A stretch of 60,898 bases of DNA, taken from the NCBI GenBank assembly GCA_934394855.1, contig CAKRRH010000009.1, forward strand, positions 1 through 60,898, read 5' to 3'. A model generated the notes under the pieces. The model ran no database searches, had not been told where the DNA came from, and worked only from the letters and a program-made list of their open reading frames with translations. Shown piece by piece: positions 1-60,898 of the stretch. Each line of letters opens with the position of its first letter. Positions within the stretch are counted from its first letter, which is position 1. Both the position numbers and the translations under genes were made by a program. The DNA comes from an uncultured Eubacteriales bacterium. Its GTDB lineage: Bacteria > Bacillota > Clostridia > Oscillospirales > Acutalibacteraceae.

Positions 1-30
1 AGGGGAACTTTTTATAAAAAGTTCCCCTCG
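1..30. terminator. Hairpin aggggaacttttt...aaaaagttcccct at window edge, likely terminator of an off-window upstream gene
   Basis: Perfect inverted repeat AGGGGAACTTTTT/AAAAAGTTCCCCT seen directly at positions 1-30. Confidence 0.4.
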
Positions 31-130
31 TAATAAAATTCCAAAAAACACAATAAGAATTTGACTTGACTAATCGGGGCAAATACGCAATAATATAGAT
101 AACAGCAATTATTTTTTCGGCGGTGAGACG

Positions 131-559
131 ATGGACGGGCTTGAAAAAGCAAAAGATATACTTGAAAAAACAAACTGCTCGGTTGTAATTATTTGCGTCG
201 GCGATACATATACATCCGATAAAAAAGGGATCATGCCGCTGATCGAGTTTATTTCATGCGGCACCGATTTCACAGGAGCTCATATCGCTGACAAAATCGT
301 CGGCAAAGCGGCGGCAATGTTATTTTCAATCATGAACATCGGCGAGGTTTACGGCGCTGTAATGAGCCGCTCGGCGGTCGAATTTCTAAAAAGCCGCAAC
401 ATTCGCTATTCATACGGCACGCTTTGCGACAGCATTATCAATCGCAAGGGTGACGGAATCTGCCCGATGGAACAGACGGTCGCTGACATTGACGATGAAC
501 AGCAAGCGTATTGTGCGCTTAAAAATAAAATCAAACAAATGCAAAATCAGAACAAATAA
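131..559 (+). CDS. Small conserved hypothetical protein, TM1506/DUF1893-like (142 aa)
   Basis: Intact ORF with GGTGAG RBS just upstream; composition and size fit the DUF1893 family (recognition from memory, not verified). Confidence 0.45.
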   Translation: MDGLEKAKDILEKTNCSVVIICVGDTYTSDKKGIMPLIEFISCGTDFTGAHIADKIVGKAAAMLFSIMNIGEVYGAVMSRSAVEFLKSRNIRYSYGTLCDSIINRKGDGICPMEQTVADIDDEQQAYCALKNKIKQMQNQNK

Positions 560-572
560 GAGGGTTATTGAA

Positions 573-1682
573 ATGAACAAAAAACTTGGATTCGGACTGA
601 TGAGATTACCGCTGAAAAGCGACGACCAGCGCGACATTGACATCGAAGCGGTCAAGAAGATGTGCGACTATTACCTGGAAAACGGATTTACCTATTTTGA
701 CACATCATATGTCTATCACGGAGGACTGAGCGAAAATGCCTTTAAACAGGCGGTCGTTGAGCGCTATCCGAGAGATGCATATACCGTTACCGACAAAATT
801 CCGACATGGATGTTAAAGAGTGAAGCTGACCTTCAGAAATATTTTGATGAAATTTTGACAAATCTCGGCGTTGATTATCTTGACTATCTTTGGCTTCACA
901 CGCTCGGAGAGGCTAATTATGAAATTGCACAGAAATATCACGGCTTTGAGTTTTTGCAGAAAATGAAATCCGAGGGCAAGGTTCGTCATATCGGATTTTC
1001 ATATCATGATAAATCGGGTCTTTTGGACAAAATTCTGACCGAGCATCCTGAAGTAGAATATGTTCAGCTTCAGATCAACTACATTGACTGGGAAAGCGAA
1101 TCGATCGAGAGCCGCAAATGTTATGAGGTCGCAACAAAGCACAATAAGCCCGTAATCGTAATGGAACCTATCAAGGGCGGTGTGCTCAGCAAGGTTTCCC
1201 CCGACATTGAGAAAATGTATAAAGACAAAAACCCCGATCTCAGCGTGTCGTCATGGGCAATTCGCTATGCGGCGTCGCTGCCAAATGTTGTAATGGTGCT
1301 GTCCGGCATGAGCAACATGGAACAGCTTTGCGACAATGTCAGCTACATGAAGGATTTTAAGCCGCTTGACGATGACGAACACAAAATCATTGACAAGGCA
1401 ACCAAAATTTTGATTCACGGAAGCGAAATTCCGTGTACCGCTTGCAGATATTGCACAGACGGATGTCCGATGAAGATAAAAATACCTGATTTGTTCTCGC
1501 TTTATAACGACATCAAGAAATTTAAAAACGAGATTTCGGCAGGCGATTATTATACCAACATGACCGAAAACGGCGGCAAAGCGTCAAGCTGTATTGAATG
1601 TAAACAATGTGAGAGGCACTGCCCGCAACACATTAAAATCACAAAATGGCTCAAAGCGGTTGCCGATAAATTTGAAAAATAA
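573..1682 (+). CDS. Aldo/keto reductase fused to C-terminal 4Fe-4S ferredoxin domain
   Basis: Start re-assigned to ATG 573 (MNKKLGFGLMRLPL, typical AKR N-terminus; ORF-track 450 start is a 5' extension). C-terminus has CxxCxxCxxxCP and CxxCxxCxxxCP motifs (CTACRYCTDGCP, CIECKQCERHCP). Confidence 0.8.
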   Translation: MNKKLGFGLMRLPLKSDDQRDIDIEAVKKMCDYYLENGFTYFDTSYVYHGGLSENAFKQAVVERYPRDAYTVTDKIPTWMLKSEADLQKYFDEILTNLGVDYLDYLWLHTLGEANYEIAQKYHGFEFLQKMKSEGKVRHIGFSYHDKSGLLDKILTEHPEVEYVQLQINYIDWESESIESRKCYEVATKHNKPVIVMEPIKGGVLSKVSPDIEKMYKDKNPDLSVSSWAIRYAASLPNVVMVLSGMSNMEQLCDNVSYMKDFKPLDDDEHKIIDKATKILIHGSEIPCTACRYCTDGCPMKIKIPDLFSLYNDIKKFKNEISAGDYYTNMTENGGKASSCIECKQCERHCPQHIKITKWLKAVADKFEK

Positions 1683-1705
1683 AGAAAAAGGCTGTTCGTT
1701 GATAT

Positions 1706-1736
1706 GCACCCCAAAAGTGTCTAACTTTTGGGGTGC
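1706..1736. terminator. Bidirectional rho-independent terminator between convergent genes
   Basis: gcaccccaaaagtgtctaacttttggggtgc perfect hairpin flanked by A/T runs. Confidence 0.7.
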
Positions 1737-1755
1737 AATTCAGTTGAACAACCTT

Positions 1756-2446
1756 TTATTTTACCTTTAGTGTGCGTAAATATGTTTTTTGTTCGGGAGT
1801 TATTCGATAGCTTTCGACCGCTTTTTGAATTGCTTTATTATTCGAACGGTCGCTCAGCCTGTGCTTTTCAATGTAAACAACGGCGCTGTCATATTGCTTT
1901 GCAAGAGCTGTTGCAAAATACCACGCAATCATCATATTTATGTAATATTCGTCCGAACGAACCGCCGCAACACGCTCAAGATAATCCACCGAAAAATTGT
2001 CGTCAAGATAATATTTCATCAGCATTTCAATTGCAAAGCGAACGGTATATGTTTTATCCGACTTGATCCATTCGTCGATTTTTGTAATTAATTTATCGGT
2101 ATTTTTTGCAAAAACTTTCGGGCTCATTGCGTCGCAGGTCGCCCAATTATCGACATATGGCAAAAATCGGTCAAGCTCGAAAATCAGCCTGTCATAATCC
2201 TTGCTCATTTCAAGCAGAAATGCATGAAGATTATTTTCCTCATAATATTCATGCGGCAACGAATTTATAAAATCGAGCGCTGTGTCGGTTTTTGCGATTT
2301 CTTTTGCAAAACTGCGAAGCAACGGCGTTCTTACCCCGATTATTCGGCTTTTGTCGATATTTGGAATCAGCTTTCCGTGAAATGCCGCATAATCATCGTC
2401 CTTCATTGAAAAAAGCCGCTCTCTGATAAAACTGACGCTATCCATG
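1756..2446 (-). CDS. DNA alkylation repair enzyme (AlkD-like HEAT-repeat DNA glycosylase family)
   Basis: Protein MDSVSFIRERLF...: helical-repeat protein matching the DNA alkylation repair family. Start moved to ATG 2446, which is preceded by GGGGGG RBS; track start 2451 is TTG. Confidence 0.65.
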
Positions 2447-2520
2447 AACAATCCCCCCTGACAGTCATGATTATATCCCCATTTGCGCTTTCTGTCAATT
2501 ATATAAAATAACGAAATGAA

Positions 2521-3201
2521 TTAGCCAATCTGTCCAAAATCATCATTCAGAACGAACCTGTTTTTATCAAACGACAAAATGCCTTCATCCCTCATTTTGC
2601 AAAGCTCTTTTGACATTGCACTTCGCTCGACCGACAGATAATCGGCAAGCTGTTGGCGGTTAAACTGAATTTGAAAGTCGGCGCTGTTTGACGCTTGCGC
2701 CTGCATTGACAAAAACGACATCAGCTTTGATCTGGTCGTGCGTTGAGAAATATTGTTTATTTTCTCGTTAAGCCTCAGATTTTTCTCGGCAAGACAAGCA
2801 ACCAAATTTGATATTATGCGAGAACGAATTTCGCAAGCGGCTCTCTCGGTGCTGAGCAGCTTTTTCGCATTTATGAACACAACCAGAGTCGGCTCGTTTG
2901 CCGTGACGATCACCGATGATTTTGCACCCAAAATCACAGCATAGCTTTCGGCAAACATTTGCGGCGATTTCAGCTTTGCGATAATGTTGCGATTGCCCCA
3001 AAAATCTTCCTTTGAAACGGTGACGCTGCCGCTTACAATTATGCCGAACGAAGTGACATCATCACCCATATTCATCATAATTTCGTCTTTTTTAAACGAT
3101 TTTTCAAAAAAATCAAGACATTTTAAAGCCGATTTTACTTCATTTTCATTCAAATTCGCAAATAAACGGCTCATTTTCAATTTTTCAAAAATACTTTGCA
3201 T
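2521..3201 (-). CDS. Crp/Fnr family transcriptional regulator
   Basis: N-terminal cNMP-binding beta-roll and C-terminal HTH (RQQLADYLSVERSAMSKELCKMRDEG). Start at MQSIFEKL (ATG 3201) follows GAAAGG RBS. Confidence 0.8.
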   Translation of the reverse strand: MQSIFEKLKMSRLFANLNENEVKSALKCLDFFEKSFKKDEIMMNMGDDVTSFGIIVSGSVTVSKEDFWGNRNIIAKLKSPQMFAESYAVILGAKSSVIVTANEPTLVVFINAKKLLSTERAACEIRSRIISNLVACLAEKNLRLNEKINNISQRTTRSKLMSFLSMQAQASNSADFQIQFNRQQLADYLSVERSAMSKELCKMRDEGILSFDKNRFVLNDDFGQIG

Positions 3202-3302
3202 TTTTATCGCCTTTCGTTGTTTTTGCAACAGACATTACAGTTTGATTCTATTATAATATGCTCAGAAAGTCAATAAGCAAACACACAAAAAGGAGATTTA
3301 TC

Positions 3303-4025
3303 ATGAAAAGACGAATTATTGAAATAGACGAAGAAAAATGCAACGGATGCGGAGCTTGTGCGACCGCTTGCCATGAAGGCGCAATCGAAATGGTCGACGG
3401 CAAAGCAAAGCTCATGCGTGATGATTACTGCGACGGGCTCGGCGACTGCCTGCCGTCATGCCCGACGGGTGCAATCAGCTTTGTTGAGCGTGAAGCGGCG
3501 GCATATGACGAAGCGGCTGTTTTGGCAAACAAAGCAAAAAACGCCGAGAAAGTGAAGCATAATGAGCCCCACCACGGCGGCTGCCCCGGTTCCCGACTTC
3601 GCTCATTAAAGCATGATGCAAAGGCGCCTGTTGCCGATAATATGAATTATAAACCGCAGTCACAGCTTTCACAATGGCCTGTGCAAATCAAGCTTGTGCC
3701 TGTAAATGCGCCGTATTTTGACGGTGCAAAGCTGCTCATTGCGGCGGACTGTTCGGCATACGCTTACGCTGATTTTCACCGTGAGTTTATCAAGGATCAT
3801 ATCACGCTGATCGGCTGTCCGAAGCTTGATGAGGGCGATTACAGCGAAAAGCTGTATGAAATCATCAGCAACAACGACATCAAAAGCGTGACGGTTGTCA
3901 GAATGGAAGTTCCCTGCTGCGGCGGAATCGAATATGCCGCTAAAACAGCGCTTCAAAAAAGCGGAAAGTTTATTCCGTGGCAGGTAATAACATTGTCCGT
4001 AGACGGCAAAATAATCGACAGATAA
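3303..4025 (+). CDS. 4Fe-4S dicluster ferredoxin-domain protein with additional Cys-rich C-terminal domain
   Basis: CNGCGACATACHEGAI...CDGLGDCLPSCPTGAI two ferredoxin motifs; C-terminal CPKLD, CCGG cysteines. AAAGGAG RBS 7 nt before ATG 3303. Confidence 0.6.
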   Translation: MKRRIIEIDEEKCNGCGACATACHEGAIEMVDGKAKLMRDDYCDGLGDCLPSCPTGAISFVEREAAAYDEAAVLANKAKNAEKVKHNEPHHGGCPGSRLRSLKHDAKAPVADNMNYKPQSQLSQWPVQIKLVPVNAPYFDGAKLLIAADCSAYAYADFHREFIKDHITLIGCPKLDEGDYSEKLYEIISNNDIKSVTVVRMEVPCCGGIEYAAKTALQKSGKFIPWQVITLSVDGKIIDR

Positions 4026-4057
4026 ATATTTATTATAGATAAAAGGAATTTTTTAAA

Positions 4058-4387
4058 ATGGACAAAATGAAAAACATTGACAAAGCCGAGATTCTTGTGC
4101 TAAAGGATCAGATTGCTTATCAAAAGGGGCAGGTAGTAAGCAAAACGCTTGCTCAAAACGACAGTTTAAGCATCACCCTGTTCTCGTTTGACAAGGGCGA
4201 AGAAATCAGCTCGCACAAATCGGGCGGCGACGCATTTGTCACCTGTCTTGACGGCGTCGGCAAAATCACAATCGACGGCGAAGATTATGAGCTCGTGACA
4301 GGTCAGTCAATCGTAATGCCTGCGGGTCATCCCCACGCGGTATTCGGTCAGGAGCAATTCAAAATGCTGCTTGTGGTTGTATTTTAA
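4058..4387 (+). CDS. Cupin domain protein
   Basis: 109 aa with cupin motifs (G..S.H.....E......G, PAGHPHAV). Confidence 0.6.
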   Translation: MDKMKNIDKAEILVLKDQIAYQKGQVVSKTLAQNDSLSITLFSFDKGEEISSHKSGGDAFVTCLDGVGKITIDGEDYELVTGQSIVMPAGHPHAVFGQEQFKMLLVVVF

Positions 4388-4400
4388 AATACCTAAATCA

Positions 4401-4434
4401 AAACCACCGTGAATTTTTAATCCACGGTGGTTTT
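4401..4434. terminator. Bidirectional terminator
   Basis: aaaccaccgtgaatttttaatccacggtggtttt hairpin with flanking A and T runs. Confidence 0.75.
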
Positions 4435-4458
4435 CTTTATGGCATATAAATTTTATTG

Positions 4459-4629
4459 TTATGTTTTATGGCATTTACCGCTCATCGGGCAGTTAGCGCA
4501 ACCGCAACCGCAAGAGCTTTTGCCCTTTTTCTTGTCTTTGACCATTCTGTAAACGATTACCGCAACGATTGCCGCAAGTATTATCGTTACAACGATTGTA
4601 CCAATATTATTTGCTAACCAGTCAAGCAT
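4459..4629 (-). CDS. FeoB-associated Cys-rich membrane protein (small; absent from ORF track because <60 aa)
   Basis: Reverse-strand translation MLDWLANNIGTIVVTIILAAIVAVIVYRMVKDKKKGKSSCGCGCANCPMSGKCHKT: single TM helix plus Cys cluster immediately downstream of feoB, as in the FeoB-associated Cys-rich family. Confidence 0.7.
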   Translation of the reverse strand: MLDWLANNIGTIVVTIILAAIVAVIVYRMVKDKKKGKSSCGCGCANCPMSGKCHKT

Positions 4630-4664
4630 AACACACCCTCCTTTACGGTATTTTTTAAATTGAC

Positions 4665-7169
4665 TTACGCTTTAATTTTTTTGGTAAGCTTTGTTGACTC
4701 TTTGTAAGGACGAACAAGCATATATATCATGAAAATGAATACCAATGCTGCTGCGATGAGTCCGATTACATTGAGATCGCCTGTGAAGATCGAACCGAAC
4801 TGGAAGATCATCAGCGAAATCGCATAGGCAAATATGCACTGATAGCCGATTGCAAACCAAGTCCACTTAGCGTTATTCATCTCACGCTTGATTGCGCCGA
4901 TTGCAGCAAAGCAAGGTGCGCAGAGGAGGTTGAATACGAGGAACGAATAGCCGCTGAGTCCTGTGAATGCTTCTGCGATTGCGGCATATGCGTTGCCTGA
5001 ACCGCCATAGAGGATACCCATTGTACCAACGATATTCTCTTTTGCAACAAGACCTGTGATCGATGCAACGGTTGCCTGCCAGTTACCCCAACCGAGCGGT
5101 TTGAAGATCCAAGCGATTGCCGAACCGATTACCGCAAGAATCGAGCTGTCGATTTCGTCCTCTGAGAGCATACGGAATGTGCCGTCTACTACTCCGAAGT
5201 AGGTTGTGAACCAAACAAGGATTGTCGAAAGAAGAATGATTGTTCCGGCTTTCTTGATGAATGACCAGCCGCGCTCCCACATTGAACGGAGAACGTTCTT
5301 GACTGTCGGCCAGTGATATGCCGGAAGTTCCATTACGAACGGTGCAGGATCGCCTGCAAACATTTTTGTCTTTTTGAGCATGATACCCGAAACAATGATT
5401 GCCGCCATACCGATGAAGTATGCTGAAGTAGCAACCCAAGCAGAACCTGCGAAGAGTGCGCCTGCGATCATTGCAATGAACGGAAGTTTAGCGCCGCACG
5501 GGATAAATGTTGTTGTCATGATAGTCATTCGACGGTCACGCTCATTTTCAATCGTACGGGAAGCCATGATACCCGGAACGCCGCAGCCTGTGCCGATGAG
5601 CATCGGGATGAATGATTTACCCGAAAGACCGAATTTACGGAAGATACGGTCAAGGACGAATGCGATACGAGCCATGTAACCGCAAGCCTCGAGGAATGCG
5701 AGGAGAAGGAAGAGCACAAACATCTGAGGAACAAATCCGAGTACTGCGCCGACGCCGGCTACGATACCGTCAAGAATGAGTCCCGAGAGCCAATCAGCTG
5801 CGCCTGCCGCTTCAAGGCCGTTGCCGATAAGTGTCGGAATGCCCGGTACCCATACACCGAAGTCTGCCGGATCGGGTGCTTCAAAGCCGTCTTCGCCTTT
5901 TTCCGTGAAATATTTAACAGCGTCTGTGTAAGACATCTGAACGACATCTTCGTTTTTGCTTTCCGATTCCGGAACTTCCGAATAATAAACCTTCATTTCG
6001 GTAACTGCGAGAGTTTCCTCATCTTCAACATCAACAGTTCCTGTTGCGCTGTCTGATTCGGGTTTATAATTCTTAATGTCGGTGAGCGCCTTAGCAGCGT
6101 CAAAATCTTCTGCTTCGGGATCAACTTCAACAAATGCGTTGATTGCGTTGAGCGCGTCGGTATATTCGCCGTCTGCGTCTTCATATGCGCTTGTACCGAT
6201 TCCGAACAAGTGCCAGCCGTCGCCGAACACACCGTCGTTCATCCAGTCTGTTGCCATTGTACCTACTGTCGAGATTGACAAGTAGTAAACGAGCGCCATG
6301 ATTACTGCGAAAATCGGAAGTCCGAGCCAACGGTTTGTTACAACACGGTCGATTTTATCCGATGTTGAAAGCTTTCCGACATTTTTCTTTTTATAGCAAG
6401 CTTTAAGGATTGACGCAATGTAAACATATCTTTCGTTCGTGATAATGCTTTCAGAGTCGTCGTCGAGCTCTTTTTCAGCTGCTTTAATATCTTCTTCGAT
6501 GTGTGAAACAACCTGTTCGTCAAGGCTGAGCTTTTTAAGAACTTCTTCGTCACGCTCGAAAATCTTGATTGCATACCATCTCTGCTGTTCTTCGGGCATA
6601 TTATGTACTGCTGCTTCCTCAATATGAGCGATTGCGTGTTCAACAACGCCCGAGAAATTATGCATCGGAACGGTCTTGCCGCTTTGAGCCGCTTCGATCG
6701 CCGCTTCTGCCGCTTCCATTGTGCCTTCGCCTTTAAGCGCAGAAATTTCGATTATTTTGCAGCCAAGCTCACGAGAAAGTTCTTCGATGTTGATCTTGTC
6801 GCCGTTTTTCTTAACGACATCCATCATGTTGATTGCGATTACAACCGGAATTCCAAGCTCAGTTAGCTGAGTTGTCAAATAAAGGTTTCTCTCAAGGTTA
6901 GTACCGTCGATGATGTTTAATACAGCATCGGGACGCTCGTTGATAAGATAATTTCTTGCAACGACTTCCTCAAGTGTGTAAGGTGAGAGTGAATAAATAC
7001 CCGGCAAGTCGGTGATCGTAACGCCGTCATGCTTTTTGAGCTTACCCTCTTTCTTCTCAACTGTAACGCCAGGCCAGTTACCGACAAATTGGTTTGAGCC
7101 TGTCAGTGCATTGAACAATGTGGTCTTACCGCAGTTCGGGTTACCGGCAAGAGCAATTCTGATATCCAT
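4665..7169 (-). CDS. feoB: Ferrous iron transporter FeoB (834 aa, with unusually long acidic loop insertion)
   Basis: N-terminal G domain MDIRIALAGNPNCGKTTLFNALTG, G4 NMMD, polytopic membrane domain with gate motifs. Confidence 0.95.
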   Translation of the reverse strand: MDIRIALAGNPNCGKTTLFNALTGSNQFVGNWPGVTVEKKEGKLKKHDGVTITDLPGIYSLSPYTLEEVVARNYLINERPDAVLNIIDGTNLERNLYLTTQLTELGIPVVIAINMMDVVKKNGDKINIEELSRELGCKIIEISALKGEGTMEAAEAAIEAAQSGKTVPMHNFSGVVEHAIAHIEEAAVHNMPEEQQRWYAIKIFERDEEVLKKLSLDEQVVSHIEEDIKAAEKELDDDSESIITNERYVYIASILKACYKKKNVGKLSTSDKIDRVVTNRWLGLPIFAVIMALVYYLSISTVGTMATDWMNDGVFGDGWHLFGIGTSAYEDADGEYTDALNAINAFVEVDPEAEDFDAAKALTDIKNYKPESDSATGTVDVEDEETLAVTEMKVYYSEVPESESKNEDVVQMSYTDAVKYFTEKGEDGFEAPDPADFGVWVPGIPTLIGNGLEAAGAADWLSGLILDGIVAGVGAVLGFVPQMFVLFLLLAFLEACGYMARIAFVLDRIFRKFGLSGKSFIPMLIGTGCGVPGIMASRTIENERDRRMTIMTTTFIPCGAKLPFIAMIAGALFAGSAWVATSAYFIGMAAIIVSGIMLKKTKMFAGDPAPFVMELPAYHWPTVKNVLRSMWERGWSFIKKAGTIILLSTILVWFTTYFGVVDGTFRMLSEDEIDSSILAVIGSAIAWIFKPLGWGNWQATVASITGLVAKENIVGTMGILYGGSGNAYAAIAEAFTGLSGYSFLVFNLLCAPCFAAIGAIKREMNNAKWTWFAIGYQCIFAYAISLMIFQFGSIFTGDLNVIGLIAAALVFIFMIYMLVRPYKESTKLTKKIKA

Positions 7170-7190
7170 TAAATTTTTCCGCCTTTCGTC

Positions 7191-7210
7191 AGTTAGTGAA
7201 CGCTAACCTA
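7191..7210. promoter_or_regulatory. Operator-like inverted repeat GTTAG-N6-CTAAC (copy 1, between feoA and feoB)
   Basis: AGTTAGTGAACGCTAACCTA; arms GTTAG/CTAAC are exact reverse complements. Confidence 0.4.
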
Positions 7211-7254
7211 AATTCAAAATAAAAGGGGATCAAAGCTCCCCAAATCGCCTTGGA

Positions 7255-7476
7255 TCACTGTACTTCAATCATTTCAGCGTCTGCTTTTCTGATTGACAGT
7301 TCATAGCCGCGAACGGTAACTTCGATCGGATCGCCAAGCGGCGCAACCTTGCGAATGTGCACCTCTACGCCTTTTGTCAGACCCATGTCCATCAAACGGC
7401 GCTTTACCGCACCTTCACCGTGAAGCTTTACAACTTTGACGGTGTCGCCGACCTTTGCCTGCTTTAAAGTGTTCAT
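7255..7476 (-). CDS. feoA: FeoA family protein
   Basis: SH3-like FeoA sequence MNTLKQAKVGDTVKVVKLHGEGAVKRRLMDMGLTKG. Start at ATG 7476 after GGAGG RBS; track start is extended. Confidence 0.8.
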   Translation of the reverse strand: MNTLKQAKVGDTVKVVKLHGEGAVKRRLMDMGLTKGVEVHIRKVAPLGDPIEVTVRGYELSIRKADAEMIEVQ

Positions 7477-7508
7477 GAATTGTGCCCTCCTCTGATTTCT
7501 GAAATATA

Positions 7509-7721
7509 TCAAACCATGATTTTTTGTGCCATCTCACGGCTTATTGCAACTCTTGCTTCTTTGACATTTACAATAATGTTTCCGCCGATTGACGAAATCA
7601 CAGCAACGGTTCCGCCTACCACAAATCCGAGATTTTCAAGATGTTTTTTTACCTCGGGTGTTCCGCCGATTCGTTTAATGATGTTATCTTCGCCAATGCT
7701 TGCTAAATTAAGCGGCATCAT
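7509..7721 (-). CDS. feoA: FeoA family protein (second copy)
   Basis: MMPLNLASIGEDNIIKRIGGTPEVKKHLENLGF; AAGGGAAGGG RBS upstream. Confidence 0.8.
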   Translation of the reverse strand: MMPLNLASIGEDNIIKRIGGTPEVKKHLENLGFVVGGTVAVISSIGGNIIVNVKEARVAISREMAQKIMV

Positions 7722-7740
7722 GATTATCCCTTCCCTTTGC

Positions 7741-7760
7741 AGTTAGTACACGCTAACCTT
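7741..7760. promoter_or_regulatory. Operator-like inverted repeat (copy 2, feoA promoter region)
   Basis: AGTTAGTACACGCTAACCTT. Confidence 0.4.
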
Positions 7761-7789
7761 ATGTCAAAAATAATTAGTCAGCTCAATCT

Positions 7790-7809
7790 AATTAGTCAAC
7801 GCTAACCAT
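7790..7809. promoter_or_regulatory. Operator-like inverted repeat (copy 3, overlapping candidate -35 TTGACT on minus strand)
   Basis: AATTAGTCAACGCTAACCAT; a half-site TAATTAGTCAGCT also lies at 7771-7783. Confidence 0.35.
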
Positions 7810-7900
7810 ATGATATAATACACAATCCGCTTTAATTTGTCAAGTAAATTATGACAAAAAAATGAATCAACTGAATAAATTCGGCAATTTATACAATTAG

Positions 7901-7917
7901 ATTAGTTAAAGCTAACT
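7901..7917. promoter_or_regulatory. Operator-like inverted repeat (copy 4)
   Basis: ATTAGTTAAAGCTAACT preceded by an extra ATTAG. Confidence 0.3.
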
Positions 7918-8028
7918 CAATTTATGTAATATATTTTGATTTTATTCCTTTTAAAAGAAACACCGTGAACCGGGTCTTGACCCAATTCACGGCGAATCTT
8001 TTAATCAAACATTTGATGTCAGCGAAAA

Positions 8029-8589
8029 TTAGTTTTTGGCGATGTTGTCCACTCTGTAAACAATCAGCGGAATCAACGCCCATTGGAGGATCAATCCGGG
8101 AAGTCCGACAGCGATGCTGGTCCAGATTACCGCAACATTCATTGCGCTGCCGAGCATATTTACACCGATCAAAATTGCAACTGCTCTGACCGCTCTTCCT
8201 GCGACCTGAGCAACCAGCACCTTTGCAACACACGGCATTTTCGCACTGCGAAGCAATCCCGAAACAATGCCGTAAACACAAAGCTCAATCATCATGAACG
8301 GAAGCATTACGATTTTCGGCATTCCCGTGAGCATGAAGCTAAGAAGCGGACCTAAAGCGCCTGAAACCGCACCCGCAACAGGACCTGCGAAAAGTCCGAC
8401 TAAAATAATCGGCAGATGCATTGGCAAAAATGTTTCGCCAAGCGCAGTTCCGAGTCCCGACACAGCGCCTATCGCATGAAAAAACTGGGGCAAAGCAACA
8501 GCCGCCGCAATCGCCGCAATCGCCGCAATTGTCTGTGCCTTGACAGACGGCTTTGATTTTGAATTATAATTCACAAGTACATTTGTCAT
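8029..8589 (-). CDS. ECF transporter S component (substrate unknown)
   Basis: About 186-aa protein with 5-6 TM helices and Gly/Ala-rich helix packing typical of ECF S components. Start at MTNVL (ATG 8589), 10 nt after AGGAG. Confidence 0.55.
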   Translation of the reverse strand: MTNVLVNYNSKSKPSVKAQTIAAIAAIAAAVALPQFFHAIGAVSGLGTALGETFLPMHLPIILVGLFAGPVAGAVSGALGPLLSFMLTGMPKIVMLPFMMIELCVYGIVSGLLRSAKMPCVAKVLVAQVAGRAVRAVAILIGVNMLGSAMNVAVIWTSIAVGLPGLILQWALIPLIVYRVDNIAKN

Positions 8590-8916
8590 TTCAATCATAC
8601 TCCTAATATTCTTTGATTGATATTATACAATAAACAACCGTGCAGTTCAACATAAATTATAATCTTTTTTGTTAGAATTTTTACGCTGATTTTGTTTTCC
8701 GCAAATATAGCGGTAATTTTTCCGTACAAGTCCAAATAAAATGATATGAGTAAGAATGTGGTTTGCTTATTCATTGTGCATATTATACAAAATTTATTAA
8801 CAATATTCAGCGGTTAATATGCAAATAGTTGTTGAATTTGCAATTAAAGCGTGTTAGAATGAATATTGTAGACAGCAGAAAGAATTTAATTTGCTGTCAA
8901 TCCAGCTACCGAAAGG

Positions 8917-10998
8917 GTGTTAATTTTGAAACAATATGACGCATCAAAAATTAAAAATATAGCGCTGGTCGGTCACGGCTCATGCGGTAAAACGACGCTT
9001 GCCGAGGCAATGCTATATACTGCGGGCGTCAGCGACCGTTTGGGCAAGGTTGCGGACGGCAACACGATCACCGATTTTGACGCAGAAGAAAAGAAGAGAA
9101 AAGTATCGGTATATTCATCTGTCGCATCTCTTGAGTGGCGTGACAATAAAATCAACATAATCGACGCCCCCGGTCTTTTTGATTTTGCAACCGGAACTGC
9201 CGAGGCAATGAGAGCCGCTGACTGTGCGCTGATCGTGCTTTCCGCAAAATCGGGTCTTAATGTCGGCTCGGAGAAAGCATATAAGGAAGCGACAAAGCTC
9301 GGACTGAAGAAGGTATTTTTCATCACAAAAGCCGATTCACAACACGCAAACGCTTCCGATGTTGTCGCAGGGCTAAAAGCGGCATATGGCAATAAAATCT
9401 GTCCGGTAATCATTCCGTTCGGCGTTGATCACAAGGTTGAATGCTACATAAACATCGTTACCGGAAAGACATGGAAATATGAAAACGGCAAGGCAGTTCA
9501 GATTGACCGTCCCGAAACCGGCGGAAAGTTTGAATCGATGTATAATATGCTTTGTGAAGCGGTTGCAACCACTTCCGATGAATTTATGGATAAGTATTTT
9601 TCGGGTGAACAGTTCACCGAGGAAGAGCTTTTTGAGGGCTTAAAGAAGGGTGTTGCAAGCGGTGACATTGCACCGGTTTACTGCGGTGCGGCTCAGGAAA
9701 ACGAGGGTGTTGATTTGTTGCTCAACGCTCTTGTGAAAATTGTTCCGAGTGCGTCTGAAACCGCCAATGAATATGGCGTAAACGAAACGGGTAAAGCACC
9801 CGAGATTCCATGCGACATTAACGCTCGTTTTGCCGCTACCTGTTTTAAAACGATTGCTGACCCGTTTATCGGCAAGCTGTCATATTTTAAAGTAGTTGCG
9901 GGCAAAATGACTCCGAACATGACAGTAAAAAATGCGAGAACAAACGAAACCGAGCGAATCGGCAAGCTGTCGTTTGTTTGCGGTGCAAAGCAAATTGATA
10001 CCGATTATATCGGCGCCGGCGACATCGGTGCGGTTGCAAAGCTGTCGGGTGTTAAAACGGGCGACACGATTTGCGACCCGACAACGCACATTCAACTGAA
10101 ATCGGTCAATGTTCCGACAGCGTCGATCTCAATGGCGATTTCGCCTAAGAATAAGGGTGATGAGGACAAAATCGCACAGGCAATGACACGAATTGTCGAA
10201 GAAGATCCGAGCATTGAGTTTTATCAGAACAAGGAAACTCATCAGCAAATCATTTCGGGTCTCGGCGAACAGCATTTGGATGTTATCATCTCGAAGCTGA
10301 AGGCAAAATTCGGCGTTGAAGCGGTGCTCGATAAGCCAAAGGTTGCTTACAGGGAAACTATTCGCAAAAAAGTAAAGGTTCAGGGCAGACACAAGAAACA
10401 GTCGGGCGGTCACGGTCAGTTCGGTGATGTATGGATCGAGTTTGAGCCGTGCGATTCGGATACTCTTGTGTTTGAAGAAAAAGTATTCGGTGGCGCTGTT
10501 CCGAAGAACTTCTTCCCGGCAGTTGAGAAGGGCTTGCAGGATTGCGTCAAGCACGGCGTGCTTGCAGGATATCCGGTAGTCGGACTCAAAGCAACGCTTG
10601 TTGACGGTTCATATCACCCCGTTGACTCGTCGGAAATGTCGTTTAAAATGGCTGCGGCAGCAGCATATAAGGCAGGATTGCCGCAGGCAAGCCCAGTACT
10701 TCTTGAGCCTATCGGAACGCTCAAAGCAATCGTTCCCGATGACAACATGGGCGATATTATCGGCGACATCAACAAACGCCGAGGCAGAGTTTTGGGCATG
10801 AATCCGACAGAGGACAGATATCAGGAAATAATCGCCGAAGCGCCGATGGCGGAGATGAGCGATTTTGCAACGGTTCTGCGGTCAATCACACAAGGCAGAG
10901 GAAGCTTTACACTCAGCTTTGAGAGATATGAGGACGCACCGCCACAGGTAGCCGACAAGGTAATTGCCGAAGCTAAGGCAAACGGATTTACCGAATAA
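8917..10998 (+). CDS. EF-G family translational GTPase (EF-G paralogue)
   Basis: G1 GHGSCGKTT, G3 DAPG, G4 TKAD, plus EF-G domains II-V. Exact start uncertain (GTG 8917 or TTG 8926 after AAAGGG). Confidence 0.8.
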   Translation: MLILKQYDASKIKNIALVGHGSCGKTTLAEAMLYTAGVSDRLGKVADGNTITDFDAEEKKRKVSVYSSVASLEWRDNKINIIDAPGLFDFATGTAEAMRAADCALIVLSAKSGLNVGSEKAYKEATKLGLKKVFFITKADSQHANASDVVAGLKAAYGNKICPVIIPFGVDHKVECYINIVTGKTWKYENGKAVQIDRPETGGKFESMYNMLCEAVATTSDEFMDKYFSGEQFTEEELFEGLKKGVASGDIAPVYCGAAQENEGVDLLLNALVKIVPSASETANEYGVNETGKAPEIPCDINARFAATCFKTIADPFIGKLSYFKVVAGKMTPNMTVKNARTNETERIGKLSFVCGAKQIDTDYIGAGDIGAVAKLSGVKTGDTICDPTTHIQLKSVNVPTASISMAISPKNKGDEDKIAQAMTRIVEEDPSIEFYQNKETHQQIISGLGEQHLDVIISKLKAKFGVEAVLDKPKVAYRETIRKKVKVQGRHKKQSGGHGQFGDVWIEFEPCDSDTLVFEEKVFGGAVPKNFFPAVEKGLQDCVKHGVLAGYPVVGLKATLVDGSYHPVDSSEMSFKMAAAAAYKAGLPQASPVLLEPIGTLKAIVPDDNMGDIIGDINKRRGRVLGMNPTEDRYQEIIAEAPMAEMSDFATVLRSITQGRGSFTLSFERYEDAPPQVADKVIAEAKANGFTE

Positions 10999-11009
10999 CA
11001 GAACATATA

Positions 11010-11042
11010 AAAAGCAGATGTCGCTTGACATCTGCTTTTTTT
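11010..11042. terminator. Bidirectional terminator
   Basis: aaaagcagatgtcgcttgacatctgcttttttt. Confidence 0.8.
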
Positions 11043-11044
11043 CG

Positions 11045-11860
11045 TTATTTATCAAGGTGAACATCCATCTGCGGATAAGGAATTTCGATTTTATTTTCAT
11101 CAAAAAGCTGCTTTACACGCTCGGTTATCGAGTAAAACACCACCCAATAATCCGACGACGAACACCACACAAACAGGACAAAATCGAGCGACGAATCATT
11201 ATGCTTTGCAAGATGAACCTCAATTTTCTCTTTATCAATTATGTTATTGTTTTCATTTGCGGCGGCTTTTAACAATGATTTCACCTTGTCAATGTCGCTG
11301 TCATAAGCCACGCTGAAAGTAAAATCAACTCTGCGTTTCGGATTTGCCGAGTAATTTGTGATTGCGGAGTTCGTCAGATTGCCGTTTGGCAATGTGATTT
11401 GCTTATTATCAACCGTCACAATGGTCGTGTAAAATACGGAAATGTCCTTGACAGTACCCGAATTATCGCCGACAGCAATAAAATCGCCGATTTTAAACGG
11501 CTTGAATATTACGATCATGATTCCGCCGGCAAGGTTGCTGAGTGAGCCTTGAAGCGCAAGACCGACAGCCGCACCTGCGGTTGCAAGCACCGTGACGATC
11601 GACGCCGCAGGGAATCCTAAAACGATTGCCGCCGAGAAAATCACGATTATGTTCAGCGCAATTTTGATGAAGCTTAGCAAAAAATGTCCTGCCGAATCAT
11701 TTATTTTGCTAAATCCCTTTGATTTTCGCAAAAACTTCACAAACGATTTTACAAGAAACAGTCCGACAAGCAAAATGAGCAGTGCAAACACGATTTTTAT
11801 GCAAATCGGCGCTAATTCTTCAATCAAATTATCAATGAATTTTGCCACATTCTCCACCAT
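11045..11860 (-). CDS. Mechanosensitive ion channel (MscS family)
   Basis: N-terminal TM helices followed by MscS beta domain (NLAGGIMIVIFKPFKIGDFI). Confidence 0.8.
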   Translation of the reverse strand: MVENVAKFIDNLIEELAPICIKIVFALLILLVGLFLVKSFVKFLRKSKGFSKINDSAGHFLLSFIKIALNIIVIFSAAIVLGFPAASIVTVLATAGAAVGLALQGSLSNLAGGIMIVIFKPFKIGDFIAVGDNSGTVKDISVFYTTIVTVDNKQITLPNGNLTNSAITNYSANPKRRVDFTFSVAYDSDIDKVKSLLKAAANENNNIIDKEKIEVHLAKHNDSSLDFVLFVWCSSSDYWVVFYSITERVKQLFDENKIEIPYPQMDVHLDK

Positions 11861-11949
11861 TCTCTCACCTTATTTCTTTAAATTATACTATCATTTTATA
11901 ATTTATGCAAGAGAAAACGGGCGAAGAACCTTTGGTTGCAATAATAAAA

Positions 11950-11985
11950 AAGCGAGAGCAAATGGCTCAGCCCATGCTCTCGGCT
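11950..11985 (-). terminator. Terminator of flotillin operon
   Basis: On minus strand gccgagagcatgggctgagccatttgctctcgc followed by TTTTTT. Confidence 0.55.
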
Positions 11986-12326
11986 ATTTTCATATTTTTT
12001 ATTCCCCCACACGGCGGTCGGTTATTAAAAACTTCCGCCGCACCACCCATATGAATTGATTTTCGGTGCATTTTACCTGAGCGCACAGTCAATTTATGAA
12101 TATTCAAAATTCCCCTATTATTTTTAACTGTCCGCTCAAAATGTCACCGCTCATTTCGGCATTCTTTTTTCACATTAAATTTAGAGTTCACTATCATTTT
12201 TTCAATATCTTTTTCAAAATTCCCGACAACGAAGAAATGCAGAAACAATCATCATTCATTCCCCTGTTTTGCGGCACAAGCGACTATGTTTATAACCGCT
12301 CATGCCGCGCATCTTTAAGCCATGAT

Positions 12327-13769
12327 TTATTCTTCGTCTGCTTCAACTTCGTCGTTTTTTGTCTCAGCCTGCTCTGCAATCACCTGATCGACCGCTTTTT
12401 TGGTTGACTCGTCAATATCCTTAATCAAGAATTCTGGCATTTTCACACCCGCCATTTTGAACGCTTCATTAAGCGGCGGCAATGATTTCATCATGCCTGA
12501 CAAAAAGTTTGCGGTTGTCGGAGTATTGTTTTCGCCGTTCATTGAGTCCCAAACGGTGATCTTGTCGATTTGCAGGTTCTTGATTGCCTCGACCTGAATC
12601 TTCACAAGATCCTCAATCTTATCGACCATCATAAGCTGGATTGCCGAATCAGCCGAACCGCCTGCGGCGTCAATTATCTTCTTGAAGCCTTCAGCCTGCT
12701 TTGCAAGCATTTCCTGCATACCTCTTGCCTGTGCTTCCATTGTCGCATAAATCGCGTCGGCTTCACCTTTTGCTTTTCTGCGGCGCTGTTCAGCCTCGGC
12801 CTCAGCCTCCAACTCTCTGCGCTCTTTTTCAACCTTAGCCGCTGTGATAATATCAGCCTGTTTGGTTGCAAGCTCACGAGCCGCTCTGGCTTTTTCTGCC
12901 TCCTGCTCTGCAACATATGCGTCTTCAAGCGCTTTCGCCTCGGCAATTTTTTCCGCCGTTACCGCTCTGCGCTGTGCTTCAGCCTCTTTTTCACGGCGAA
13001 CCGCATCTGACATTGCAACTGCCGCTTTGGATTCGTTTTCACCTGCGATCGCGGTAGCGTTTGATGATGCAACGCTGATTCGCTGATCCTTCACCGCCAT
13101 TGCTTCACCGATTGAACCGTCACGGTTTTTCTCGGCAACGGTGCGTTTTGCGTCATTGATTGCCTTTGCCGCCGCTTCTTTACCGAGCGCCTCGATGTAT
13201 CCCGATTCATCTGTAATATCGGTGACGTTTACGTTGATGAGTCTGAGACCGATTTTTTTAAGCTCGGTTTCAACATTATGAGATACCGCCTCAAGGAATT
13301 TATCTCTGTCGGTGTTGATTTCCTCAATGTCCATTGTGGCGATTACCAAACGAAGCTGACCGAAGATAATATCTTTCGCAAGCTCCTGAATTTCGGCAAG
13401 CTTGAGTCCGAGCAAACGCTCCGCCGCATTTTGCATGACGCCGGGCTCGGTTGAAATTCCGACCGTGAATCTTGAGGGAACATCAACACGAATGTTCTGG
13501 TGCGAAAGTGCGTTTGTCAAATCGACATTTATCGACATCGGAGTCAAGTCAAGATATTGATATGACTGGAATATCGGGAGCACAAGCGCCGCACCGCCAT
13601 GAATGCATTTTGCGCTTCTGGTTGTGCCGTCTTTGTTTGTGCCGACTTTACCGTAGATGACCAAAACCTTGTCGGACGGGCATCTGCGATAGCGTGTGAG
13701 TGCAACGAGCAGCATTGAAAACAGCACTACTGCGATGACTACGATCAAGATGATTACATTAGGTGACAT
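12327..13769 (-). CDS. Flotillin / SPFH (band 7) domain protein (FloT/YqiK-like)
   Basis: N-terminal TM, SPFH domain, long Ala/Glu-rich coiled coil (EAEAQRRAVTAEKIAEAKALEDA...); AGGAGG RBS. Confidence 0.85.
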   Translation of the reverse strand: MSPNVIILIVVIAVVLFSMLLVALTRYRRCPSDKVLVIYGKVGTNKDGTTRSAKCIHGGAALVLPIFQSYQYLDLTPMSINVDLTNALSHQNIRVDVPSRFTVGISTEPGVMQNAAERLLGLKLAEIQELAKDIIFGQLRLVIATMDIEEINTDRDKFLEAVSHNVETELKKIGLRLINVNVTDITDESGYIEALGKEAAAKAINDAKRTVAEKNRDGSIGEAMAVKDQRISVASSNATAIAGENESKAAVAMSDAVRREKEAEAQRRAVTAEKIAEAKALEDAYVAEQEAEKARAARELATKQADIITAAKVEKERRELEAEAEAEQRRRKAKGEADAIYATMEAQARGMQEMLAKQAEGFKKIIDAAGGSADSAIQLMMVDKIEDLVKIQVEAIKNLQIDKITVWDSMNGENNTPTTANFLSGMMKSLPPLNEAFKMAGVKMPEFLIKDIDESTKKAVDQVIAEQAETKNDEVEADEE

Positions 13770-13805
13770 ATTTTTTTCCTCCTAAAATTTATATATAAAA
13801 TGTAC

Positions 13806-14489
13806 TTACTCGACCGGACGAACGACCAAAATATTATCAGCCGTGACCGAAACGACCTGTACCATTTTTCCCGTTTGAATGTCGTTTTCGCTGTCTGTTA
13901 CAGCGTCAAGCTCCTGGAGCGAGCCTTGAACATTAAGCGTGATTTTTCCTGTCGAACTGCGTTTTGGCGGTATTCTGATATATACCCTTCCTGTTTTTGC
14001 AACGGCATTTTTTGCGTCATAGTTTCCGCTTTCCTGCATATCATAGAGCAGCTTCAGCACGAAACCGACAAACAACAGCGCAAGTGTTCCGCCAATGAAG
14101 GCAATGATTGAAGATAATGCAACGCTCAGTCCCGTGTCGATCAGCGCAATTCCGAGCCAACCGCCGACTGCGAAGAATGCAACAAAGCCTCTTATCGAGA
14201 TGAGCCGAACGCCTGCTCCCTGGTGTGCACCGTCATGCTCCGCATGACCGAAATCATGGTCATGATCATAGTCGTGGTCGAAATCATGATCTAAGTCATG
14301 GTCGAAATCGTGGTCAAAGTCGTGAGAAAAATCATGATCAACCTCTCCGTGATCGGTATCATGACCTCCGAAGCCGAAAATCAACAGCACGGTTTGAATT
14401 ATCAAAATTACCGTTGCCGGAACGGCGAAGCAGGCAAACACCTGCTGAAGCAACGACAGCGTCGCCCACCAATCTGTAAACCAAGTCAT
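13806..14489 (-). CDS. NfeD-family membrane protein (flotillin partner) with His-Asp repeat tract
   Basis: TM segments plus C-terminal OB-fold-like region; genetic pairing with flotillin is typical for NfeD; AGGAGA RBS. Confidence 0.65.
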   Translation of the reverse strand: MTWFTDWWATLSLLQQVFACFAVPATVILIIQTVLLIFGFGGHDTDHGEVDHDFSHDFDHDFDHDLDHDFDHDYDHDHDFGHAEHDGAHQGAGVRLISIRGFVAFFAVGGWLGIALIDTGLSVALSSIIAFIGGTLALLFVGFVLKLLYDMQESGNYDAKNAVAKTGRVYIRIPPKRSSTGKITLNVQGSLQELDAVTDSENDIQTGKMVQVVSVTADNILVVRPVE

Positions 14490-14553
14490 ATATCTATTTC
14501 TCCTTTACGAAAAATTATGATTCTGAAATTCATTAAAATCGAGCCAAATCCGT

Positions 14554-15117
14554 CTATCCCATAAGCTCGTTGTAGAGCATATCAGCCTGCGCTTTGAGCT
14601 GACCCGAAGCATATGCCATTACCATGAGCGTCAGTCCTTTGCAAAGCTTGTGCTTTGAATCGTCAAACGGACCTTTATAATCCTTGATTATCTCAAGCAC
14701 CCGTTTTTGCACCGTGGTATATGATATGCCTTTTGCGATGTCTATATCGCCGATTATTACACATAAATAATCATATAAGACCGCTTCTCTGATGATGTCG
14801 TCCGATTCGTCATCAACCAGTCCGTTCAGATATTTAAGCAGCGCCTTGATTCGGTCAAGCTGCATACAATCTCTGAGCGCATTTATCAAAAGGATTCTTG
14901 CAAGCTGTCTTTCAAAATATTTTTTATCAATCGGCTTTGCAACCAGCCCTCGTTTGACCCAGTTCTGAATCGTGCTGCCCTCAAGTCCGGTAATTGTGCA
15001 TACCTGTGAGAGTGATAAGCCGCCCGTTGCGGCAAGCATTGGCTCAAACAGCTCAAACGCACCGCCCGACAGTGACGAATAGGGCATTGTTGTTCCAGGC
15101 ACATACTTAATTTGCAT
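14554..15117 (-). CDS. HTH-containing hypothetical protein (DUF1836-like)
   Basis: MerR-like HTH LSLSQVCTITGLEGSTIQNWVKRGLV; family assignment from memory. Confidence 0.4.
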   Translation of the reverse strand: MQIKYVPGTTMPYSSLSGGAFELFEPMLAATGGLSLSQVCTITGLEGSTIQNWVKRGLVAKPIDKKYFERQLARILLINALRDCMQLDRIKALLKYLNGLVDDESDDIIREAVLYDYLCVIIGDIDIAKGISYTTVQKRVLEIIKDYKGPFDDSKHKLCKGLTLMVMAYASGQLKAQADMLYNELMG

Positions 15118-15360
15118 TATGTTCTACCACCTTTCCGAAGATTATATTTTCATCAACATTCTTTTTAAAATCAGTTCATATATTCTTTTCTTATGTTGAT
15201 TTGATTATATCACATGGTCGTATGAACTTCAACATCCGAAAATATATCTTCACAAATTAAATATCGGTCAGCATGAATCTAAAATCCATACTAACCGATA
15301 TTTTTCTCTTATTTTCTGATTTTTTCGCCATATTTCATGCATTTATCTCGCAAATGAGCG

Positions 15361-15843
15361 TTATTTATGATATTTTGTGCCTTTGTTGATCATGAACGCA
15401 CGGTAAATTTGTTCACACAAAAGTACCCTTGCAAGCTGATGGGGAAAGGTCATCGGAGACATTGACAAGCGCAAATCCGCCACGGCTTTAACTTCATCGG
15501 ACAGACCGAACGAACCGCCGATAATAAAGCATATCGACGAAGCGCCGTGAGCGGCATAATCGGAGATTTTTTCCGCCAGCTTTTCGGACGACAGCATTTT
15601 GCCCTCAATGCACATTGCAACGACCCTTGATCCGTGCGGAATTTTTGCGATTATGCTCTTGCCCTCTTTGATCAATGCATTATCGATTTCCGATTTTGAC
15701 GGCGAATCGGGCAAGCGGCATTCGGACAGCTCGACAATGTTAAATCCGCAAAGTCCGCCAAGACGCTTTGAATATTCGGCGACCGCCTCTTTAAGATATT
15801 TTTCTTTGAGCGAGCCGATACAAATAATCGTAACCTTAATCAT
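15361..15843 (-). CDS. rlmH: 23S rRNA (pseudouridine1915-N3)-methyltransferase RlmH
   Basis: 160-aa SPOUT fold, MIKVTIICIGSLKEKYLKEA... Confidence 0.85.
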   Translation of the reverse strand: MIKVTIICIGSLKEKYLKEAVAEYSKRLGGLCGFNIVELSECRLPDSPSKSEIDNALIKEGKSIIAKIPHGSRVVAMCIEGKMLSSEKLAEKISDYAAHGASSICFIIGGSFGLSDEVKAVADLRLSMSPMTFPHQLARVLLCEQIYRAFMINKGTKYHK

Positions 15844-16628
15844 AACACAATCATTCTGTTGCCAAACGGCGCCGCAACCGCAAGGCGATAGTCTACCTCG
15901 TCGTTTGCACCGCTAAGTTCGAGCCGTTCCTTTGTTGTTTCTCTTGCAAGCGTCGGCATATTGTTTTCTCTTGAGAGATGCGCCAGCATAAACCTTGTCG
16001 TGCCGCTCTTTAACAATTTGACCGCCTCTTCCGCACAGGCATTATTTGACAAATGACCCACATCGCTCATTATTCTGCGTTTGAGCGGATAAGGGTAATA
16101 TGAATTATTTTGAAGCAGCTTTAAGTCATGGTTTGATTCAAGCATTACCATGTCACAGCCGGAAATTGCGGTGTGAACCTCGTCGCTGACATAGCCTAAA
16201 TCGGTACATACCGCCAATTTGCGGTCGGCAAGCTCAATGACATAGCCGCACGAGCCCTCGCAGTCGTGAGATGTATTAAAATGACTGACCTTTGCAAAAT
16301 CAAGCAAAACATCGCCCTCGTCAAGCAAATTATATTGCACATTTTCCGAAAAAGCGTTCGCATTTTTAATGCCGTCAAGCGTGCCTGCGGTTAAATATAC
16401 CGGAATATTGTTTTTTGCCGCAAACACTTTGATTCCGCTGATGTGGTCGGTATGCGCATGAGTTACGAAAATCGCCTTAATTGTGTCAGGGTCAATGTCA
16501 TGTTCCGCAAGCGCCTTTGTCGTTCTTGCCGCACTCACTCCGACATCTATCAAAATTCCGCCGTCGGGCGTGCCGATATATGTGCAGTTGCCCGAACTGC
16601 CGGAAAATAATGAACAAAATTTTGCCAA
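15840..16628 (-). CDS. MBL-fold metallo-hydrolase (YycJ/WalJ-like)
   Basis: HAHTDH motif, FSGSSGN N-terminus typical of YycJ; 4-nt overlap with rlmH. Confidence 0.8.
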   Translation of the reverse strand: MAKFCSLFSGSSGNCTYIGTPDGGILIDVGVSAARTTKALAEHDIDPDTIKAIFVTHAHTDHISGIKVFAAKNNIPVYLTAGTLDGIKNANAFSENVQYNLLDEGDVLLDFAKVSHFNTSHDCEGSCGYVIELADRKLAVCTDLGYVSDEVHTAISGCDMVMLESNHDLKLLQNNSYYPYPLKRRIMSDVGHLSNNACAEEAVKLLKSGTTRFMLAHLSRENNMPTLARETTKERLELSGANDEVDYRLAVAAPFGNRMIVL

Positions 16629-16911
16629 GACAAAAATCTCCTTTTTTAAACATCTCGATTACAAAACACAAATGCAAGTATAGCACAGTTTAATTGATTT
16701 TGCTATATTTTTTTGCAATAATTCATATTTTTGAAATATCTTTTTAACTCTACTATCCGTTTATTGAAACTTAGCAAAAGATTATATATACTATATTAGG
16801 GTGATGAATTTATGGATCTACAAAAAACAGGTTCGCTGATAAGAGGACTTCGGCTTTGAATAAATCATCTCTTTTCAGGGCAAAATAAAGCTATCCCAAA
16901 GGATAAAGGAG

Positions 16912-17091
16912 ATGAAGAAAATGAGCTGCAACTGCACACCGAACCACAGCATTGAATGTACTGTATCTAACTGCAAGCATCACTGCACAGATGAACAGTA
17001 CTGCGCACTTTCAAAGATTCAGGTCGGAACACATGAGGCAAACCCGACAAAAGAGGAATGCACCGACTGCATGTCTTTTGAAATGAAATAA
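16912..17091 (+). CDS. DUF1540 family small Cys-rich protein (absent from ORF track)
   Basis: MKKMSCNCTPNHSIECTVSNCKHHCTDEQYCALSKIQVGTHEANPTKEECTDCMSFEMK; AAAGGAG RBS; terminator follows. Confidence 0.6.
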   Translation: MKKMSCNCTPNHSIECTVSNCKHHCTDEQYCALSKIQVGTHEANPTKEECTDCMSFEMK

Positions 17092-17108
17092 CACAATGCA
17101 CCTATAAA

Positions 17109-17150
17109 AATACGAGAGTCGAATGAACTAAAAATTCGACCCTCGTATTT
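17109..17150. terminator. Bidirectional terminator
   Basis: aaatacgagagtcgaatgaactaaaaattcgaccctcgtattt. Confidence 0.7.
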
Positions 17151-17159
17151 ATTTTTTCA

Positions 17160-18362
17160 TTAAATTACGCAGATAACATCATTCAGAGTATCAACGACAT
17201 ATTTTGCGTCGTCAAGGCTCATTTTTGAATTGAGTGGCAATGTGATTTCATTTTCAAACTGTGCTTTCGCATTAGGATAATTTTTGATGTCAAAGCCGAG
17301 ATTTTTATATGCCGTGAGCATCGGCAGAGGTTTATAATGAACATTGCACGCAACGCCGTTTTCTGCCATTTTTTCAATCAGCCTGTTTCGTTTATCGGGT
17401 GAAAAGCCGTCCACCCTTAGCTGATAAAGATGATAGGACGACTCAAAATCTTCGGTGCAAAGCGTGGGTTTGATGAATATATCCTTTTTGAGTCCACTGT
17501 CATATATCGCAACAATGTCTTTTCTTTTTTTCTCAATCTCGGAATAGCGCTTTAACTGCGCAAGTCCGATCGCCGCCATGATGTCGGTCATGTTGCATTT
17601 ATAAAGCGGCGCCGTGATGTCATATTCCCAAGCGCCTGCCTTAGTTTTTGCAAGTGCGTCCTTGTTTTGTCCATGAAGCGACAAAAGCATATATTGCTTG
17701 TAGAGCGCTTCATCGTCAATGAACGGCTGTGCCTTCCAACAAGCCGCTCCGCCCTCTGCTGTTGTGAGATTTTTGACCGCATGAAATGAAAAACAGGTAA
17801 AATCCGCAACATTGCCCGAATTTTTGCCGTGATAGCGAGCGCCTATCGAATGAGCGCCGTCGGCAATCACAATTACTCTGCCAAAGCCTTTTTGAATATC
17901 GTTTTTCGGGCAAAACAGCGATTTTTTCTCATCTGCTACTTCAAAAATCCTGTCATAATCGCACATCACGCCGCCGACATCAACTGCAATGATTGCTTTT
18001 GTTTTCTCGGTAATCAGTTCGCCGAGCTTGTCCATATCCATGAAAAAACTGCCCTTTGCGGTGTCGCAAAGCTTGATCGTCGCACCGACATGATAGATTG
18101 CAGACGCACTTGCGGTGTAGGTATATGCAGAGGTAATTACCTCGTCGCCCTCACCTATTCCAAGCGCACGAAGAGTACATTCGAGTGCCGCTGTCGCAGA
18201 ATTAAGGCAGGCAGTTTTCGCCGCACCGGTATATTCGCTAAGTTCTCTCTCAAACTCCTTGGTTTTCGGTCCGGTCGTGATCCAGCCCGACTTTAACACC
18301 TCAACTACTGAATTTATCTCATCTTCGCCGATGTCAGGCGGTGAAAACGGTATTGTTCTCAT
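17160..18362 (-). CDS. DegT/DnrJ/EryC1/StrS family PLP-dependent aminotransferase
   Basis: MRTIPFSPPDIGEDEINSVVEVLKSGWITTGP... characteristic N-terminus. Confidence 0.85.
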   Translation of the reverse strand: MRTIPFSPPDIGEDEINSVVEVLKSGWITTGPKTKEFERELSEYTGAAKTACLNSATAALECTLRALGIGEGDEVITSAYTYTASASAIYHVGATIKLCDTAKGSFFMDMDKLGELITEKTKAIIAVDVGGVMCDYDRIFEVADEKKSLFCPKNDIQKGFGRVIVIADGAHSIGARYHGKNSGNVADFTCFSFHAVKNLTTAEGGAACWKAQPFIDDEALYKQYMLLSLHGQNKDALAKTKAGAWEYDITAPLYKCNMTDIMAAIGLAQLKRYSEIEKKRKDIVAIYDSGLKKDIFIKPTLCTEDFESSYHLYQLRVDGFSPDKRNRLIEKMAENGVACNVHYKPLPMLTAYKNLGFDIKNYPNAKAQFENEITLPLNSKMSLDDAKYVVDTLNDVICVI

Positions 18363-18508
18363 ATATAAAACATCCCTTTATCGCTTGAAATTAACTTTAT
18401 TATAATCCTTTTTTCAAAAAATTGCAACATGAGTCAAATTTAGCCCTTGTGATTTGGTTTTAAGTTGATTATAATTATATTGTAATTTCAATTTATCGGA
18501 GGCAAAAA

Positions 18509-19255
18509 ATGAGCTATACCAAAGATCAGCTTGAATATCCCTATGATTTGCATATTGAAACCTTTGATTCGACAATCAACTCAAATATGCGGCTTGAAAA
18601 TATACTTAAATATCAGCAACAGGCGGGCGAGGACCAGCTTGAAGTATTCAATCTCGGCTACAATGAGCTTTGCCGCCGAGGCTATGCATTTGTTGTTACC
18701 AATGCAAAAGTCATCATCAACAGAATGCCGAAATATCTTGACGAGATTACGCTTGTCACCTGGAACAGAGGCATTAAAGGTGCAAAATATTTCCGTTCAT
18801 ATAACTGGTATGACAAAAACGGCGAACTGCTTGTTGAAAGCTCCACGATATTTGTCATTGTAGATGTAAAGGAACATAAGCTCAGAAAGCCGGACTGCAT
18901 TACGGTTGGGATTCCATATGATTTTGACAGGCAAAATGCGGCGGAGAACCCGAAAAAGGTATTTTTGCCCGACGAAGACATTTTTAAAAAGGTCGGCGAA
19001 AAGCGGATCGTATTCAGCGAGCTTGACGGCAACGGTCATCTTAACAATGCGTTTTATTCAAACTTCCTGACCGATTTCACACCAAACATCGAGCACAAAC
19101 AAATCACCGAATTTTCAATTGATTTCATCAGCGAAGCACGGCTCAACGACATTGTAAATGTATATTCCGCAACAAAGGACGGCGTAACATATTTTTACGG
19201 TGAACACGAGCGCGGAAGATGTTTCCGTGCAAGTTGCATATATATTGATATATAA
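18509..19255 (+). CDS. Acyl-ACP thioesterase
   Basis: Double hotdog; FatA/B-like motifs NGHLNNAFY. Confidence 0.8.
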   Translation: MSYTKDQLEYPYDLHIETFDSTINSNMRLENILKYQQQAGEDQLEVFNLGYNELCRRGYAFVVTNAKVIINRMPKYLDEITLVTWNRGIKGAKYFRSYNWYDKNGELLVESSTIFVIVDVKEHKLRKPDCITVGIPYDFDRQNAAENPKKVFLPDEDIFKKVGEKRIVFSELDGNGHLNNAFYSNFLTDFTPNIEHKQITEFSIDFISEARLNDIVNVYSATKDGVTYFYGEHERGRCFRASCIYIDI

Positions 19256-19376
19256 ATTTGTATTTATTGCTAAAATTGAAATAAAATCACCCGTCAGCAA
19301 AACAAATGTTTGCTTTTTGTGAGTGTATGTGGTATAATTCTATTTAAGAGAAGCAAAATTGAAAGGACGAGCAACT

Positions 19377-19961
19377 ATGACGGATAATCAGCGTAAAGTA
19401 TTTGATTTTTTGCGTGATCGTCTTCGGGATAATCTGCCGCCGACGGTGAGAGAAATTTGCGACGCAACCGGGATTCGTTCGACCTCGTCCGTTCACGGAA
19501 TTTTGAAAGCACTCGAAGACCAGGGGCTGATTGAGCGTGACAACCAAAACGCACGGTCAATACATATAGTCGGCGCAACCCCTGCGGTTCAGATTCCGAT
19601 AATCGGTCAGGTTCAGGCAGGAATGCCGGTGCTGGCTGTTGAGCAAATCGAAGGATACATTCCGTTTGCACCCCATTCTCTTTCAAGCGACAAAGAATAT
19701 TTTGCGCTGAGAGTTCGCGGAGAAAGCATGATAAACGCCGCGATTTTGGAGGGCGACATTGTTATTTGCGAACGCACGGGCGATGTTCGTGAGGGGCAGA
19801 TCGTTGTTGCGCTGATTGACGATGAAGCAACGGTCAAGCGGTTTTACCGTGAGAAAAACGGATTCAGACTTCAGCCCGAAAATGATGATTTTTCGCCGAT
19901 TTACTGCGCCGAGCTCACAATTTTGGGTCGTGTTGTCGCTTGCATTCGCAACTATGACTGA
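19377..19961 (+). CDS. lexA: LexA repressor
   Basis: Winged HTH N-domain, Ala-Gly cleavage site (VGATPAV...), S24 peptidase Ser (GESM) and Lys (VKRF). Confidence 0.9.
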   Translation: MTDNQRKVFDFLRDRLRDNLPPTVREICDATGIRSTSSVHGILKALEDQGLIERDNQNARSIHIVGATPAVQIPIIGQVQAGMPVLAVEQIEGYIPFAPHSLSSDKEYFALRVRGESMINAAILEGDIVICERTGDVREGQIVVALIDDEATVKRFYREKNGFRLQPENDDFSPIYCAELTILGRVVACIRNYD

Positions 19962-19983
19962 GCTATACATTATCACACAAACA

Positions 19984-20030
19984 TTAAAACCATGATTTAT
20001 GCCTAATTTGACATTAAATCATGGCTTTTT
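19984..20030. terminator. Bidirectional terminator between lexA and sleB
   Basis: aaaccatgatttatgcctaatttgacattaaatcatggcttttt. Confidence 0.7.
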
Positions 20031-20034
20031 TATA

Positions 20035-20697
20035 TTACTTACAAAAAACATGGTTGCCGATCGTCAAAATCACCGGACGGGATCTGATCCATGCGCTTTT
20101 TGCGGTTTTCGGGTTATAATAATAGATGGCTCCGCCAGACGGATCCCAACCGTTCAGCGCCGCAGTCGCCGCTTTATATGCGCTGTCCGCAACCGGCTGA
20201 TTGATGTTGCTGTCGGTCATGCAGCTGAATGCACCCGGCTGATAAACCACGCCCGCAATCGTGTCGGGAAACGATGAATGAGCCACTCGATTTAAAATAA
20301 CTGCACCGACTGCGACCTGCCCAGTATAGCTTTCGCCTCTTGCCTCGGCGCTTATCACTCTTGCAAGCAAATTATAGTCCGATGTGCCGCTGCTTGCGGT
20401 TTTTGTCGAGCTGATTCCGAGTGCGGCAAGCGTTTTCGGTCCTGCAATTCCGTCAATGCTCAGTCCGTTTTTCCGCTGAAAATATTTGACCGCTTCCTTT
20501 GTCGCCGTGCCGTATATTCCGTCAACCGAGCCTTCATAATAGCCCCATTTTTTCAAATTAGTCTGAATTTTCGTAACCTCTGAGCCTTTCGAGCCGACCT
20601 TTGAAAGCGCAGATATTTTAAACGCACCGGGAAGCGTCATGATAACGCTAAGCGCAAAGCAAATTATAATTTTAAATAAATTCTTGTGATTTTTCAT
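20035..20697 (-). CDS. sleB: Spore cortex-lytic enzyme SleB-like (PG-binding domain + hydrolase_2)
   Basis: Signal peptide, PG_binding_1 (EVTKIQTNLKKWGYY...IDGIAGPKT), then SleB catalytic domain (ARVISAEARGESY...GAVILNRV). Confidence 0.8.
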   Translation of the reverse strand: MKNHKNLFKIIICFALSVIMTLPGAFKISALSKVGSKGSEVTKIQTNLKKWGYYEGSVDGIYGTATKEAVKYFQRKNGLSIDGIAGPKTLAALGISSTKTASSGTSDYNLLARVISAEARGESYTGQVAVGAVILNRVAHSSFPDTIAGVVYQPGAFSCMTDSNINQPVADSAYKAATAALNGWDPSGGAIYYYNPKTAKSAWIRSRPVILTIGNHVFCK

Positions 20698-20848
20698 AAA
20701 ATAACCGCCTTTTTATCTCAGTTATTACGATTATTCCCGATTTTTGTTCAAATATTTATCAGAGTTACAAATTCGATTGACAAGGCGATTTGTTTGTTGT
20801 AAAATTATATTGCAGTAATTTAAAAAACTATTTGGGAGGATTTTTTAA

Positions 20849-21841
20849 ATGAGAATTTTGGTTACAGGCGGCACGGGTTACATCGGCTCACACACCTGCG
20901 TTGAGCTTTTAAATTCGGGCTATGATGTTACAATTATCGATAATCTGGTAAATTCATCGGCAGATGTTGTTGACAAGATCGAAACGATCACCGGCAAGCG
21001 CCCTGATTTTGTCGAGGCTGATTTGCGTGACAGAGAGGCACTTGAAGATCTTTTCAAAAACAATGATTTCTATGCGGTAATTCATTTTGCCGGACTTAAA
21101 GCGGTCGGCGAATCGGTTGCAAAGCCGTTGCTTTATTATAACAACAACATTATCGGCACGCTCGTTTTGCTTGAAACAATGCAAAAATATGGCTGCAAGA
21201 GAATCGTATTTTCATCTTCCGCTACCGTTTACGGTGCTCCGAAGACTGTTCCGATCACCGAAGATTTTCCGCTTTCGACCACCAACCCCTATGGTTCGAC
21301 AAAGCTTTACATCGAAGGCATTTTAAAAGACCTTTACAAAGCAGATAAAGAATTTTCCGTAATGCTTCTTCGCTATTTCAACCCGATCGGCGCTCATGAA
21401 AGCGGTTTGCTCGGTGAAAAGCCAAACGGCATTCCGAACAATCTCATGCCGAGAATGATTCGTGTTGCCCGTGGTGAGGACGACGCAATCACAATCTTCG
21501 GCCGTGACTATCCGACTCATGACGGCACAGGCGTTCGTGACTACATTCATGTTGTTGACCTTGCAAAAGGTCACATCAGCTCGCTCAAACACATGGAAAA
21601 ACCGGGTGTAAACATTTACAACCTCGGCACCGGAATCGGCTATTCGGTTTTGGATCTTGTAAATACATTTAACAAGGTCAACGGTCTTAACATCAAGACA
21701 ATCGACTGCCCGCGCAGACCCGGCGATGTTGCCGCTTGCTATGCGGATCCCGGAAAGGCATATGAAGAGCTCGGCTGGAAGGCTGAACTCGGAATTGATG
21801 AAATGTGCCGCTCATCTTGGAAGTTCTCCGAAAATTATTGA
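20849..21841 (+). CDS. galE: UDP-glucose 4-epimerase
   Basis: MRILVTGGTGYIGSHT Rossmann; YxxxK; full GalE length. Confidence 0.9.
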   Translation: MRILVTGGTGYIGSHTCVELLNSGYDVTIIDNLVNSSADVVDKIETITGKRPDFVEADLRDREALEDLFKNNDFYAVIHFAGLKAVGESVAKPLLYYNNNIIGTLVLLETMQKYGCKRIVFSSSATVYGAPKTVPITEDFPLSTTNPYGSTKLYIEGILKDLYKADKEFSVMLLRYFNPIGAHESGLLGEKPNGIPNNLMPRMIRVARGEDDAITIFGRDYPTHDGTGVRDYIHVVDLAKGHISSLKHMEKPGVNIYNLGTGIGYSVLDLVNTFNKVNGLNIKTIDCPRRPGDVAACYADPGKAYEELGWKAELGIDEMCRSSWKFSENY

Positions 21842-21856
21842 TAAAATATGCATAAT

Positions 21857-21901
21857 AAAACACCGTTTGCAATATTCAAACTGCAAGCGGTGTTATTTTT
21901 T
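21857..21901. terminator. Bidirectional terminator
   Basis: aaaacaccgtttgcaatattcaaactgcaagcggtgttattttttatt. Confidence 0.7.
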
Positions 21902-22550
21902 ATTCAATTTCGGCGTTTGTCGAATAGATTATCAAAAGCGAGCCGTCTTTTACCGATATTGTCGCACGCTCTCCGATAAATTCATTGCTTACGCCAAGCG
22001 GATAGTTGTTTGTCATTGTGTAATTGTCAAGAGTATATTTTAGCCCCGACTCCGACACTCCGAGTGCCCTGTCGTTTAAGGAAAATACCGAAACAAATCC
22101 GACGGACGAAGAATCAAACGAAATTTTGCCGTTATGAAGCACCGTCAGCACCTCATTATCTCCGACAAGACTACACTTAACGCCTCGCTCAGCCATCTCA
22201 GCCATCATCTGAATGTTAGCGATAGTGTGAGATGTTCTGCCGCCGAGTCCGCCATAAACCAAAAATGATTTATAACCCTGCTCTTCACCATATTCAACCG
22301 CTCTCATCGTGTCGGTTATATCTTTAATCGGGTTTAGCTTAATGATGTTGTCGCGGTCGGTCGGCATTGACGACGAATCAAAATCTCCGATCAGCATATC
22401 GGGCACAATTCCGTAATTATTAAGCGTAATCTGACCGCCGTCTGCGGCGATTATAATGTCGTTTTCACCTTTTTTCAGGCGCAAGCTGTTGATCTCAGCC
22501 GCTCCGACAATATGACATATGCCGTTGTTTTTCTCACTCATAAAAATCAC
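21900..22550 (-). CDS. Thiamine pyrophosphokinase
   Basis: TPK catalytic motif IGDFDS and B1-binding C-domain. Confidence 0.75.
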   Translation of the reverse strand: MIFMSEKNNGICHIVGAAEINSLRLKKGENDIIIAADGGQITLNNYGIVPDMLIGDFDSSSMPTDRDNIIKLNPIKDITDTMRAVEYGEEQGYKSFLVYGGLGGRTSHTIANIQMMAEMAERGVKCSLVGDNEVLTVLHNGKISFDSSSVGFVSVFSLNDRALGVSESGLKYTLDNYTMTNNYPLGVSNEFIGERATISVKDGSLLIIYSTNAEIE

Positions 22551-23965
22551 ATTCCAAGCAATTCATGAAGCAGTTTTGTTGCAAGTCTTGCGTCCGCCTT
22601 GCCTCGTGTCAGCTTCATTACACCGCCGACAAGTGCGCCGAATGCCGCAGTTTTGCCGCCTTTGATGTCGTTTACGACCTTTTCATTTGAGGCAATTACC
22701 TGCTCGCAGATGCCTTTAAGTTCCGACTCGTCAACTCCGCCGAGGTCTGATTTATCAATCAATTCATCGGGAGTTTTGCCGCTTTCAAGCATTTTTTCAA
22801 GTGTGGATTTCGCAAGGTTATTGTTTATCTTGCCCTCTTCGAGCAATTTTATAAGCGAAACAAGGCTTTCCGCCGAAATTTTCACATCAAAAGCCTCTTT
22901 GTCACTCTCTGTCGGAAGCTTTCTGAAAATTTGAGTAATGATGAAATTAGCAACCGTTTTCGGCTTATTGACATTCTTTGCAACTTCATCCATAAACTCT
23001 GCAACCTTGCGATATTTCACAATGATTGCGGCGTCAGTTTCGGACAAACCATATTCATTAACATATCGGTCAAATTTTGCGTCGGGCAGTTCGGGAAGCT
23101 CATTTCTGATTTCCTCAACACGCTCACGCTCCGTTTTGATTGTGACAAGGTCAGGCTCACGGAAATAGCGATAATCATGAGCGTCCTCTTTAGAACGCAT
23201 TGACGCTGTTTCGCCCGTTTCGGTATCAAAACGCAATGTTTCCTGAACAACTTCTTCGCCGCTCTCGATCAAATCGATCTGACGGTCATATTCATATTGC
23301 ATTGCCTGTCGAATGAAGGTGAACGAATTCATATTCTTGATCTCGGTTCGAGTGCCGAATTTATCCGAGCCCTTTTCTCTTACCGAAATGTTTACATCAC
23401 ATCTGAGCGAGCCTTCCTGCATTTTGCAGTCGGAAACGCCGATATATTTCATGATAAGCTGAAGCTTTTCGACATATTCGATTGCTTCGTCAATGCTGCG
23501 AATATCCGGCTCGGAAACAATTTCGATCAGCGGAACGCCGCCACGGTTATAATCGACATAGGTGTTGCCTTTTTCATGAACCAGCTTGCCTGCGTCCTCT
23601 TCAATGTGGATTCTTAGGATTCTGATTTTTCTGCCGTTCGATAACTGAATGTATCCGTTTTGGCAAAGCGGTTTATCATATTGCGAAATCTGATATGCCT
23701 TCGGCAAATCGGGATATACATAGTTCTTGCGGTCCATTTTTGCGATCTCGGCGATTTCACAATGCGTTGCAAGACCGGCTTTGATTGCAAAATGAACTAC
23801 CTCTTTGTTAAGAAGCGGCATTGTTCCCGGAAGACCAATGCAGATCGGGCAGCAATGAGTATTTGGTTCAGAGCCGAACTGCGTGGTACACGGACAGAAT
23901 ATTTTTGATTTTGTTGACAACTCAACATGAGTTTCAAAGCCCGATACAAGCTCATATTCTCTCAT
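22547..23965 (-). CDS. gatB: Asp-tRNA(Asn)/Glu-tRNA(Gln) amidotransferase subunit B
   Basis: Full-length GatB; CPC..CPICIG zinc motif; operon with gatA/gatC. Confidence 0.95.
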   Translation of the reverse strand: MREYELVSGFETHVELSTKSKIFCPCTTQFGSEPNTHCCPICIGLPGTMPLLNKEVVHFAIKAGLATHCEIAEIAKMDRKNYVYPDLPKAYQISQYDKPLCQNGYIQLSNGRKIRILRIHIEEDAGKLVHEKGNTYVDYNRGGVPLIEIVSEPDIRSIDEAIEYVEKLQLIMKYIGVSDCKMQEGSLRCDVNISVREKGSDKFGTRTEIKNMNSFTFIRQAMQYEYDRQIDLIESGEEVVQETLRFDTETGETASMRSKEDAHDYRYFREPDLVTIKTERERVEEIRNELPELPDAKFDRYVNEYGLSETDAAIIVKYRKVAEFMDEVAKNVNKPKTVANFIITQIFRKLPTESDKEAFDVKISAESLVSLIKLLEEGKINNNLAKSTLEKMLESGKTPDELIDKSDLGGVDESELKGICEQVIASNEKVVNDIKGGKTAAFGALVGGVMKLTRGKADARLATKLLHELLGM

Positions 23966-25422
23966 TACAGTTCAACTCCTCTCTCAACCTTAATAAATTT
24001 ATCAGTTGCCTGCTCATATTTATTTGCGATGTTCAAAAGCCTTGCTTCGCCGAATGTATTTCCGATTAGCTGCATTCCGATCGGAAGTCCGTCAGCACCG
24101 ACTCCGCACGGAATCGAAATTCCCGGCAAGCCGGCAATGTTCAGCGGAACTGTGCAAATATCGGTCAAATATGTTTCGACTGCGTCTTTTGAAGTAAAAC
24201 CGTTCTCAAATGCGGTCATCGGAACGGTCGGCGCCAAAAGCACGTCACATTCGCTGAGTGCGTTTCTGAACGCCTTGACGATCGTGCCTCTCATGTTCTG
24301 TGCCTTTTTGTAATAAGCGTCATAATAACCCGACGACAAAACATAAGTGCCGAGCAAAATTCTGCGTTTAACCTCTTCGCCAAAGCCCTCCGAGCGTGTT
24401 TTGCACGCCATTTCATGGAACGAACGGAAGCTTTCGGTGCGATAGCCATAGCGCACGCCGTCATATCTTCCGAGGTTTGAAGAAGCCTCTGCGCAAGCAA
24501 GAATGTAGTAAACGGGGAGCGCATATTTGATTATCGGCATATCAAAATATTTGATTTTTGCGCCGAGCTTTTCATATTGCTTGATTGCGTCTTCCAAAGC
24601 CGCTTTGACATCATCACGCACGCCGTCGAAATATTCCTTTGCAACGCCGATCGTAACTCCGTTTATACCATCATCAAGCTTATCAAAGGTGGTTTCCTTT
24701 GCACCGCTTGAGGTTTGGTCCATTTTGTCCTTTTTTGCAATTGCGTCAAACACGATCGAAGCGTCACGAACCGAAGTGGTGATTGGACCGATCTGGTCAA
24801 GGCTTGACGCATAGGCGATAAGTCCGAAACGGGATACTGCGCCATAGGTCGGCTTGAATCCGACAATACCGCAAAATGCGGCAGGCTGACGAATTGATCC
24901 GCCGGTGTCCGAACCTAGCGCAAATGCCGCAATGTTGCCGCCGACAGCCGACGCGCCGCCGCCCGAGGAGCCGCCTGCAACATGACCGATGTCATGAGGA
25001 TTTTTTGCGCCGCCGAAAATTGATGTTTCACACGACGAACCCATTGCAAATTCGTCCATGTTGGTTTTGCCGAGACAAACACTGCCCTCGTTTTTGAGAA
25101 TGTTCCAAACGGTAGCGTCATAGATCGGCTTATAACCCTGAAGTATCTTTGAACAGCAGGTGGTTTCGATTCCGTTTGTGGATATATTATCCTTCAAAGT
25201 CATCGGAACGCCCGCAAGCAAGCCGATTTCTTCGCCTTTTGCGATTTTTTCATCAACCGCTTTTGCTTCTGAAATCGCCGAATCCGCAGTCACTCTGATA
25301 TATGCGTTTAAATCTTTGTTCTCTTTTTCGATTGCGTCAAGATATTTCTGTGTAAGCTCAACGCTTGATATTTGCTTTGAGGTAAGCAAATCATGTATTT
25401 TCAAAATCTTTGATTCAGACAT
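23965..25422 (-). CDS. gatA: Glu/Asp-tRNA amidotransferase subunit A (amidase signature)
   Basis: GGSSGGGASAV amidase signature; ATGA overlap with gatB. Confidence 0.95.
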   Translation of the reverse strand: MSESKILKIHDLLTSKQISSVELTQKYLDAIEKENKDLNAYIRVTADSAISEAKAVDEKIAKGEEIGLLAGVPMTLKDNISTNGIETTCCSKILQGYKPIYDATVWNILKNEGSVCLGKTNMDEFAMGSSCETSIFGGAKNPHDIGHVAGGSSGGGASAVGGNIAAFALGSDTGGSIRQPAAFCGIVGFKPTYGAVSRFGLIAYASSLDQIGPITTSVRDASIVFDAIAKKDKMDQTSSGAKETTFDKLDDGINGVTIGVAKEYFDGVRDDVKAALEDAIKQYEKLGAKIKYFDMPIIKYALPVYYILACAEASSNLGRYDGVRYGYRTESFRSFHEMACKTRSEGFGEEVKRRILLGTYVLSSGYYDAYYKKAQNMRGTIVKAFRNALSECDVLLAPTVPMTAFENGFTSKDAVETYLTDICTVPLNIAGLPGISIPCGVGADGLPIGMQLIGNTFGEARLLNIANKYEQATDKFIKVERGVEL

Positions 25423-25448
25423 AATTTATCGTTCGACTCCTTTCCCGA

Positions 25449-25727
25449 TTACAGCTTCATTTTGACAGGAAAATAGCCGTCATGTCCGCCGTCAACATTT
25501 TTAAGAATTTCCTCAACCGGATAGCTCTCTTTTACAACATCATCACGAAGCACATTTGACAAATCATTGATATTGTCAAACTCGTCCTGCTCACCCTCAT
25601 AGGCGTTGATGGTGTCGGCAAATTCGACGATCTGCGACATCTGACCAGTCAGCTCGTCAAGCTTGTCTTCATCTATTTCAAGTTTTGATAATATGGCAAG
25701 ATCCCTGATTTCATCTTTTGTAACCAT
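25449..25727 (-). CDS. gatC: Glu/Asp-tRNA amidotransferase subunit C
   Basis: MVTKDEIRDLAILSKLEIDEDKLDEL; start moved in from the track's 5' extension. Confidence 0.85.
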   Translation of the reverse strand: MVTKDEIRDLAILSKLEIDEDKLDELTGQMSQIVEFADTINAYEGEQDEFDNINDLSNVLRDDVVKESYPVEEILKNVDGGHDGYFPVKMKL

Positions 25728-25885
25728 TATAACTCTCCTTTTCGGTTTAATTGAAAATTCCTTTGTATTCGGGTTTTCGGAGCATATTTTAAAAGATTTC
25801 AGATATATGCATCGCAAACAGCCGCAGTATAAAATGCTGAAAATGTAATTGGCATTAAAATATGGCTGCCGCTAAAATCGGTCTT

Positions 25886-25954
25886 TACAAAAATAACCGC
25901 TCTTAAAAACTGCCCCTAAAAATAACTGTCCTTAAAAAATAACTGCCCCTTTTG
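25886..25954. repeat. Four degenerate tandem copies of ~15-bp unit AAAAATAACYGYCCYT
   Basis: aaaaataaccgctctt / aaaaactgcccct / aaaaataactgtcctt / aaaaaataactgcccctttt read directly. Confidence 0.6.
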
Positions 25955-25999
25955 TATGGCTATATCCCCGCTGAAATCAGCAGGGATATTTTGTTTAAA

Positions 26000-27739
26000 T
26001 TATCTTAATTTAATGTGAACCTCACGAAGCTGCTGCTCGGTAACTTCGCCCGGTGCGCCCATCAGCAAATCCTGTGCGTTTGCGTTCATCGGGAATGCAA
26101 TTACCTCTCTGATCGACTCTTCGTCGAGCATGAGCATGATCATACGGTCGATGCCGATTGCCATTCCGGCATGAGGCGGAGCGCCATATTTGAATGCATG
26201 ATAAAGCGAGGTGAATTTTGTTTTGAGGTCTTCCTCGGTGTAGCCTGCCATTTCAAATGCTTTAAGCATTATGTTAATGTCATGGTTTCTCACAGCGCCC
26301 GACACAAGCTCAACGCCGTTGCAGACAATGTCATATTGATATGCCAAAATGTCTGTCGGATTTTGGTTGTTAAGTGCGTCAAGACCGCCTTGCGGCATTG
26401 AGAACGGGTTGTGTGTGAAAATGAGCTTGCCTGTTTCTTCGTCTTCCTCATACATCGGGAAATCAACAATGTAGCAAATTTCAAATGTATCGGAAAGCAG
26501 CTCAAGGCGTTTGCCGAGCTCGTCACGAATCTGACCCGCAAGCTTCGGTGCCGCAGAATATGAATCTGCAATGAAGAACAAAACATCGCCTGTTTTGAGA
26601 TTTGCACGACTGCGAAGTTCTTCACGCTGTTCGTCACTTAAAAATTTATCAATCGGGCCCTTATAGCTTCCGTCCTCAAGGACATTGATGTAGCCAAGAC
26701 CTTTCATGCCGATTTCGGTAGCAAATTTGAGCATTTTCTCAAAGAATCCCTTTGAGCAGCTGCCGGCAGGTGCATTGATCGCACGAACGCATTTCTTTCT
26801 GAACGGTGCAAACTCGGTTTCAACAAACATATCCGAAATGTCGATTATTTCGAGCGGATTGCGAAGATCGGGCTTGTCTGTGCCATATTTGATCATTGCC
26901 TCTCTGTAAGGAATGCTCTTGAATTCCTTTGAAACAGGCTTGTCTGTGAACTTTTCGAAGCACTCATACATTACTTCATGAGCAACCTTTAAAACATCTT
27001 CCTGAGTTGCAAATGCCATTTCAAGGTCGAGCTGATAAAACTCGCCCGGTGTGCGGTCGGCTCTTGCGTCCTCATCACGGAAGCACGGAGCTACCTGAAA
27101 ATATCTGTCAAAACCCGACACCATCAAAAGCTGTTTAAAAATCTGCGGTGCCTGCGGCAATGCGTAGAACTTACCCTTATGTTTGCGTGACGGAATCAAA
27201 TAGTCACGAGCGCCCTCGGGCGATGACGCTGACAAAATCGGAGTCTGAATATCCAAAAATCCGAGTGATGTCATCTTATCACGCAAAAATGCGATTACCT
27301 TTGAACGGAACACAATGTTATCATGAACCTTGCGGTTACGCAAGTCAAGAAAACGATATTGCAAGCGGACATCTTCACGAACCGATTTAGACGAAGCAAC
27401 TTCAAACGGCAGCTCATTCATCGCTTTGCCGAGAACGACAAGGCTTTCTGCCTTGACTTCAATCGTGCCTGTTTCGATTTTCGGATTATAGGTTTCCTCA
27501 TCACGGCGAACGACCTTGCCGCTGATTGAAACGGCACTTTCTTTCGGAACGCCCTTGATCATGTTTTCATCTTTCATTACGATCTGGGTAGTGCCATATT
27601 GATCACGCAGATCCACAAACAAAATTCCGCCGTGATCTCTGATGTTTTCAACCCAGCCTGCAAGTCTTACTTCTTTATCTATATCGCTTTCACGCAATTC
27701 GCCGCATGAATGGGTGCGGTATTCATTTACCGATATCAT
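26000..27739 (-). CDS. aspS: Aspartate--tRNA ligase
   Basis: OB anticodon-binding domain, class II motifs; 579 aa. Confidence 0.95.
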   Translation of the reverse strand: MISVNEYRTHSCGELRESDIDKEVRLAGWVENIRDHGGILFVDLRDQYGTTQIVMKDENMIKGVPKESAVSISGKVVRRDEETYNPKIETGTIEVKAESLVVLGKAMNELPFEVASSKSVREDVRLQYRFLDLRNRKVHDNIVFRSKVIAFLRDKMTSLGFLDIQTPILSASSPEGARDYLIPSRKHKGKFYALPQAPQIFKQLLMVSGFDRYFQVAPCFRDEDARADRTPGEFYQLDLEMAFATQEDVLKVAHEVMYECFEKFTDKPVSKEFKSIPYREAMIKYGTDKPDLRNPLEIIDISDMFVETEFAPFRKKCVRAINAPAGSCSKGFFEKMLKFATEIGMKGLGYINVLEDGSYKGPIDKFLSDEQREELRSRANLKTGDVLFFIADSYSAAPKLAGQIRDELGKRLELLSDTFEICYIVDFPMYEEDEETGKLIFTHNPFSMPQGGLDALNNQNPTDILAYQYDIVCNGVELVSGAVRNHDINIMLKAFEMAGYTEEDLKTKFTSLYHAFKYGAPPHAGMAIGIDRMIMLMLDEESIREVIAFPMNANAQDLLMGAPGEVTEQQLREVHIKLR

Positions 27740-27903
27740 TTGTTTTCCTCATTTCTCTGCCATAGGCTAAATCGGGAATATTCCGCAATGAACGCAATTT
27801 CCACCATAATTACAGTTTATTTTATCACAATTTCACTTCAATTACAATAATATTTACTCAAAAAATGCATATTTTTCTCATAAATCAGCCTTATTTCAGA
27901 CAA

Positions 27904-29205
27904 TTATTCATCATTATTTGCACTCGGCTCCAATTTATAGAGCACATCGGCACTTTTTTCGCCGGAATAAAGTCCGGTCATTGAAAACGCAAGAAGCGAA
28001 AAAACAGACGTTTGAAGTCCGACAATTTCGCAATCGACCATTCCGTTGACGGCGATTGAAACGATTATTCCGCAAAGCAGGGCAAAATGCGGATTGTTTG
28101 TCGCGTAGCCGCAGTTTTTGAAAAGCAGAAGCCATTTTTTCAAGATGTAACCCGCAAGAATCAGCGAGCCGACAAGCCCATAATTATAGAGTGAATCGAG
28201 AATTATGTTATGAGCGTGCATTTTCCAGCCAAAATGCTTTCCCGTGAAGAGAATGTCAAATCCCTCTCTTGCAAAATGCTCCATGAATTTATGGTCGGAT
28301 TTCATCGAATCGTTTAACACGCCGAGCAGTCCGTGACCGAAAACGGGTCTGTCGAAAATGCCCCTGATTGCCATTTCCCAATAGGGTTTTCTTCCGTCGT
28401 AAGACACATCGATCTTGTCAAGTCTAAGTCCTGCAAATATATTGATATTCGGGAAGAAATACATCAGCAGTCCGAGCACCGCAACAAATGCGGAAAAGAT
28501 TCCGAGCAGCTTATATTCCCGTTTAAGCAGCAATATTATGAACAAACCCGAAAGCAAGCCTGCCCAGGGCATTCTGCCGCCCGATAAAATCATGCTCAGC
28601 GAATTAAGAAGTAGCGCCGGAATATATATTCTGCGGTATTTTGAAACGGTTATGATTCTGTATGTGCAAAACAGCAGCGCAAAAACGATAAAATATGAGT
28701 AATAAAGCGGATTTATGAAGGTAGATGAACAACGATATTCTTCATCCGCAAGCCGCCCGATCAAATATTCCGGAATGCTGTAAAGCGAAGCGATTATGCT
28801 GTATCCGATGAATATTGTAACCATATCTTCAAACGATTTTCGGGTTATATGCTGCATGAAATAGGTCATGCAAACACTTGCCGCAAAAACAAACGCAAGC
28901 GCCAGCAAACCGAGAAAATTCCGGCATATAACCGCAATCACGGCATTCAGAGCTAAAAAGAAAAACATCGGCTTATTTGAGCCGGTTCTGAAAATGTCCG
29001 CCGCAGCGTCCTTTCTGCACAGCAAATAGACGCCGATCGCAAATGTGCCGATAACCGAGGTAATCATGTTGGCAAAACACAAAACCAGCAATATGAATAT
29101 TGCTCTGAGCTCGTTGTCATATGTCCTCATTCGGGTAAAAAATCCGACTGCTGAAGCTTTTATAAACTGAAGAAAGGGGCTTTTTGCCGCTTTGCTTTCG
29201 CTCAT
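27904..29205 (-). CDS. Polytopic membrane protein, O-antigen ligase/Wzy-like
   Basis: About 10-12 TM helices with large loop; weak family call. Confidence 0.45.
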   Translation of the reverse strand: MSESKAAKSPFLQFIKASAVGFFTRMRTYDNELRAIFILLVLCFANMITSVIGTFAIGVYLLCRKDAAADIFRTGSNKPMFFFLALNAVIAVICRNFLGLLALAFVFAASVCMTYFMQHITRKSFEDMVTIFIGYSIIASLYSIPEYLIGRLADEEYRCSSTFINPLYYSYFIVFALLFCTYRIITVSKYRRIYIPALLLNSLSMILSGGRMPWAGLLSGLFIILLLKREYKLLGIFSAFVAVLGLLMYFFPNINIFAGLRLDKIDVSYDGRKPYWEMAIRGIFDRPVFGHGLLGVLNDSMKSDHKFMEHFAREGFDILFTGKHFGWKMHAHNIILDSLYNYGLVGSLILAGYILKKWLLLFKNCGYATNNPHFALLCGIIVSIAVNGMVDCEIVGLQTSVFSLLAFSMTGLYSGEKSADVLYKLEPSANNDE

Positions 29206-29222
29206 ATTCTGACTCCTTTAAA

Positions 29223-29262
29223 GCAACTATAAAAGGGGCGGATAAACTCCCCGCCCCTTTTG
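29223..29262. terminator. Bidirectional terminator
   Basis: aaaaggggcggataaactccccgccccttttgcttttt. Confidence 0.8.
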
Positions 29263-29277
29263 CTTTTTAATATTGGT

Positions 29278-31452
29278 TTATCTTCTGTGCGGACGGTTAT
29301 TTGTTCGTCTTGGACGGCGCTGTTCCTCTTCAACATCGTTTTCCGGAACTGCTCCGTTAATTTCGATGAGAGCCGCTCTTCTTGAAAGATTGAGTCTGCC
29401 CTGATCGTCGATCTCGGTAACCTTAACCATTACTTCGTCGCCTACCTGAACAACATCTTCAACCTTTTCGGTGCGCTTTGTGTCAAGTTGGCTGATATGA
29501 ACAAGTCCTTCTTTACCGGGAGCAATTTCAACGAATGCGCCGAATGTCATCAGACGGGTAACAACACCGTTATAAATTGCGCCGATTTCAGGATCGTTTG
29601 CGATTGTTTCGATTATTGAAATTGCACGCTTTGCATTTTCAATGTCAAGAGCCGATACAAATACATGACCGTCTTCTTCGATTGAAATTTTGCAGTCGCA
29701 CTGCTCTTGGAGCTTCTGAATAACCTTGCCCTGTTTGCCGATAACATCACCGATTTTGTCGGGGCTGATTGTTGTTGTGAGCATTTTGGGTGCATAGGGT
29801 GAAAGCTCTTTTCTCGGCTCCGAAATAACCGGGAGCATGATTTCATCGAGAATGTAGTTTCTTGCTTTATGTGTTTTAGCGAATGCCTCTTTGATGATCT
29901 CGGGAGTAAGACCGTGAACTTTAAGATCCATCTGGATCGCTGTGATACCTTTCTTTGTACCTGCAACCTTGAAGTCCATGTCGCCATAGAAGTCCTCAAG
30001 GCCCTGAATGTCAACCATTGTCATGAAGTCGCCGTCATCGCCTGTGATAAGACCGCATGAGATACCTGCTACCGGTGCTTTGATCGGAACGCCTGCTGCC
30101 ATGAGTGCAAGTGTTGAACCGCAAATTGAGCCCTGTGAGGTTGAACCGTTAGATGAGAGAACCTCAGATACAACACGAATTGTATAGGGGAATTCTTCAA
30201 CCGACGGAATTACCGGCAAAAGTGCCTTTTCAGCAAGAGCGCCATGACCGATTTCTCTTCTGCCCGGTCCTCTTGACGGTTTTGTTTCACCGACCGAATA
30301 TGACGGGAAGTTGTAATGATGAATATATCTCTTTGAGGTTTCTTCGTCAAGTCCGTCAAGAGTCTGTGCGTCATCGATCGACGCCAAAGTTGCTACCGAC
30401 AAAACCTGAGTCTGTCCGCGTGTGAACATACCTGAACCGTGAACACGGGGGAGAAGGTCAACCTGAGCGTTGAGCGGACGAATTTCATCAATTCCTCTGC
30501 CGTCAACACGCTTTTTCTCATTTTTAAGCCAGTTACGAACAACATGCTTCTGAACGAGGTACATGATCTCTTCGATTTTGCCCTCTTGACCCTCGAATTT
30601 TTCGTCAAATTTCTCATGAACAGCTTCATAAATCGGCTGAAGAGCAGCGTCACGAACCTTTTTATCGTCGGTATCAAGCGCTTTTTTGACATCTTCAATG
30701 CAGAATTTTTCAATCTCGTCAAAAATCTCCGGATCCGGATCATTTGACTCAAATGCAAACTTCGGTTTACCGATTTCGTCTGCAATGCCCTGAATGAATT
30801 TTACGATTTCTTTGTTAGCCTCATGAGCCTTCATGATAGCGTCAAACATTGTTTCGTCCGAGATTTCGTTTCCGCCTGCTTCGATCATTGCAACGAGCTC
30901 CGAAGTTGAAGCAACGGTAACATTCATCTCGCTCTTTTTGCGCTGTTCAAGCGTCGGGTTGATGATGATTTCACCGTCAACAAGACCAACCTGAACGCCT
31001 GCGATCGGGCCGTCCCACGGAATGTCCGAAATTGCAAGAGCAGCCGACACGCCGCACATTGCGGTGATTTCGGGGCTGCAATCGGGGTCGACCGACATTA
31101 CGGTAGCAACAACCGAGCAATCGTTACGCATATCCTTCGGGAAAAGCGGACGGATCGGGCGGTCAATGCAGCGTGATGTCAAAATAGCCTTTTCAGACGG
31201 GCGAGATTCTCTGCGCTGGAATGAACCCGGAATTTTGCCGACCGAATACATTTTTTCCTCATAGTCAACAGAAAGCGGAAAAAAATCCACGCCTTCGCGC
31301 GGTTTTGCCGATGCTGTTACGTTGCAAAGTACCGATGTGTCGCCATATCTTGCCATGACCGACGCATTGCTGAGCTGCGCCATCATACCTGTTTCGATTT
31401 TGAACGGTCTGCCGGCGATAGTAGTTTCATAAACCTTGTAGTTTTCAAACAT
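29278..31452 (-). CDS. pnp: Polyribonucleotide nucleotidyltransferase (PNPase)
   Basis: Two RNase PH domains, KH and S1 domains; start at MFENYKVYETTIAGRPF (track start extended). Basic tail RRPRRTNNRPHRR. Confidence 0.95.
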   Translation of the reverse strand: MFENYKVYETTIAGRPFKIETGMMAQLSNASVMARYGDTSVLCNVTASAKPREGVDFFPLSVDYEEKMYSVGKIPGSFQRRESRPSEKAILTSRCIDRPIRPLFPKDMRNDCSVVATVMSVDPDCSPEITAMCGVSAALAISDIPWDGPIAGVQVGLVDGEIIINPTLEQRKKSEMNVTVASTSELVAMIEAGGNEISDETMFDAIMKAHEANKEIVKFIQGIADEIGKPKFAFESNDPDPEIFDEIEKFCIEDVKKALDTDDKKVRDAALQPIYEAVHEKFDEKFEGQEGKIEEIMYLVQKHVVRNWLKNEKKRVDGRGIDEIRPLNAQVDLLPRVHGSGMFTRGQTQVLSVATLASIDDAQTLDGLDEETSKRYIHHYNFPSYSVGETKPSRGPGRREIGHGALAEKALLPVIPSVEEFPYTIRVVSEVLSSNGSTSQGSICGSTLALMAAGVPIKAPVAGISCGLITGDDGDFMTMVDIQGLEDFYGDMDFKVAGTKKGITAIQMDLKVHGLTPEIIKEAFAKTHKARNYILDEIMLPVISEPRKELSPYAPKMLTTTISPDKIGDVIGKQGKVIQKLQEQCDCKISIEEDGHVFVSALDIENAKRAISIIETIANDPEIGAIYNGVVTRLMTFGAFVEIAPGKEGLVHISQLDTKRTEKVEDVVQVGDEVMVKVTEIDDQGRLNLSRRAALIEINGAVPENDVEEEQRRPRRTNNRPHRR

Positions 31453-31654
31453 GAATTTATACCTTCCTTTATAAATATATTTATCAAGGCAAGGCTTTGA
31501 TTTTGGTTTTACCTGCGGTTTAGCAATAAACAGGTTGTCCGAATTTTCAGGCAGTCTGTTCACTGCTAAAAAACGCATATTTCACCGTTTCACCAAAGCA
31601 AATTGCCTTCGATTTTGAGTTGATCAGCATTTTAAAGCTAATATATAAAATGCC

Positions 31655-31693
31655 GAAAAGCAGGAAGGCGAAGCGCCGCCGACCTGCTTTTTT
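31655..31693 (-). terminator. rpsO-pnp intergenic hairpin (terminator/processing site)
   Basis: Minus strand aaaaaaagcaggtcggcggcgcttcgccttcctgctttt. Confidence 0.7.
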
Positions 31694-31700
31694 TGAGTAC

Positions 31701-31964
31701 TTATTTACGAATACCGAGTTTTGCGATTATTGCACGGTATCTTTCAATATCATTTTTCTGAAGATATGCAAGAAGGTTGCGTCTGTGACCGACAATTTTG
31801 AGAAGGCCGCGGCGTGAATGATGATCCTTCGGATGCATTTTGAAGTGCTCGTTGAGTTCGTTGATTCTGTAAGTAAGAACAGCAATCTGAACTTCGGGAG
31901 AACCTGTGTCGCCTTCATGTGTTGCGTACTCTTTAATGATTTCGTTTTTCTTTTCCTGTGTCAT
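31701..31964 (-). CDS. rpsO: 30S ribosomal protein S15
   Basis: [42 protein letters not shown]... 87 aa; track ORF 5'-extended. Confidence 0.95.
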
Positions 31965-32212
31965 GATTAAATCACCTTTCTTAAATAGATAGTCCGCATA
32001 ACCGTACCTGTCGCTTATCAGGTGATACTGCGTAGAGCAGAAAACGCCAACGGGCACAGTAATGGGTAGTTTTTGCGCATGAGTCATAATATACACATAC
32101 GCATTTGATATTCTATCACATAAATCTAAATTTGTAAAGTGTTTTTTGCCATTTACATAAAATTTCACATTTTCAGACTGAAAATATTCAATATTAAATT
32201 CCAAATACGATG

Positions 32213-32250
32213 CAAAATCGGGTCGCCAAAAGACGACCCGATCAAAATTA
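32213..32250 (-). terminator. Terminator downstream of surface protein paralog A
   Basis: atcgggtcgccaaaagacgacccgat hairpin flanked by A/T runs. Confidence 0.6.
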
Positions 32251-32251
32251 A

Positions 32252-34723
32252 TTATTTCTTGCGGGATTTGATGATTACAAATCCTGCTGCCGCAGCAACA
32301 AACATTGCAGCGATAGGAGCAGCTGTTGCACCTGTGTCAGGCATTGAATCGCCGCCGAGATCATAATAGATTGCGATGAGTTCGCCGACCTTATCAAAGA
32401 GGCCGAGTTTTTCGAAGTAATCGCCGATCTGTGCAGGAGCATTTGTATATGCCTCTACGAATCTCTGCAAGAGTGCGAAGTTAGCAGCATTCTCATAGAG
32501 TGACGGGTCTGTTCCCGGGAGCTTTTTGTAAAGCTCATAGATTGCATCAAACTCTGACTGGTTGCCTGCAGCCTTTGTTGTTGTCGGAGCACCCTTTGCG
32601 TCTTTGCCCGGAACATATACTGCCGAATGCCAAATGTTGATGTCAGTCATACCGCAAGAGTTGCCCTTCGAGTCAACGTTTGCGTAGTTCATCGGTGAAA
32701 GTCTGACTAAAGTGATGTTGTCCGGGTTATATGCAACACCGTCTGTGTCCTTTGTCGGCAAATAGAGTGTGACTGTCTGACCGACATTGCACCATTTCTG
32801 TGCCTGCTCGTTCTGCATTTCGTCCTTCATGAGAATCATAAGGTCAACGATTGACGAACAGTTTTTCTTAGTTTCAGGATGCTTAGCGCTGTTCACTTTA
32901 ACATCAATTGCCAAGAAACCGAGACCTCTCGGATCGTTAGCATATGCATAGCCCTGTTTGATTGAGTTAGTCAGCTTCTTTGAAAGAGCTTCGGAGACTA
33001 CTGTTGATTTTCCGCTTGTATCATCTTTTCTTGATTTGAGCAACCAAGCTGCCTGATATTGCTTATTCTTTCTGGTCTTGCTGATCATTGTAACATCGCC
33101 GTCGTTGCCGAATACTTTCTGTTCGGCCGTGCACCATGTTTCAGCACCCCAATATTTATCCATTGCTTCTTCTGTGAAGTCATATGCATGGTAGCCTGCA
33201 CCGGGGTTGTTTTCAGCAGTTGTTGTAGCTTTTGTCGGAGCCTGTGTTTTGATTGTCATCGAAGTTGTCGGAGCAGACTCGTCAACAACTGTGATCGGTG
33301 AGAAGTAAGCAACCGGGCAAAGTGAAATTGCTTTTACGCCGGTACCATACTGGATTGTTGTTCCGTTTGCATCTGTAAGCGGATCGTTTTCGCCCTGTTT
33401 CTTATACTGAACCATGTTACCGTTTTCATCATAGTACCAATAGTTCTGCATTGTAAGACGAACAGCCTGGAGATCATTTTGCTTATAATTTGATAAATCA
33501 AATGTATATGTAACGGTTGTTCCGGGCTGCTGCCAAGCGTCAATAATCTTTTCGTAGCCCTTTGAGAATGTAACAAGCAAGATTTCAAGCTGAGCTGCAA
33601 CCGGCTTGTTATCTTTATCTACACAAGACTCAATGTATACTGTCATCTGAGCTTTGTGTGAACCGCCCTCCTGATTTGCAACTGCAAGCGCATAGTTGGA
33701 GGTGTCATGGTTAAATTTGTGGAATGTCTGGATCTGCTGACCGTAATTTCCTGCACGGTTTTCATATTTAACCCAACCCGGACCGCCGTTTTTCTTGAAC
33801 TTCGCTGTTCCGCCGAAGGTCGCACCGCCGTCGGTTGAATAGAGGATGTTGTCCGGTGCTCCGCCGTAATCCTGTCTGTAGTTAGAATCCCAGTTCACAA
33901 GGGTTGCTGTGGTGTCAAGTTTGCCGTCGCCGTCAGAATCTTTAACCTGAACATCCGGAACTTCCGGAACAGACGGATCGCCTTCAACTACAAATGCTGA
34001 AACAACTGCGCCCTTTCTTGACTGGTTCCAGTGATATACATCGATTTCCATTGACTTAACATCGTCAACGCTGTCCATGATAACAGAAACATCTTCATCA
34101 TTCTCATTTTTGTAAGAATATTTGAACGGGACCGTAACCTGTTTTGTGCAGGTCATGTCGAGATATGAAGTGTGAATCGTACGAACAGTGTCGTCGTTCA
34201 TGATGAGCTTTACGATGATCTGAGAGTCGATCTGAACATCTTTCTTAGTAACCGAATTTGTTACTCTGAGGATAGCCTGTGCAGACGGAGCGACCTGTTC
34301 AACCTTTGATTGGTCAAAAGCAACGCCCTTTTTCTCAGCTTCTGCTTTAGCTGCTTCAACATCAGCGGCATATTTCTCTGCAGCCTGTTTTTTTGCAATT
34401 TCAAAGGCTGCCTTGAAGTTGTCGTCAAGTTTCCACAATGTTTTAATACCGTAGATATACTCTTTTGTTTCAACGCCGAATGAAAAGTCGTCGTTATATG
34501 TCATATCTCCGGTTACTGTTGTATCCTTCTTGATGGTATCGAGCTCGCCTGCCTTATATGTACCAAAGCCCGTGAACGCATCTTTTGTAAATCTCTGCAT
34601 ATAAACCGGCTCGACTTTAGCGGTATCTTCTGCGGACGCAGAAACGCTTGCTGTGATTGCAACAGTTGCAACGAGCATTGTCAGAGCAAGAATAATGCTT
34701 ACGATTTTCTTGGTCATTTTCAT
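32252..34723 (-). CDS. Large secreted surface protein, paralog A (823 aa): signal peptide, uncharacterised ~700-aa module, C-terminal sortase-type sorting signal
   Basis: N-terminal [32 protein letters not shown]-terminal ...[34 protein letters not shown] (xPxTG-like motif, hydrophobic segment, basic tail). AGGAGG RBS. Confidence 0.7.
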
Positions 34724-34864
34724 AGTTGTGCCTCCTGTGTTGTTGGATAACGAGTATATTAACCGAATATACTTTGTTAATTTATTATATCTTAATTTTA
34801 AAATTTCGTCAATATGCCAATATGATAAAATCTATACAATATTTTATGTCATTTTTCACAAAAA

Positions 34865-34900
34865 AATCGACCCCGTTTTTTGTACGGAGTCGACTGACAA
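34865..34900 (-). terminator. Terminator after htrA
   Basis: Minus strand cgactccgtacaaaaaacggggtcgattttttt. Confidence 0.5.
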
Positions 34901-34924
34901 TATATATTGTATATTGCGATTTTT

Positions 34925-36727
34925 TTACCACAATGTATATTTTTGAGTGGTCTGCTGTTCGGACTGTGTCGAATAGCTTGATGTGCTTGCGTCCTCAAGC
35001 ATATTTGCAGTGAGCGTTTTATATGATTTAGTCGAAGCGATATATACCTTAACGGTCATTTTGTCGCCCGCCTTTGAATCGTCGATTATATCAAGCGCAA
35101 CATCGGCAGAGGTGATTTTGGTGCCGTTGATTTCGGTGATTATGTCGCCTTTTTTAAGTCCCGACGAATAGAGACTTGAGTCAATGTCGATCGACTGAAT
35201 GTAAAGCCCGCTCGGCATATCGTTGACAAGCGCCGCTGCCGCCGTGATTTCAGAATAGGTGATTCCGAGTCTTGCTCTTCCGACGACCTTTTTGTTCGCA
35301 ATCAGGCTCTTTGCCGTCTTGATTGCGTCATTTGACGGGATTGCAAAGCAAAGTCCCTCATAGCCGCTTACAACGATTTTCGACGAACTGATTCCGATCA
35401 CCTGTCCGTACATATTGACAAGCGCACCGCCCGAATTTCCGGAATTAAGCGCTGTGTCGGTCTGAATTACTCTCATGCTGTAATTGACCGTCTGACCGTT
35501 TATCGTATTTGAAAACGATATTCTTCTGCTCGGTGCAGAAATAATGCCTTTTGTTACTGTGCCTTTCAAGCCATAAGGCGAGCCGATTGCGATTACATCA
35601 TCGCCAGTTTCGATTTTTGACGAATCGGCGAATGTTGCCGGTGTCAGATTCTTTGCGCCGCTCATTTTAAGCACGCAAAGGTCGCTTCTGCTGTCGCCCG
35701 CTACATATGTTGCCTTGTAGCTTGTGCCGTCGTTGAGCGTGATGACAAATTTTGCATTCGGAATTTCCGAATAGATGTGGTCGTTTGAAATGATGTAGCC
35801 GCTTTTATCCATGATGACACCAGACGCGATTGCCGAATTATTGCTGTCGTCGCTGTAAACGGTGATGTTTACGACCGAGTCGGAAACCAGCTTTGAAACG
35901 CCGTCTGCGCTATATTTTCCGTCTTTGTCGGCAGTCACGCCGTCTTTTGACGGAACGGTGCCTTGCTGAATTACGACCGAATCATCATTTGAGCCGAGAT
36001 CATTCTGGCTGTTGTCATATCTCAAATCCGTGTTGCCGCCTGCGATGTAACCGATCGTCACTCCCATTGAAAGCAGAACCGCAACCGCAAGGATCACGCA
36101 AAATACCTTAAATCCCTTTTTGCCGCTCTTTGTTGGCTTTTGCGGAGCATAATTTTGTCGGGGCGCTTGATTATAATTGCCCTGCGGCGCCTGCTGTGCA
36201 TAATAATTCTGATAAGCTTTCGGCTGAGGATTGCCATACTGCGGATTCTGATATTGCGGATTATTGTATTGTGCGCCTTGAGCGGCGTTTGGTCTTACCG
36301 GGTCAAAGCTGCGGGTATTAAATCCGCCGTTTTGGTTTGGTGCAGAATATCCGCCGTTTATATTTCCTTGGGCATTTGTGCCAAAGGGAGAATTAACATT
36401 ATTCTGTGCATTTGTACCGACCCCGCTGTTTGAATATGTCGGTGCGGTATAGGTCGGGCGTGTAAACTGCGGCGGCGTTTGATCCGCCTTCGCATTATTT
36501 GCACCATCATTTGCAGTATTTGCACTCTCATTTGCGCCGCTGTCCTGTTTTGCGGCATTATCTGCGTTATCCGTGGGCTTTGCCGCAGTTGCCTTGTCAT
36601 TTGTCGGCGGTGTTTGCGCCGTTGTATCAACCGGAACGGAATTTGAATTGATGCCCTGCTTATTATTTTCGGGTTCATTTACCGTGCCGTCCGCCTGACG
36701 GTTATCATTTTTCTCAAATTCACTCAT
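34925..36727 (-). CDS. htrA: HtrA/DegP-family serine protease with PDZ domain and long Q/N/P-rich N-terminal region
   Basis: Catalytic His (SNDHIY), Asp (DLCVLK), Ser (GNSGGALV); PDZ with KKGDIIT; about 190-aa low-complexity N-terminus then one TM. Confidence 0.85.
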   Translation of the reverse strand: MSEFEKNDNRQADGTVNEPENNKQGINSNSVPVDTTAQTPPTNDKATAAKPTDNADNAAKQDSGANESANTANDGANNAKADQTPPQFTRPTYTAPTYSNSGVGTNAQNNVNSPFGTNAQGNINGGYSAPNQNGGFNTRSFDPVRPNAAQGAQYNNPQYQNPQYGNPQPKAYQNYYAQQAPQGNYNQAPRQNYAPQKPTKSGKKGFKVFCVILAVAVLLSMGVTIGYIAGGNTDLRYDNSQNDLGSNDDSVVIQQGTVPSKDGVTADKDGKYSADGVSKLVSDSVVNITVYSDDSNNSAIASGVIMDKSGYIISNDHIYSEIPNAKFVITLNDGTSYKATYVAGDSRSDLCVLKMSGAKNLTPATFADSSKIETGDDVIAIGSPYGLKGTVTKGIISAPSRRISFSNTINGQTVNYSMRVIQTDTALNSGNSGGALVNMYGQVIGISSSKIVVSGYEGLCFAIPSNDAIKTAKSLIANKKVVGRARLGITYSEITAAAALVNDMPSGLYIQSIDIDSSLYSSGLKKGDIITEINGTKITSADVALDIIDDSKAGDKMTVKVYIASTKSYKTLTANMLEDASTSSYSTQSEQQTTQKYTLW

Positions 36728-38289
36728 TTGTCCGAATCTCCTTTTTCGTTTTCATCGCTTTCGATTATCTCAGCGTCATATGTCTTGTTTTCCTGTGATG
36801 AATATTTGTGACCTGTCGGGCGAAAACGCTTATCCGACTTGGCCTCATTCACCACGATCTGTGCCGGATTCTGAACATCATTGGGCAAAAGCACCGTAAA
36901 TTTGGTATATTCGTTCAAAACGCTTTCTGCCGTGATTTGTCCGCCGTGAAGTCCGACGATCATTTTTACAATATACAATCCGAACCCCATGCCGGTTTTA
37001 TCATTGCTTCGGCTTCGGTCGGTTTTGTAAAATCTCTCAAAAATTCGGCTGAGCTCAACGCTTGTCAGTCCTTCACCCGAATTTTTAATCGCAATTTCAA
37101 CATTATTTTGTTTGTCCTCTGACACCCGAACCTCAATGTAACCGCTCTCGGGTGTAAATTTGATTGCGTTTTCAACCAAATTGTAAAGCACCTGATAGAT
37201 TAGGTCGCTGTCGGCAAAGAGCATAATCTTTTCGGTATCCTCAAGCCCTCTTAACTCGATTTTTTTATCCTCGATCCGCTTTTCAAATGATAACATGATT
37301 CTAAGAAGCAAATCGGAGACATTGAATGTTGAACGGTTGAGTTTAACATTGTCGTTTTCAAGCCGTGAGAGTTGGAGCATTGAGTTTACAAGCCGCGAAA
37401 GACGCTTTGTTTCGTCCGACACGATTCTCATATATTTAGGATAGCTTTCTTTCGGAATCGTTCCGTCAAGCATTCCGTCAACAAAGCCGGAAATTGTGGT
37501 CATCGGCGTTTTCAACTCATGAGATACGCTCGAAATGAAGCTTCGGCGCATTTCCTCAAGCTGGCTCAATGATTTTGACATTCGGTTAAACGCCTCGACA
37601 AGCGCACCAATCTCATCGTTTCGTCCCGTTGACTGAATTTGGACAAACTCACCGTTTTCCATCTTCTTTGCCGCCTGCGCCATCTGACGAAGCGGACGGG
37701 TCATTTGCGACGAAATGATATATACCGCAATGAATGCGAGCATTAAGATAAGCAGCGAGCAGATAAGCAGCATTTTGAACATCTGGCTGACCGCAACGCT
37801 TGCGCCTTCAAGCGGTGTTGACGCAAAGACCGCTCCGACCGCCGAATTTTCCACAACAATCGGAGTTGACACCGTGTAGCAGGCACTTTGATAAATTCCG
37901 CCCATCGTGCCGGAATATGAGTTGTCGCCGCTAAGCGCCCGATTCATGTATTTTTTGTCAATCACATTTGTTTTATGCCGACAATCGGTTTCTTCATCAG
38001 AGCATAAATAGCAGTTGCCGCTTACATCCGCAACATAAATATCCGCACCGATTATTCGGCTGATAACCTTAACGGTGCTGTCAAGCTCGCCGCGAAAATC
38101 TTTTCCCGACACAAGCGTGCTTGCGGAAAAATCGGAAATCGTGTGAACATTGTTGCTGAGCAGCTCCTCTTTATCTTCACGCCACTGATTTTTCGTAAAC
38201 ACAAGCAAAATGCTTCCCAAAATCACAAAGCACAGCAAAAGAATGCTTGCAATTATGGTGAAATATTTATAAAATATGCTTTTTTGCAT
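36724..38289 (-). CDS. Sensor histidine kinase (2 TM, HAMP, HisKA, HATPase_c)
   Basis: H-box SHELKTPMT, N/G boxes; 4-nt overlap with htrA. Confidence 0.85.
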   Translation of the reverse strand: MQKSIFYKYFTIIASILLLCFVILGSILLVFTKNQWREDKEELLSNNVHTISDFSASTLVSGKDFRGELDSTVKVISRIIGADIYVADVSGNCYLCSDEETDCRHKTNVIDKKYMNRALSGDNSYSGTMGGIYQSACYTVSTPIVVENSAVGAVFASTPLEGASVAVSQMFKMLLICSLLILMLAFIAVYIISSQMTRPLRQMAQAAKKMENGEFVQIQSTGRNDEIGALVEAFNRMSKSLSQLEEMRRSFISSVSHELKTPMTTISGFVDGMLDGTIPKESYPKYMRIVSDETKRLSRLVNSMLQLSRLENDNVKLNRSTFNVSDLLLRIMLSFEKRIEDKKIELRGLEDTEKIMLFADSDLIYQVLYNLVENAIKFTPESGYIEVRVSEDKQNNVEIAIKNSGEGLTSVELSRIFERFYKTDRSRSNDKTGMGFGLYIVKMIVGLHGGQITAESVLNEYTKFTVLLPNDVQNPAQIVVNEAKSDKRFRPTGHKYSSQENKTYDAEIIESDENEKGDSDK

Positions 38290-38336
38290 TTAAAACTGTC
38301 CCCCAAAGGGTATTTTTATTCCGTACAAATCGAAAA

Positions 38337-39038
38337 TCAATTATATTCGGGCTGTTTTGTTTCAAATTTATAGCCGACGCCCCAAACGGTTTTCAAGCAC
38401 CATTTGTCCGACACGCCCTCGAGCTTTTCACGAAGTCTTTTAACGTGAACATCAACTGTTCTCGAATCGCCGTAATATTCAAATCCCCAAACCTCGTCAA
38501 GCAGCTGGTCACGGGTATATACCTTATTCGGATTGCTTGCAAGATGATAGATGAGTTCAAGCTCTTTCGGCGGTGTGTCGATCTGCTTGCCGTCTACAAT
38601 CAATTCATAGTTGGTAAGATTGATTACGAGCTTATCATATTCAACCCGCTTGATTCCGTTATTTTCCGAAACGCCGCTTCTGCGAAGAACGGCTTTGATT
38701 CGTGCAATTACTTCTTTTGCGTCAAACGGCTTTACAATATAGTCGTCCGCACCGAGCTCAAGGCCCAAAACCTTGTCAAAGGTTTCGCCCTTAGCGGTGA
38801 TCATGATGATCGGCACCTGGGAGGTTTTGCGAATCTCTCTGCAAACCTGCCAGCCGTCAAGTTTCGGCATCATTACATCAAGCAAGATCAGCGACGGATT
38901 GAATTTTTCAACCGTGTCGAGCGCTTCCTGTCCGTTATGACATACGCACACCTCATATTTTTCTTTTTCAAGGTAAAGGCTCAAAAATTCGCAGATGTTG
39001 CTGTCGTCGTCAACGACCATTATTTTTACATCACTCAT
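38337..39038 (-). CDS. OmpR-family response regulator
   Basis: MSDVKIMVVDDD receiver; winged-helix C-domain; track start extended. Confidence 0.85.
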   Translation of the reverse strand: MSDVKIMVVDDDSNICEFLSLYLEKEKYEVCVCHNGQEALDTVEKFNPSLILLDVMMPKLDGWQVCREIRKTSQVPIIMITAKGETFDKVLGLELGADDYIVKPFDAKEVIARIKAVLRRSGVSENNGIKRVEYDKLVINLTNYELIVDGKQIDTPPKELELIYHLASNPNKVYTRDQLLDEVWGFEYYGDSRTVDVHVKRLREKLEGVSDKWCLKTVWGVGYKFETKQPEYN

Positions 39039-39126
39039 TATAAATACAGTCCTTTCAGATAGTATATATTTTTTACACAAAAATTTAGTTTACAAATGAA
39101 TTATAACTCAAAACGGCGCAAATTGG

Positions 39127-39154
39127 TGAACATTATTTGAACACATTTGTGATT
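39127..39154. promoter_or_regulatory. Direct repeats TGAACA-N5-TGAACA-N5-TGTGAT at 11-bp phasing in divergent RR/secA promoter region
   Basis: gTGAACAttattTGAACAcatttGTGAtt. Nearby inverted repeat TTGTTCATAA...TTATGAACAA at 39169-39215. Confidence 0.35.
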
Positions 39155-39408
39155 TTTTGCAAATTTCTTGTTCATAAGTTGGTAATTTTGCAAAAATTAT
39201 GAACAAAACGACGGCAATTCTGATTTCTTTAAAAATTTGAATTTTGTCGTCATGGGTCATATTATATTACATTATATAACAAAGCAATTTCAAATCAACC
39301 GCATTTTTCCAAATGTTCAAAATTTATTCTTTTATTTTCACAGAAAATGTGCTACAATGATTGTAATTTGATAAATTTGCATCATGCAATATGAAAGGGT
39401 TGATAAAT

Positions 39409-42150
39409 ATGAGTCTGAGAGATCTTTTGGTTGGCAATTACAGCAAACGCCAGCTTAAAAAAATCGAGCCGATCAAAAACCGAGTTTTGGCGCTTGAAGA
39501 CAAATATAAAAAATATACCGACGAACAGCTTAGAGAATGCACAAAAAGCTTTAAGGACAAGGTTCAGACAGGCACAACGCTTGACGAGATTTTGCCGGAC
39601 GCATTTGCGGTTTGCCGAGAGGCTGCCGACCGTGTGCTCGGAATGCGCCCCTATCCGGTTCAGGTAATCGGCGGAATCGTTTTGCATCAGGGCAGAATTG
39701 CCGAGATGAAAACAGGCGAGGGTAAAACCTTGGTTGCAACAATGCCGGCATACCTTAACGCGCTCAGCGGCAAGGGCGTTCACATTGTAACCGTAAACGA
39801 CTACCTTGCAAAGCGTGACTCGGAATGGATGGGTAAATTATATCGCTTTTTGGGACTATCCGTCGGACTGATCGTTCATGATTTGACATCGGAACAGCGC
39901 AAAGAGGCATATAACGCGGACATTACATATTGCACAAACAACGAGCTTGGCTTTGACTATCTTCGTGATAACATGGTCACCTATAAAGAGGACAAGTCTC
40001 AGCGCGGCCACAGCTTTGCAATCGTTGACGAGGTTGACTCGATTTTGATTGATGAAGCAAGAACACCGCTCATCATTTCGGGTCAAGGCGAAAAATCGAC
40101 CGAGCTTTACACAAGAGCCGACAAATTTGCCCGTTCTCTTCGCTGCGTCAAGGTTCGCCAAACCGACGCAAAGGTTGACAACGACGAGGAATATTCAAAC
40201 GGCGACTACATCGTAGACGAAAAGGCGAAAACCGCAACCTTGACCGCAAGCGGTATCTCAAAAGCCGAGCAATATTTCGGAATTGAAAATTTGAGCGATT
40301 CCGAAAACCTCACGATCGCACATCACATCAACCAGGCAATCAAGGCTCACGGCATTATGCAGCGTGACATCGACTATGTTGTTAAAGACGGCGAAGTTAT
40401 CATTGTTGACGAATATACGGGTCGACTGATGTTCGGCCGCCGCTATAATGAAGGACTTCATCAGGCAATCGAGGCAAAAGAGGGCGTTAAAATCGCAAAT
40501 GAATCAAAGACACTTGCGACGATCACCTTCCAAAACTTCTTCCGTCTCTATGATAAGCTTTCGGGTATGACCGGTACGGCAATGACCGAATCACAGGAAT
40601 TCGGCGAGATTTATCATCTTGACGTTGTAGAGATTCCGACAAACAAGCCGCTTGCAAGAATCGATATGCCCGATGTTGTTTACAAAACAGAAAAGGCGAA
40701 GTTTAATGCGGTAATCGACAACATAATCGAATGCCACGAAAAAGGTCAGCCGGTGCTTGTCGGCACAATTTCGATTGAAAAGTCGGAATTGCTTTCAAAA
40801 ATGCTGAAGGCTAAAAAAATACAGCATAATGTGCTTAATGCAAAGAACCACGAGCGGGAGGCGGAGATCATTGCCCAGGCGGGCAAATTCGGCTCGGTAA
40901 CGATCGCCACCAACATGGCAGGCCGTGGTACGGATATTATTCTCGGCGGCAATGCCGAATATATGGCGAAAGCCGAGATGAGAAAGCGTGATTTTTCGGA
41001 CGAGCTGATTGCCGAGGCAACAGGCTTTGCCGAAACAGACAGCGAAGACATTCTCAATGCAAGAAATGTTTTCAAAGAGCTTGAGAGCAAATATAAACAA
41101 GAGCTTGCACCCGAAACCGAAAAGGTTTTGCAGGCCGGCGGATTGTTCATCATCGGCACAGAGCGTCATGAATCACGACGCATTGACAACCAGCTCCGCG
41201 GTCGTGCAGGCCGTCAGGGCGATGTCGGCGCAAGTAAATTCTATGTATCGCTCGAAGACGATTTGATGAGATTGTTCGGCGGTGAGCGAATTTACAACAT
41301 GATGGATTCGCTCAATGTTGACGACGACACACCGCTTGAGATGAAAATGCTTTCGAAATCGATCGAGGGCGCTCAGCAGAAGATTGAGCTTCGCAACTTT
41401 ACTCAGCGTAAAAATGTCCTTGAATATGACGATGTAATGAATGTTCAGCGTACGATCATCTATAACGAGCGCAACAAGGTGCTTGACGGCGACGATCTCC
41501 ATGATACTATTATCAAGATGATGAACGAATGCATTTCGGCAACCGTTTCACAATATCTCACAGGTGAGAGTGCAGACGATTGGAATTTTGACGGACTCAA
41601 AGCAAACCTTTCAACATGGCTGCCGTGTGACGATATAATCGACGAACAGCAAAAGGATTTGAATGCGGTCACGGTTGAAAGCGTAACGGACGCTGTTAAT
41701 GACTTTGCAATGAAGAAATATGAAGCCAAGGAAGAAGAATACGGCAGCGAGCTCATGCGTGAAATCGAGCGTGTAATTTTGCTTCGTTCGGTTGACACTC
41801 ACTGGATGGATCACATTGACGCAATGGATGAACTGCGAAACGGAATCAGACTTCGTGCATACGGTCAGCATGATCCGGTTGTAGCATATCGCAACGAAGG
41901 CTATGATATGTTCACCGCAATGAACGAATCGATTCGTGAAGAAACCACAAAGCGCTTGCTTAATGTTCAGGTAAGACGAGATGAGGATGTTAAGCGTGAA
42001 AAGGTTGCAAAAGTTACCTCGGAATCGGGCGCAGATGACGGTTCGCTGAAAAAACAGCCTGTCAAGGTTGCCAAAAAACCGGGTCGAAATGATCCGTGTC
42101 CGTGCGGCAGCGGCAAAAAATATAAAAAATGCTGCGGCAGAGACGAATAA
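39409..42150 (+). CDS. secA: Preprotein translocase subunit SecA
   Basis: [19 protein letters not shown]-terminus, DEAD motor, C-terminal zinc finger [14 protein letters not shown]. Start ATG 39409, 10 nt after AAAGGG. Confidence 0.95.
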
Positions 42151-42164
42151 CATATTTGCAGAAC

Positions 42165-42201
42165 AAAAGAGAAGTACATTTTAAAATGTACTTCTCTTTT
42201 T
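42165..42201. terminator. secA terminator
   Basis: aaaagagaagtacattttaaaatgtacttctcttttt. Confidence 0.8.
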
Positions 42202-42294
42202 ATATTGCATATTATCCCACTTTTTTGCCGTGAAGAACAGCCGTGGAAAACAGAAGATGATCTGTCCGTTTTCTCTTGTCGGATATAATTCCGC

Positions 42295-42468
42295 TCAAAT
42301 CAGCCGCATTTTAAGCCGATCGGCAATAATCCTGCTGCTGTTTCCGGGACCGCAGCCCAAATCGAATATGGTTTTCGGCTCGATGTCAATTCGGGCAAAA
42401 AGAACCTTTGCCGGCTGCGAACGCTGATCGATGAATTTTTATTGTAAATTTGCGCTCCGATCTGCCAT
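42295..42468 (-). pseudogene. Decayed 5' fragment of a class-I SAM-dependent methyltransferase (trans-aconitate methyltransferase/Tam-like)
   Basis: Minus-strand translation MADRSANLQ*KFIDQRSQPAKVLFARIDIEPKTIFDLGCGPGNSSRIIADRLKMRLI*: in-frame stop after 9 codons and truncation about 55 codons in. DLGCGPGNS is the canonical motif I. Confidence 0.6.
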
Positions 42469-42502
42469 TTTTAATGCTTCCTTTTAAATTACACCGAATA
42501 AT

Positions 42503-44821
42503 TTAATCCCAGGGTGCTACTTTCCATCCTGCAATGTGCTTTCTTAAAATAAGCACATCTTTCATGTTGATAGCCTCATCCATATTAAGATCGCAATTTG
42601 TCTTGTTTATCTCAATGTTATAGCCTGCGATGTACTTTCTCAAGAAAAGGACATCTTTCATGTTGATGCTGTCATCACCGTTTGCATCGCCGTAAACTGC
42701 GTCGGGATTATCACTGGATTTACCCGGAACATATATTGCCGAATAGCGAACATTAATGTCGGTCACGCCGCAAGCGACGCCATTTTCACCGGCATTTGCA
42801 TAGTTCATTACGGCAAGCTTGATGAGTTGAATGTTATCGGGGTCATAAGCAACGCCGTTTTTGTCTTTTGTCGGAATCGTAAGAATTCCCGACTGTCCGA
42901 CATTAAGCCATTTCTCCGCCGTTACATTTTGAGATTCATCTTTCATTATAAATGAAACTTCGCAAAGCACTGCGCAATCTTTATTGGTTTCGGGATGTTT
43001 AGCGCTGTTTACTTTAACATCAACAGCCAATACACCCAGACCGTTCGGGTCGTTTGCATATGCGTAGCCCTGTTTGATAGAATTGATTAGCTGCTTTGAA
43101 AGAGCCTCGGATACAACGGTTGTGTTGCCAGTAGCCTCGTCTTTTCGGCTCCTTAGCAGCCAAGCCGCCTGATATTGCTTATTATTTTTGCCCTTGCTGA
43201 TCATTGTAACATCGCCGTTATTGCCAAACGATTTTGTTTCAGCCGAGCTTGATGAAGAATTGCCCCAATATTTATCCATTGCCCCTTCTTTGAAGTCATA
43301 TGCATGATAGCCTGCGCCGGGGTTATAGTCAGGTGTTGTTACATCATCTGTAGGTTTTGTCGGTGTAGTCGGATTGTTGTCGACTATCGTGATCGGTGAG
43401 AAATAAACAACAGGGCAGATTGAAATTGCCGTTACACCCGTGCCATAGTTGATTTCTGTTCCGTCAGCATTTGTAACAGGGTCGTTCTCGCCCTTTTTCT
43501 TATATTGAACCATGTTGCCGTCTTCGTCATAATACCAATAGTTCTGGACTGTAAGACGAACACCTGCAAAGTCGTTTTGCTTATAATTTGACAGGTCAAA
43601 TGTATAGGTTTTTGTTGTTCCGGGCTGCTGCCAAGCCTCAATTATCTGTTCATATCCCCTTGAGAATGTAACAAGCATAATACTGAGCTGAGCCGCAACC
43701 GGCTTGTTATCTCTGTCCACACATGACTCAAGATATACTGTTATCTGAGCTTTGTGTGAGCCGCCCTCTTGATTTGCAACCGCAAGACCGTAATTTGCTG
43801 TGTCATGGTTTAATTTATGATATGTCTGAATCTGCTGACCGCAGTTTCCCAAACGGTTCTCATATTTAATCCAGCCGGGTCCGCCGTTTTTCTTGAACTT
43901 CTCTGTTCCGCCGAATGTTTCACCACCGTCTTTTGAATAGAGAATACTATCCGGCGCTCCGCCGTAATCCTGTCTGTAATTTAAGTCCCAATTTACAAGT
44001 GTTGCCGTTGTGTCAAGTTTGCCGTCGCCGTCTGAATCTTTGACCTGAACATCCGGAACTTTCGGCAAAGTCGGATCGCCCTCTACAACAAATGCAGAAA
44101 CAACCGCGCCCTTCTTTGACAAATTCCAATGATATACATCAATCTCAAGCGATTTAACATCGTCAACGCTGTCCATGATTGCGGTGACATATTCGTCATT
44201 GTTGTCTTTATACCTATATTTGAACGGAATTGTAACTTCTTTTGTGCAGGTCATGTCAAGATATGATGTATGAATCGCGCGAACGGTATTATCATTCATG
44301 ATGAGCTTGACAACGATCTGAGTATCGATCTGAACATTCTTTTTGGTAACCGAATTCGTTACTCTGAACAGTGCCTTTGCGGACGGGGCAACCTGTTCAA
44401 CCTTTGATTGGTCAAATGCAACGCCCTTTTTCTCCGCCTCCGCTTTAGCCGCTTCAACATCAGCGGCATATTTATCCGCCGCCTGTTTTTTAGCAATCTC
44501 AAAAGCCGCCTTGAAATTGTCATCGAGCTTCCACATCGTTTTTATTCCAAAGATATAATCATTGGTTTCAACGCCGAACGAAAGATCGTCGTTATATGTC
44601 ATATCGCCGGTTACCGTCGTATCCGATGTAATGACATCGATCTCTCCCTTTTTATATGTGCCAAAGCCTGTGAATGCATCTTTTGTAAATCTCTGCATAT
44701 AAATCGGCTCGACTTTAGCGGTATCTTCTGCGGATGCAGAAACGCTTGCCGTGATTGTGACGGTTGCAACAAGCACCGTCAGAGCAAGAATAATGCTCAC
44801 GATTTTTTTAGTTACTTTCAT
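42503..44821 (-). CDS. Large secreted protein, paralog B (772 aa): same module as paralog A, C-terminal type-I dockerin
   Basis: Signal peptide [31 protein letters not shown]. About 85% identity to paralog A over first ~470 aa. C-terminal duplicated dockerin segments DANGDDSINMKDVLFLRKYIAG and DLNMDEAINMKDVLILRKHIAG. Confidence 0.85.
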   Translation of the reverse strand: MKVTKKIVSIILALTVLVATVTITASVSASAEDTAKVEPIYMQRFTKDAFTGFGTYKKGEIDVITSDTTVTGDMTYNDDLSFGVETNDYIFGIKTMWKLDDNFKAAFEIAKKQAADKYAADVEAAKAEAEKKGVAFDQSKVEQVAPSAKALFRVTNSVTKKNVQIDTQIVVKLIMNDNTVRAIHTSYLDMTCTKEVTIPFKYRYKDNNDEYVTAIMDSVDDVKSLEIDVYHWNLSKKGAVVSAFVVEGDPTLPKVPDVQVKDSDGDGKLDTTATLVNWDLNYRQDYGGAPDSILYSKDGGETFGGTEKFKKNGGPGWIKYENRLGNCGQQIQTYHKLNHDTANYGLAVANQEGGSHKAQITVYLESCVDRDNKPVAAQLSIMLVTFSRGYEQIIEAWQQPGTTKTYTFDLSNYKQNDFAGVRLTVQNYWYYDEDGNMVQYKKKGENDPVTNADGTEINYGTGVTAISICPVVYFSPITIVDNNPTTPTKPTDDVTTPDYNPGAGYHAYDFKEGAMDKYWGNSSSSSAETKSFGNNGDVTMISKGKNNKQYQAAWLLRSRKDEATGNTTVVSEALSKQLINSIKQGYAYANDPNGLGVLAVDVKVNSAKHPETNKDCAVLCEVSFIMKDESQNVTAEKWLNVGQSGILTIPTKDKNGVAYDPDNIQLIKLAVMNYANAGENGVACGVTDINVRYSAIYVPGKSSDNPDAVYGDANGDDSINMKDVLFLRKYIAGYNIEINKTNCDLNMDEAINMKDVLILRKHIAGWKVAPWD

Positions 44822-45117
44822 AGTTATACCCCCAATGTTGTTGGATAGTGAAATATATTGACTTAATATACTTCTTAGGCTAATTATATCTTAATAATTG
44901 TATTTCGTCAATATAGCAATATAGTAAAATAAATACAATGCTTTATGTTGTATTTTACCAAAGAAATAGCTTGAATACATACAAAATCAACTATAATTTT
45001 AATCAAATGTTATATATGTATCGGTCGATATAATATACATCACGGCGATTGGGGGAGCAAAAAGACCGCGGCTTATAAATGTGAATACACTTAAAACCGC
45101 AGTCGATTTAATGCTGA

Positions 45118-46266
45118 TTATTCAAACATACCTTTTATTTTCTCAAAAAAGCCTTTGCGTTTTTTATAATTTGATTCGGTGGTTGAGTTGTCAAACTGTT
45201 TAAGCAATTCCTTTTGCTCCGATGACAAATTTCTCGGAACCTCAATCACGACTTTAACATATTGATCGCCTCTGCCCGAACCGTTAAGCCGTGCAATGCC
45301 CTTTCCGCCGAGCTTAAATTCATCATTCGGCTGTGTGCCCTCATGAATCTTGAACTTAACCTTGCCGTCAAGCGTCGGAACCGAAATTTCCGCACCCAAA
45401 GCCGCTTGTGCATATGTTATCGGGATCTCGCAATATACGTTATATCCTTCACGCTCAAAAATCGGGTGCGGTCTTACCGACACTTCGAGTCTTAAATCGC
45501 CCGTTGCGCCTCCGTTGATTCCTGCATCGCCCAGTCCTCTGACATTTAGCACCTGACCGTCGTCAATGCCTGCGGGAATGTTGATCTGCTGTGTTTTTGT
45601 AACACGGATTCGTCCCTGACCCGAACACTTCGGGCACGGATTATCGATTATTTTACCCTTGCCGCGACATCTTGTGCAAGGGCGCTGTGACTGCATTTGA
45701 CCGAATGCTGTGCGCTGAATCGAGGTTACATAGCCAGTGCCGTGACAATCGGGGCAGGTTGATGAAGATGTACCTGCCTTGGCGCCCGATCCGTGACAGT
45801 CGGGGCATGATTCATAGTGCGTGAATTTGACCGATTTCTGACAGCCCTTTGCGGCTTCCTCAAATGAAAGCATAATGTTTGCCGCAACATCCGAGCCACG
45901 CTGAGGTGCATTTGGATTGGCGCGTCTGCCGCCGCCGAAACCGCCGCCGAATATGCTCGAAAAAATGTCGCCGAGATCGCCGAAATCTCCCGAAAATCCG
46001 CCGCCGTATGGGTTGCCGCCGCCTGCTCCGAAATTTGGATCAACACCTGCATGACCGAATTGGTCATATCTCGCTTTTTTCTCGCTGTCGCTTAAAACCT
46101 CATAAGCCTCGTTGACTTCCTTGAACTTTGCTTCGGCTTCCTTATCACCCGGATTCAAATCGGGGTGATATTTTTTCGCCATCTGCCTATATGCTTTTTT
46201 TATGGTTGCTTCGTCGGCATTTTTATCAACGCCGAGCACCTCGTAATAATCTCGTTTATCTGCCAT
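45118..46266 (-). CDS. dnaJ: Chaperone DnaJ
   Basis: J domain with HPD, G/F region, four CxxCxGxG zinc repeats; start [13 protein letters not shown]. Confidence 0.95.
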
Positions 46267-46434
46267 ATTATCTGCCCCTTCTTCAAAAGGGTTATCTCCC
46301 ATCAAAATAAATTACCGATTAAAAGTCAATATCCGCCCGAAAAAATATCTATTAACGGGCGGAGTCATGCCATTTCGGATGCGGCAACCGTTTCAGTTGC
46401 CGCACGGCGAAGTGACACGCCATTATTTTTTCAA

Positions 46435-48285
46435 TTATTTGTTTTCACCGTCATCGGGTGTATATTCGGCGTCATAGACATTGTTGCCGTCATTGTTCGG
46501 ATTGGCATTTGCCGCATTCGGATCGGCATTCGGAGCTGCCTGCTGTGTTGCTTTGTAAATCTTTTCGCTTACTGCATATACAGCTTTCTGCAATTCTTCC
46601 TGTTTAGCCTTGATGTCGGCAATGTTGTCGCCCTTGAGTGCTTCTTTGAGTGCTTCACACGGAGTTTTGATTGAGTTTTTCTCATCTTCCGAAAGCTTGT
46701 CGCCGAAATCGGTGATTGTCTTTTCTGCCTGATAAACCATCTGGTCGGCATTGTTGCGAACATCTACCGATTCCTTGCGCTTCTTATCCTCTTCGGCATA
46801 CTGCTCTGCTTCATGAACCGCACGCTCAACATCTTCTTTTGACATTGATGTGCTTGAAGTGATTGTAATATCCTGCTCTTTACCTGTTCCTTTATCTTTT
46901 GCGGATACATGAACAATGCCGTTAGCGTCAATGTCGAATGTTACTTCGATCTGCGGGATTCCGCGGGGTGCCGGAGCGATTCCGTCAAGATGGAACACGC
47001 CGAGAGTTTTGTTATCCTTTGCAAATTCACGCTCGCCCTGGAGTACATGAACCTCAACAGAGGTCTGACCGTCAGCGGCGGTTGAGAATATCTGTGATTT
47101 CTTTGTCGGGATAGTTGTGTTACGCTCGATTACCTTTGTCGAAACGCCGCCCATTGTTTCAATGCCGAGGGACAGCGGAGTAACATCAAGAAGAACCATG
47201 CCCTTAACATCGCCGCCGAGAACGCCGCCTTGAATTGCAGCGCCGACTGCAACGCATTCATCAGGGTTAATGCCCTTGAACGGCTCTTTGCCCATGAATT
47301 TCTGAATTGCTTCGTTTACTGCCGGAATACGGCTTGAACCGCCGACCATGAGCACCTTGTTGATGTCTGATGCGCTAAGACCCGAATCGGACAATGCCTG
47401 ACGAACCGGTCCCATTGTAGCGTCAACAAGATCTGCTGTGAGCTCGTTGAATTTAGCACGGGTAAGGGTTGCTTCATAATGCTTCGGACCTGTCTGGTCA
47501 GCCGAAATGAACGGCAGGTTGATGTCTGCACTTGTTACGCCCGACAAGTCGATTTTAGCTTTTTCTGCAGCCTCTTTGATTCGCTGCATTGCCATTTTGT
47601 CGTTTGAAATGTCGATTCCTGTCTGCGACTTGAAATCGTTGATGATATAGTCCATTATGCGCTTATCGAAGTCATCGCCGCCGAGACGGTTGTTACCTGC
47701 TGTTGCCAAAACCTCCTGAACGCCGTCGCCCATTTCGATGATAGATACATCAAATGTACCGCCGCCGAGGTCATAGACCATAACCTTCTGGTCAGCTTCC
47801 TTATCAACGCCATATGCAAGAGCTGCCGCTGTCGGCTCGTTGATAATACGCTTAACCTCAAGACCTGCAATCTTACCTGCGTCCTTTGTAGCCTGACGCT
47901 GTGCGTCTGTGAAATATGCCGGAACGGTGATTACCGCCTCAGTTACAGGTGCGCCGATATATGCTTCTGCGTCGCTTTTGAGCTTCTGCAAGATGATTGC
48001 CGAAATCTCCTGAGGAGTATAATTTTTGCCGTCAATCGAAACGGTGTGCGATGTGCCCATTTCACGCTTGATTGATGCGATTGTTCTGTCAGGATTTGTG
48101 ATAGCCTGGCGTTTTGCAACATAACCGACCATGCGCTCGCCGTCTTTTGAAAATGCAACAACCGACGGAGTTGTTCTTGCACCCTCTGCGTTAGCGATAA
48201 CGACCGGCTCGCCGCCTTCCATTACAGCAACGCATGAATTTGTTGTACCCAAGTCAATACCAATGATTTTTCCCATAATTGTCAA
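46435..48285 (-). CDS. dnaK: Chaperone DnaK (Hsp70)
   Basis: [22 protein letters not shown] signatures; 616 aa. Confidence 0.97.
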
Positions 48286-48383
48286 CCTTTCTTAATGTTT
48301 AGGATTTATTTTCATTATATATAAATTGTAATCGGTCAAACTAAAATTTAATTAAACACCGGTTGCAATTTGTAAGCCGATTA

Positions 48384-48965
48384 TCAGTCGCAGTTTGCGA
48401 CCTTGACCATTGCGTGTCTAAGCACCGTATCGCCGATTTTGTAGCCCGGCTGCAAAACCTGAACGACAATGTTTTCGCCGACCGTGTCATCATCCACACG
48501 CATTACCGCCTGATGATAATTTACATCGAACGGCTCGTTTTCGGGATTGATTTCTTCAAGACCGAGCTTTTTGAGTGCGTCAAGCAATCCCTTAACGGTC
48601 ATTGCAACACCCTTTGCATAATCAGCGGCATTTTCGTCCGCCTGCATTGCGCGGTTGATGTTATCAATGCTCGGAAGCAGCGCCTTGATTGTTTCCGATT
48701 TCACAAAGCTTGCTGTTTTTTCTCTGTTTGCGGTTTCACGCTTTTTGAAATTATCAAACTCCGCCGCTGTTCTTAAAAGCATATCCTTCGCTTCTTTAAG
48801 CTCGTTTTCAAGCTTTTCGATTTTTTCTTCGGCTTCCTTTGATTTTTTATCCTCTTTTTTGCTATGCTTGCCGCCTTTTTCCGCTTTGGTTTCTTCGACC
48901 TCGGCGTTCACAGCCTCATTTTCGATTGTTTCGTTCTGCTCTTTCTTTTCTTCAGCCAAAATCAT
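48384..48965 (-). CDS. grpE: Nucleotide exchange factor GrpE
   Basis: Coiled-coil N-terminus and GrpE C-domain; operon position. Confidence 0.9.
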   Translation of the reverse strand: MILAEEKKEQNETIENEAVNAEVEETKAEKGGKHSKKEDKKSKEAEEKIEKLENELKEAKDMLLRTAAEFDNFKKRETANREKTASFVKSETIKALLPSIDNINRAMQADENAADYAKGVAMTVKGLLDALKKLGLEEINPENEPFDVNYHQAVMRVDDDTVGENIVVQVLQPGYKIGDTVLRHAMVKVANCD

Positions 48966-48991
48966 TACCGCCTTTCAAAATTTCCTTTTGT

Positions 48992-50032
48992 CTATAAATC
49001 TCCGTCATCGGAAAATGTATTGTTAAGAAGTCTTTGCAACGAATCACGGAAATATAACATTCCGGGGATTATCCGTTCGTAATCCATTCGTTCCGGACCC
49101 AAGATTCCGATCGTACCGGAAGTTCTTCCCGGCAGGTTATAGTTTGTAATTATCATGCCCGAGCTCATCAATGCGTCCTCGCCTGTTTCATCTCCGAGCA
49201 TTACCGTTATGTTTGACTTCGGTGCTTTCAGCATTCCGAGAATTGAGGAACGGTTTTGCAAAAATGATAACAGTCTTGCTGCTTTTGCGCCCGAAAAGCT
49301 GTTGTTTATCAGCAAATTTGACTCGCCCTTGAGCTTCAACTCCGACTCAACCGCCGAAATGACCGCGTCGACTACCGCCGTGACGATCGGAGCCAATAAA
49401 AGCATATCCGCGCCGAGCTTGCAAATCACATCTTGCGATGTTGCCGCCGAAATGTCGTCAAGATTCTTGCCGACCATTGTCGAGTCGATTGCGTTTTGCG
49501 CATTTTCAAGCTGTGACGGTGAAACATTCATGTCGCACCTTGCAACACGGTTTTTTATGATCCCGTTTGATGTTACGATTACGGTCATAACCGTTCGCTT
49601 TCCGATTAAAATCAGCTGAACGCTTCTGAGCGTCGCCGTTCTCTCACCCGGCGTTGTCACCATTGCCGCACACCCCGTCAGCGCCGCCAATGATTCGCAC
49701 GCTTCTTCAAGCACGCTCTCCGTTGAACCGTAAAGCGGCTGCAGCAATCGGTCAATATTGTTTTTCTGATCGGCACTCAATGAATTTTCCTGCATGAGCT
49801 CTTCGACATAAAACCTATATCCCATTGCTGTCGGGACTCTGCCGGCAGATGTATGAGGCTGAGTCAGAAAACCCATCTCGCACAAATCCGACAAAACCGA
49901 TCTGATCGTTGCACTCGACACTTTGATCGGCATTACCTCACAAAGCATCTTTGAGCCGACCGGCTCGCCTGTCATAATATATGTCCTGACGGTAGCCGAT
50001 AATATTTGTTTTTGTCTTTCGGTTAATTCCAT
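48992..50032 (-). CDS. hrcA: Heat-inducible transcription repressor HrcA
   Basis: MELTERQKQILSATVRTYIMTGEPVGSK winged-helix N-terminus; track ORF 5'-extended. Confidence 0.9.
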   Translation of the reverse strand: MELTERQKQILSATVRTYIMTGEPVGSKMLCEVMPIKVSSATIRSVLSDLCEMGFLTQPHTSAGRVPTAMGYRFYVEELMQENSLSADQKNNIDRLLQPLYGSTESVLEEACESLAALTGCAAMVTTPGERTATLRSVQLILIGKRTVMTVIVTSNGIIKNRVARCDMNVSPSQLENAQNAIDSTMVGKNLDDISAATSQDVICKLGADMLLLAPIVTAVVDAVISAVESELKLKGESNLLINNSFSGAKAARLLSFLQNRSSILGMLKAPKSNITVMLGDETGEDALMSSGMIITNYNLPGRTSGTIGILGPERMDYERIIPGMLYFRDSLQRLLNNTFSDDGDL

Positions 50033-50085
50033 TCTATATTCACCGGCTCCCTTCTGCCTTAATAAACAAGCGTTAATTTTGATTG

Positions 50086-50112
50086 TTAGCACTCATCATC
50101 ATCGAGTGCTAA
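50086..50112. promoter_or_regulatory. CIRCE operator (HrcA binding site)
   Basis: TTAGCACTCatcatcatcGAGTGCTAA exact match to consensus TTAGCACTC-N9-GAGTGCTAA. Confidence 0.92.
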
Positions 50113-50126
50113 TTTTCAACATCTTT

Positions 50127-50155
50127 AATTTACCACTTGTCAGCCCTGTTGTCAA
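50127..50155 (-). promoter_or_regulatory. Candidate sigma-A promoter of hrcA-grpE-dnaK-dnaJ operon
   Basis: Minus strand TTGACA-17 nt-TAAATT immediately upstream of CIRCE. Confidence 0.5.
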
Positions 50156-50280
50156 TAGCAAAATTGTAAATATTTTATGAAAATTAGACTTTCCCTGACC
50201 TTTAGTGATATAAACGCTTATTAACACTATGTTTTTCTAAATTTACGCCTAAATACATTTTTAATGAATAACCCTTTGAA

Positions 50281-51048
50281 ATGTCGTCAAAACTAACGGT
50301 ACAAAGAAAATTTATGCAAAAAACAATCAATTCGGGAAGGAATGAGCATATAATGGATAATAAGCCGTTAGACGATTCAAAAAGAGAGAAAAGAATTCGC
50401 AAAATGAGTATGTGCGTGTCGCTGTTTGTCTGCATTGCGGCACTCGCTCTCGGATTTTGGTCGGCAATCAACCGAACCGCAAAGCTGACGGGAAACGCAA
50501 CAACCGCTCATCATACTTATGTTTCAAGCGTTAAACAGGTTGAGCAAAATCAGATAAAGGTCAAGGCACCGACAAAATCGACTGAAAATGATGAAGTCAT
50601 TACCGAAAAAACGACCGAAGAAATTGACACAACCGCAAATTTCTTTTCAATTCCGGTCGGCGGCAAAATCACAAAGCAATATGACGAAAAGCAGCTGCAA
50701 TATTCCAACACATATAAGGATTGGCGGCTTCATCTCGGAATCGACATCACCGCAAAGGAAAATGCCGATGTTCATTCGGCAGGCAACGGCAAGGTAAAGT
50801 CGGTGAGCAATGACCCGCTTCTCGGTCAGGTAGTTGAAATCGACCACGGCAACGGAATCGTCGCATATTACTGCGGTCTGAAAACTCCGACGGTAAAAGC
50901 TGGTGACTTAGTCGAAATCGGCAACACAATCGGAAGCATCGGCAGTGCGCCGTTTGAATCTGTTGACGCAGATCATCTTCATTTTGAAGTTAAAGTTAAC
51001 GGAAAGTATGCCGATCCGTTCAAGGCAATGAACCTCAAATCAGAATAA
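50281..51048 (+). CDS. M23 family metallopeptidase with N-terminal TM anchor (SpoIIQ-like architecture)
   Basis: LytM domain with HxxxD (HLGIDI) and HxH (HLHFEV). Start may be internal (MDNKPLDD at 50354). Confidence 0.7.
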   Translation: MSSKLTVQRKFMQKTINSGRNEHIMDNKPLDDSKREKRIRKMSMCVSLFVCIAALALGFWSAINRTAKLTGNATTAHHTYVSSVKQVEQNQIKVKAPTKSTENDEVITEKTTEEIDTTANFFSIPVGGKITKQYDEKQLQYSNTYKDWRLHLGIDITAKENADVHSAGNGKVKSVSNDPLLGQVVEIDHGNGIVAYYCGLKTPTVKAGDLVEIGNTIGSIGSAPFESVDADHLHFEVKVNGKYADPFKAMNLKSE

Positions 51049-51227
51049 AACCTGCCTCCGTTTCGTTTAGGGGCAGCCGCACTGACGGTCAAACATGAAT
51101 CATGAACGACCGTCGGTGCGTTTTTTCATATAACCGCATTTTGCAATCATTATTTATATTGCAATTTGGCTCTTTCGCTGATATAATAAACTCATCAAAA
51201 ATATATCGGAAGGGACTACATATTATA

Positions 51228-52448
51228 ATGAAAAGCTCATATCACTCAAAATCGCTGTTAGCGTCATTATTATGCCTTGCACTCATAATCTGCACCGCCT
51301 TTTCAGGCTGCGCACCGTCTGCAAGAGATAAAAGCGGTGCAAATTCCGATGAGAATTCATCAAGTCCATATAAAGCATATAACGACACGCAGAAGTTTTT
51401 GCAAAACATCAAGGTCGGCTGGAATCTCGGAAACACCTTTGAAGCCACCGGCAGATGGGGTGAAGAATGGAACGATTCATACAGCGTGAACGACGTGGAA
51501 ACGGGTTGGGGAAACCCGACCACCACAAAAGCCATGTTTGACAAGGTGAAAAAGACAGGATTTAATGCGGTGAGAATTCCTGCGACATGGTATCGTCACA
51601 CCGATGTTGAAAATGCGACATATACCATAAAAAAGGATTATCTAGAACGAATCAAGCAGGTCGTTGACTTTGCAATAGACAACGATATGTATGTCATCCT
51701 CAATATGCATCATGACGATAAGGATTGGCTCGACATTTCGGCAAACGATGAAAAATGGGCGGCAGTCAAAAATGAATATGCCCAAATTTGGACTCAAATC
51801 GCCGAGCAGTTTAAAAATTATGACGAACGCCTCATTTTAGAGGGTGCAAACGAAATCGTGCTCTACACCGGCGTTGACGAAAACGGCAACAAGCAATATG
51901 ACTGGTGGGGTCAGGACGACCAAACCTTTGAGCGTGTAAATGAATTGTATCAGGTATTTGTCGATACTGTCAGAAAGTCGGGCGGCAAAAACGATAAACG
52001 CTATTTGATGATTCCGACCTACGGCGCACAGTGGTATCAGCACCAGATCGAGAAAATCATAATACCGAACGGCGACGAACGTGTAATCGTCGATGTCCAT
52101 TGGTACACCGACGAAGCGGACGAAACAAAGGTACGGGATACGCTTAAAGTAATCTATGATTATTGCTCATATTTTGAAATGCCGGTTGTTTTGGGCGAAT
52201 GCGGAATCCGAAAGGCAATGACCGAGGAGCAAAAGCAAAACTGGGCAAATAATTATATCAAAATTGCCTCAAACATGGGTCTTAGGTGCTTCATTTGGGA
52301 CGACGGCGGAGATTATCAGGTGCTTGACCGAAACACTGTCAGCTGGGTATCGGACAGCTTTGTCGAGTCAGTTGTCAAAAATGCCGTCGATGTCGGATCA
52401 GTCCCTGAGCCGACAAGTGAAGCATTTGATGAAATCGACAGCGAATAA
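51228..52448 (+). CDS. Glycoside hydrolase family 5 lipoprotein (endo-beta-1,4-glycanase)
   Basis: Lipobox LIICTAFSGC; GH5 motifs GWNLGNTFEA, NEP-type catalytic acid (EGANE), nucleophile GECG; track start extended. Confidence 0.8.
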   Translation: MKSSYHSKSLLASLLCLALIICTAFSGCAPSARDKSGANSDENSSSPYKAYNDTQKFLQNIKVGWNLGNTFEATGRWGEEWNDSYSVNDVETGWGNPTTTKAMFDKVKKTGFNAVRIPATWYRHTDVENATYTIKKDYLERIKQVVDFAIDNDMYVILNMHHDDKDWLDISANDEKWAAVKNEYAQIWTQIAEQFKNYDERLILEGANEIVLYTGVDENGNKQYDWWGQDDQTFERVNELYQVFVDTVRKSGGKNDKRYLMIPTYGAQWYQHQIEKIIIPNGDERVIVDVHWYTDEADETKVRDTLKVIYDYCSYFEMPVVLGECGIRKAMTEEQKQNWANNYIKIASNMGLRCFIWDDGGDYQVLDRNTVSWVSDSFVESVVKNAVDVGSVPEPTSEAFDEIDSE

Positions 52449-52477
52449 TAATAATAATTAAAGGAATAATAAAAATT

Positions 52478-53716
52478 ATGAAACGATATTTTAGTATATT
52501 GCTGTGCTTGTCAATGCTGTTGTCGCTGATGCTTTGCGGCTGCGGCGACAATAATGACGCTCAGCCGACCACGATCAAGGCAACGCAAACATCAACCGCA
52601 ACGGTTGCGGCAACAACGGTTGTGACAACAAAAGCAACAGCCGCAAAAACTACCGAAGAATATATTCCCGATGAGGTTGAAAAAACCACGCAAAAGCCTA
52701 AATTGACCGAGGCAATGAAATTTGCGCAAAAGATAAAATGCGGGTGGAACCTCGGAAACACGCTTGAAGCCACAGGCAGAAGAAGCGGAACATTGCCAGA
52801 AAAATATTCGGTCACCGACATCGAAACCGGTTGGGGCAACCCGAAAACCACAAAAGCAATGTTTGACAAGGTAAAATCGGCAGGCTTTAACGCGGCACGA
52901 ATCCCGGTTTCATGGTGCAGATTCATCAACAAAAAGAACGGCAAATATGTCATTCGTGAAGATTTTCTGAAAAGAGTCAAGGAAGTGGTAAACTATGGCT
53001 ACAACAACGGAATGTATGTCATAATCAACATTCACCACGATGACGCTTATGAAGAATGGCTGCATATTTCGGGAAGCGATTCGGAATTTTCATCAGTCAA
53101 AACCGAATTCAAGCAAATTTGGACGCAAATCGCCAACTATTTCAAAAGCTATGGCGAACGGTTGATTTTTGAAATGGCAAATGAGCCGATCGGCTATTAT
53201 GACGACGGCACGGGCGATTGGAACGGCGGCGAGCCGCAATATTTTGTTCGGCTTGACGAGCTGTATAAAATATTTGTAAACACGGTTCGTGCAACGGGCG
53301 GCAACAATAAATCACGCTATTTGATGATTCCGACCTACGGTGCTCAAAGCGGCAGTCAGATCTATTATGTAAAAATCCCGAACAACGACGCTCATGTGCT
53401 TGTTGACATTCATTATTACACCGACGGAACAAATCAGGGTGCGCTTGAAGATAAATTCAAGCAAATCGCCGAATATGGCAGAGAAAACGGGATTGCCTTC
53501 ATTCTCGGCGAATGCGGAATCAGAGCAAACTCGGATCCCGACACTCTTTCAATGTGGACGCTTGCATTTGTCCGAACAGCGTCGGAATATGGCTTGCGGT
53601 GTTTTGTTTGGGACGACGGCGGAGATTATCAGGTGCTCGACCGAAAAGGACTCACTTGGGTCAACAGCGCATATGTCAGTTCGTTTGTAAAAAATGCGGT
53701 CAAAATGTCAAAATAA
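52478..53716 (+). CDS. Glycoside hydrolase family 5 lipoprotein (tandem paralog)
   Basis: Lipobox LMLCGCG; GWNLGNTLEA, MANEP, GECG. Confidence 0.8.
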   Translation: MKRYFSILLCLSMLLSLMLCGCGDNNDAQPTTIKATQTSTATVAATTVVTTKATAAKTTEEYIPDEVEKTTQKPKLTEAMKFAQKIKCGWNLGNTLEATGRRSGTLPEKYSVTDIETGWGNPKTTKAMFDKVKSAGFNAARIPVSWCRFINKKNGKYVIREDFLKRVKEVVNYGYNNGMYVIINIHHDDAYEEWLHISGSDSEFSSVKTEFKQIWTQIANYFKSYGERLIFEMANEPIGYYDDGTGDWNGGEPQYFVRLDELYKIFVNTVRATGGNNKSRYLMIPTYGAQSGSQIYYVKIPNNDAHVLVDIHYYTDGTNQGALEDKFKQIAEYGRENGIAFILGECGIRANSDPDTLSMWTLAFVRTASEYGLRCFVWDDGGDYQVLDRKGLTWVNSAYVSSFVKNAVKMSK

Positions 53717-53731
53717 TAATTTATATATAAT

Positions 53732-53765
53732 AAATCCGAGGAGAAATTCATCTCCTCGGATTTTT
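53732..53765. terminator. Bidirectional terminator
   Basis: aaatccgaggagaaattcatctcctcggattttt. Confidence 0.8.
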
Positions 53766-53769
53766 CGTT

Positions 53770-54945
53770 TTATGAAAACAGCTTTACACATTCATTTATC
53801 TGACTGTCGCTTTTATCATCCAAAAAATAGAACCGTTTTGATTCATCTTCCGATAGCTCGACCTCAACATCGGGCTCTAATCCCTTTTTGTGATATGTTT
53901 CGCCCGATTTATCCACAACATATGCGGTTGTGAATTTGACTGCCGACGAATCGCTGAGTTCATAGGTTGTTTGCATGATCCCTTTGCCAAAGGTCTTTGT
54001 CCCGACAATTTTTCCTCGCTCATTATCACGAATCGCACAAGCAAAAATCTCCGACGCCGACGCACTGTATCCGTTTACAAGCACACAAAGCGGTGTGTCG
54101 TCCATGTTCTTGTCTGAATGCCCGATCACGCTGATTTTGCCGTCATTATACCGCACCCTGCAAGTGTCGCACTCACCGAGCAATTCATCAAGCACGGCGG
54201 TACAAGCGTCAACCGAACCGCCGAGATTGTTTCGCAGGTCAATTATGAACCCCTTGACCTTTTCGCTTTTGAGCGATTTAACCGCATCATCAAACTGCTC
54301 TTTTGTCGTGTCGTCAAATGTCGTAATATTTATAATTCCGAGATTCTCATATGTCCGCCAATTAACCGAATCTGCGGTGTAATCGGCACATTTTAGCCGA
54401 ATGTCGATTGTTTTTCCGCCACGCAAAATTTTTAGCGAAACATCTTTTCCTTCCTCACCCGAAATCTCTTTTACAAAATCATCGGTAGTCTTGCCCTTTG
54501 CCGAAATGCCGTTATATTCTGTCACAACATCATATTTTTTAAGCCCCGCTTTAGCCGCAGGCGACTGCCGATTGACATATATCACCGTGATTTCGCCGCT
54601 TGTCGGGTCAGCCGCAATGTTAACTCCGATTCCGAACCGACCGCCTGCCGTGTCCTTTTTGTTCTCCGCCTCATTTTCAACCGAAAAATATTCGGCGTAA
54701 TCATCTTCAAGCGTTGACAAATAGCCCGAAGCAGCATTGTCCGCGGCTTTCTCAAAATCATAGTCATCAACATATTTATGCCCGACATACATATCGACCT
54801 GTGCCATTTTTGAGAGCAACGACACTTGAGACGGCAGTCTTGTCACATCAATTTTGAATACGAAACAAACAACCGCCAATGTCAGAACAATGCTGACACA
54901 GGATGTCACGGCATATCCGCCTATCCGACGCCCTTTTTTCATCAA
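53770..54945 (-). CDS. S41 family C-terminal processing peptidase (CtpA/CtpB-like)
   Basis: N-terminal TM, PDZ, S41 catalytic region (VLVNGYSASASEIFA...GTKTFGKG). Confidence 0.85.
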   Translation of the reverse strand: MMKKGRRIGGYAVTSCVSIVLTLAVVCFVFKIDVTRLPSQVSLLSKMAQVDMYVGHKYVDDYDFEKAADNAASGYLSTLEDDYAEYFSVENEAENKKDTAGGRFGIGVNIAADPTSGEITVIYVNRQSPAAKAGLKKYDVVTEYNGISAKGKTTDDFVKEISGEEGKDVSLKILRGGKTIDIRLKCADYTADSVNWRTYENLGIINITTFDDTTKEQFDDAVKSLKSEKVKGFIIDLRNNLGGSVDACTAVLDELLGECDTCRVRYNDGKISVIGHSDKNMDDTPLCVLVNGYSASASEIFACAIRDNERGKIVGTKTFGKGIMQTTYELSDSSAVKFTTAYVVDKSGETYHKKGLEPDVEVELSEDESKRFYFLDDKSDSQINECVKLFS

Positions 54946-55064
54946 AAATCAGTGCCTTTCATAACAAAAGCCGCCTCGAAAAACGGTATCAAACCCAAAT
55001 TCCCCCGAGTACGGCTTATTGTTTTTATTATATGATTATATTTTCAAAATATGAGCAATAAATC

Positions 55065-56298
55065 TTAGAAACAGCTAAGCGGATTGATGTCGTTGCCGTT
55101 TACCCACACTTCAAAATGAAGGTGCGGTCCGGTCGAATTACCCGTGCTTCCGCAACGGGCAATCAGCTGACCCTGTTCAACATGATCGCCTTCGCTCACA
55201 AGCAAGGTCTGGCAATGTGCATAGAGCGTGTTGATTCGGTCGCCGTCCTTCAGACCGTGGTCAATTACAAGACAGTTACCATAGCTGCGGTTGCTCCATG
55301 TCGCTCTTACGACAGTACCCGATGCGGCGGCATAAATCGGCTTGCCGAGCGCACCCGAACAAGTGATGTCGATTCCTGTGTGGTTTGCATATCCGTAATA
55401 ACCGCATGAAATGTAATATGATGACTGGAACGGCCAAACAAATCCGAATGATGATACTGCGCCGTTTGAGTTGCCGCCTGAACCGCCGTTGCCGGAATTA
55501 CTGTTTCCGCCATTCATCTGATTGTTATTATTGCTGTTAGCCATTGCCGCTGCCTTAAGTTCTTCCCTCATCTTAGCCTTAGCCGCCGCAATCTCTTCCG
55601 ATTCGCTTTCAAGGTCGGATTGCTGTGAGCTGATCGAAGATGAATTTGCCTGAGCCTTTTGATAATCGGCGTCAAGCTCATTTTGCTTATCAACAAGGCT
55701 TGCTTTCATTTCAGCCGCGTCTTTTTTATCCGATTCGATCTCTTTTTTGAGTTTGTTGATCTCTTTAATGTCGTTGTTCAGCTTTTGCATAAGCTCGGTA
55801 TCGTGCTTTGTAACACCGCGCATAAGCTCCGCCTTTGCAAGATAATCCGCATAACTGTCGGCACTCAGCAAAACCTGAAGCTCGCTGTTTGAGCCCGCAA
55901 TATAAATTGCACGGAGGCGCTCTTTCAAAGTGTCTTTTGCCTCATCAATTTCCTTTTGCTTTGCGCTGATTTTCTTTTCGGCCTCGTCCATCTTCTCATT
56001 TAATGCGTCGATAGTATCATTAACAAGACTGATCTGCTTTTCAAGATTATCGATTTTTTCTTTAAGCGCACTTGCAATATCGTCTGCCTCTGCTTTGTCG
56101 TCCTCAAGCTTCGACAGCTTATTTTTGATTTCCTGCTCGCGCTGTTCATATTGGCTGATTTTGTCTTTCATCTGCGAAGTGCTGAGCGCTTGCGCTTTCG
56201 GTGCCGGCATTGACGCAATGCAAAAACAAACCGCTCCGGCAATCGCAACCGTAACCGTTTTTTGAATAATTCCCGATATTTTTTTATTAAAACGCACG
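55065..56298 (-). CDS. M23 peptidase with long N-terminal coiled coil (EnvC/FtsEX-associated type)
   Basis: Coiled coil residues ~50-280, Gly/Asn/Ser linker, LytM domain with HTGIDI and HLHFEV. Start assigned to GTG 56298 after AGGAAGG (track start overlaps ftsX by 100 nt). Confidence 0.75.
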
Positions 56299-57207
56299 GA
56301 ACTCACTGCCTTCCTTTTTAAGATATTTTCCGATTGAGAACATACTTCCCACAACGCCCGAGAACATTCCGAGAATGCAAAATGCAAGGAACATCCAACC
56401 GGCGATATTCATAAATCCTATCGGTGAAAATCCCGAAATCGTGACTCGGCCGACAAGGAAATTGTAAACAAAATAGAGCAAAACCGTTGTAATCAGCGCC
56501 GAGATTATACCGAAAACCATACCTTCGACGATAAACGGTATTCTTACAAAGCTGTTCGTTGCGCCGACCGCTTTCATAATGCTTATCTCAAGCTTTCTTG
56601 AGTTCATTGTAATGCGAATCGTGTTTGCGATTATCACAAGCGCAGTTACCATCAGCAATGCGATTATTGCAACTCCCGCAATAGTTACCGTTCTGCGGAC
56701 AGATACGATATATGAAGTCATTTCGCTGGAATCGTTGATGTGATCGACTCCCTTGACTGCCTTGATCTGCTTGATCGTTTCCGAATATTTTTCAAGATCG
56801 TCAAACGAAACCTGAACGCCATAGGGCAAGAACGATCCGCTTGAATCCTCGTTGTCAAGATAGTTGAACAAATCTTCATATTGCTCGCCCATGTCCTGCA
56901 TAAGCGAATCCATTCCCTCTTGTTTGGTAATGAATTTCGCCGATTTGACATTGTCAAGCCCCTTGATCGTTTCATATGCCGTTTTTGCTTCCGCTTCGGT
57001 CGCGTTTTGCGAAGTATATACAAGCACGACATTTTGATCGGACAGCGTGCCGAGCGCTTTGTCAACATTCAGCGAAAAGAGCGTTGCCGCGCCCATTAGG
57101 AGCATACACGCAACAAGAACGCCGACCGACGCTACCGACATCAGTCTGTTTATCCAAATATTTTTAAATCCCTCTTTAAGAAGGTATCTTAAGCTTCTGA
57201 ATTTCAT
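56287..57207 (-). CDS. ftsX: Cell division protein FtsX
   Basis: 4-TM permease-like with large extracellular loop; downstream of ftsE. Confidence 0.85.
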   Translation of the reverse strand: MKFRSLRYLLKEGFKNIWINRLMSVASVGVLVACMLLMGAATLFSLNVDKALGTLSDQNVVLVYTSQNATEAEAKTAYETIKGLDNVKSAKFITKQEGMDSLMQDMGEQYEDLFNYLDNEDSSGSFLPYGVQVSFDDLEKYSETIKQIKAVKGVDHINDSSEMTSYIVSVRRTVTIAGVAIIALLMVTALVIIANTIRITMNSRKLEISIMKAVGATNSFVRIPFIVEGMVFGIISALITTVLLYFVYNFLVGRVTISGFSPIGFMNIAGWMFLAFCILGMFSGVVGSMFSIGKYLKKEGSEFRAF

Positions 57208-57318
57208 CAGATATTCCTTTCCGTTTAGTTTGCATAAATCAACCGAACATAATAATGCTCAAATGTTCGATCATGCACTATATCGAAATTTGATTATTTA
57301 TAAAGCTATTCTTAAAAA

Positions 57319-58047
57319 TCAGCCGATTTCACCGTCGGCATTATCCGCCACGATTTTACCCTTTTCGAGCATGATTACTCGGCGGTTAAAATCACGCACG
57401 AGCTGGTGTTCATGAGTTACCATGACAATAGTCGTGCCTCTGCGGTTGATTTCGGTAAGCAGCTCCACAATTTCATATGACATCTCCGGGTCAACATTAC
57501 CCGTAGGCTCATCCGCAATGATAAGCGACGGATTATTTACAAGCGCTCTTGCAAGACCGACTCTCTGACGCTCACCGCCCGACAGCTCCATTGGGAATGC
57601 TCTTGCTTTGCCGCCGAGCCCGACCATCGAAAGCGCATTTGCCACTTTTCGTCTGATTTCACGGTTAGACGCACCGACAACACGAAGTGTGAACGCAACA
57701 TTGTCAAAAACATTCATCGTGTTGATGATTCTGAAATCCTGGAACACAATTCCCATTGTTCTGCGAAGATAAGGAATCTCTCTGTCCTTGATCTTGCTCA
57801 TTTTATAGCCGTTGACAATGACCTCACCGGCATTCGGCTTTTCCTCTCTCATGATCAGCTTAATAAAGGTGGATTTTCCGGCGCCCGACGCACCGACTAC
57901 GAAAACAAACTCACCTTTATATATTTTTATATTAACATCATTAAGTGCGTGTGTGCCTGTGTTGTATGTTTTTGACACGCCCTTGAACTCAATAAGAGGA
58001 CGATCGTTGTCTTCCAATATTTGAACAGTCCTGTTGATGATAAACAC
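57319..58047 (-). CDS. ftsE: Cell division ATP-binding protein FtsE
   Basis: Walker A GASGAGKST, ABC signature LSGGERQR, Walker B IIADEP. Start codon uncertain (GTG 58047 abuts the GGAGA RBS). Confidence 0.9.
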   Translation of the reverse strand: MFIINRTVQILEDNDRPLIEFKGVSKTYNTGTHALNDVNIKIYKGEFVFVVGASGAGKSTFIKLIMREEKPNAGEVIVNGYKMSKIKDREIPYLRRTMGIVFQDFRIINTMNVFDNVAFTLRVVGASNREIRRKVANALSMVGLGGKARAFPMELSGGERQRVGLARALVNNPSLIIADEPTGNVDPEMSYEIVELLTEINRRGTTIVMVTHEHQLVRDFNRRVIMLEKGKIVADNADGEIG

Positions 58048-58277
58048 TCTCCTTTTTAAAAATTTAATTCATATTATTAAACTTGTCCGCAAAAATCGGA
58101 CTAATCGGAAAATCTGTGATAAAATGTGATGTCATGGGTAAAATTTGCCGAAAAATAACGCAAAAAAGCAGACAATAAATTTATTAAATTCATGTCTGCT
58201 GTTCGGACACGGTTATCCGACAAGATTTCCCCCTATAAATATTAAATTACAAAGTATGTCTGAAAACCGGTTTATTA

Positions 58278-59366
58278 TCAGAACTTGACCGGATTTGATG
58301 TCAGATATTTCTTAACCATCAGCGCAATTTTGAAAACGATTGCGTCTTCAAATTCACGAAGGTCAAGACCTGTCAGCTTTTTGATCTTCTCAAGTCTGTA
58401 AACAAGCGTATTTCTGTGAACAAACAGCTTTCTTGATGTTTCCGAAACATTGAGGTTGTTCTCAAAGAATTTCTGGATCGTGAACAATGTTTCCTGGTCA
58501 AGGCTCTCAATCGAACCGCGTTTGAACACTTCTCTTAAAAATGTATCGCAAAGCGTTGTCGGCAGCTGATAGATAAGTCTTGCAATGCCGAGATTTTCAT
58601 AGCTCACGATTGCCTTTTCGGTGTCAAACACTTTGCCGACTTCCAACGCAACCTGCGACTCTTTGAATGAGCGTGCAAGATCACGGATTCCGTCGATTAT
58701 CGTGCCGATTCCGACAAGACTGTGAGTATAGAACTCGCTTGAAAGTGTGTCAACGATTGAACGGGCAAGCTTTTCAAGGTCACCCGGATCGGTATTTTTC
58801 TTAACTTCCTTAACAAGCGCAATTTCCTGATCGCTGATATTAACAATGAAGTCCTTTTGCTTGTCCGGGAACAGATTTTGAATTACATCATAAACCGAAA
58901 CATCGTTTTTGGTTATGGTTCTGATGAGCAAAACGGCGTGCGACGCTTCAAGGTTAAAACGAAGCTCACGAGCCTTGATGTAAATGTCGCCCGGCAAAAT
59001 ATTGTCAAGTATGATGTTTTTAACAAAATTCGCCCTGTCGTATTTTTCGTCAAAGAATTGCTTTACATTTGCAAGCGACACCGCCATGAGCGATACAAAC
59101 TTGACCGCTTCTTCGTCGGTTCCCTCAACAAACATAACATATTCCGGAGCGCCACCGAGCGTACCAAACGGTTTATATGTAAAATTGCCGCGGGTAAATG
59201 TGTCGGAAAAGTTGATTATGTCGGATACGCTGAAATCAACCGACTCGCCGACCATTCCCAATTCACTGCACGCAGCTATTACAGAATTTTCATCTACAAC
59301 GCCGACCGTTCTGTCGATTGCGTCGCGCATTTGATGAACTACTCCCTGAAAAAGACGATTTGACAT
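58278..59366 (-). CDS. PucR/CdaR family transcriptional regulator
   Basis: C-terminal PucR HTH ETSRKLFVHRNTLVYRLEKIKKLTGLD. Confidence 0.75.
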   Translation of the reverse strand: MSNRLFQGVVHQMRDAIDRTVGVVDENSVIAACSELGMVGESVDFSVSDIINFSDTFTRGNFTYKPFGTLGGAPEYVMFVEGTDEEAVKFVSLMAVSLANVKQFFDEKYDRANFVKNIILDNILPGDIYIKARELRFNLEASHAVLLIRTITKNDVSVYDVIQNLFPDKQKDFIVNISDQEIALVKEVKKNTDPGDLEKLARSIVDTLSSEFYTHSLVGIGTIIDGIRDLARSFKESQVALEVGKVFDTEKAIVSYENLGIARLIYQLPTTLCDTFLREVFKRGSIESLDQETLFTIQKFFENNLNVSETSRKLFVHRNTLVYRLEKIKKLTGLDLREFEDAIVFKIALMVKKYLTSNPVKF

Positions 59367-59544
59367 AATTTACACGACCATTCCTTTCATCGCCGAGATA
59401 CATTTGACAAATTGCACAAAAGCGCATTTGTAATATATGCCGACGCTTTGGGTATATGATTTTTATAACATTATCCCAATAAAGCGAAATAATATATATA
59501 CATTTTACACAAAACGGAACGGTTTTTCAAGCATATTTCTCTTT

Positions 59545-59575
59545 TTTTCAAAGAAAAAGCCGAAAATCGGCTGTC
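59545..59575 (-). terminator. Terminator after rlmA
   Basis: Minus strand aaaatgacagccgattttcggctttttctttg. Confidence 0.5.
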
Positions 59576-59648
59576 ATTTTCGCCAAATTTAACAATTTGT
59601 TCATAAACTGCCGCAGTTTTAGTAAGTTATTAACAAAAATTCTCGCTA

Positions 59649-60486
59649 TTATGTGTATGTTTTTTTATAAACACAAACACAAAAATGCACTTTTGTCGAT
59701 AAATTTGTCAAATTTCCTAAACGGTTTTGGCTTTCTTTAGACGATTTATAATAATATGGTGTCATTTTAAACAAATCGCCGATCGTTTGACCGTCGTCCA
59801 TCGTAATTTCATATTCAAGCTCACGGCTGTCGATCATCTCAAAGCCATCAAGCGACAGATCCTCGACATCCTCGTTGCGCACTTCGTCATAAATCGCCTG
59901 TTTTAAGCCTATCAAATGATTTTTCCTTGCAAACGCTCTTATCACAATGCCGTCATTCTTGATGACCCGTGAAAATTCGCTTGCCAAAAACGGAGCGAAT
60001 ATATTAACAAGGCAGTCAACAATGCTATCTCCGATCGGCAGTTTAAATGCGCTTGCGACCGCAAACTCAGCGGTGACATCATCACGGCACACCCGCTTAT
60101 TTGCAAATCTTAGCGCTTGTTTTGAGATGTCGATTCCGATAATCTTGTCAAAGCCTGCGTTTTTTGAAATTATGTCGGTATAATAGCCCTCACCGCAGCC
60201 GATGTCCGCCAAAACACCGCCGCTCGGACAATGTTCTTTCGCAAGAGAAGCAACGGCGTTTGCAAGCGGCAAATAATAATCCTTGTCTAAAAAGTCACGG
60301 CGAGCCGTTACCATCAGCGTGTCGTCGCCATGCCGCTTTGATTTTGACGAATTGCTCTGCAAAAGGTTCACCGTGCCGAATTTCGATATGTCGAAACAGT
60401 GGTTGTTCTCGCATCGATAGCTCTTTTCGTCATGTTCCATTTCACCGCCGCATACCGGACAGCTAAGTAATGATTTTTTCTGCACC
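59649..60486 (-). CDS. rlmA: 23S rRNA (guanine745-N1)-methyltransferase RlmA-like
   Basis: Zinc ribbon CPVCGG...CENNHCFD then SAM-MTase motif I LADIGCGEGYY. Start assigned to GTG 60486 after GAGGTGGAG; the AT-rich 40-codon extension in the track is rejected. Confidence 0.7.
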
Positions 60487-60898
60487 CGCTCCACCTCGCT
60501 CGTCTTATATAATATCACAATATTATGAACATTTCTATTGTATTTTATATTTTGCGATATATTTTTGCGAGAAAACTTTTTTGTAAAAAAGATTTTCTCG
60601 CGCTCTTTCAAAAAACTTTATTTATGAGGATTTTATTATAATAGAGCTAACAAAAAACTTAACTCTAAATATATCCACAACCGTTTTTGTTCCTTATTAT
60701 TTTTCCTCATTACCAATCTTTCGGAACAAAAACTCGTTTTAAGGGGTGTACGATAAAGGCGCTCAAACCACCCTCATTCACATATCTTGTCGTGCCTTTC
60801 CTTAGCACGACGGTTTGCACGGTTGTAAAATTCTGTTATCGTACAGGGGGATGTGATACCCCCTCGGGATTTTTAAGGGCGCAGCCCTTAAATGCACT

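Follow-up and report, generated by a model that had tools for sequence, protein, structure and literature searches.

Probable single-dimer operators of a DtxR/MntR-family metalloregulator at the feo operon of an uncultured Clostridia bacterium

INTRODUCTION

The closest described counterpart of the sites reported here is found in Saccharopolyspora erythraea, where IdeR represses iron genes in a metal-dependent manner. As described by Marcos-Torres et al. (PMC8464063), each IdeR monomer reads one CCTAA pentamer and one dimer reads pentamers 1 and 3, that is TTAGG-N4-CCTAA, while the 19-bp IdeR box represents two such single-dimer sites offset by 5 bp. DNA carrying only the pentamers for one dimer binds IdeR at ~78 nM, one-dimer sites being bound at ~80-100 nM, and the 14-bp sequence TTAGGNNNNCCTAA was proposed as the redefined consensus (PMC8464063). 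The minimum for binding is a T at pentamer position 3 together with a C at position 1 or 2, and within the protein the first and second pentamer bases are contacted by Gln43 and Thr40, respectively (PMC8464063).

Two further proteins are relevant. Haloferax volcanii TroR is a DtxR-family iron repressor whose motif, TTTAGGC-N3-CCTAAAA, has the same TTAGG-N4-CCTAA geometry and occurs in tandem, ~30 bp apart, before iron-uptake genes (PMC10783522). Bacillus subtilis MntR (PMC11882963; PDB 1ON1, 6KTA) is a two-domain protein, each dimer of which recognizes 18 bp consisting of two 9-bp inverted repeats, with cooperative binding to arrays of such sites; the protein senses Mn2+ via Asp8 and Glu99.

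In this work we analysed the feo operon in a stretch of 60,898 nucleotides from a 142-kb metagenome scaffold, hereafter the window, in which an initial annotation had proposed operators of a DtxR-related metal repressor. That proposal is supported by the clustering of the sites and, in relatives, by their conservation, an adjacent regulator gene and the co-variation of regulator and operator.

RESULTS AND DISCUSSION

Gene organization and the four operator copies

Pfam searches gave the layout feoA, feoA and feoB, in this order on the minus strand, in agreement with the initial annotation. The operon and its neighbours are as follows.

8598-8029, minus strand: ECF-transporter S component, the upstream gene, with a strong terminator at 7994-7961
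7509-7721, minus strand: feoA1, 70 aa (Pfam FeoA, E = 1.4e-15; a called gene on the source scaffold)
7255-7476, minus strand: feoA2, ATG at 7476 (Pfam FeoA, E = 2.2e-22; the called gene encodes 73 aa)
4665-7169, minus strand: feoB, 834 aa (Pfam FeoB_N, FeoB_Cyto, Gate and FeoB_C)
4459-4629, minus strand: FeoB-associated Cys-rich membrane protein, at the end of the operon (PF12669, E = 3.4e-17)
3228-2521: Crp/Fnr-family regulator, 1.2 kb beyond the feo operon

Exact matches to RTTAGTNNNNGCTAAC were found at positions 7192-7207, 7742-7757, 7791-7806 and 7901-7916, all on the plus strand and where the initial annotation had placed its four inverted repeats, and there were 0 matches outside these positions in the 60,898 bases. 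The half-sites that it had listed, ATTAGT (7773-7778) and ATTAG (7896-7900), are also present. Written as RTTAGT-N4-GCTAAC, the motif occurs in four copies within 730 bp; the pattern with N5 that had been suggested for genome searches has 0 matches in the window, the true spacer around the hexamers being N4. In shuffled versions of the window the mean was 0.01 matches to RTTAGTNNNNGCTAAC and none of 100 shuffles reached four, while the looser core TTAG-N6-CTAA gave five matches against 0.47 expected, four of them being the operator copies. The form of the motif on the coding strand is GGTTAGC-N4-(G/A)CTAAC. As for the right half GCTAACCTAA, which had been ascribed to copies 1 and 2, it is present in copy 1 only, while copy 2 reads GCTAACCTTA.

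A weight matrix for 18-mer sites was derived from related loci and then applied to the window. The four copies scored 20.1-22.4 bits and only one further, weak site was detected, so that feo is the sole target within the window by this measure. The promoter boxes described below are listed together with the sites.

7900-7917, minus strand: copy 4, distal operator, AGTTAGCTTTAACTAATC (20.1 bits; ~-110 to -93 from the inferred transcription start)
7838-7843, minus strand: -35 box TTGACA (promoter scan; conserved in the alignment of 54 loci)
7815-7820, minus strand: -10 box TATTAT (promoter scan and alignment of 54 loci)
7790-7807, minus strand: copy 3, core operator, GGTTAGCGTTGACTAATT (21.1 bits; ~+1 to +18)
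7776-7793, plus strand: weak degenerate site (11.6 bits; shares a few bases with copy 3 and is 35 bp away from copy 2), of doubtful function
7741-7758, minus strand: copy 2, proximal operator, GGTTAGCGTGTACTAACT (22.4 bits; within the 5' UTR, beginning 37 nt ahead of the feoA1 ATG)
7191-7208, minus strand: copy 1, internal operator, GGTTAGCGTTCACTAACT (21.8 bits; starting 39 nt before the feoB ATG)

Comparison with described operators

The four copies in the window, like 196 sites of relatives, consist of inverted xCTAA pentamers 4 bp apart, which is the geometry of a single dimer, and each of the eight window half-sites is either GCTAA or ACTAA, in keeping with the minimal base rule of IdeR. 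The initial annotation had regarded the spacing as distinct from that of DtxR; however, TTAGC-N4-(G/A)CTAA corresponds to the published one-dimer IdeR/DtxR geometry (PMC8464063). Since the motif shares the geometry of the 14-bp IdeR consensus, its spacing is that of DtxR and the site represents half of a classical box. The canonical 19-bp two-dimer box TTAGGTTAGSCTAACCTAA was not found, the best matches in the window being 15/19 (copy 1) and 14/19 (copy 2). Copy 1 reaches 15/19 only because a stray TTAGG adjoins it; such flanks are unconserved in relatives, as are the bases outside the 18-mer in general.

The likeness is closest to the IdeR site at the S. erythraea nuo promoter (PMC8464063), which has the same inverted xCTAA elements, 4-bp gap, T at position 3 and C at position 2, and where one dimer occupies each site; the protein predicted to bind the feo sites would likewise be a metal-dependent repressor of iron genes. 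The inner base, in contrast, is G or A at feo (GCTAA, ACTAA) and C in the IdeR site (PMC8464063). At feo one-dimer sites are the rule and are arranged in arrays, whereas in Actinobacteria the rule is the 19-bp two-dimer box. Compared with TroR, whose binding was confirmed by ChIP-seq (PMC10783522), the feo operators are known from sequence.

The claim of the initial annotation that the motif is not a Fur, PerR or Zur box was borne out, as the 19-bp Fur consensus, the 7-1-7 Fur motif and the PerR and Zur consensus sequences had no match beyond chance in positions 7170-7960, where the best matches were no better than in shuffled sequence. The presumed E. coli MntR consensus gave no match beyond chance either. 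In the literature searched, which was covered incompletely, we found no description of this motif or regulon in Clostridia.

Position of the operators relative to the promoter

TTGACA/TATTAT with a 17-bp spacer was the best match of the promoter scan in the window (11/12). When 54 loci were aligned on the core operator, TTGACA-N17-TATAAT appeared directly upstream of it as a conserved element, preceded by an A/T-rich stretch, and the core operator began 6-7 bp past the -10 box (7 nt in the window). This placement directly after the -10 box is kept in most of 53 relatives. In an alternative arrangement, seen in ~8 loci, a site occupies exactly the -35/-10 spacer, as in TTGACA-AGTTAGCnnnnGCTAACT-ATAAT. 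As at DtxR-type operators, a site overlaps the promoter of metal-uptake genes, here as the core site after the feo -10 box.

The initial annotation had placed copy 3 on a -35 box (TTGACT) and copy 2 at +1, while the conserved promoter instead puts copy 3 at ~+1 and copy 2 at ~+50, in the leader and beside the ribosome-binding site. TTGACT is not conserved as a -35 box because this hexamer lies within the operator spacer, which is variable. Copy 4 is located ~57 bp upstream of the -35 box. The positions of the sites relative to the promoter thus point to repression and not activation.

Conservation of the operators across relatives

A FeoB search with one genome per species yielded 80 loci at 72-83% identity, mostly from metagenome-assembled Acutalibacteraceae, Oscillospiraceae and Ruminococcaceae, with a few isolates; two cultured relatives, Ruminococcoides intestinale CLA-JM-H38 and Ruminococcus sp. 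YE282, possess the full set of elements. Where the upstream region is included, as in 79 loci, the genes are invariably arranged as feoA-feoA-feoB. TTAG-N6-CTAA occurred 216 times in the loci of relatives, nearly always no more than 1 kb ahead of feoB. A consensus derived from 196 sites reads rGTTAGC-nnnn-GCTAAyy, with four free spacer bases. The density of sites scoring at least 14 bits was 2.7 per kb over the 1 kb preceding feoB, as compared with 0.021 per kb elsewhere (~1 Mb). Across the 80 feoB loci the motif is invariant while the flanking intergenic DNA varies.

At least one site precedes feoA1 in 73/79 relatives and a site precedes feoB in 50/79, so that the copy before feoB, noted initially in this one locus, is a conserved feature. 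The preferred positions in relatives are ~-190, -78 and -42 from the feoA1 ATG and ~-39 from the feoB ATG; the corresponding positions in the window are -196, -86 and -37, and -39. Relatives commonly have a site located -35 to -55 from the feoA1 ATG, which as a rule follows the core site by 34 bp, and most of the 50 relatives having an internal site carry it at -33 to -50 from the feoB ATG. Neighbouring sites in relatives show a main spacing peak at 34 bp and a second one at 107-110 bp, and in many of them a site precedes the core site by ~107-110 bp. The MntR array at mneP differs in that it has a 19-bp period and activates (PMC11882963), whereas the feo array has a 34-bp period and a position that implies repression.

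Other genes with sites upstream in relatives encode DUF2325 and DUF3793 proteins, a Fur-family protein and a diverged winged-helix protein (type B, see below), and an ABC transporter operon with a heavy-metal-associated protein is also preceded by sites. As a set, these genes look like a metal regulon.

A candidate regulator and its co-variation with the operator

Clustering of the ORFs of the 80 loci revealed one recurrent DNA-binding family, here called type A. Its members have ~122 aa and match Pfam PF01325 and PF02742, that is, a winged-helix domain and a dimerization and metal-binding domain without the SH3-like third domain; they score below the NCBIfam MntR cut-offs, and their best matches among solved structures are MntR (6KTA, E = 6e-14), the closest solved relative and likewise of two domains, and DtxR (E = 1e-10). 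The type A gene is divergent from and adjoins feoA1 in 28/80 loci, with operators in the shared intergenic region. In a second sampling of 80 metagenome loci, anchored on the regulator instead of feoB, 46 of the 48 loci in which feoA is divergent had sites, while in 24/77 regulator-anchored loci the regulator lay away from feo and had no sites nearby.

In most type A proteins the motifs EMYL, with Met at DtxR position 10, and DACKIEH (Cys102, Glu105, His106) are present. Met10 and Cys102 have been tied to selectivity for Fe2+ over Mn2+ (review, PMC11672702). In MntR the Mn2+-sensing residues are Asp8 and Glu99 (PMC11882963), whereas the feo regulators have Met and Cys there, and the half-site sequence differs as well. 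Relative to IdeR (PMC8464063), the likely feo regulator has Arg in place of Gln43 and lacks the SH3-like domain.

The initial annotation had suggested looking for a DtxR/MntR-family gene. Pfam searches on 30 ORFs and tblastn with 33 DtxR-like proteins from relatives detected no DtxR-family gene in the 60.9-kb window; because none is encoded there, we infer the cognate regulator from other species. The presence of sites in the window without a regulator gene is consistent with the pattern of the 24/77 loci in which the regulator lies away from feo.

Regulators with SKPSV-x-R, in which Arg occupies the position of IdeR Gln43, were associated with TTAGC..GCTAA in 28/38 sites, while those with TKPSV-x-Y and Asp10 had sites with TTAAC, TTAAG, TTAGA, TCTAA or CTTAA and showed the GC..GC type in only 3/36 sites, counts that are not independent, the species being related to one another. 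A third operator variant, AGTTGC-N6-TTAACT, was seen in two loci with a PAV helix. Operator sequence thus tracks the recognition helix in the Arg43, Tyr43 and PAV groups. The operator positions that vary here are those contacted by Gln43 and Thr40 in IdeR, and by analogy the same contacts may apply. Paired changes of this kind, of the helix (Arg, Tyr, Ser to Ala) and of the operator bases, provide a system in which to study the DNA specificity of the DtxR family.

Proposed regulation of feo

Taken together, we consider it probable that the four copies are single-dimer operators of a two-domain DtxR/MntR-family metalloregulator, encoded outside the window, which would repress feo. This repressor most likely shuts the ferrous-iron uptake operon when iron is plentiful, as judged from the comparisons above; binding by a DtxR/MntR-family regulator in the organism of the window and iron as its signal are presumed from the relatives. 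The metal-loaded repressor, most likely carrying Fe2+, would bind GGTTAGC-N4-(G/A)CTAAC with one dimer per site. On the core site it would cover the transcription start of a strong sigma-70-type promoter and block initiation, while the leader site ~50 bp downstream and the site ~110 bp upstream would add occupancy. The fourth site, between feoA2 and feoB and 16 nt past a terminator-like hairpin, would most likely act as a second checkpoint that halts polymerases reading into feoB.

This type of switch is already known, here in uncultured gut Clostridia, and current understanding is not overturned; the pairing of terminator and operator might be the only unusual part. The analysis provides a concrete, testable account of iron regulation across a large group of uncultured Clostridia from gut and rumen (Acutalibacteraceae, Oscillospiraceae, Ruminococcaceae), in which the likely sensor is a short MntR-like protein with iron-type ligands. 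With the operator defined, regulons can be predicted by genome scanning.

The internal operator and the hairpin preceding it

In the spacer between feoA2 and feoB we searched explicitly for a stem followed by a T-run, a procedure that replaced minimum-free-energy folding of the whole segment, in which pairing between A-rich sequence and the U-run produced too much noise. The element in the window is as follows.

7215-7241, minus strand: terminator-like element, hairpin GGGGAGCTTTGATCCCC (7241-7225) followed by a T-run (terminator scan)

With its G+C-rich stem-loop and U-run, this element is a predicted intrinsic terminator. By strict criteria, a hairpin with a T-run was present in 27/51 loci with an internal operator and in 1/29 loci without one, as compared with 5.5% of random 110-nt segments. 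In 22 of the 27 hairpin loci the distance from the end of the stem to the operator was 15-17 nt, and in the window it is 16 nt.

Separate control of feoB via the internal copy is plausible, and the internal site would most likely block read-through into feoB. In our reading, the hairpin would serve as a leaky terminator, reducing feoB relative to feoA. Repression by roadblock at operators inside transcription units is known for LacI O2, CodY and CcpA, in which the repressor site also lies downstream of the promoter, within or between the genes of an operon. The feo site differs from these in its fixed position 15-17 nt past a terminator-like hairpin and directly before the ribosome-binding site, and we know of no described roadblock with this layout of hairpin, operator and ribosome-binding site. 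In roadblock studies, polymerase stalls ~14 bp before a bound operator. The idea that a roadblock boosts the efficiency of the terminator was downgraded, since its geometry fits poorly: a polymerase halted ~14 bp before the operator would not yet have reached the end of the U-tract's transcription.

The main alternative to a roadblock at the internal site would be a feoB promoter that we failed to recognize. In that case, feoA1-feoA2 would end at the hairpin and copy 1 (7191-7208) would be the operator of a feoB unit under its own iron regulation, for which the hairpin preceding the internal site in 27/51 loci, the position of this site at ~-39 nt from the start codon, like that of the feoA1 leader site, and a TATTTT-like stretch after the hairpin can be cited. 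However, in 51 loci aligned on the internal operator no conserved -35 or -10 box was found, whereas the identical procedure on the core operator showed TTGACA and TATAAT plainly, and in ~6 loci of the Tyr43 group feoB is preceded by the operator variant of that group but by no hairpin. We therefore regard a separate feoB promoter as unlikely, if still the strongest competitor of read-through control by the internal site.

As a tentative extension of read-through control, with the odds clearly against it, the hairpin and the operator 15-17 nt downstream could form a dedicated module by which the iron-loaded repressor sets feoB relative to feoA, acting on polymerase that is elongating, terminating or sliding after termination. 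If true, this would be a repressor-controlled read-through of a form not described for DtxR-family proteins; the operator between terminator and feoB in any case poses a small question of intra-operon control.

Other candidates for binding to the sites

A different transcription factor might occupy the sites, namely the product of the nearby Crp/Fnr gene or the type B winged-helix protein. GTTAG-N6-CTAAC has the layout of a 16-bp CRP site, the Crp/Fnr family reads 5-N6-5 palindromes, and the Crp/Fnr gene lies only 1.2 kb beyond the operon; yet the operator arms matched the CRP and FNR consensus sequences (TGTGA-N6-TCACA and TTGAT-N4-ATCAA) at chance level, and a Crp/Fnr gene recurs beside feo in only 1/80 related loci, for which reason it was rejected as the feo regulator. 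Type B is a diverged protein linked to feo in ~12 relatives, downstream of feoB in some, and in one locus (L114) its gene lies across three sites from a type A gene; type B could share the sites or compete for them. Against type B as the principal binding protein, its match to DtxR is weak and limited to the N-terminal domain, it has no metal-site residues and it is absent from the window. The co-variation of recognition helix and operator favours type A over both candidates, and binding by either of them in its place appears improbable.

Still less credible, to the point of being very remote, is that the palindromes act as RNA hairpins (GGUUAGC-N4-GCUAACC) modulating mRNA stability or translation: three of the four window copies are transcribed, the sites show an orientation bias across the family (173 vs 53) and the leader and internal sites keep a fixed distance from ribosome-binding sites, but conservation concerns the sequence of the arms, which show no compensatory changes, and the loop is free to vary, some sites lie ahead of the -35 box or in the -35/-10 spacer, where they are untranscribed by the feo promoter, the operator sequence follows the recognition helix of the regulator, Rfam searches were negative both for the whole window (gathering score) and for positions 7100-9000 (E <= 1), and the window copies would form stems of 5 bp only.

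Minor features of the window copies

The four copies in the window share one orientation, in line with the bias across the family. The base before CTAA is A in all four, as compared with the usual G. A symmetric homodimer does not obviously account for these two features. GT after GGTTAGC is common to three of the four copies.

Likeness among the predicted operators and specificity classes

The four predicted operator sites of the window (7191–7917), all in the same orientation, were closer to each other than to the family consensus. An A rather than a G preceded CTAA in every one of them, and three of the four shared GT after GGTTAGC. This likeness beyond the consensus suggests that the operators and their regulator may have drifted together in a species-specific manner, or that one site may have been copied from another.

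Among related loci from other Oscillospirales species, distinct operator variants were paired with helix or residue variants of type A, the ~122-aa two-domain candidate regulator of the DtxR/MntR family. Regulators carrying both Tyr43 and Asp10 (IdeR/DtxR numbering; loci L001, L006, L010, L017, L023, L025, L032, L038, L040, L065, L069 and L072) were accompanied by GGTTAAG-N4-CTTAACC or GGTTAGA-N4-TCTAACC operators, while those with PAV instead of PSV in the recognition helix were found with AGTTGC-N6-TTAACT (L014 and L080).

Elements upstream of the core operator

Two further elements were located on the minus strand of the window, near the distal operator (copy 4):

7880–7889, minus strand, GCCGAA(A/T)-like box, AATTGCCGAA
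7928–7955, minus strand, weaker promoter-like pair TTTAAA-16-TATATT

Of 52 loci, 13 carried the short box at a distance of 66–80 bp on the upstream side of the core operator; the window is one of them, and the relatives include L008, L015, L019, L020, L058, L063 and L074. Its frequency at this distance was far above the background rate. It could be the site of a second factor or a component of an upstream promoter element. The promoter-like pair, detected by a promoter scan, lies 10 nt upstream of copy 4; if active, it would be a second promoter further upstream, with this operator covering approximately +4 to +21 in an arrangement like that of the core operator.

Neighbouring genes

Two regions near the feo operon were also noted:

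2521–4387, Crp/Fnr-family regulator gene, divergent from genes for a 4Fe-4S protein and a cupin
8599–8916, spacer of ~320 bp separating the gene for an ECF S component from a divergently oriented EF-G-like gene (8917–10998)

The Crp/Fnr cluster directly adjoins the far side of the operon. The weight-matrix scan of the window placed no operator site within it, and its position beside feo was not conserved in the related loci. Leaders of ~320 bp ahead of genes for ECF substrate-binding components often contain a riboswitch; an Rfam search of the spacer returned no match and no riboswitch.

About 12 relatives encode another small winged-helix protein, type B (~125 aa, recognition helix SKPSVHN), downstream of feoB and before an ABC transporter; it matches the N-terminal domain of DtxR only weakly. 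In L005, L008, L015, L029, L037, L041, L058, L063 and L073, its gene lies ~2.7–3.3 kb downstream from where feoB starts. The motif-like sequence GGTAAGCnATGGCTAAC overlaps its start codon (Met-Ala-Asn). In locus L114 (3301–3750), the type B gene and a type A gene point away from each other, and three predicted operators lie between them.

Follow-up and report, generated by a model that had tools for sequence, protein, structure and literature searches.

Two minus-strand genes, designated copy A and copy B, were found to be true paralogs bearing alternative C-terminal anchors behind a shared three-domain array (D1-D3). The array represents a previously unclassified sequence family with a predicted fold like that of type-B/C carbohydrate-binding modules (CBMs). 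On balance, the two products are considered to be non-catalytic secreted surface glycan-binding proteins whose array would be displayed by two routes. The window, that is the whole stretch of DNA analysed, spans 60,898 nucleotides.

Paralogous genes and their three-domain array

The two open reading frames and their shared parts were mapped as follows.

32252..34723, minus strand: copy A gene, 823 aa; signal peptide, D1, D2, Pro/Thr-rich (PT) linker, D3, helical segment, sorting-type signal (ORF list)
34631..34723, minus strand: copy A Sec signal peptide, residues 1-31; MKMTKK, hydrophobic core, SASA then EDT (read from the translation)
33974..34606, minus strand: copy A D1, residues 40-250; beta-sandwich with a long inserted helix (103-131) (HMM envelope; AF2 pLDDT about 85-95)
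33278..33916, minus strand: copy A D2, residues 270-482; AWQQPGTT and QNYWYYD motifs (HMM envelope, alignments; AF2 pLDDT about 80-92)
33212..33277, minus strand: copy A PT linker, residues 483-504 (pLDDT < 50)
32606..33211, minus strand: copy A D3, residues 505-706; D2-type repeat with VYVPGK at its end (HMM envelope, hhalign; AF2 pLDDT about 78-90)
42503..44821, minus strand: copy B gene, 772 aa; signal peptide, D1, D2, PT linker, D3, short linker, dockerin (ORF list)
44072..44704, minus strand: copy B D1, residues 40-250 (HMM map)
43376..44014, minus strand: copy B D2, residues 270-482 (HMM map)
42722..43327, minus strand: copy B D3, residues 499-700 (HMM map)

Both frames were present where the earlier note had placed them. 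The BLASTP alignment gave 78% identity across 709 residues, distributed as 90% in the signal peptide, 86% in D1, 83% in D2, 29% in the PT linker and 68% in D3, which is in agreement with the ~85% claimed for the first ~470 residues. Homology ended sharply, directly 3' of VYVPGK, in protein and DNA alignments alike, and the sequences beyond were unrelated; the boundary and the description of paralogs with alternative anchors were thus both borne out. The signal peptide of copy A is without a lipobox Cys, its cleavage site having been placed by eye from the translation.

What had been taken for a single large module resolved into three tandem domains. D2, the best-conserved core of the family, and D3 are homologous repeats (hhalign 98.8%, E 6.5e-17), while kinship of D1 to either was not established at an hhalign probability of 17-26%. 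The Pfam search with copy A D1 returned no match, and sequence and profile searches with the N-terminal part matched no characterised CAZy/CBM family, Pfam or PDB entry, in line with the earlier description of the module as unrecognised. The calcium-loop-like motif DSDGDGKLD is indeed present (copy A residues 262-270), but it lies within the D1-D2 linker and is missing from more distant relatives, being lineage-specific and not a feature of the family. The AF2 model, built on an 18-sequence alignment, placed an alpha-helix inserted in the beta-sandwich of each domain.

The divergence of the copies (dS 0.94) showed the duplication to be old, and the dN/dS values of 0.08 for D1, 0.13 for D2 and 0.17 for D3, against 0.72 for the PT linker, showed both copies to be under purifying selection. 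The pair was syntenic in a second strain, with identities of 97% for copy A and 96% for copy B (ortholog P0002). The protein identical to copy A (P0001) was found in a Logan assembly and the exact copy B protein on 12 public contigs. The host is an uncultured human-gut Clostridia bacterium. Neighbouring genes are housekeeping ones (dnaK/dnaJ, secA, htrA, pnp), and neither copy is fused to or adjoins any CAZyme; surface GH5 lipoproteins, closest to GH5_4-type endoglucanases, xyloglucanases and mixed-linkage glucanases, are encoded 6-9 kb from copy B.

The regulatory features flanking the two genes are given below.

34784..34812, minus strand: copy A promoter, TTGACG-N17-TATAAT, 11/12 (sequence scan)
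44883..44911, minus strand: copy B promoter, TTGACG-N17-TATAAT, 11/12 (sequence scan)
34724..34853, minus strand: copy A conserved 5' flank; AT-rich upstream block, promoter, ~55-nt leader with RBS AGGAGG (A-B alignment)
44822..44951, minus strand: copy B conserved 5' flank (A-B alignment)
34865..34895, minus strand: terminator 3' of the upstream htrA-like gene, 12-bp stem then T-run (sequence scan)
32213..32243, minus strand: hairpin 3' of copy A, intrinsic-terminator-like, GATCGGGTCG-N8-CGACCCGAT-TTTT (read from the sequence)

The identical near-consensus promoter of both copies was found at the same site in both orthologs. Identity between the copies was 74% over positions -130 to -1 and 48% further upstream, with 46% expected at neutral sites given the dS of 0.94 (binomial P ~1e-10 for the excess). 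This upholds the claim that ~130 bp of 5' flank had been duplicated along with the promoter and UTR, both of which remain under constraint. The terminator behind the htrA-like gene makes copy A a separate transcription unit; the hairpin 3' of copy A was not among the consensus terminator-scan calls. Both copies are stand-alone genes, each presumably under the control of an identical strong promoter of the sigma-70 type, and both are probably highly expressed.

The two C-terminal anchors

The anchoring regions beyond VYVPGK comprise three features.

32354..32566, minus strand: copy A helical segment, residues ~720-790, part of the family's conserved C-terminal cassette (AF2 helices 722-788)
32255..32341, minus strand: copy A sorting-type signal, residues 795-823; MPDTG, 20 hydrophobic residues, then KSRKK (sequence)
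42533..42694, minus strand: copy B dockerin, residues 710-763; two Ca-loop and helix repeats (Pfam PF00404 Dockerin_1)

The small domain family comprised 37 representatives among 1.84 billion proteins, fused in relatives to GH16, dockerin, cohesin, LRR or FN3. Two D2-like domains were joined to a dockerin in three relatives, a cohesin occurred in one, and P0030 combined two D2-like domains with LRR_5, Dockerin_1 and GH16. The component earlier called undescribed is unclassified by sequence but, with these representatives and their mosaic architectures, not unique to this locus. The helical and xxxTG cassette was carried by every complete three-domain relative, and the CT HMM matched 13/13 A-like relatives, complete or partial (E 1e-35 to 1e-50). 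In the tree, the A/B clade was nested among these cassette-bearing relatives. Since all complete three-domain relatives carry it, the A-type cassette is ancestral and the copy B dockerin a derived replacement.

The tail of copy A after VYVPGK measures 117 aa instead of the ~85 aa reported earlier and consists of the conserved ~70-aa helical segment and the 29-aa sorting-type signal, with a TM helix predicted by AF2 at residues 802-822. Copy A is the sole ORF with such a tail in the window. Its tripartite signal fits the generic description of a clostridial sortase substrate, in which an xPxTG motif stands 17-45 residues before the C-terminus and is accompanied by a TM segment and two or more basic residues (PMC4155245). 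Every curated sorting-signal model missed the tail, PF00746 and TIGR01167 included, and the weak best matches were the non-canonical models Rumino_NPXTG (16.6 bits, below its cut-off of 23.5) and GVDTG_CTERM. A search of the window and of the 5-8 kb past either end turned up no sortase gene. The sorting-signal shape asserted in the earlier note thus stood, and the covalent wall attachment drawn from it did not find the same support.

In the preferred reading, copy A would keep the ancestral cassette (helical stalk, [P/V]xTG, hydrophobic segment, basic tail) and be retained on the producing cell; it would probably be cleaved after Thr and joined to peptidoglycan by a clostridial-type sortase, the cassette otherwise acting as a C-terminal membrane anchor. 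It is rather unlikely, though a serious contender, that the tail is no sortase substrate and forms a permanent membrane anchor, or a degenerate xxxTG cassette handled by a different undescribed sorting enzyme, with the helical segment serving as a wall-spanning stalk. The misses by curated models, the non-canonical character of the best matches and the lack of a sortase gene nearby all agree with this alternative. The same applies to the helical segment, which always lies 5' of the motif and is unusual among plain LPXTG proteins. The family consensus [P/V]xTG[A/D]xxAP also leaves TG alone conserved, Pro being replaced in several members (EVDTG, DVDTG, YGTGD); however, TG is the scissile pair. 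The tripartite layout and C-terminal spacing exactly match sortase signals, and sortase genes are seldom linked to the genes of their substrates. Variants of xPxTG are cleaved by a clostridial sortase, and NVQTG was not cleaved in vitro by C. difficile SrtB (PMC4155245).

The C-terminus of copy B is a genuine dockerin, residues 710-763 matching Dockerin_1 with an E value of 1.7e-11 and 44.6 bits (cut-off 22.9). It contains both Ca-loop repeats, DANGDDSINMKD and DLNMDEAINMKD, and no X-module lies beside them. The earlier terms type I and cellulosome were assumptions, because the Pfam name Dockerin_1 assigns no cohesin specificity, no cohesin gene turned up in the window or in the 5-8 kb flanking it on each side, and dockerin systems of related gut Clostridia build amylosomes and mucinolysomes too (PMC12663171, PMC12997984). 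Copy B lost the ancestral cassette at the VYVPGK junction and gained the dockerin, and would therefore be recruited non-covalently to a scaffoldin cohesin.

Function of the array

Given a predicted fold shared with beta-sandwich CBMs, the substrate-binding role suggested in the earlier note is the preferred one. The ligand of the array would be a polysaccharide, with a plant beta-glucan or a glycan of the hemicellulose type as the probable candidate, and binding to it would keep the cell and the enzyme complex attached to the substrate. The fusion partners of the relatives (GH16, dockerin, cohesin) are modular company typical of CBMs, the host encodes the GH5 surface lipoproteins near copy B, and CttA (PMC4266597) and Sas6 (bioRxiv 10.1101/2022.11.20.514607) provide functional precedents. 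However, no single CBM family stood out among the fold matches, at identities of 5-15%, and neither gene is accompanied by a CAZyme in its housekeeping surroundings. The beta-sandwich/jelly-roll fold was also matched in MAM domains, adhesins, phage tail proteins and viral capsids.

This breadth of the fold, which extends to the gingipain adhesin domain, reelin repeats and phage baseplate proteins, leaves some room for a doubtful alternative in which the domains are adhesion or structural modules without carbohydrate binding. They would then serve host or microbial protein binding, cell-cell aggregation or an abundant surface coat, and the dockerin copy would do no more than bring that function to the scaffoldin. 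Stand-alone genes with strong promoters in housekeeping surroundings are often seen for major surface proteins, and in relatives the domain occurs together with FN3 modules and LRR modules of the BspA type, both characteristic of adhesins that bind proteins. A hidden enzymatic function of the array, for instance as a glycoside hydrolase or polysaccharide lyase of the jelly-roll type, is improbable even with many invariant polar residues in the D2 family alignment (E365, D369, D409, Q398, Q426, N427) and with GH16, GH11 and PL7 among the jelly-roll folds. Decay or loss of function of copy B as a duplicate, with a dockerin acquired by chance, as a methyltransferase gene relic just downstream might suggest through past rearrangement at the site, is in effect already refuted by the evidence for selection and conservation: the intact reading frame, the dN/dS of 0.08-0.17 over the shared domains, the intact Ca-binding loops above the Pfam threshold, the conserved promoter, and the ortholog with the same dockerin and locus together with the exact protein on public contigs.

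Comparison with known systems

A close likeness was seen to CttA of Ruminococcus flavefaciens, in which two CBMs and an X-dockerin are bound to the sortase-anchored ScaE (PMC4266597). Like copy B in the preferred reading, it is secreted and non-catalytic, has an N-terminal CBM-type tandem without prior family assignment and a C-terminal dockerin, and ties the cell to its substrate, a sortase-type signal giving the final wall attachment of the system (PMC4266597). CttA differs in having two modules with an X-module-dockerin dyad and indirect wall attachment via ScaE, whereas here one of two paralogs has its own wall or membrane signal and the other a plain dockerin; PDB and Pfam searches gave no sequence similarity between them.

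The clostridial sorting signals ((S/P)PXTG of C. difficile SrtB; NCBIfam Rumino_NPXTG) share with copy A the xPxTG 29 residues from the C-terminus, the hydrophobic segment, the basic tail and the N-terminal signal peptide (PMC4155245). The copy A motif differs in starting with Met and escaping the curated models, and its family in the looser consensus and the helical segment that always precedes it. Beta-sandwich CBMs (CBM6, 11, 22, 27, 29, 30, 51, 61 and others) and Bacteroides SGBP-B resemble the domains in predicted fold at only 5-15% identity; the present domains have no sequence-profile match, each has the inserted alpha-helix, and their binding is predicted.

The amylosome binding proteins of Ruminococcus bromii, among them Sas6 (CBM26, CBM74 and a dockerin), are likewise dockerin-bearing, enzyme-free glycan binders of human-gut Oscillospirales recruited to a cell-surface complex (bioRxiv 10.1101/2022.11.20.514607; PMC12663171), glycan binding by copies A and B being a prediction. 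Sas6 uses established CBM families of known starch specificity, whereas by sequence the A/B domains belong to none of the families in CAZy, Pfam or PDB. Copies A and B are best read as analogous to CttA and Sas6, that is, as non-catalytic glycan-binding adhesins in which a new domain family would work in a familiar manner.

The paralogous pair and its two anchors

Both open reading frames which the earlier note had placed on the minus strand were recovered.

Shared open reading frames
32252-34723, minus strand: copy A, ORF of 823 aa
42503-44821, minus strand: copy B, its paralog, ORF of 772 aa

BLASTP aligned the two copies over 709 residues at 78% identity, with no significant similarity past that stretch. 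The identity by region was 90% for the signal peptide, 86% for D1, 83% for D2, 29% for the Pro/Thr linker and 68% for D3, where D1, D2 and D3 are three tandem domains common to both proteins. The DNA homology stops directly after the codons of VYVPGK, the last shared residues before the unrelated tails. The observation made in the earlier note was upheld with two corrections, namely that the tail of copy A runs 117 aa past this junction and not ~85 aa, and that the shared part is not a single module but three domains; the interpretation attached to it was partly supported. The DSDGDGKLD motif, read there as calcium-loop-like, is absent from the relatives and is thus not a family feature.

The dS between the copies was ~0.94, and dN/dS was 0.08 for D1, 0.13 for D2 and 0.17 for D3. 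By these sequence estimates the duplication is old, and purifying selection acts on both copies. A second strain or species from independent human-gut metagenomes, Hadza samples included, showed an unchanged gene order, dnaK-dnaJ-[B]-secA-RR-HK-htrA-[A]. As gene order is kept and the orthologs are 97% (A-A') and 96% (B-B') identical compared to 78% for A-B, the duplication predates the split between the two.

The dockerin assigned to copy B by the earlier note was confirmed. Residues 710-763 match Pfam PF00404 (Dockerin_1) with an E-value of 1.7e-11 and 44.6 bits against a gathering threshold of 22.9, spanning profile positions 1-56 of 57. Both repeats are present as tandem ~22-residue segments (DANGDDSINMKDVLFLRKYIAG and DLNMDEAINMKDVLILRKHIAG), each made of an EF-hand-like calcium-binding loop (D-x-[ND]-x-[DN]...D) with a helix after it, and such repeats occur in no other ORF of the window. 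The defining sequence marks of a dockerin are therefore present in the predicted protein, while the name of the Pfam model gives no 'type I' assignment. No cohesin gene was found in the window or within the 5-8 kb reached past each end. The complex that copy B would join may be a cellulosome, an amylosome or something else; among related gut Clostridia, dockerin systems act on several substrates (PMC12663171, PMC12997984).

Copy A ends in ...DSMPDTG, 20 hydrophobic residues and KSRKK, with MPDTG at residues 795-799 of 823, and no other ORF of the window has such a tail. The TG-ending pentapeptide, positioned within the allowed 17-45 residues from the end, the hydrophobic segment of ~20 residues, the basic tail and the signal peptide at residues 1-31 together agree with the generic tripartite criteria used for clostridial sortase substrates, among which (S/P)PXTG peptides are cut between T and G by C. 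difficile SrtB (PMC4155245). This canonical shape argues for copy A as a putative sortase substrate, which is the likelier reading, and against simple membrane anchorage or a different sorting pathway, which is a less likely but serious alternative. The alternative draws its weight from the failure of copy A against every curated sorting-signal HMM (PF00746 and TIGR01167 without a match; NF033846 Rumino_NPXTG at 16.6 vs 23.5 bits) and from conservation across the family that is limited to TG and the following AxxAP, with the variants MPDTG, GPDTG, EVDTG, DVDTG, SPSTG, SPATG and YGTGD. It is also favoured by the lack of a sortase gene in the window or within the 5-8 kb reached past each end, and by the behaviour of C. 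difficile SrtB, which left NVQTG uncut in vitro (PMC4155245).

Domain anatomy and polarity of the anchor exchange

The structure of copy A was modelled with AlphaFold2 from an 18-sequence alignment of full-length relatives, giving a mean pLDDT of 77.8 with domain cores at 80-95; an alignment of only 5 sequences gave a pLDDT of 54, which was too poor for use.

Predicted segments of copy A (AlphaFold2 model)
Residues 1-31: N-terminal signal peptide, also seen in the model
Residues ~40-250: D1, a beta-sandwich with a long inserted helix
Residues ~270-482: D2
Between D2 and D3: PT linker, disordered
Residues ~505-706: D3
Residues ~720-790: helical segment of four to five helices
Residues 802-822: terminal TM helix

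Profile-profile comparison revealed that D2 is homologous to D3 (hhalign probability 98.8%, E 6.5e-17), and the homology of D1 to either was not established (probability 17-26%). A scan of 33 family members gave no Pfam or NCBIfam match to D1, D2 or D3, and no PDB chain was matched by the single sequence or by the family profile, so the check for an already characterised family came out negative. In a Foldseek search the full-length model retrieved further arrays of tandem sandwiches, CBM22-CBM22, SGBP-B and reelin repeats among them, and multi-domain arrays with low TM dominated the result. A viral fold library returned generic jelly-roll arrays only, at TM 0.1. The modelled D1-D3 have the discrete beta-sandwich or jelly-roll fold expected of a carbohydrate-binding module (CBM) and no sequence membership in an existing CBM family. 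The predicted fold is thus clearly assignable, and placement in any existing CBM family is not.

The exhaustive HMM search covered 1.84 billion representative proteins and yielded 37 relatives, of which 22 had E <= 1e-30. The family came from this search alone, as word-indexed searches, whether started from the protein itself, from a 5-sequence profile or from an 18-sequence one, all returned the same four proteins only. The weak matches P0038-P0040 were rejected as artefacts of the query alignment, in which the FN3 domain and basic tail of the relative P0004 had been misaligned onto D3. The members were sorted into classes from their sequences, Pfam and domain HMMs.

Architectures in the family
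Class 1: D1-D2-D3, helical segment and xxxTG, hydrophobic stretch and basic tail; 13 relatives and copy A
Class 2: D2-like N-terminal domain, D2, FN3 and basic C-terminal module; ~10, including two loci from species-representative genomes
Class 3: short proteins with two D2-like domains and a dockerin; three
Class 4: two D2-like domains, BspA-type LRR, dockerin and GH16; one (P0030)

Among further members, one carries a cohesin and one an LRR. Another mark of a CBM, a contiguous module within a carbohydrate-active enzyme, holds for a single distant relative, P0030, and copies A and B have no catalytic module.

The distance tree pairs A with B as sisters and places them inside a group of proteins that bear the A-type cassette (~70-aa helical segment, xxxTG motif, hydrophobic stretch and basic tail), and the next closest relatives are <50% identical to them. 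The combination of D1-D2-D3 with a dockerin was seen only in copy B and in P0002, its ortholog at 96% identity; P0049 (719 aa, the third member of the 90% cluster of B) lay outside this comparison. Because of this nesting and this restricted occurrence, the A-type cassette is by parsimony ancestral, and copy B arose when a duplicate exchanged its cassette for a dockerin at the VYVPGK junction.

The sister class (P0004, P0008, P0012-P0017 and P0022, with L001 9515-11383 and L002 9299-11455 as loci of distant relatives) has FN3 and a highly basic C-terminal module (...KKLKSGKKYYVRVRAY..GKKVYGKWS..K) instead of D3 and the anchor. The same basic module occurs with cohesin-like or FN3 arrays in the unrelated proteins P0038-P0040, and might represent a third type of anchor, one that binds the wall non-covalently. 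The genomic context of L001 and L002 consisted of housekeeping genes and was uninformative; an EF-G-like protein was 70% identical to its counterpart in L001. Relatives carry the labels Acutalibacteraceae or Eubacteriales. In a collection of 15 billion proteins, the 90%-identity clusters of this organism's DnaK and DnaJ have no further member, and a family-pattern scan of 185,579 species-representative genomes recovered neither the species nor a close relative; the species is apparently either absent from the GTDB representatives or has a copy that misses the scan patterns. The lack of other cluster members and of the species itself indicates that the lineage is very poorly sampled.

Expression signals and neighbouring genes

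The conserved 5' flank reported in the earlier note was borne out, with 74% identity between the copies over -130..-1 and 48% further upstream, compared to 46% expected for neutral sites from the synonymous divergence (P ~1e-10 for the flank). The top promoter-like site is identical upstream of both genes (TTGACG-N17-TATAAT, 11/12), lies at equivalent positions ~60 nt ahead of the ATG and is invariant in 4/4 sequences from two strains. This shared promoter, the strong terminator between copy A and the upstream htrA-like gene and the terminator-like hairpin 3' of copy A suggest that each gene is probably well expressed, from a monocistronic transcript. Both leaders contain, immediately after the -10 box, the 7-bp inverted repeat GTATATT-N5-AATATAC (34753-34773 and 44852-44872, minus strand), and its substitutions in copy B would keep G-U pairs, hinting at a 5' RNA hairpin. 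As an RNA structure it was rejected, the fold being weak and not significant (z -1.1, -2.2 and +0.6), and no Rfam family matched anywhere in the window.

Other features of the window
27904-29205, minus strand: Wzy_C/O-antigen-ligase-like membrane protein, between aspS and pnp
31701-32204, minus strand: over-extended mechanical ORF of 167 aa; its C-terminal ~89 residues resemble ribosomal protein S15
34925-36727, minus strand: HtrA-like Trypsin_2 and PDZ protease, directly upstream of copy A
42164-42197, T-runs on both strands: perfect 13-bp palindromic hairpin (AGAGAAGTACATT-N4-AATGTACTTCTCT), between convergent secA and copy B
42295-42435, minus strand: methyltransferase gene relic between copy B and secA, ~47 in-frame codons without a start codon
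51102-52448, plus strand: GH5 (PF00150) paralog 1, with signal peptide and no dockerin
52478-53716, plus strand: GH5 (PF00150) paralog 2, in tandem with paralog 1, with lipoprotein-type signal peptide and no dockerin

The relic encodes ...KFIDQRSQPAKVLFARIDIEPKTIFDLGCGPGNSSRIIADRLKMRLI up to a stop, the N-terminal part and motif I of a SAM-dependent (Tam-like) methyltransferase, and suggests that DNA was once deleted or rearranged where the derived dockerin copy sits. The hairpin at 42164-42197 is likely a bidirectional terminator, which would give copy B a 3' UTR of ~300 nt with the relic inside. The terminator of copy A sits inside the spurious N-terminal part of the 167-aa ORF. The HtrA-like protease has an unusually long N-terminal region of ~200 aa, low in complexity and rich in Q/N/P/Y (NPQYQNPQYGNPQP...), ahead of its TM segment; its gene is co-oriented with the response-regulator/histidine-kinase pair, and the kinase overlaps it by 4 nt. 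The Wzy_C/O-antigen-ligase-like gene may mean that functions in surface glycopolymers or protein glycosylation are encoded close to the surface proteins, and the spore-formation genes spoIIAA, spoIIAB and sigF lie just past the window end. The GH5 pair carries the lipoprotein-type signal peptides ...AFSG/C and ...LCG/C, and the homologs of solved structure closest to it are GH5_4-type endoglucanases, xyloglucanases and beta-1,3-1,4-glucanases. With A and B counted in, three different surface-anchoring modes lie within ~20 kb.

Predicted function and known systems

The best-supported reading of the modelled proteins is that A and B are non-catalytic glycan-binding adhesins displayed by two routes. 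It is drawn from the CBM-type fold, the tandem arrangement of the domains, their company in the relatives (GH16, dockerin and cohesin) and the two tandem GH5 lipoproteins in the same window. Against it stand a fold that is not confined to glycan binding, the lack of a nameable ligand and the housekeeping genes around both copies. A surface coat, or an adhesin for something other than glycans, is an unlikely reading that still deserves weight. A cryptic enzyme in the A/B array is improbable, and a decaying duplicate in copy B is effectively refuted by the selection and conservation data.

Beyond glycan binding by A and B, it is tentatively possible, and on the whole doubtful, that D2/D3 founds a new CBM family limited to a few poorly sampled gut Oscillospirales and also that the helical stalk with [P/V]xTG is a distinct sorting signal served by a dedicated sortase subclass. 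If true, the pair would be a natural experiment with one glycan-binding array on the wall and on the scaffoldin, targeting the cell and its enzyme complex to one substrate.

The domain family, new at the sequence level and with very sparse sampling, comes from bacteria known from metagenomes only, Hadza metagenomes among them. If binding were confirmed, it would be a new CBM-like family invisible to current CAZyme and cellulosome annotation pipelines, since nothing in Pfam, NCBIfam or PDB matches it. In evolutionary terms the old paralogs are a neat example of a clean anchor swap and document how in a modular surface system a dockerin took the place of the ancestral wall or membrane anchor while purifying selection went on acting on promoter, signal peptide and binding array. 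The two copies also offer matched constructs for comparing cell-wall and scaffoldin display of the same module.

The predicted functional elements (signal peptide, CBM-like sandwiches, dockerin and sortase-type signal) are all of known kind. Enzyme-free binding proteins are an established concept in cohesin-dockerin systems, and non-catalytic binding proteins, anchored directly or docked, are well established in ruminococci. The closest functional precedents are CttA of R. flavefaciens, with two CBMs and an X-dockerin bound to the sortase-anchored ScaE (PMC4266597), and Sas6 of R. bromii, with CBM26, CBM74 and a dockerin (bioRxiv 10.1101/2022.11.20.514607).
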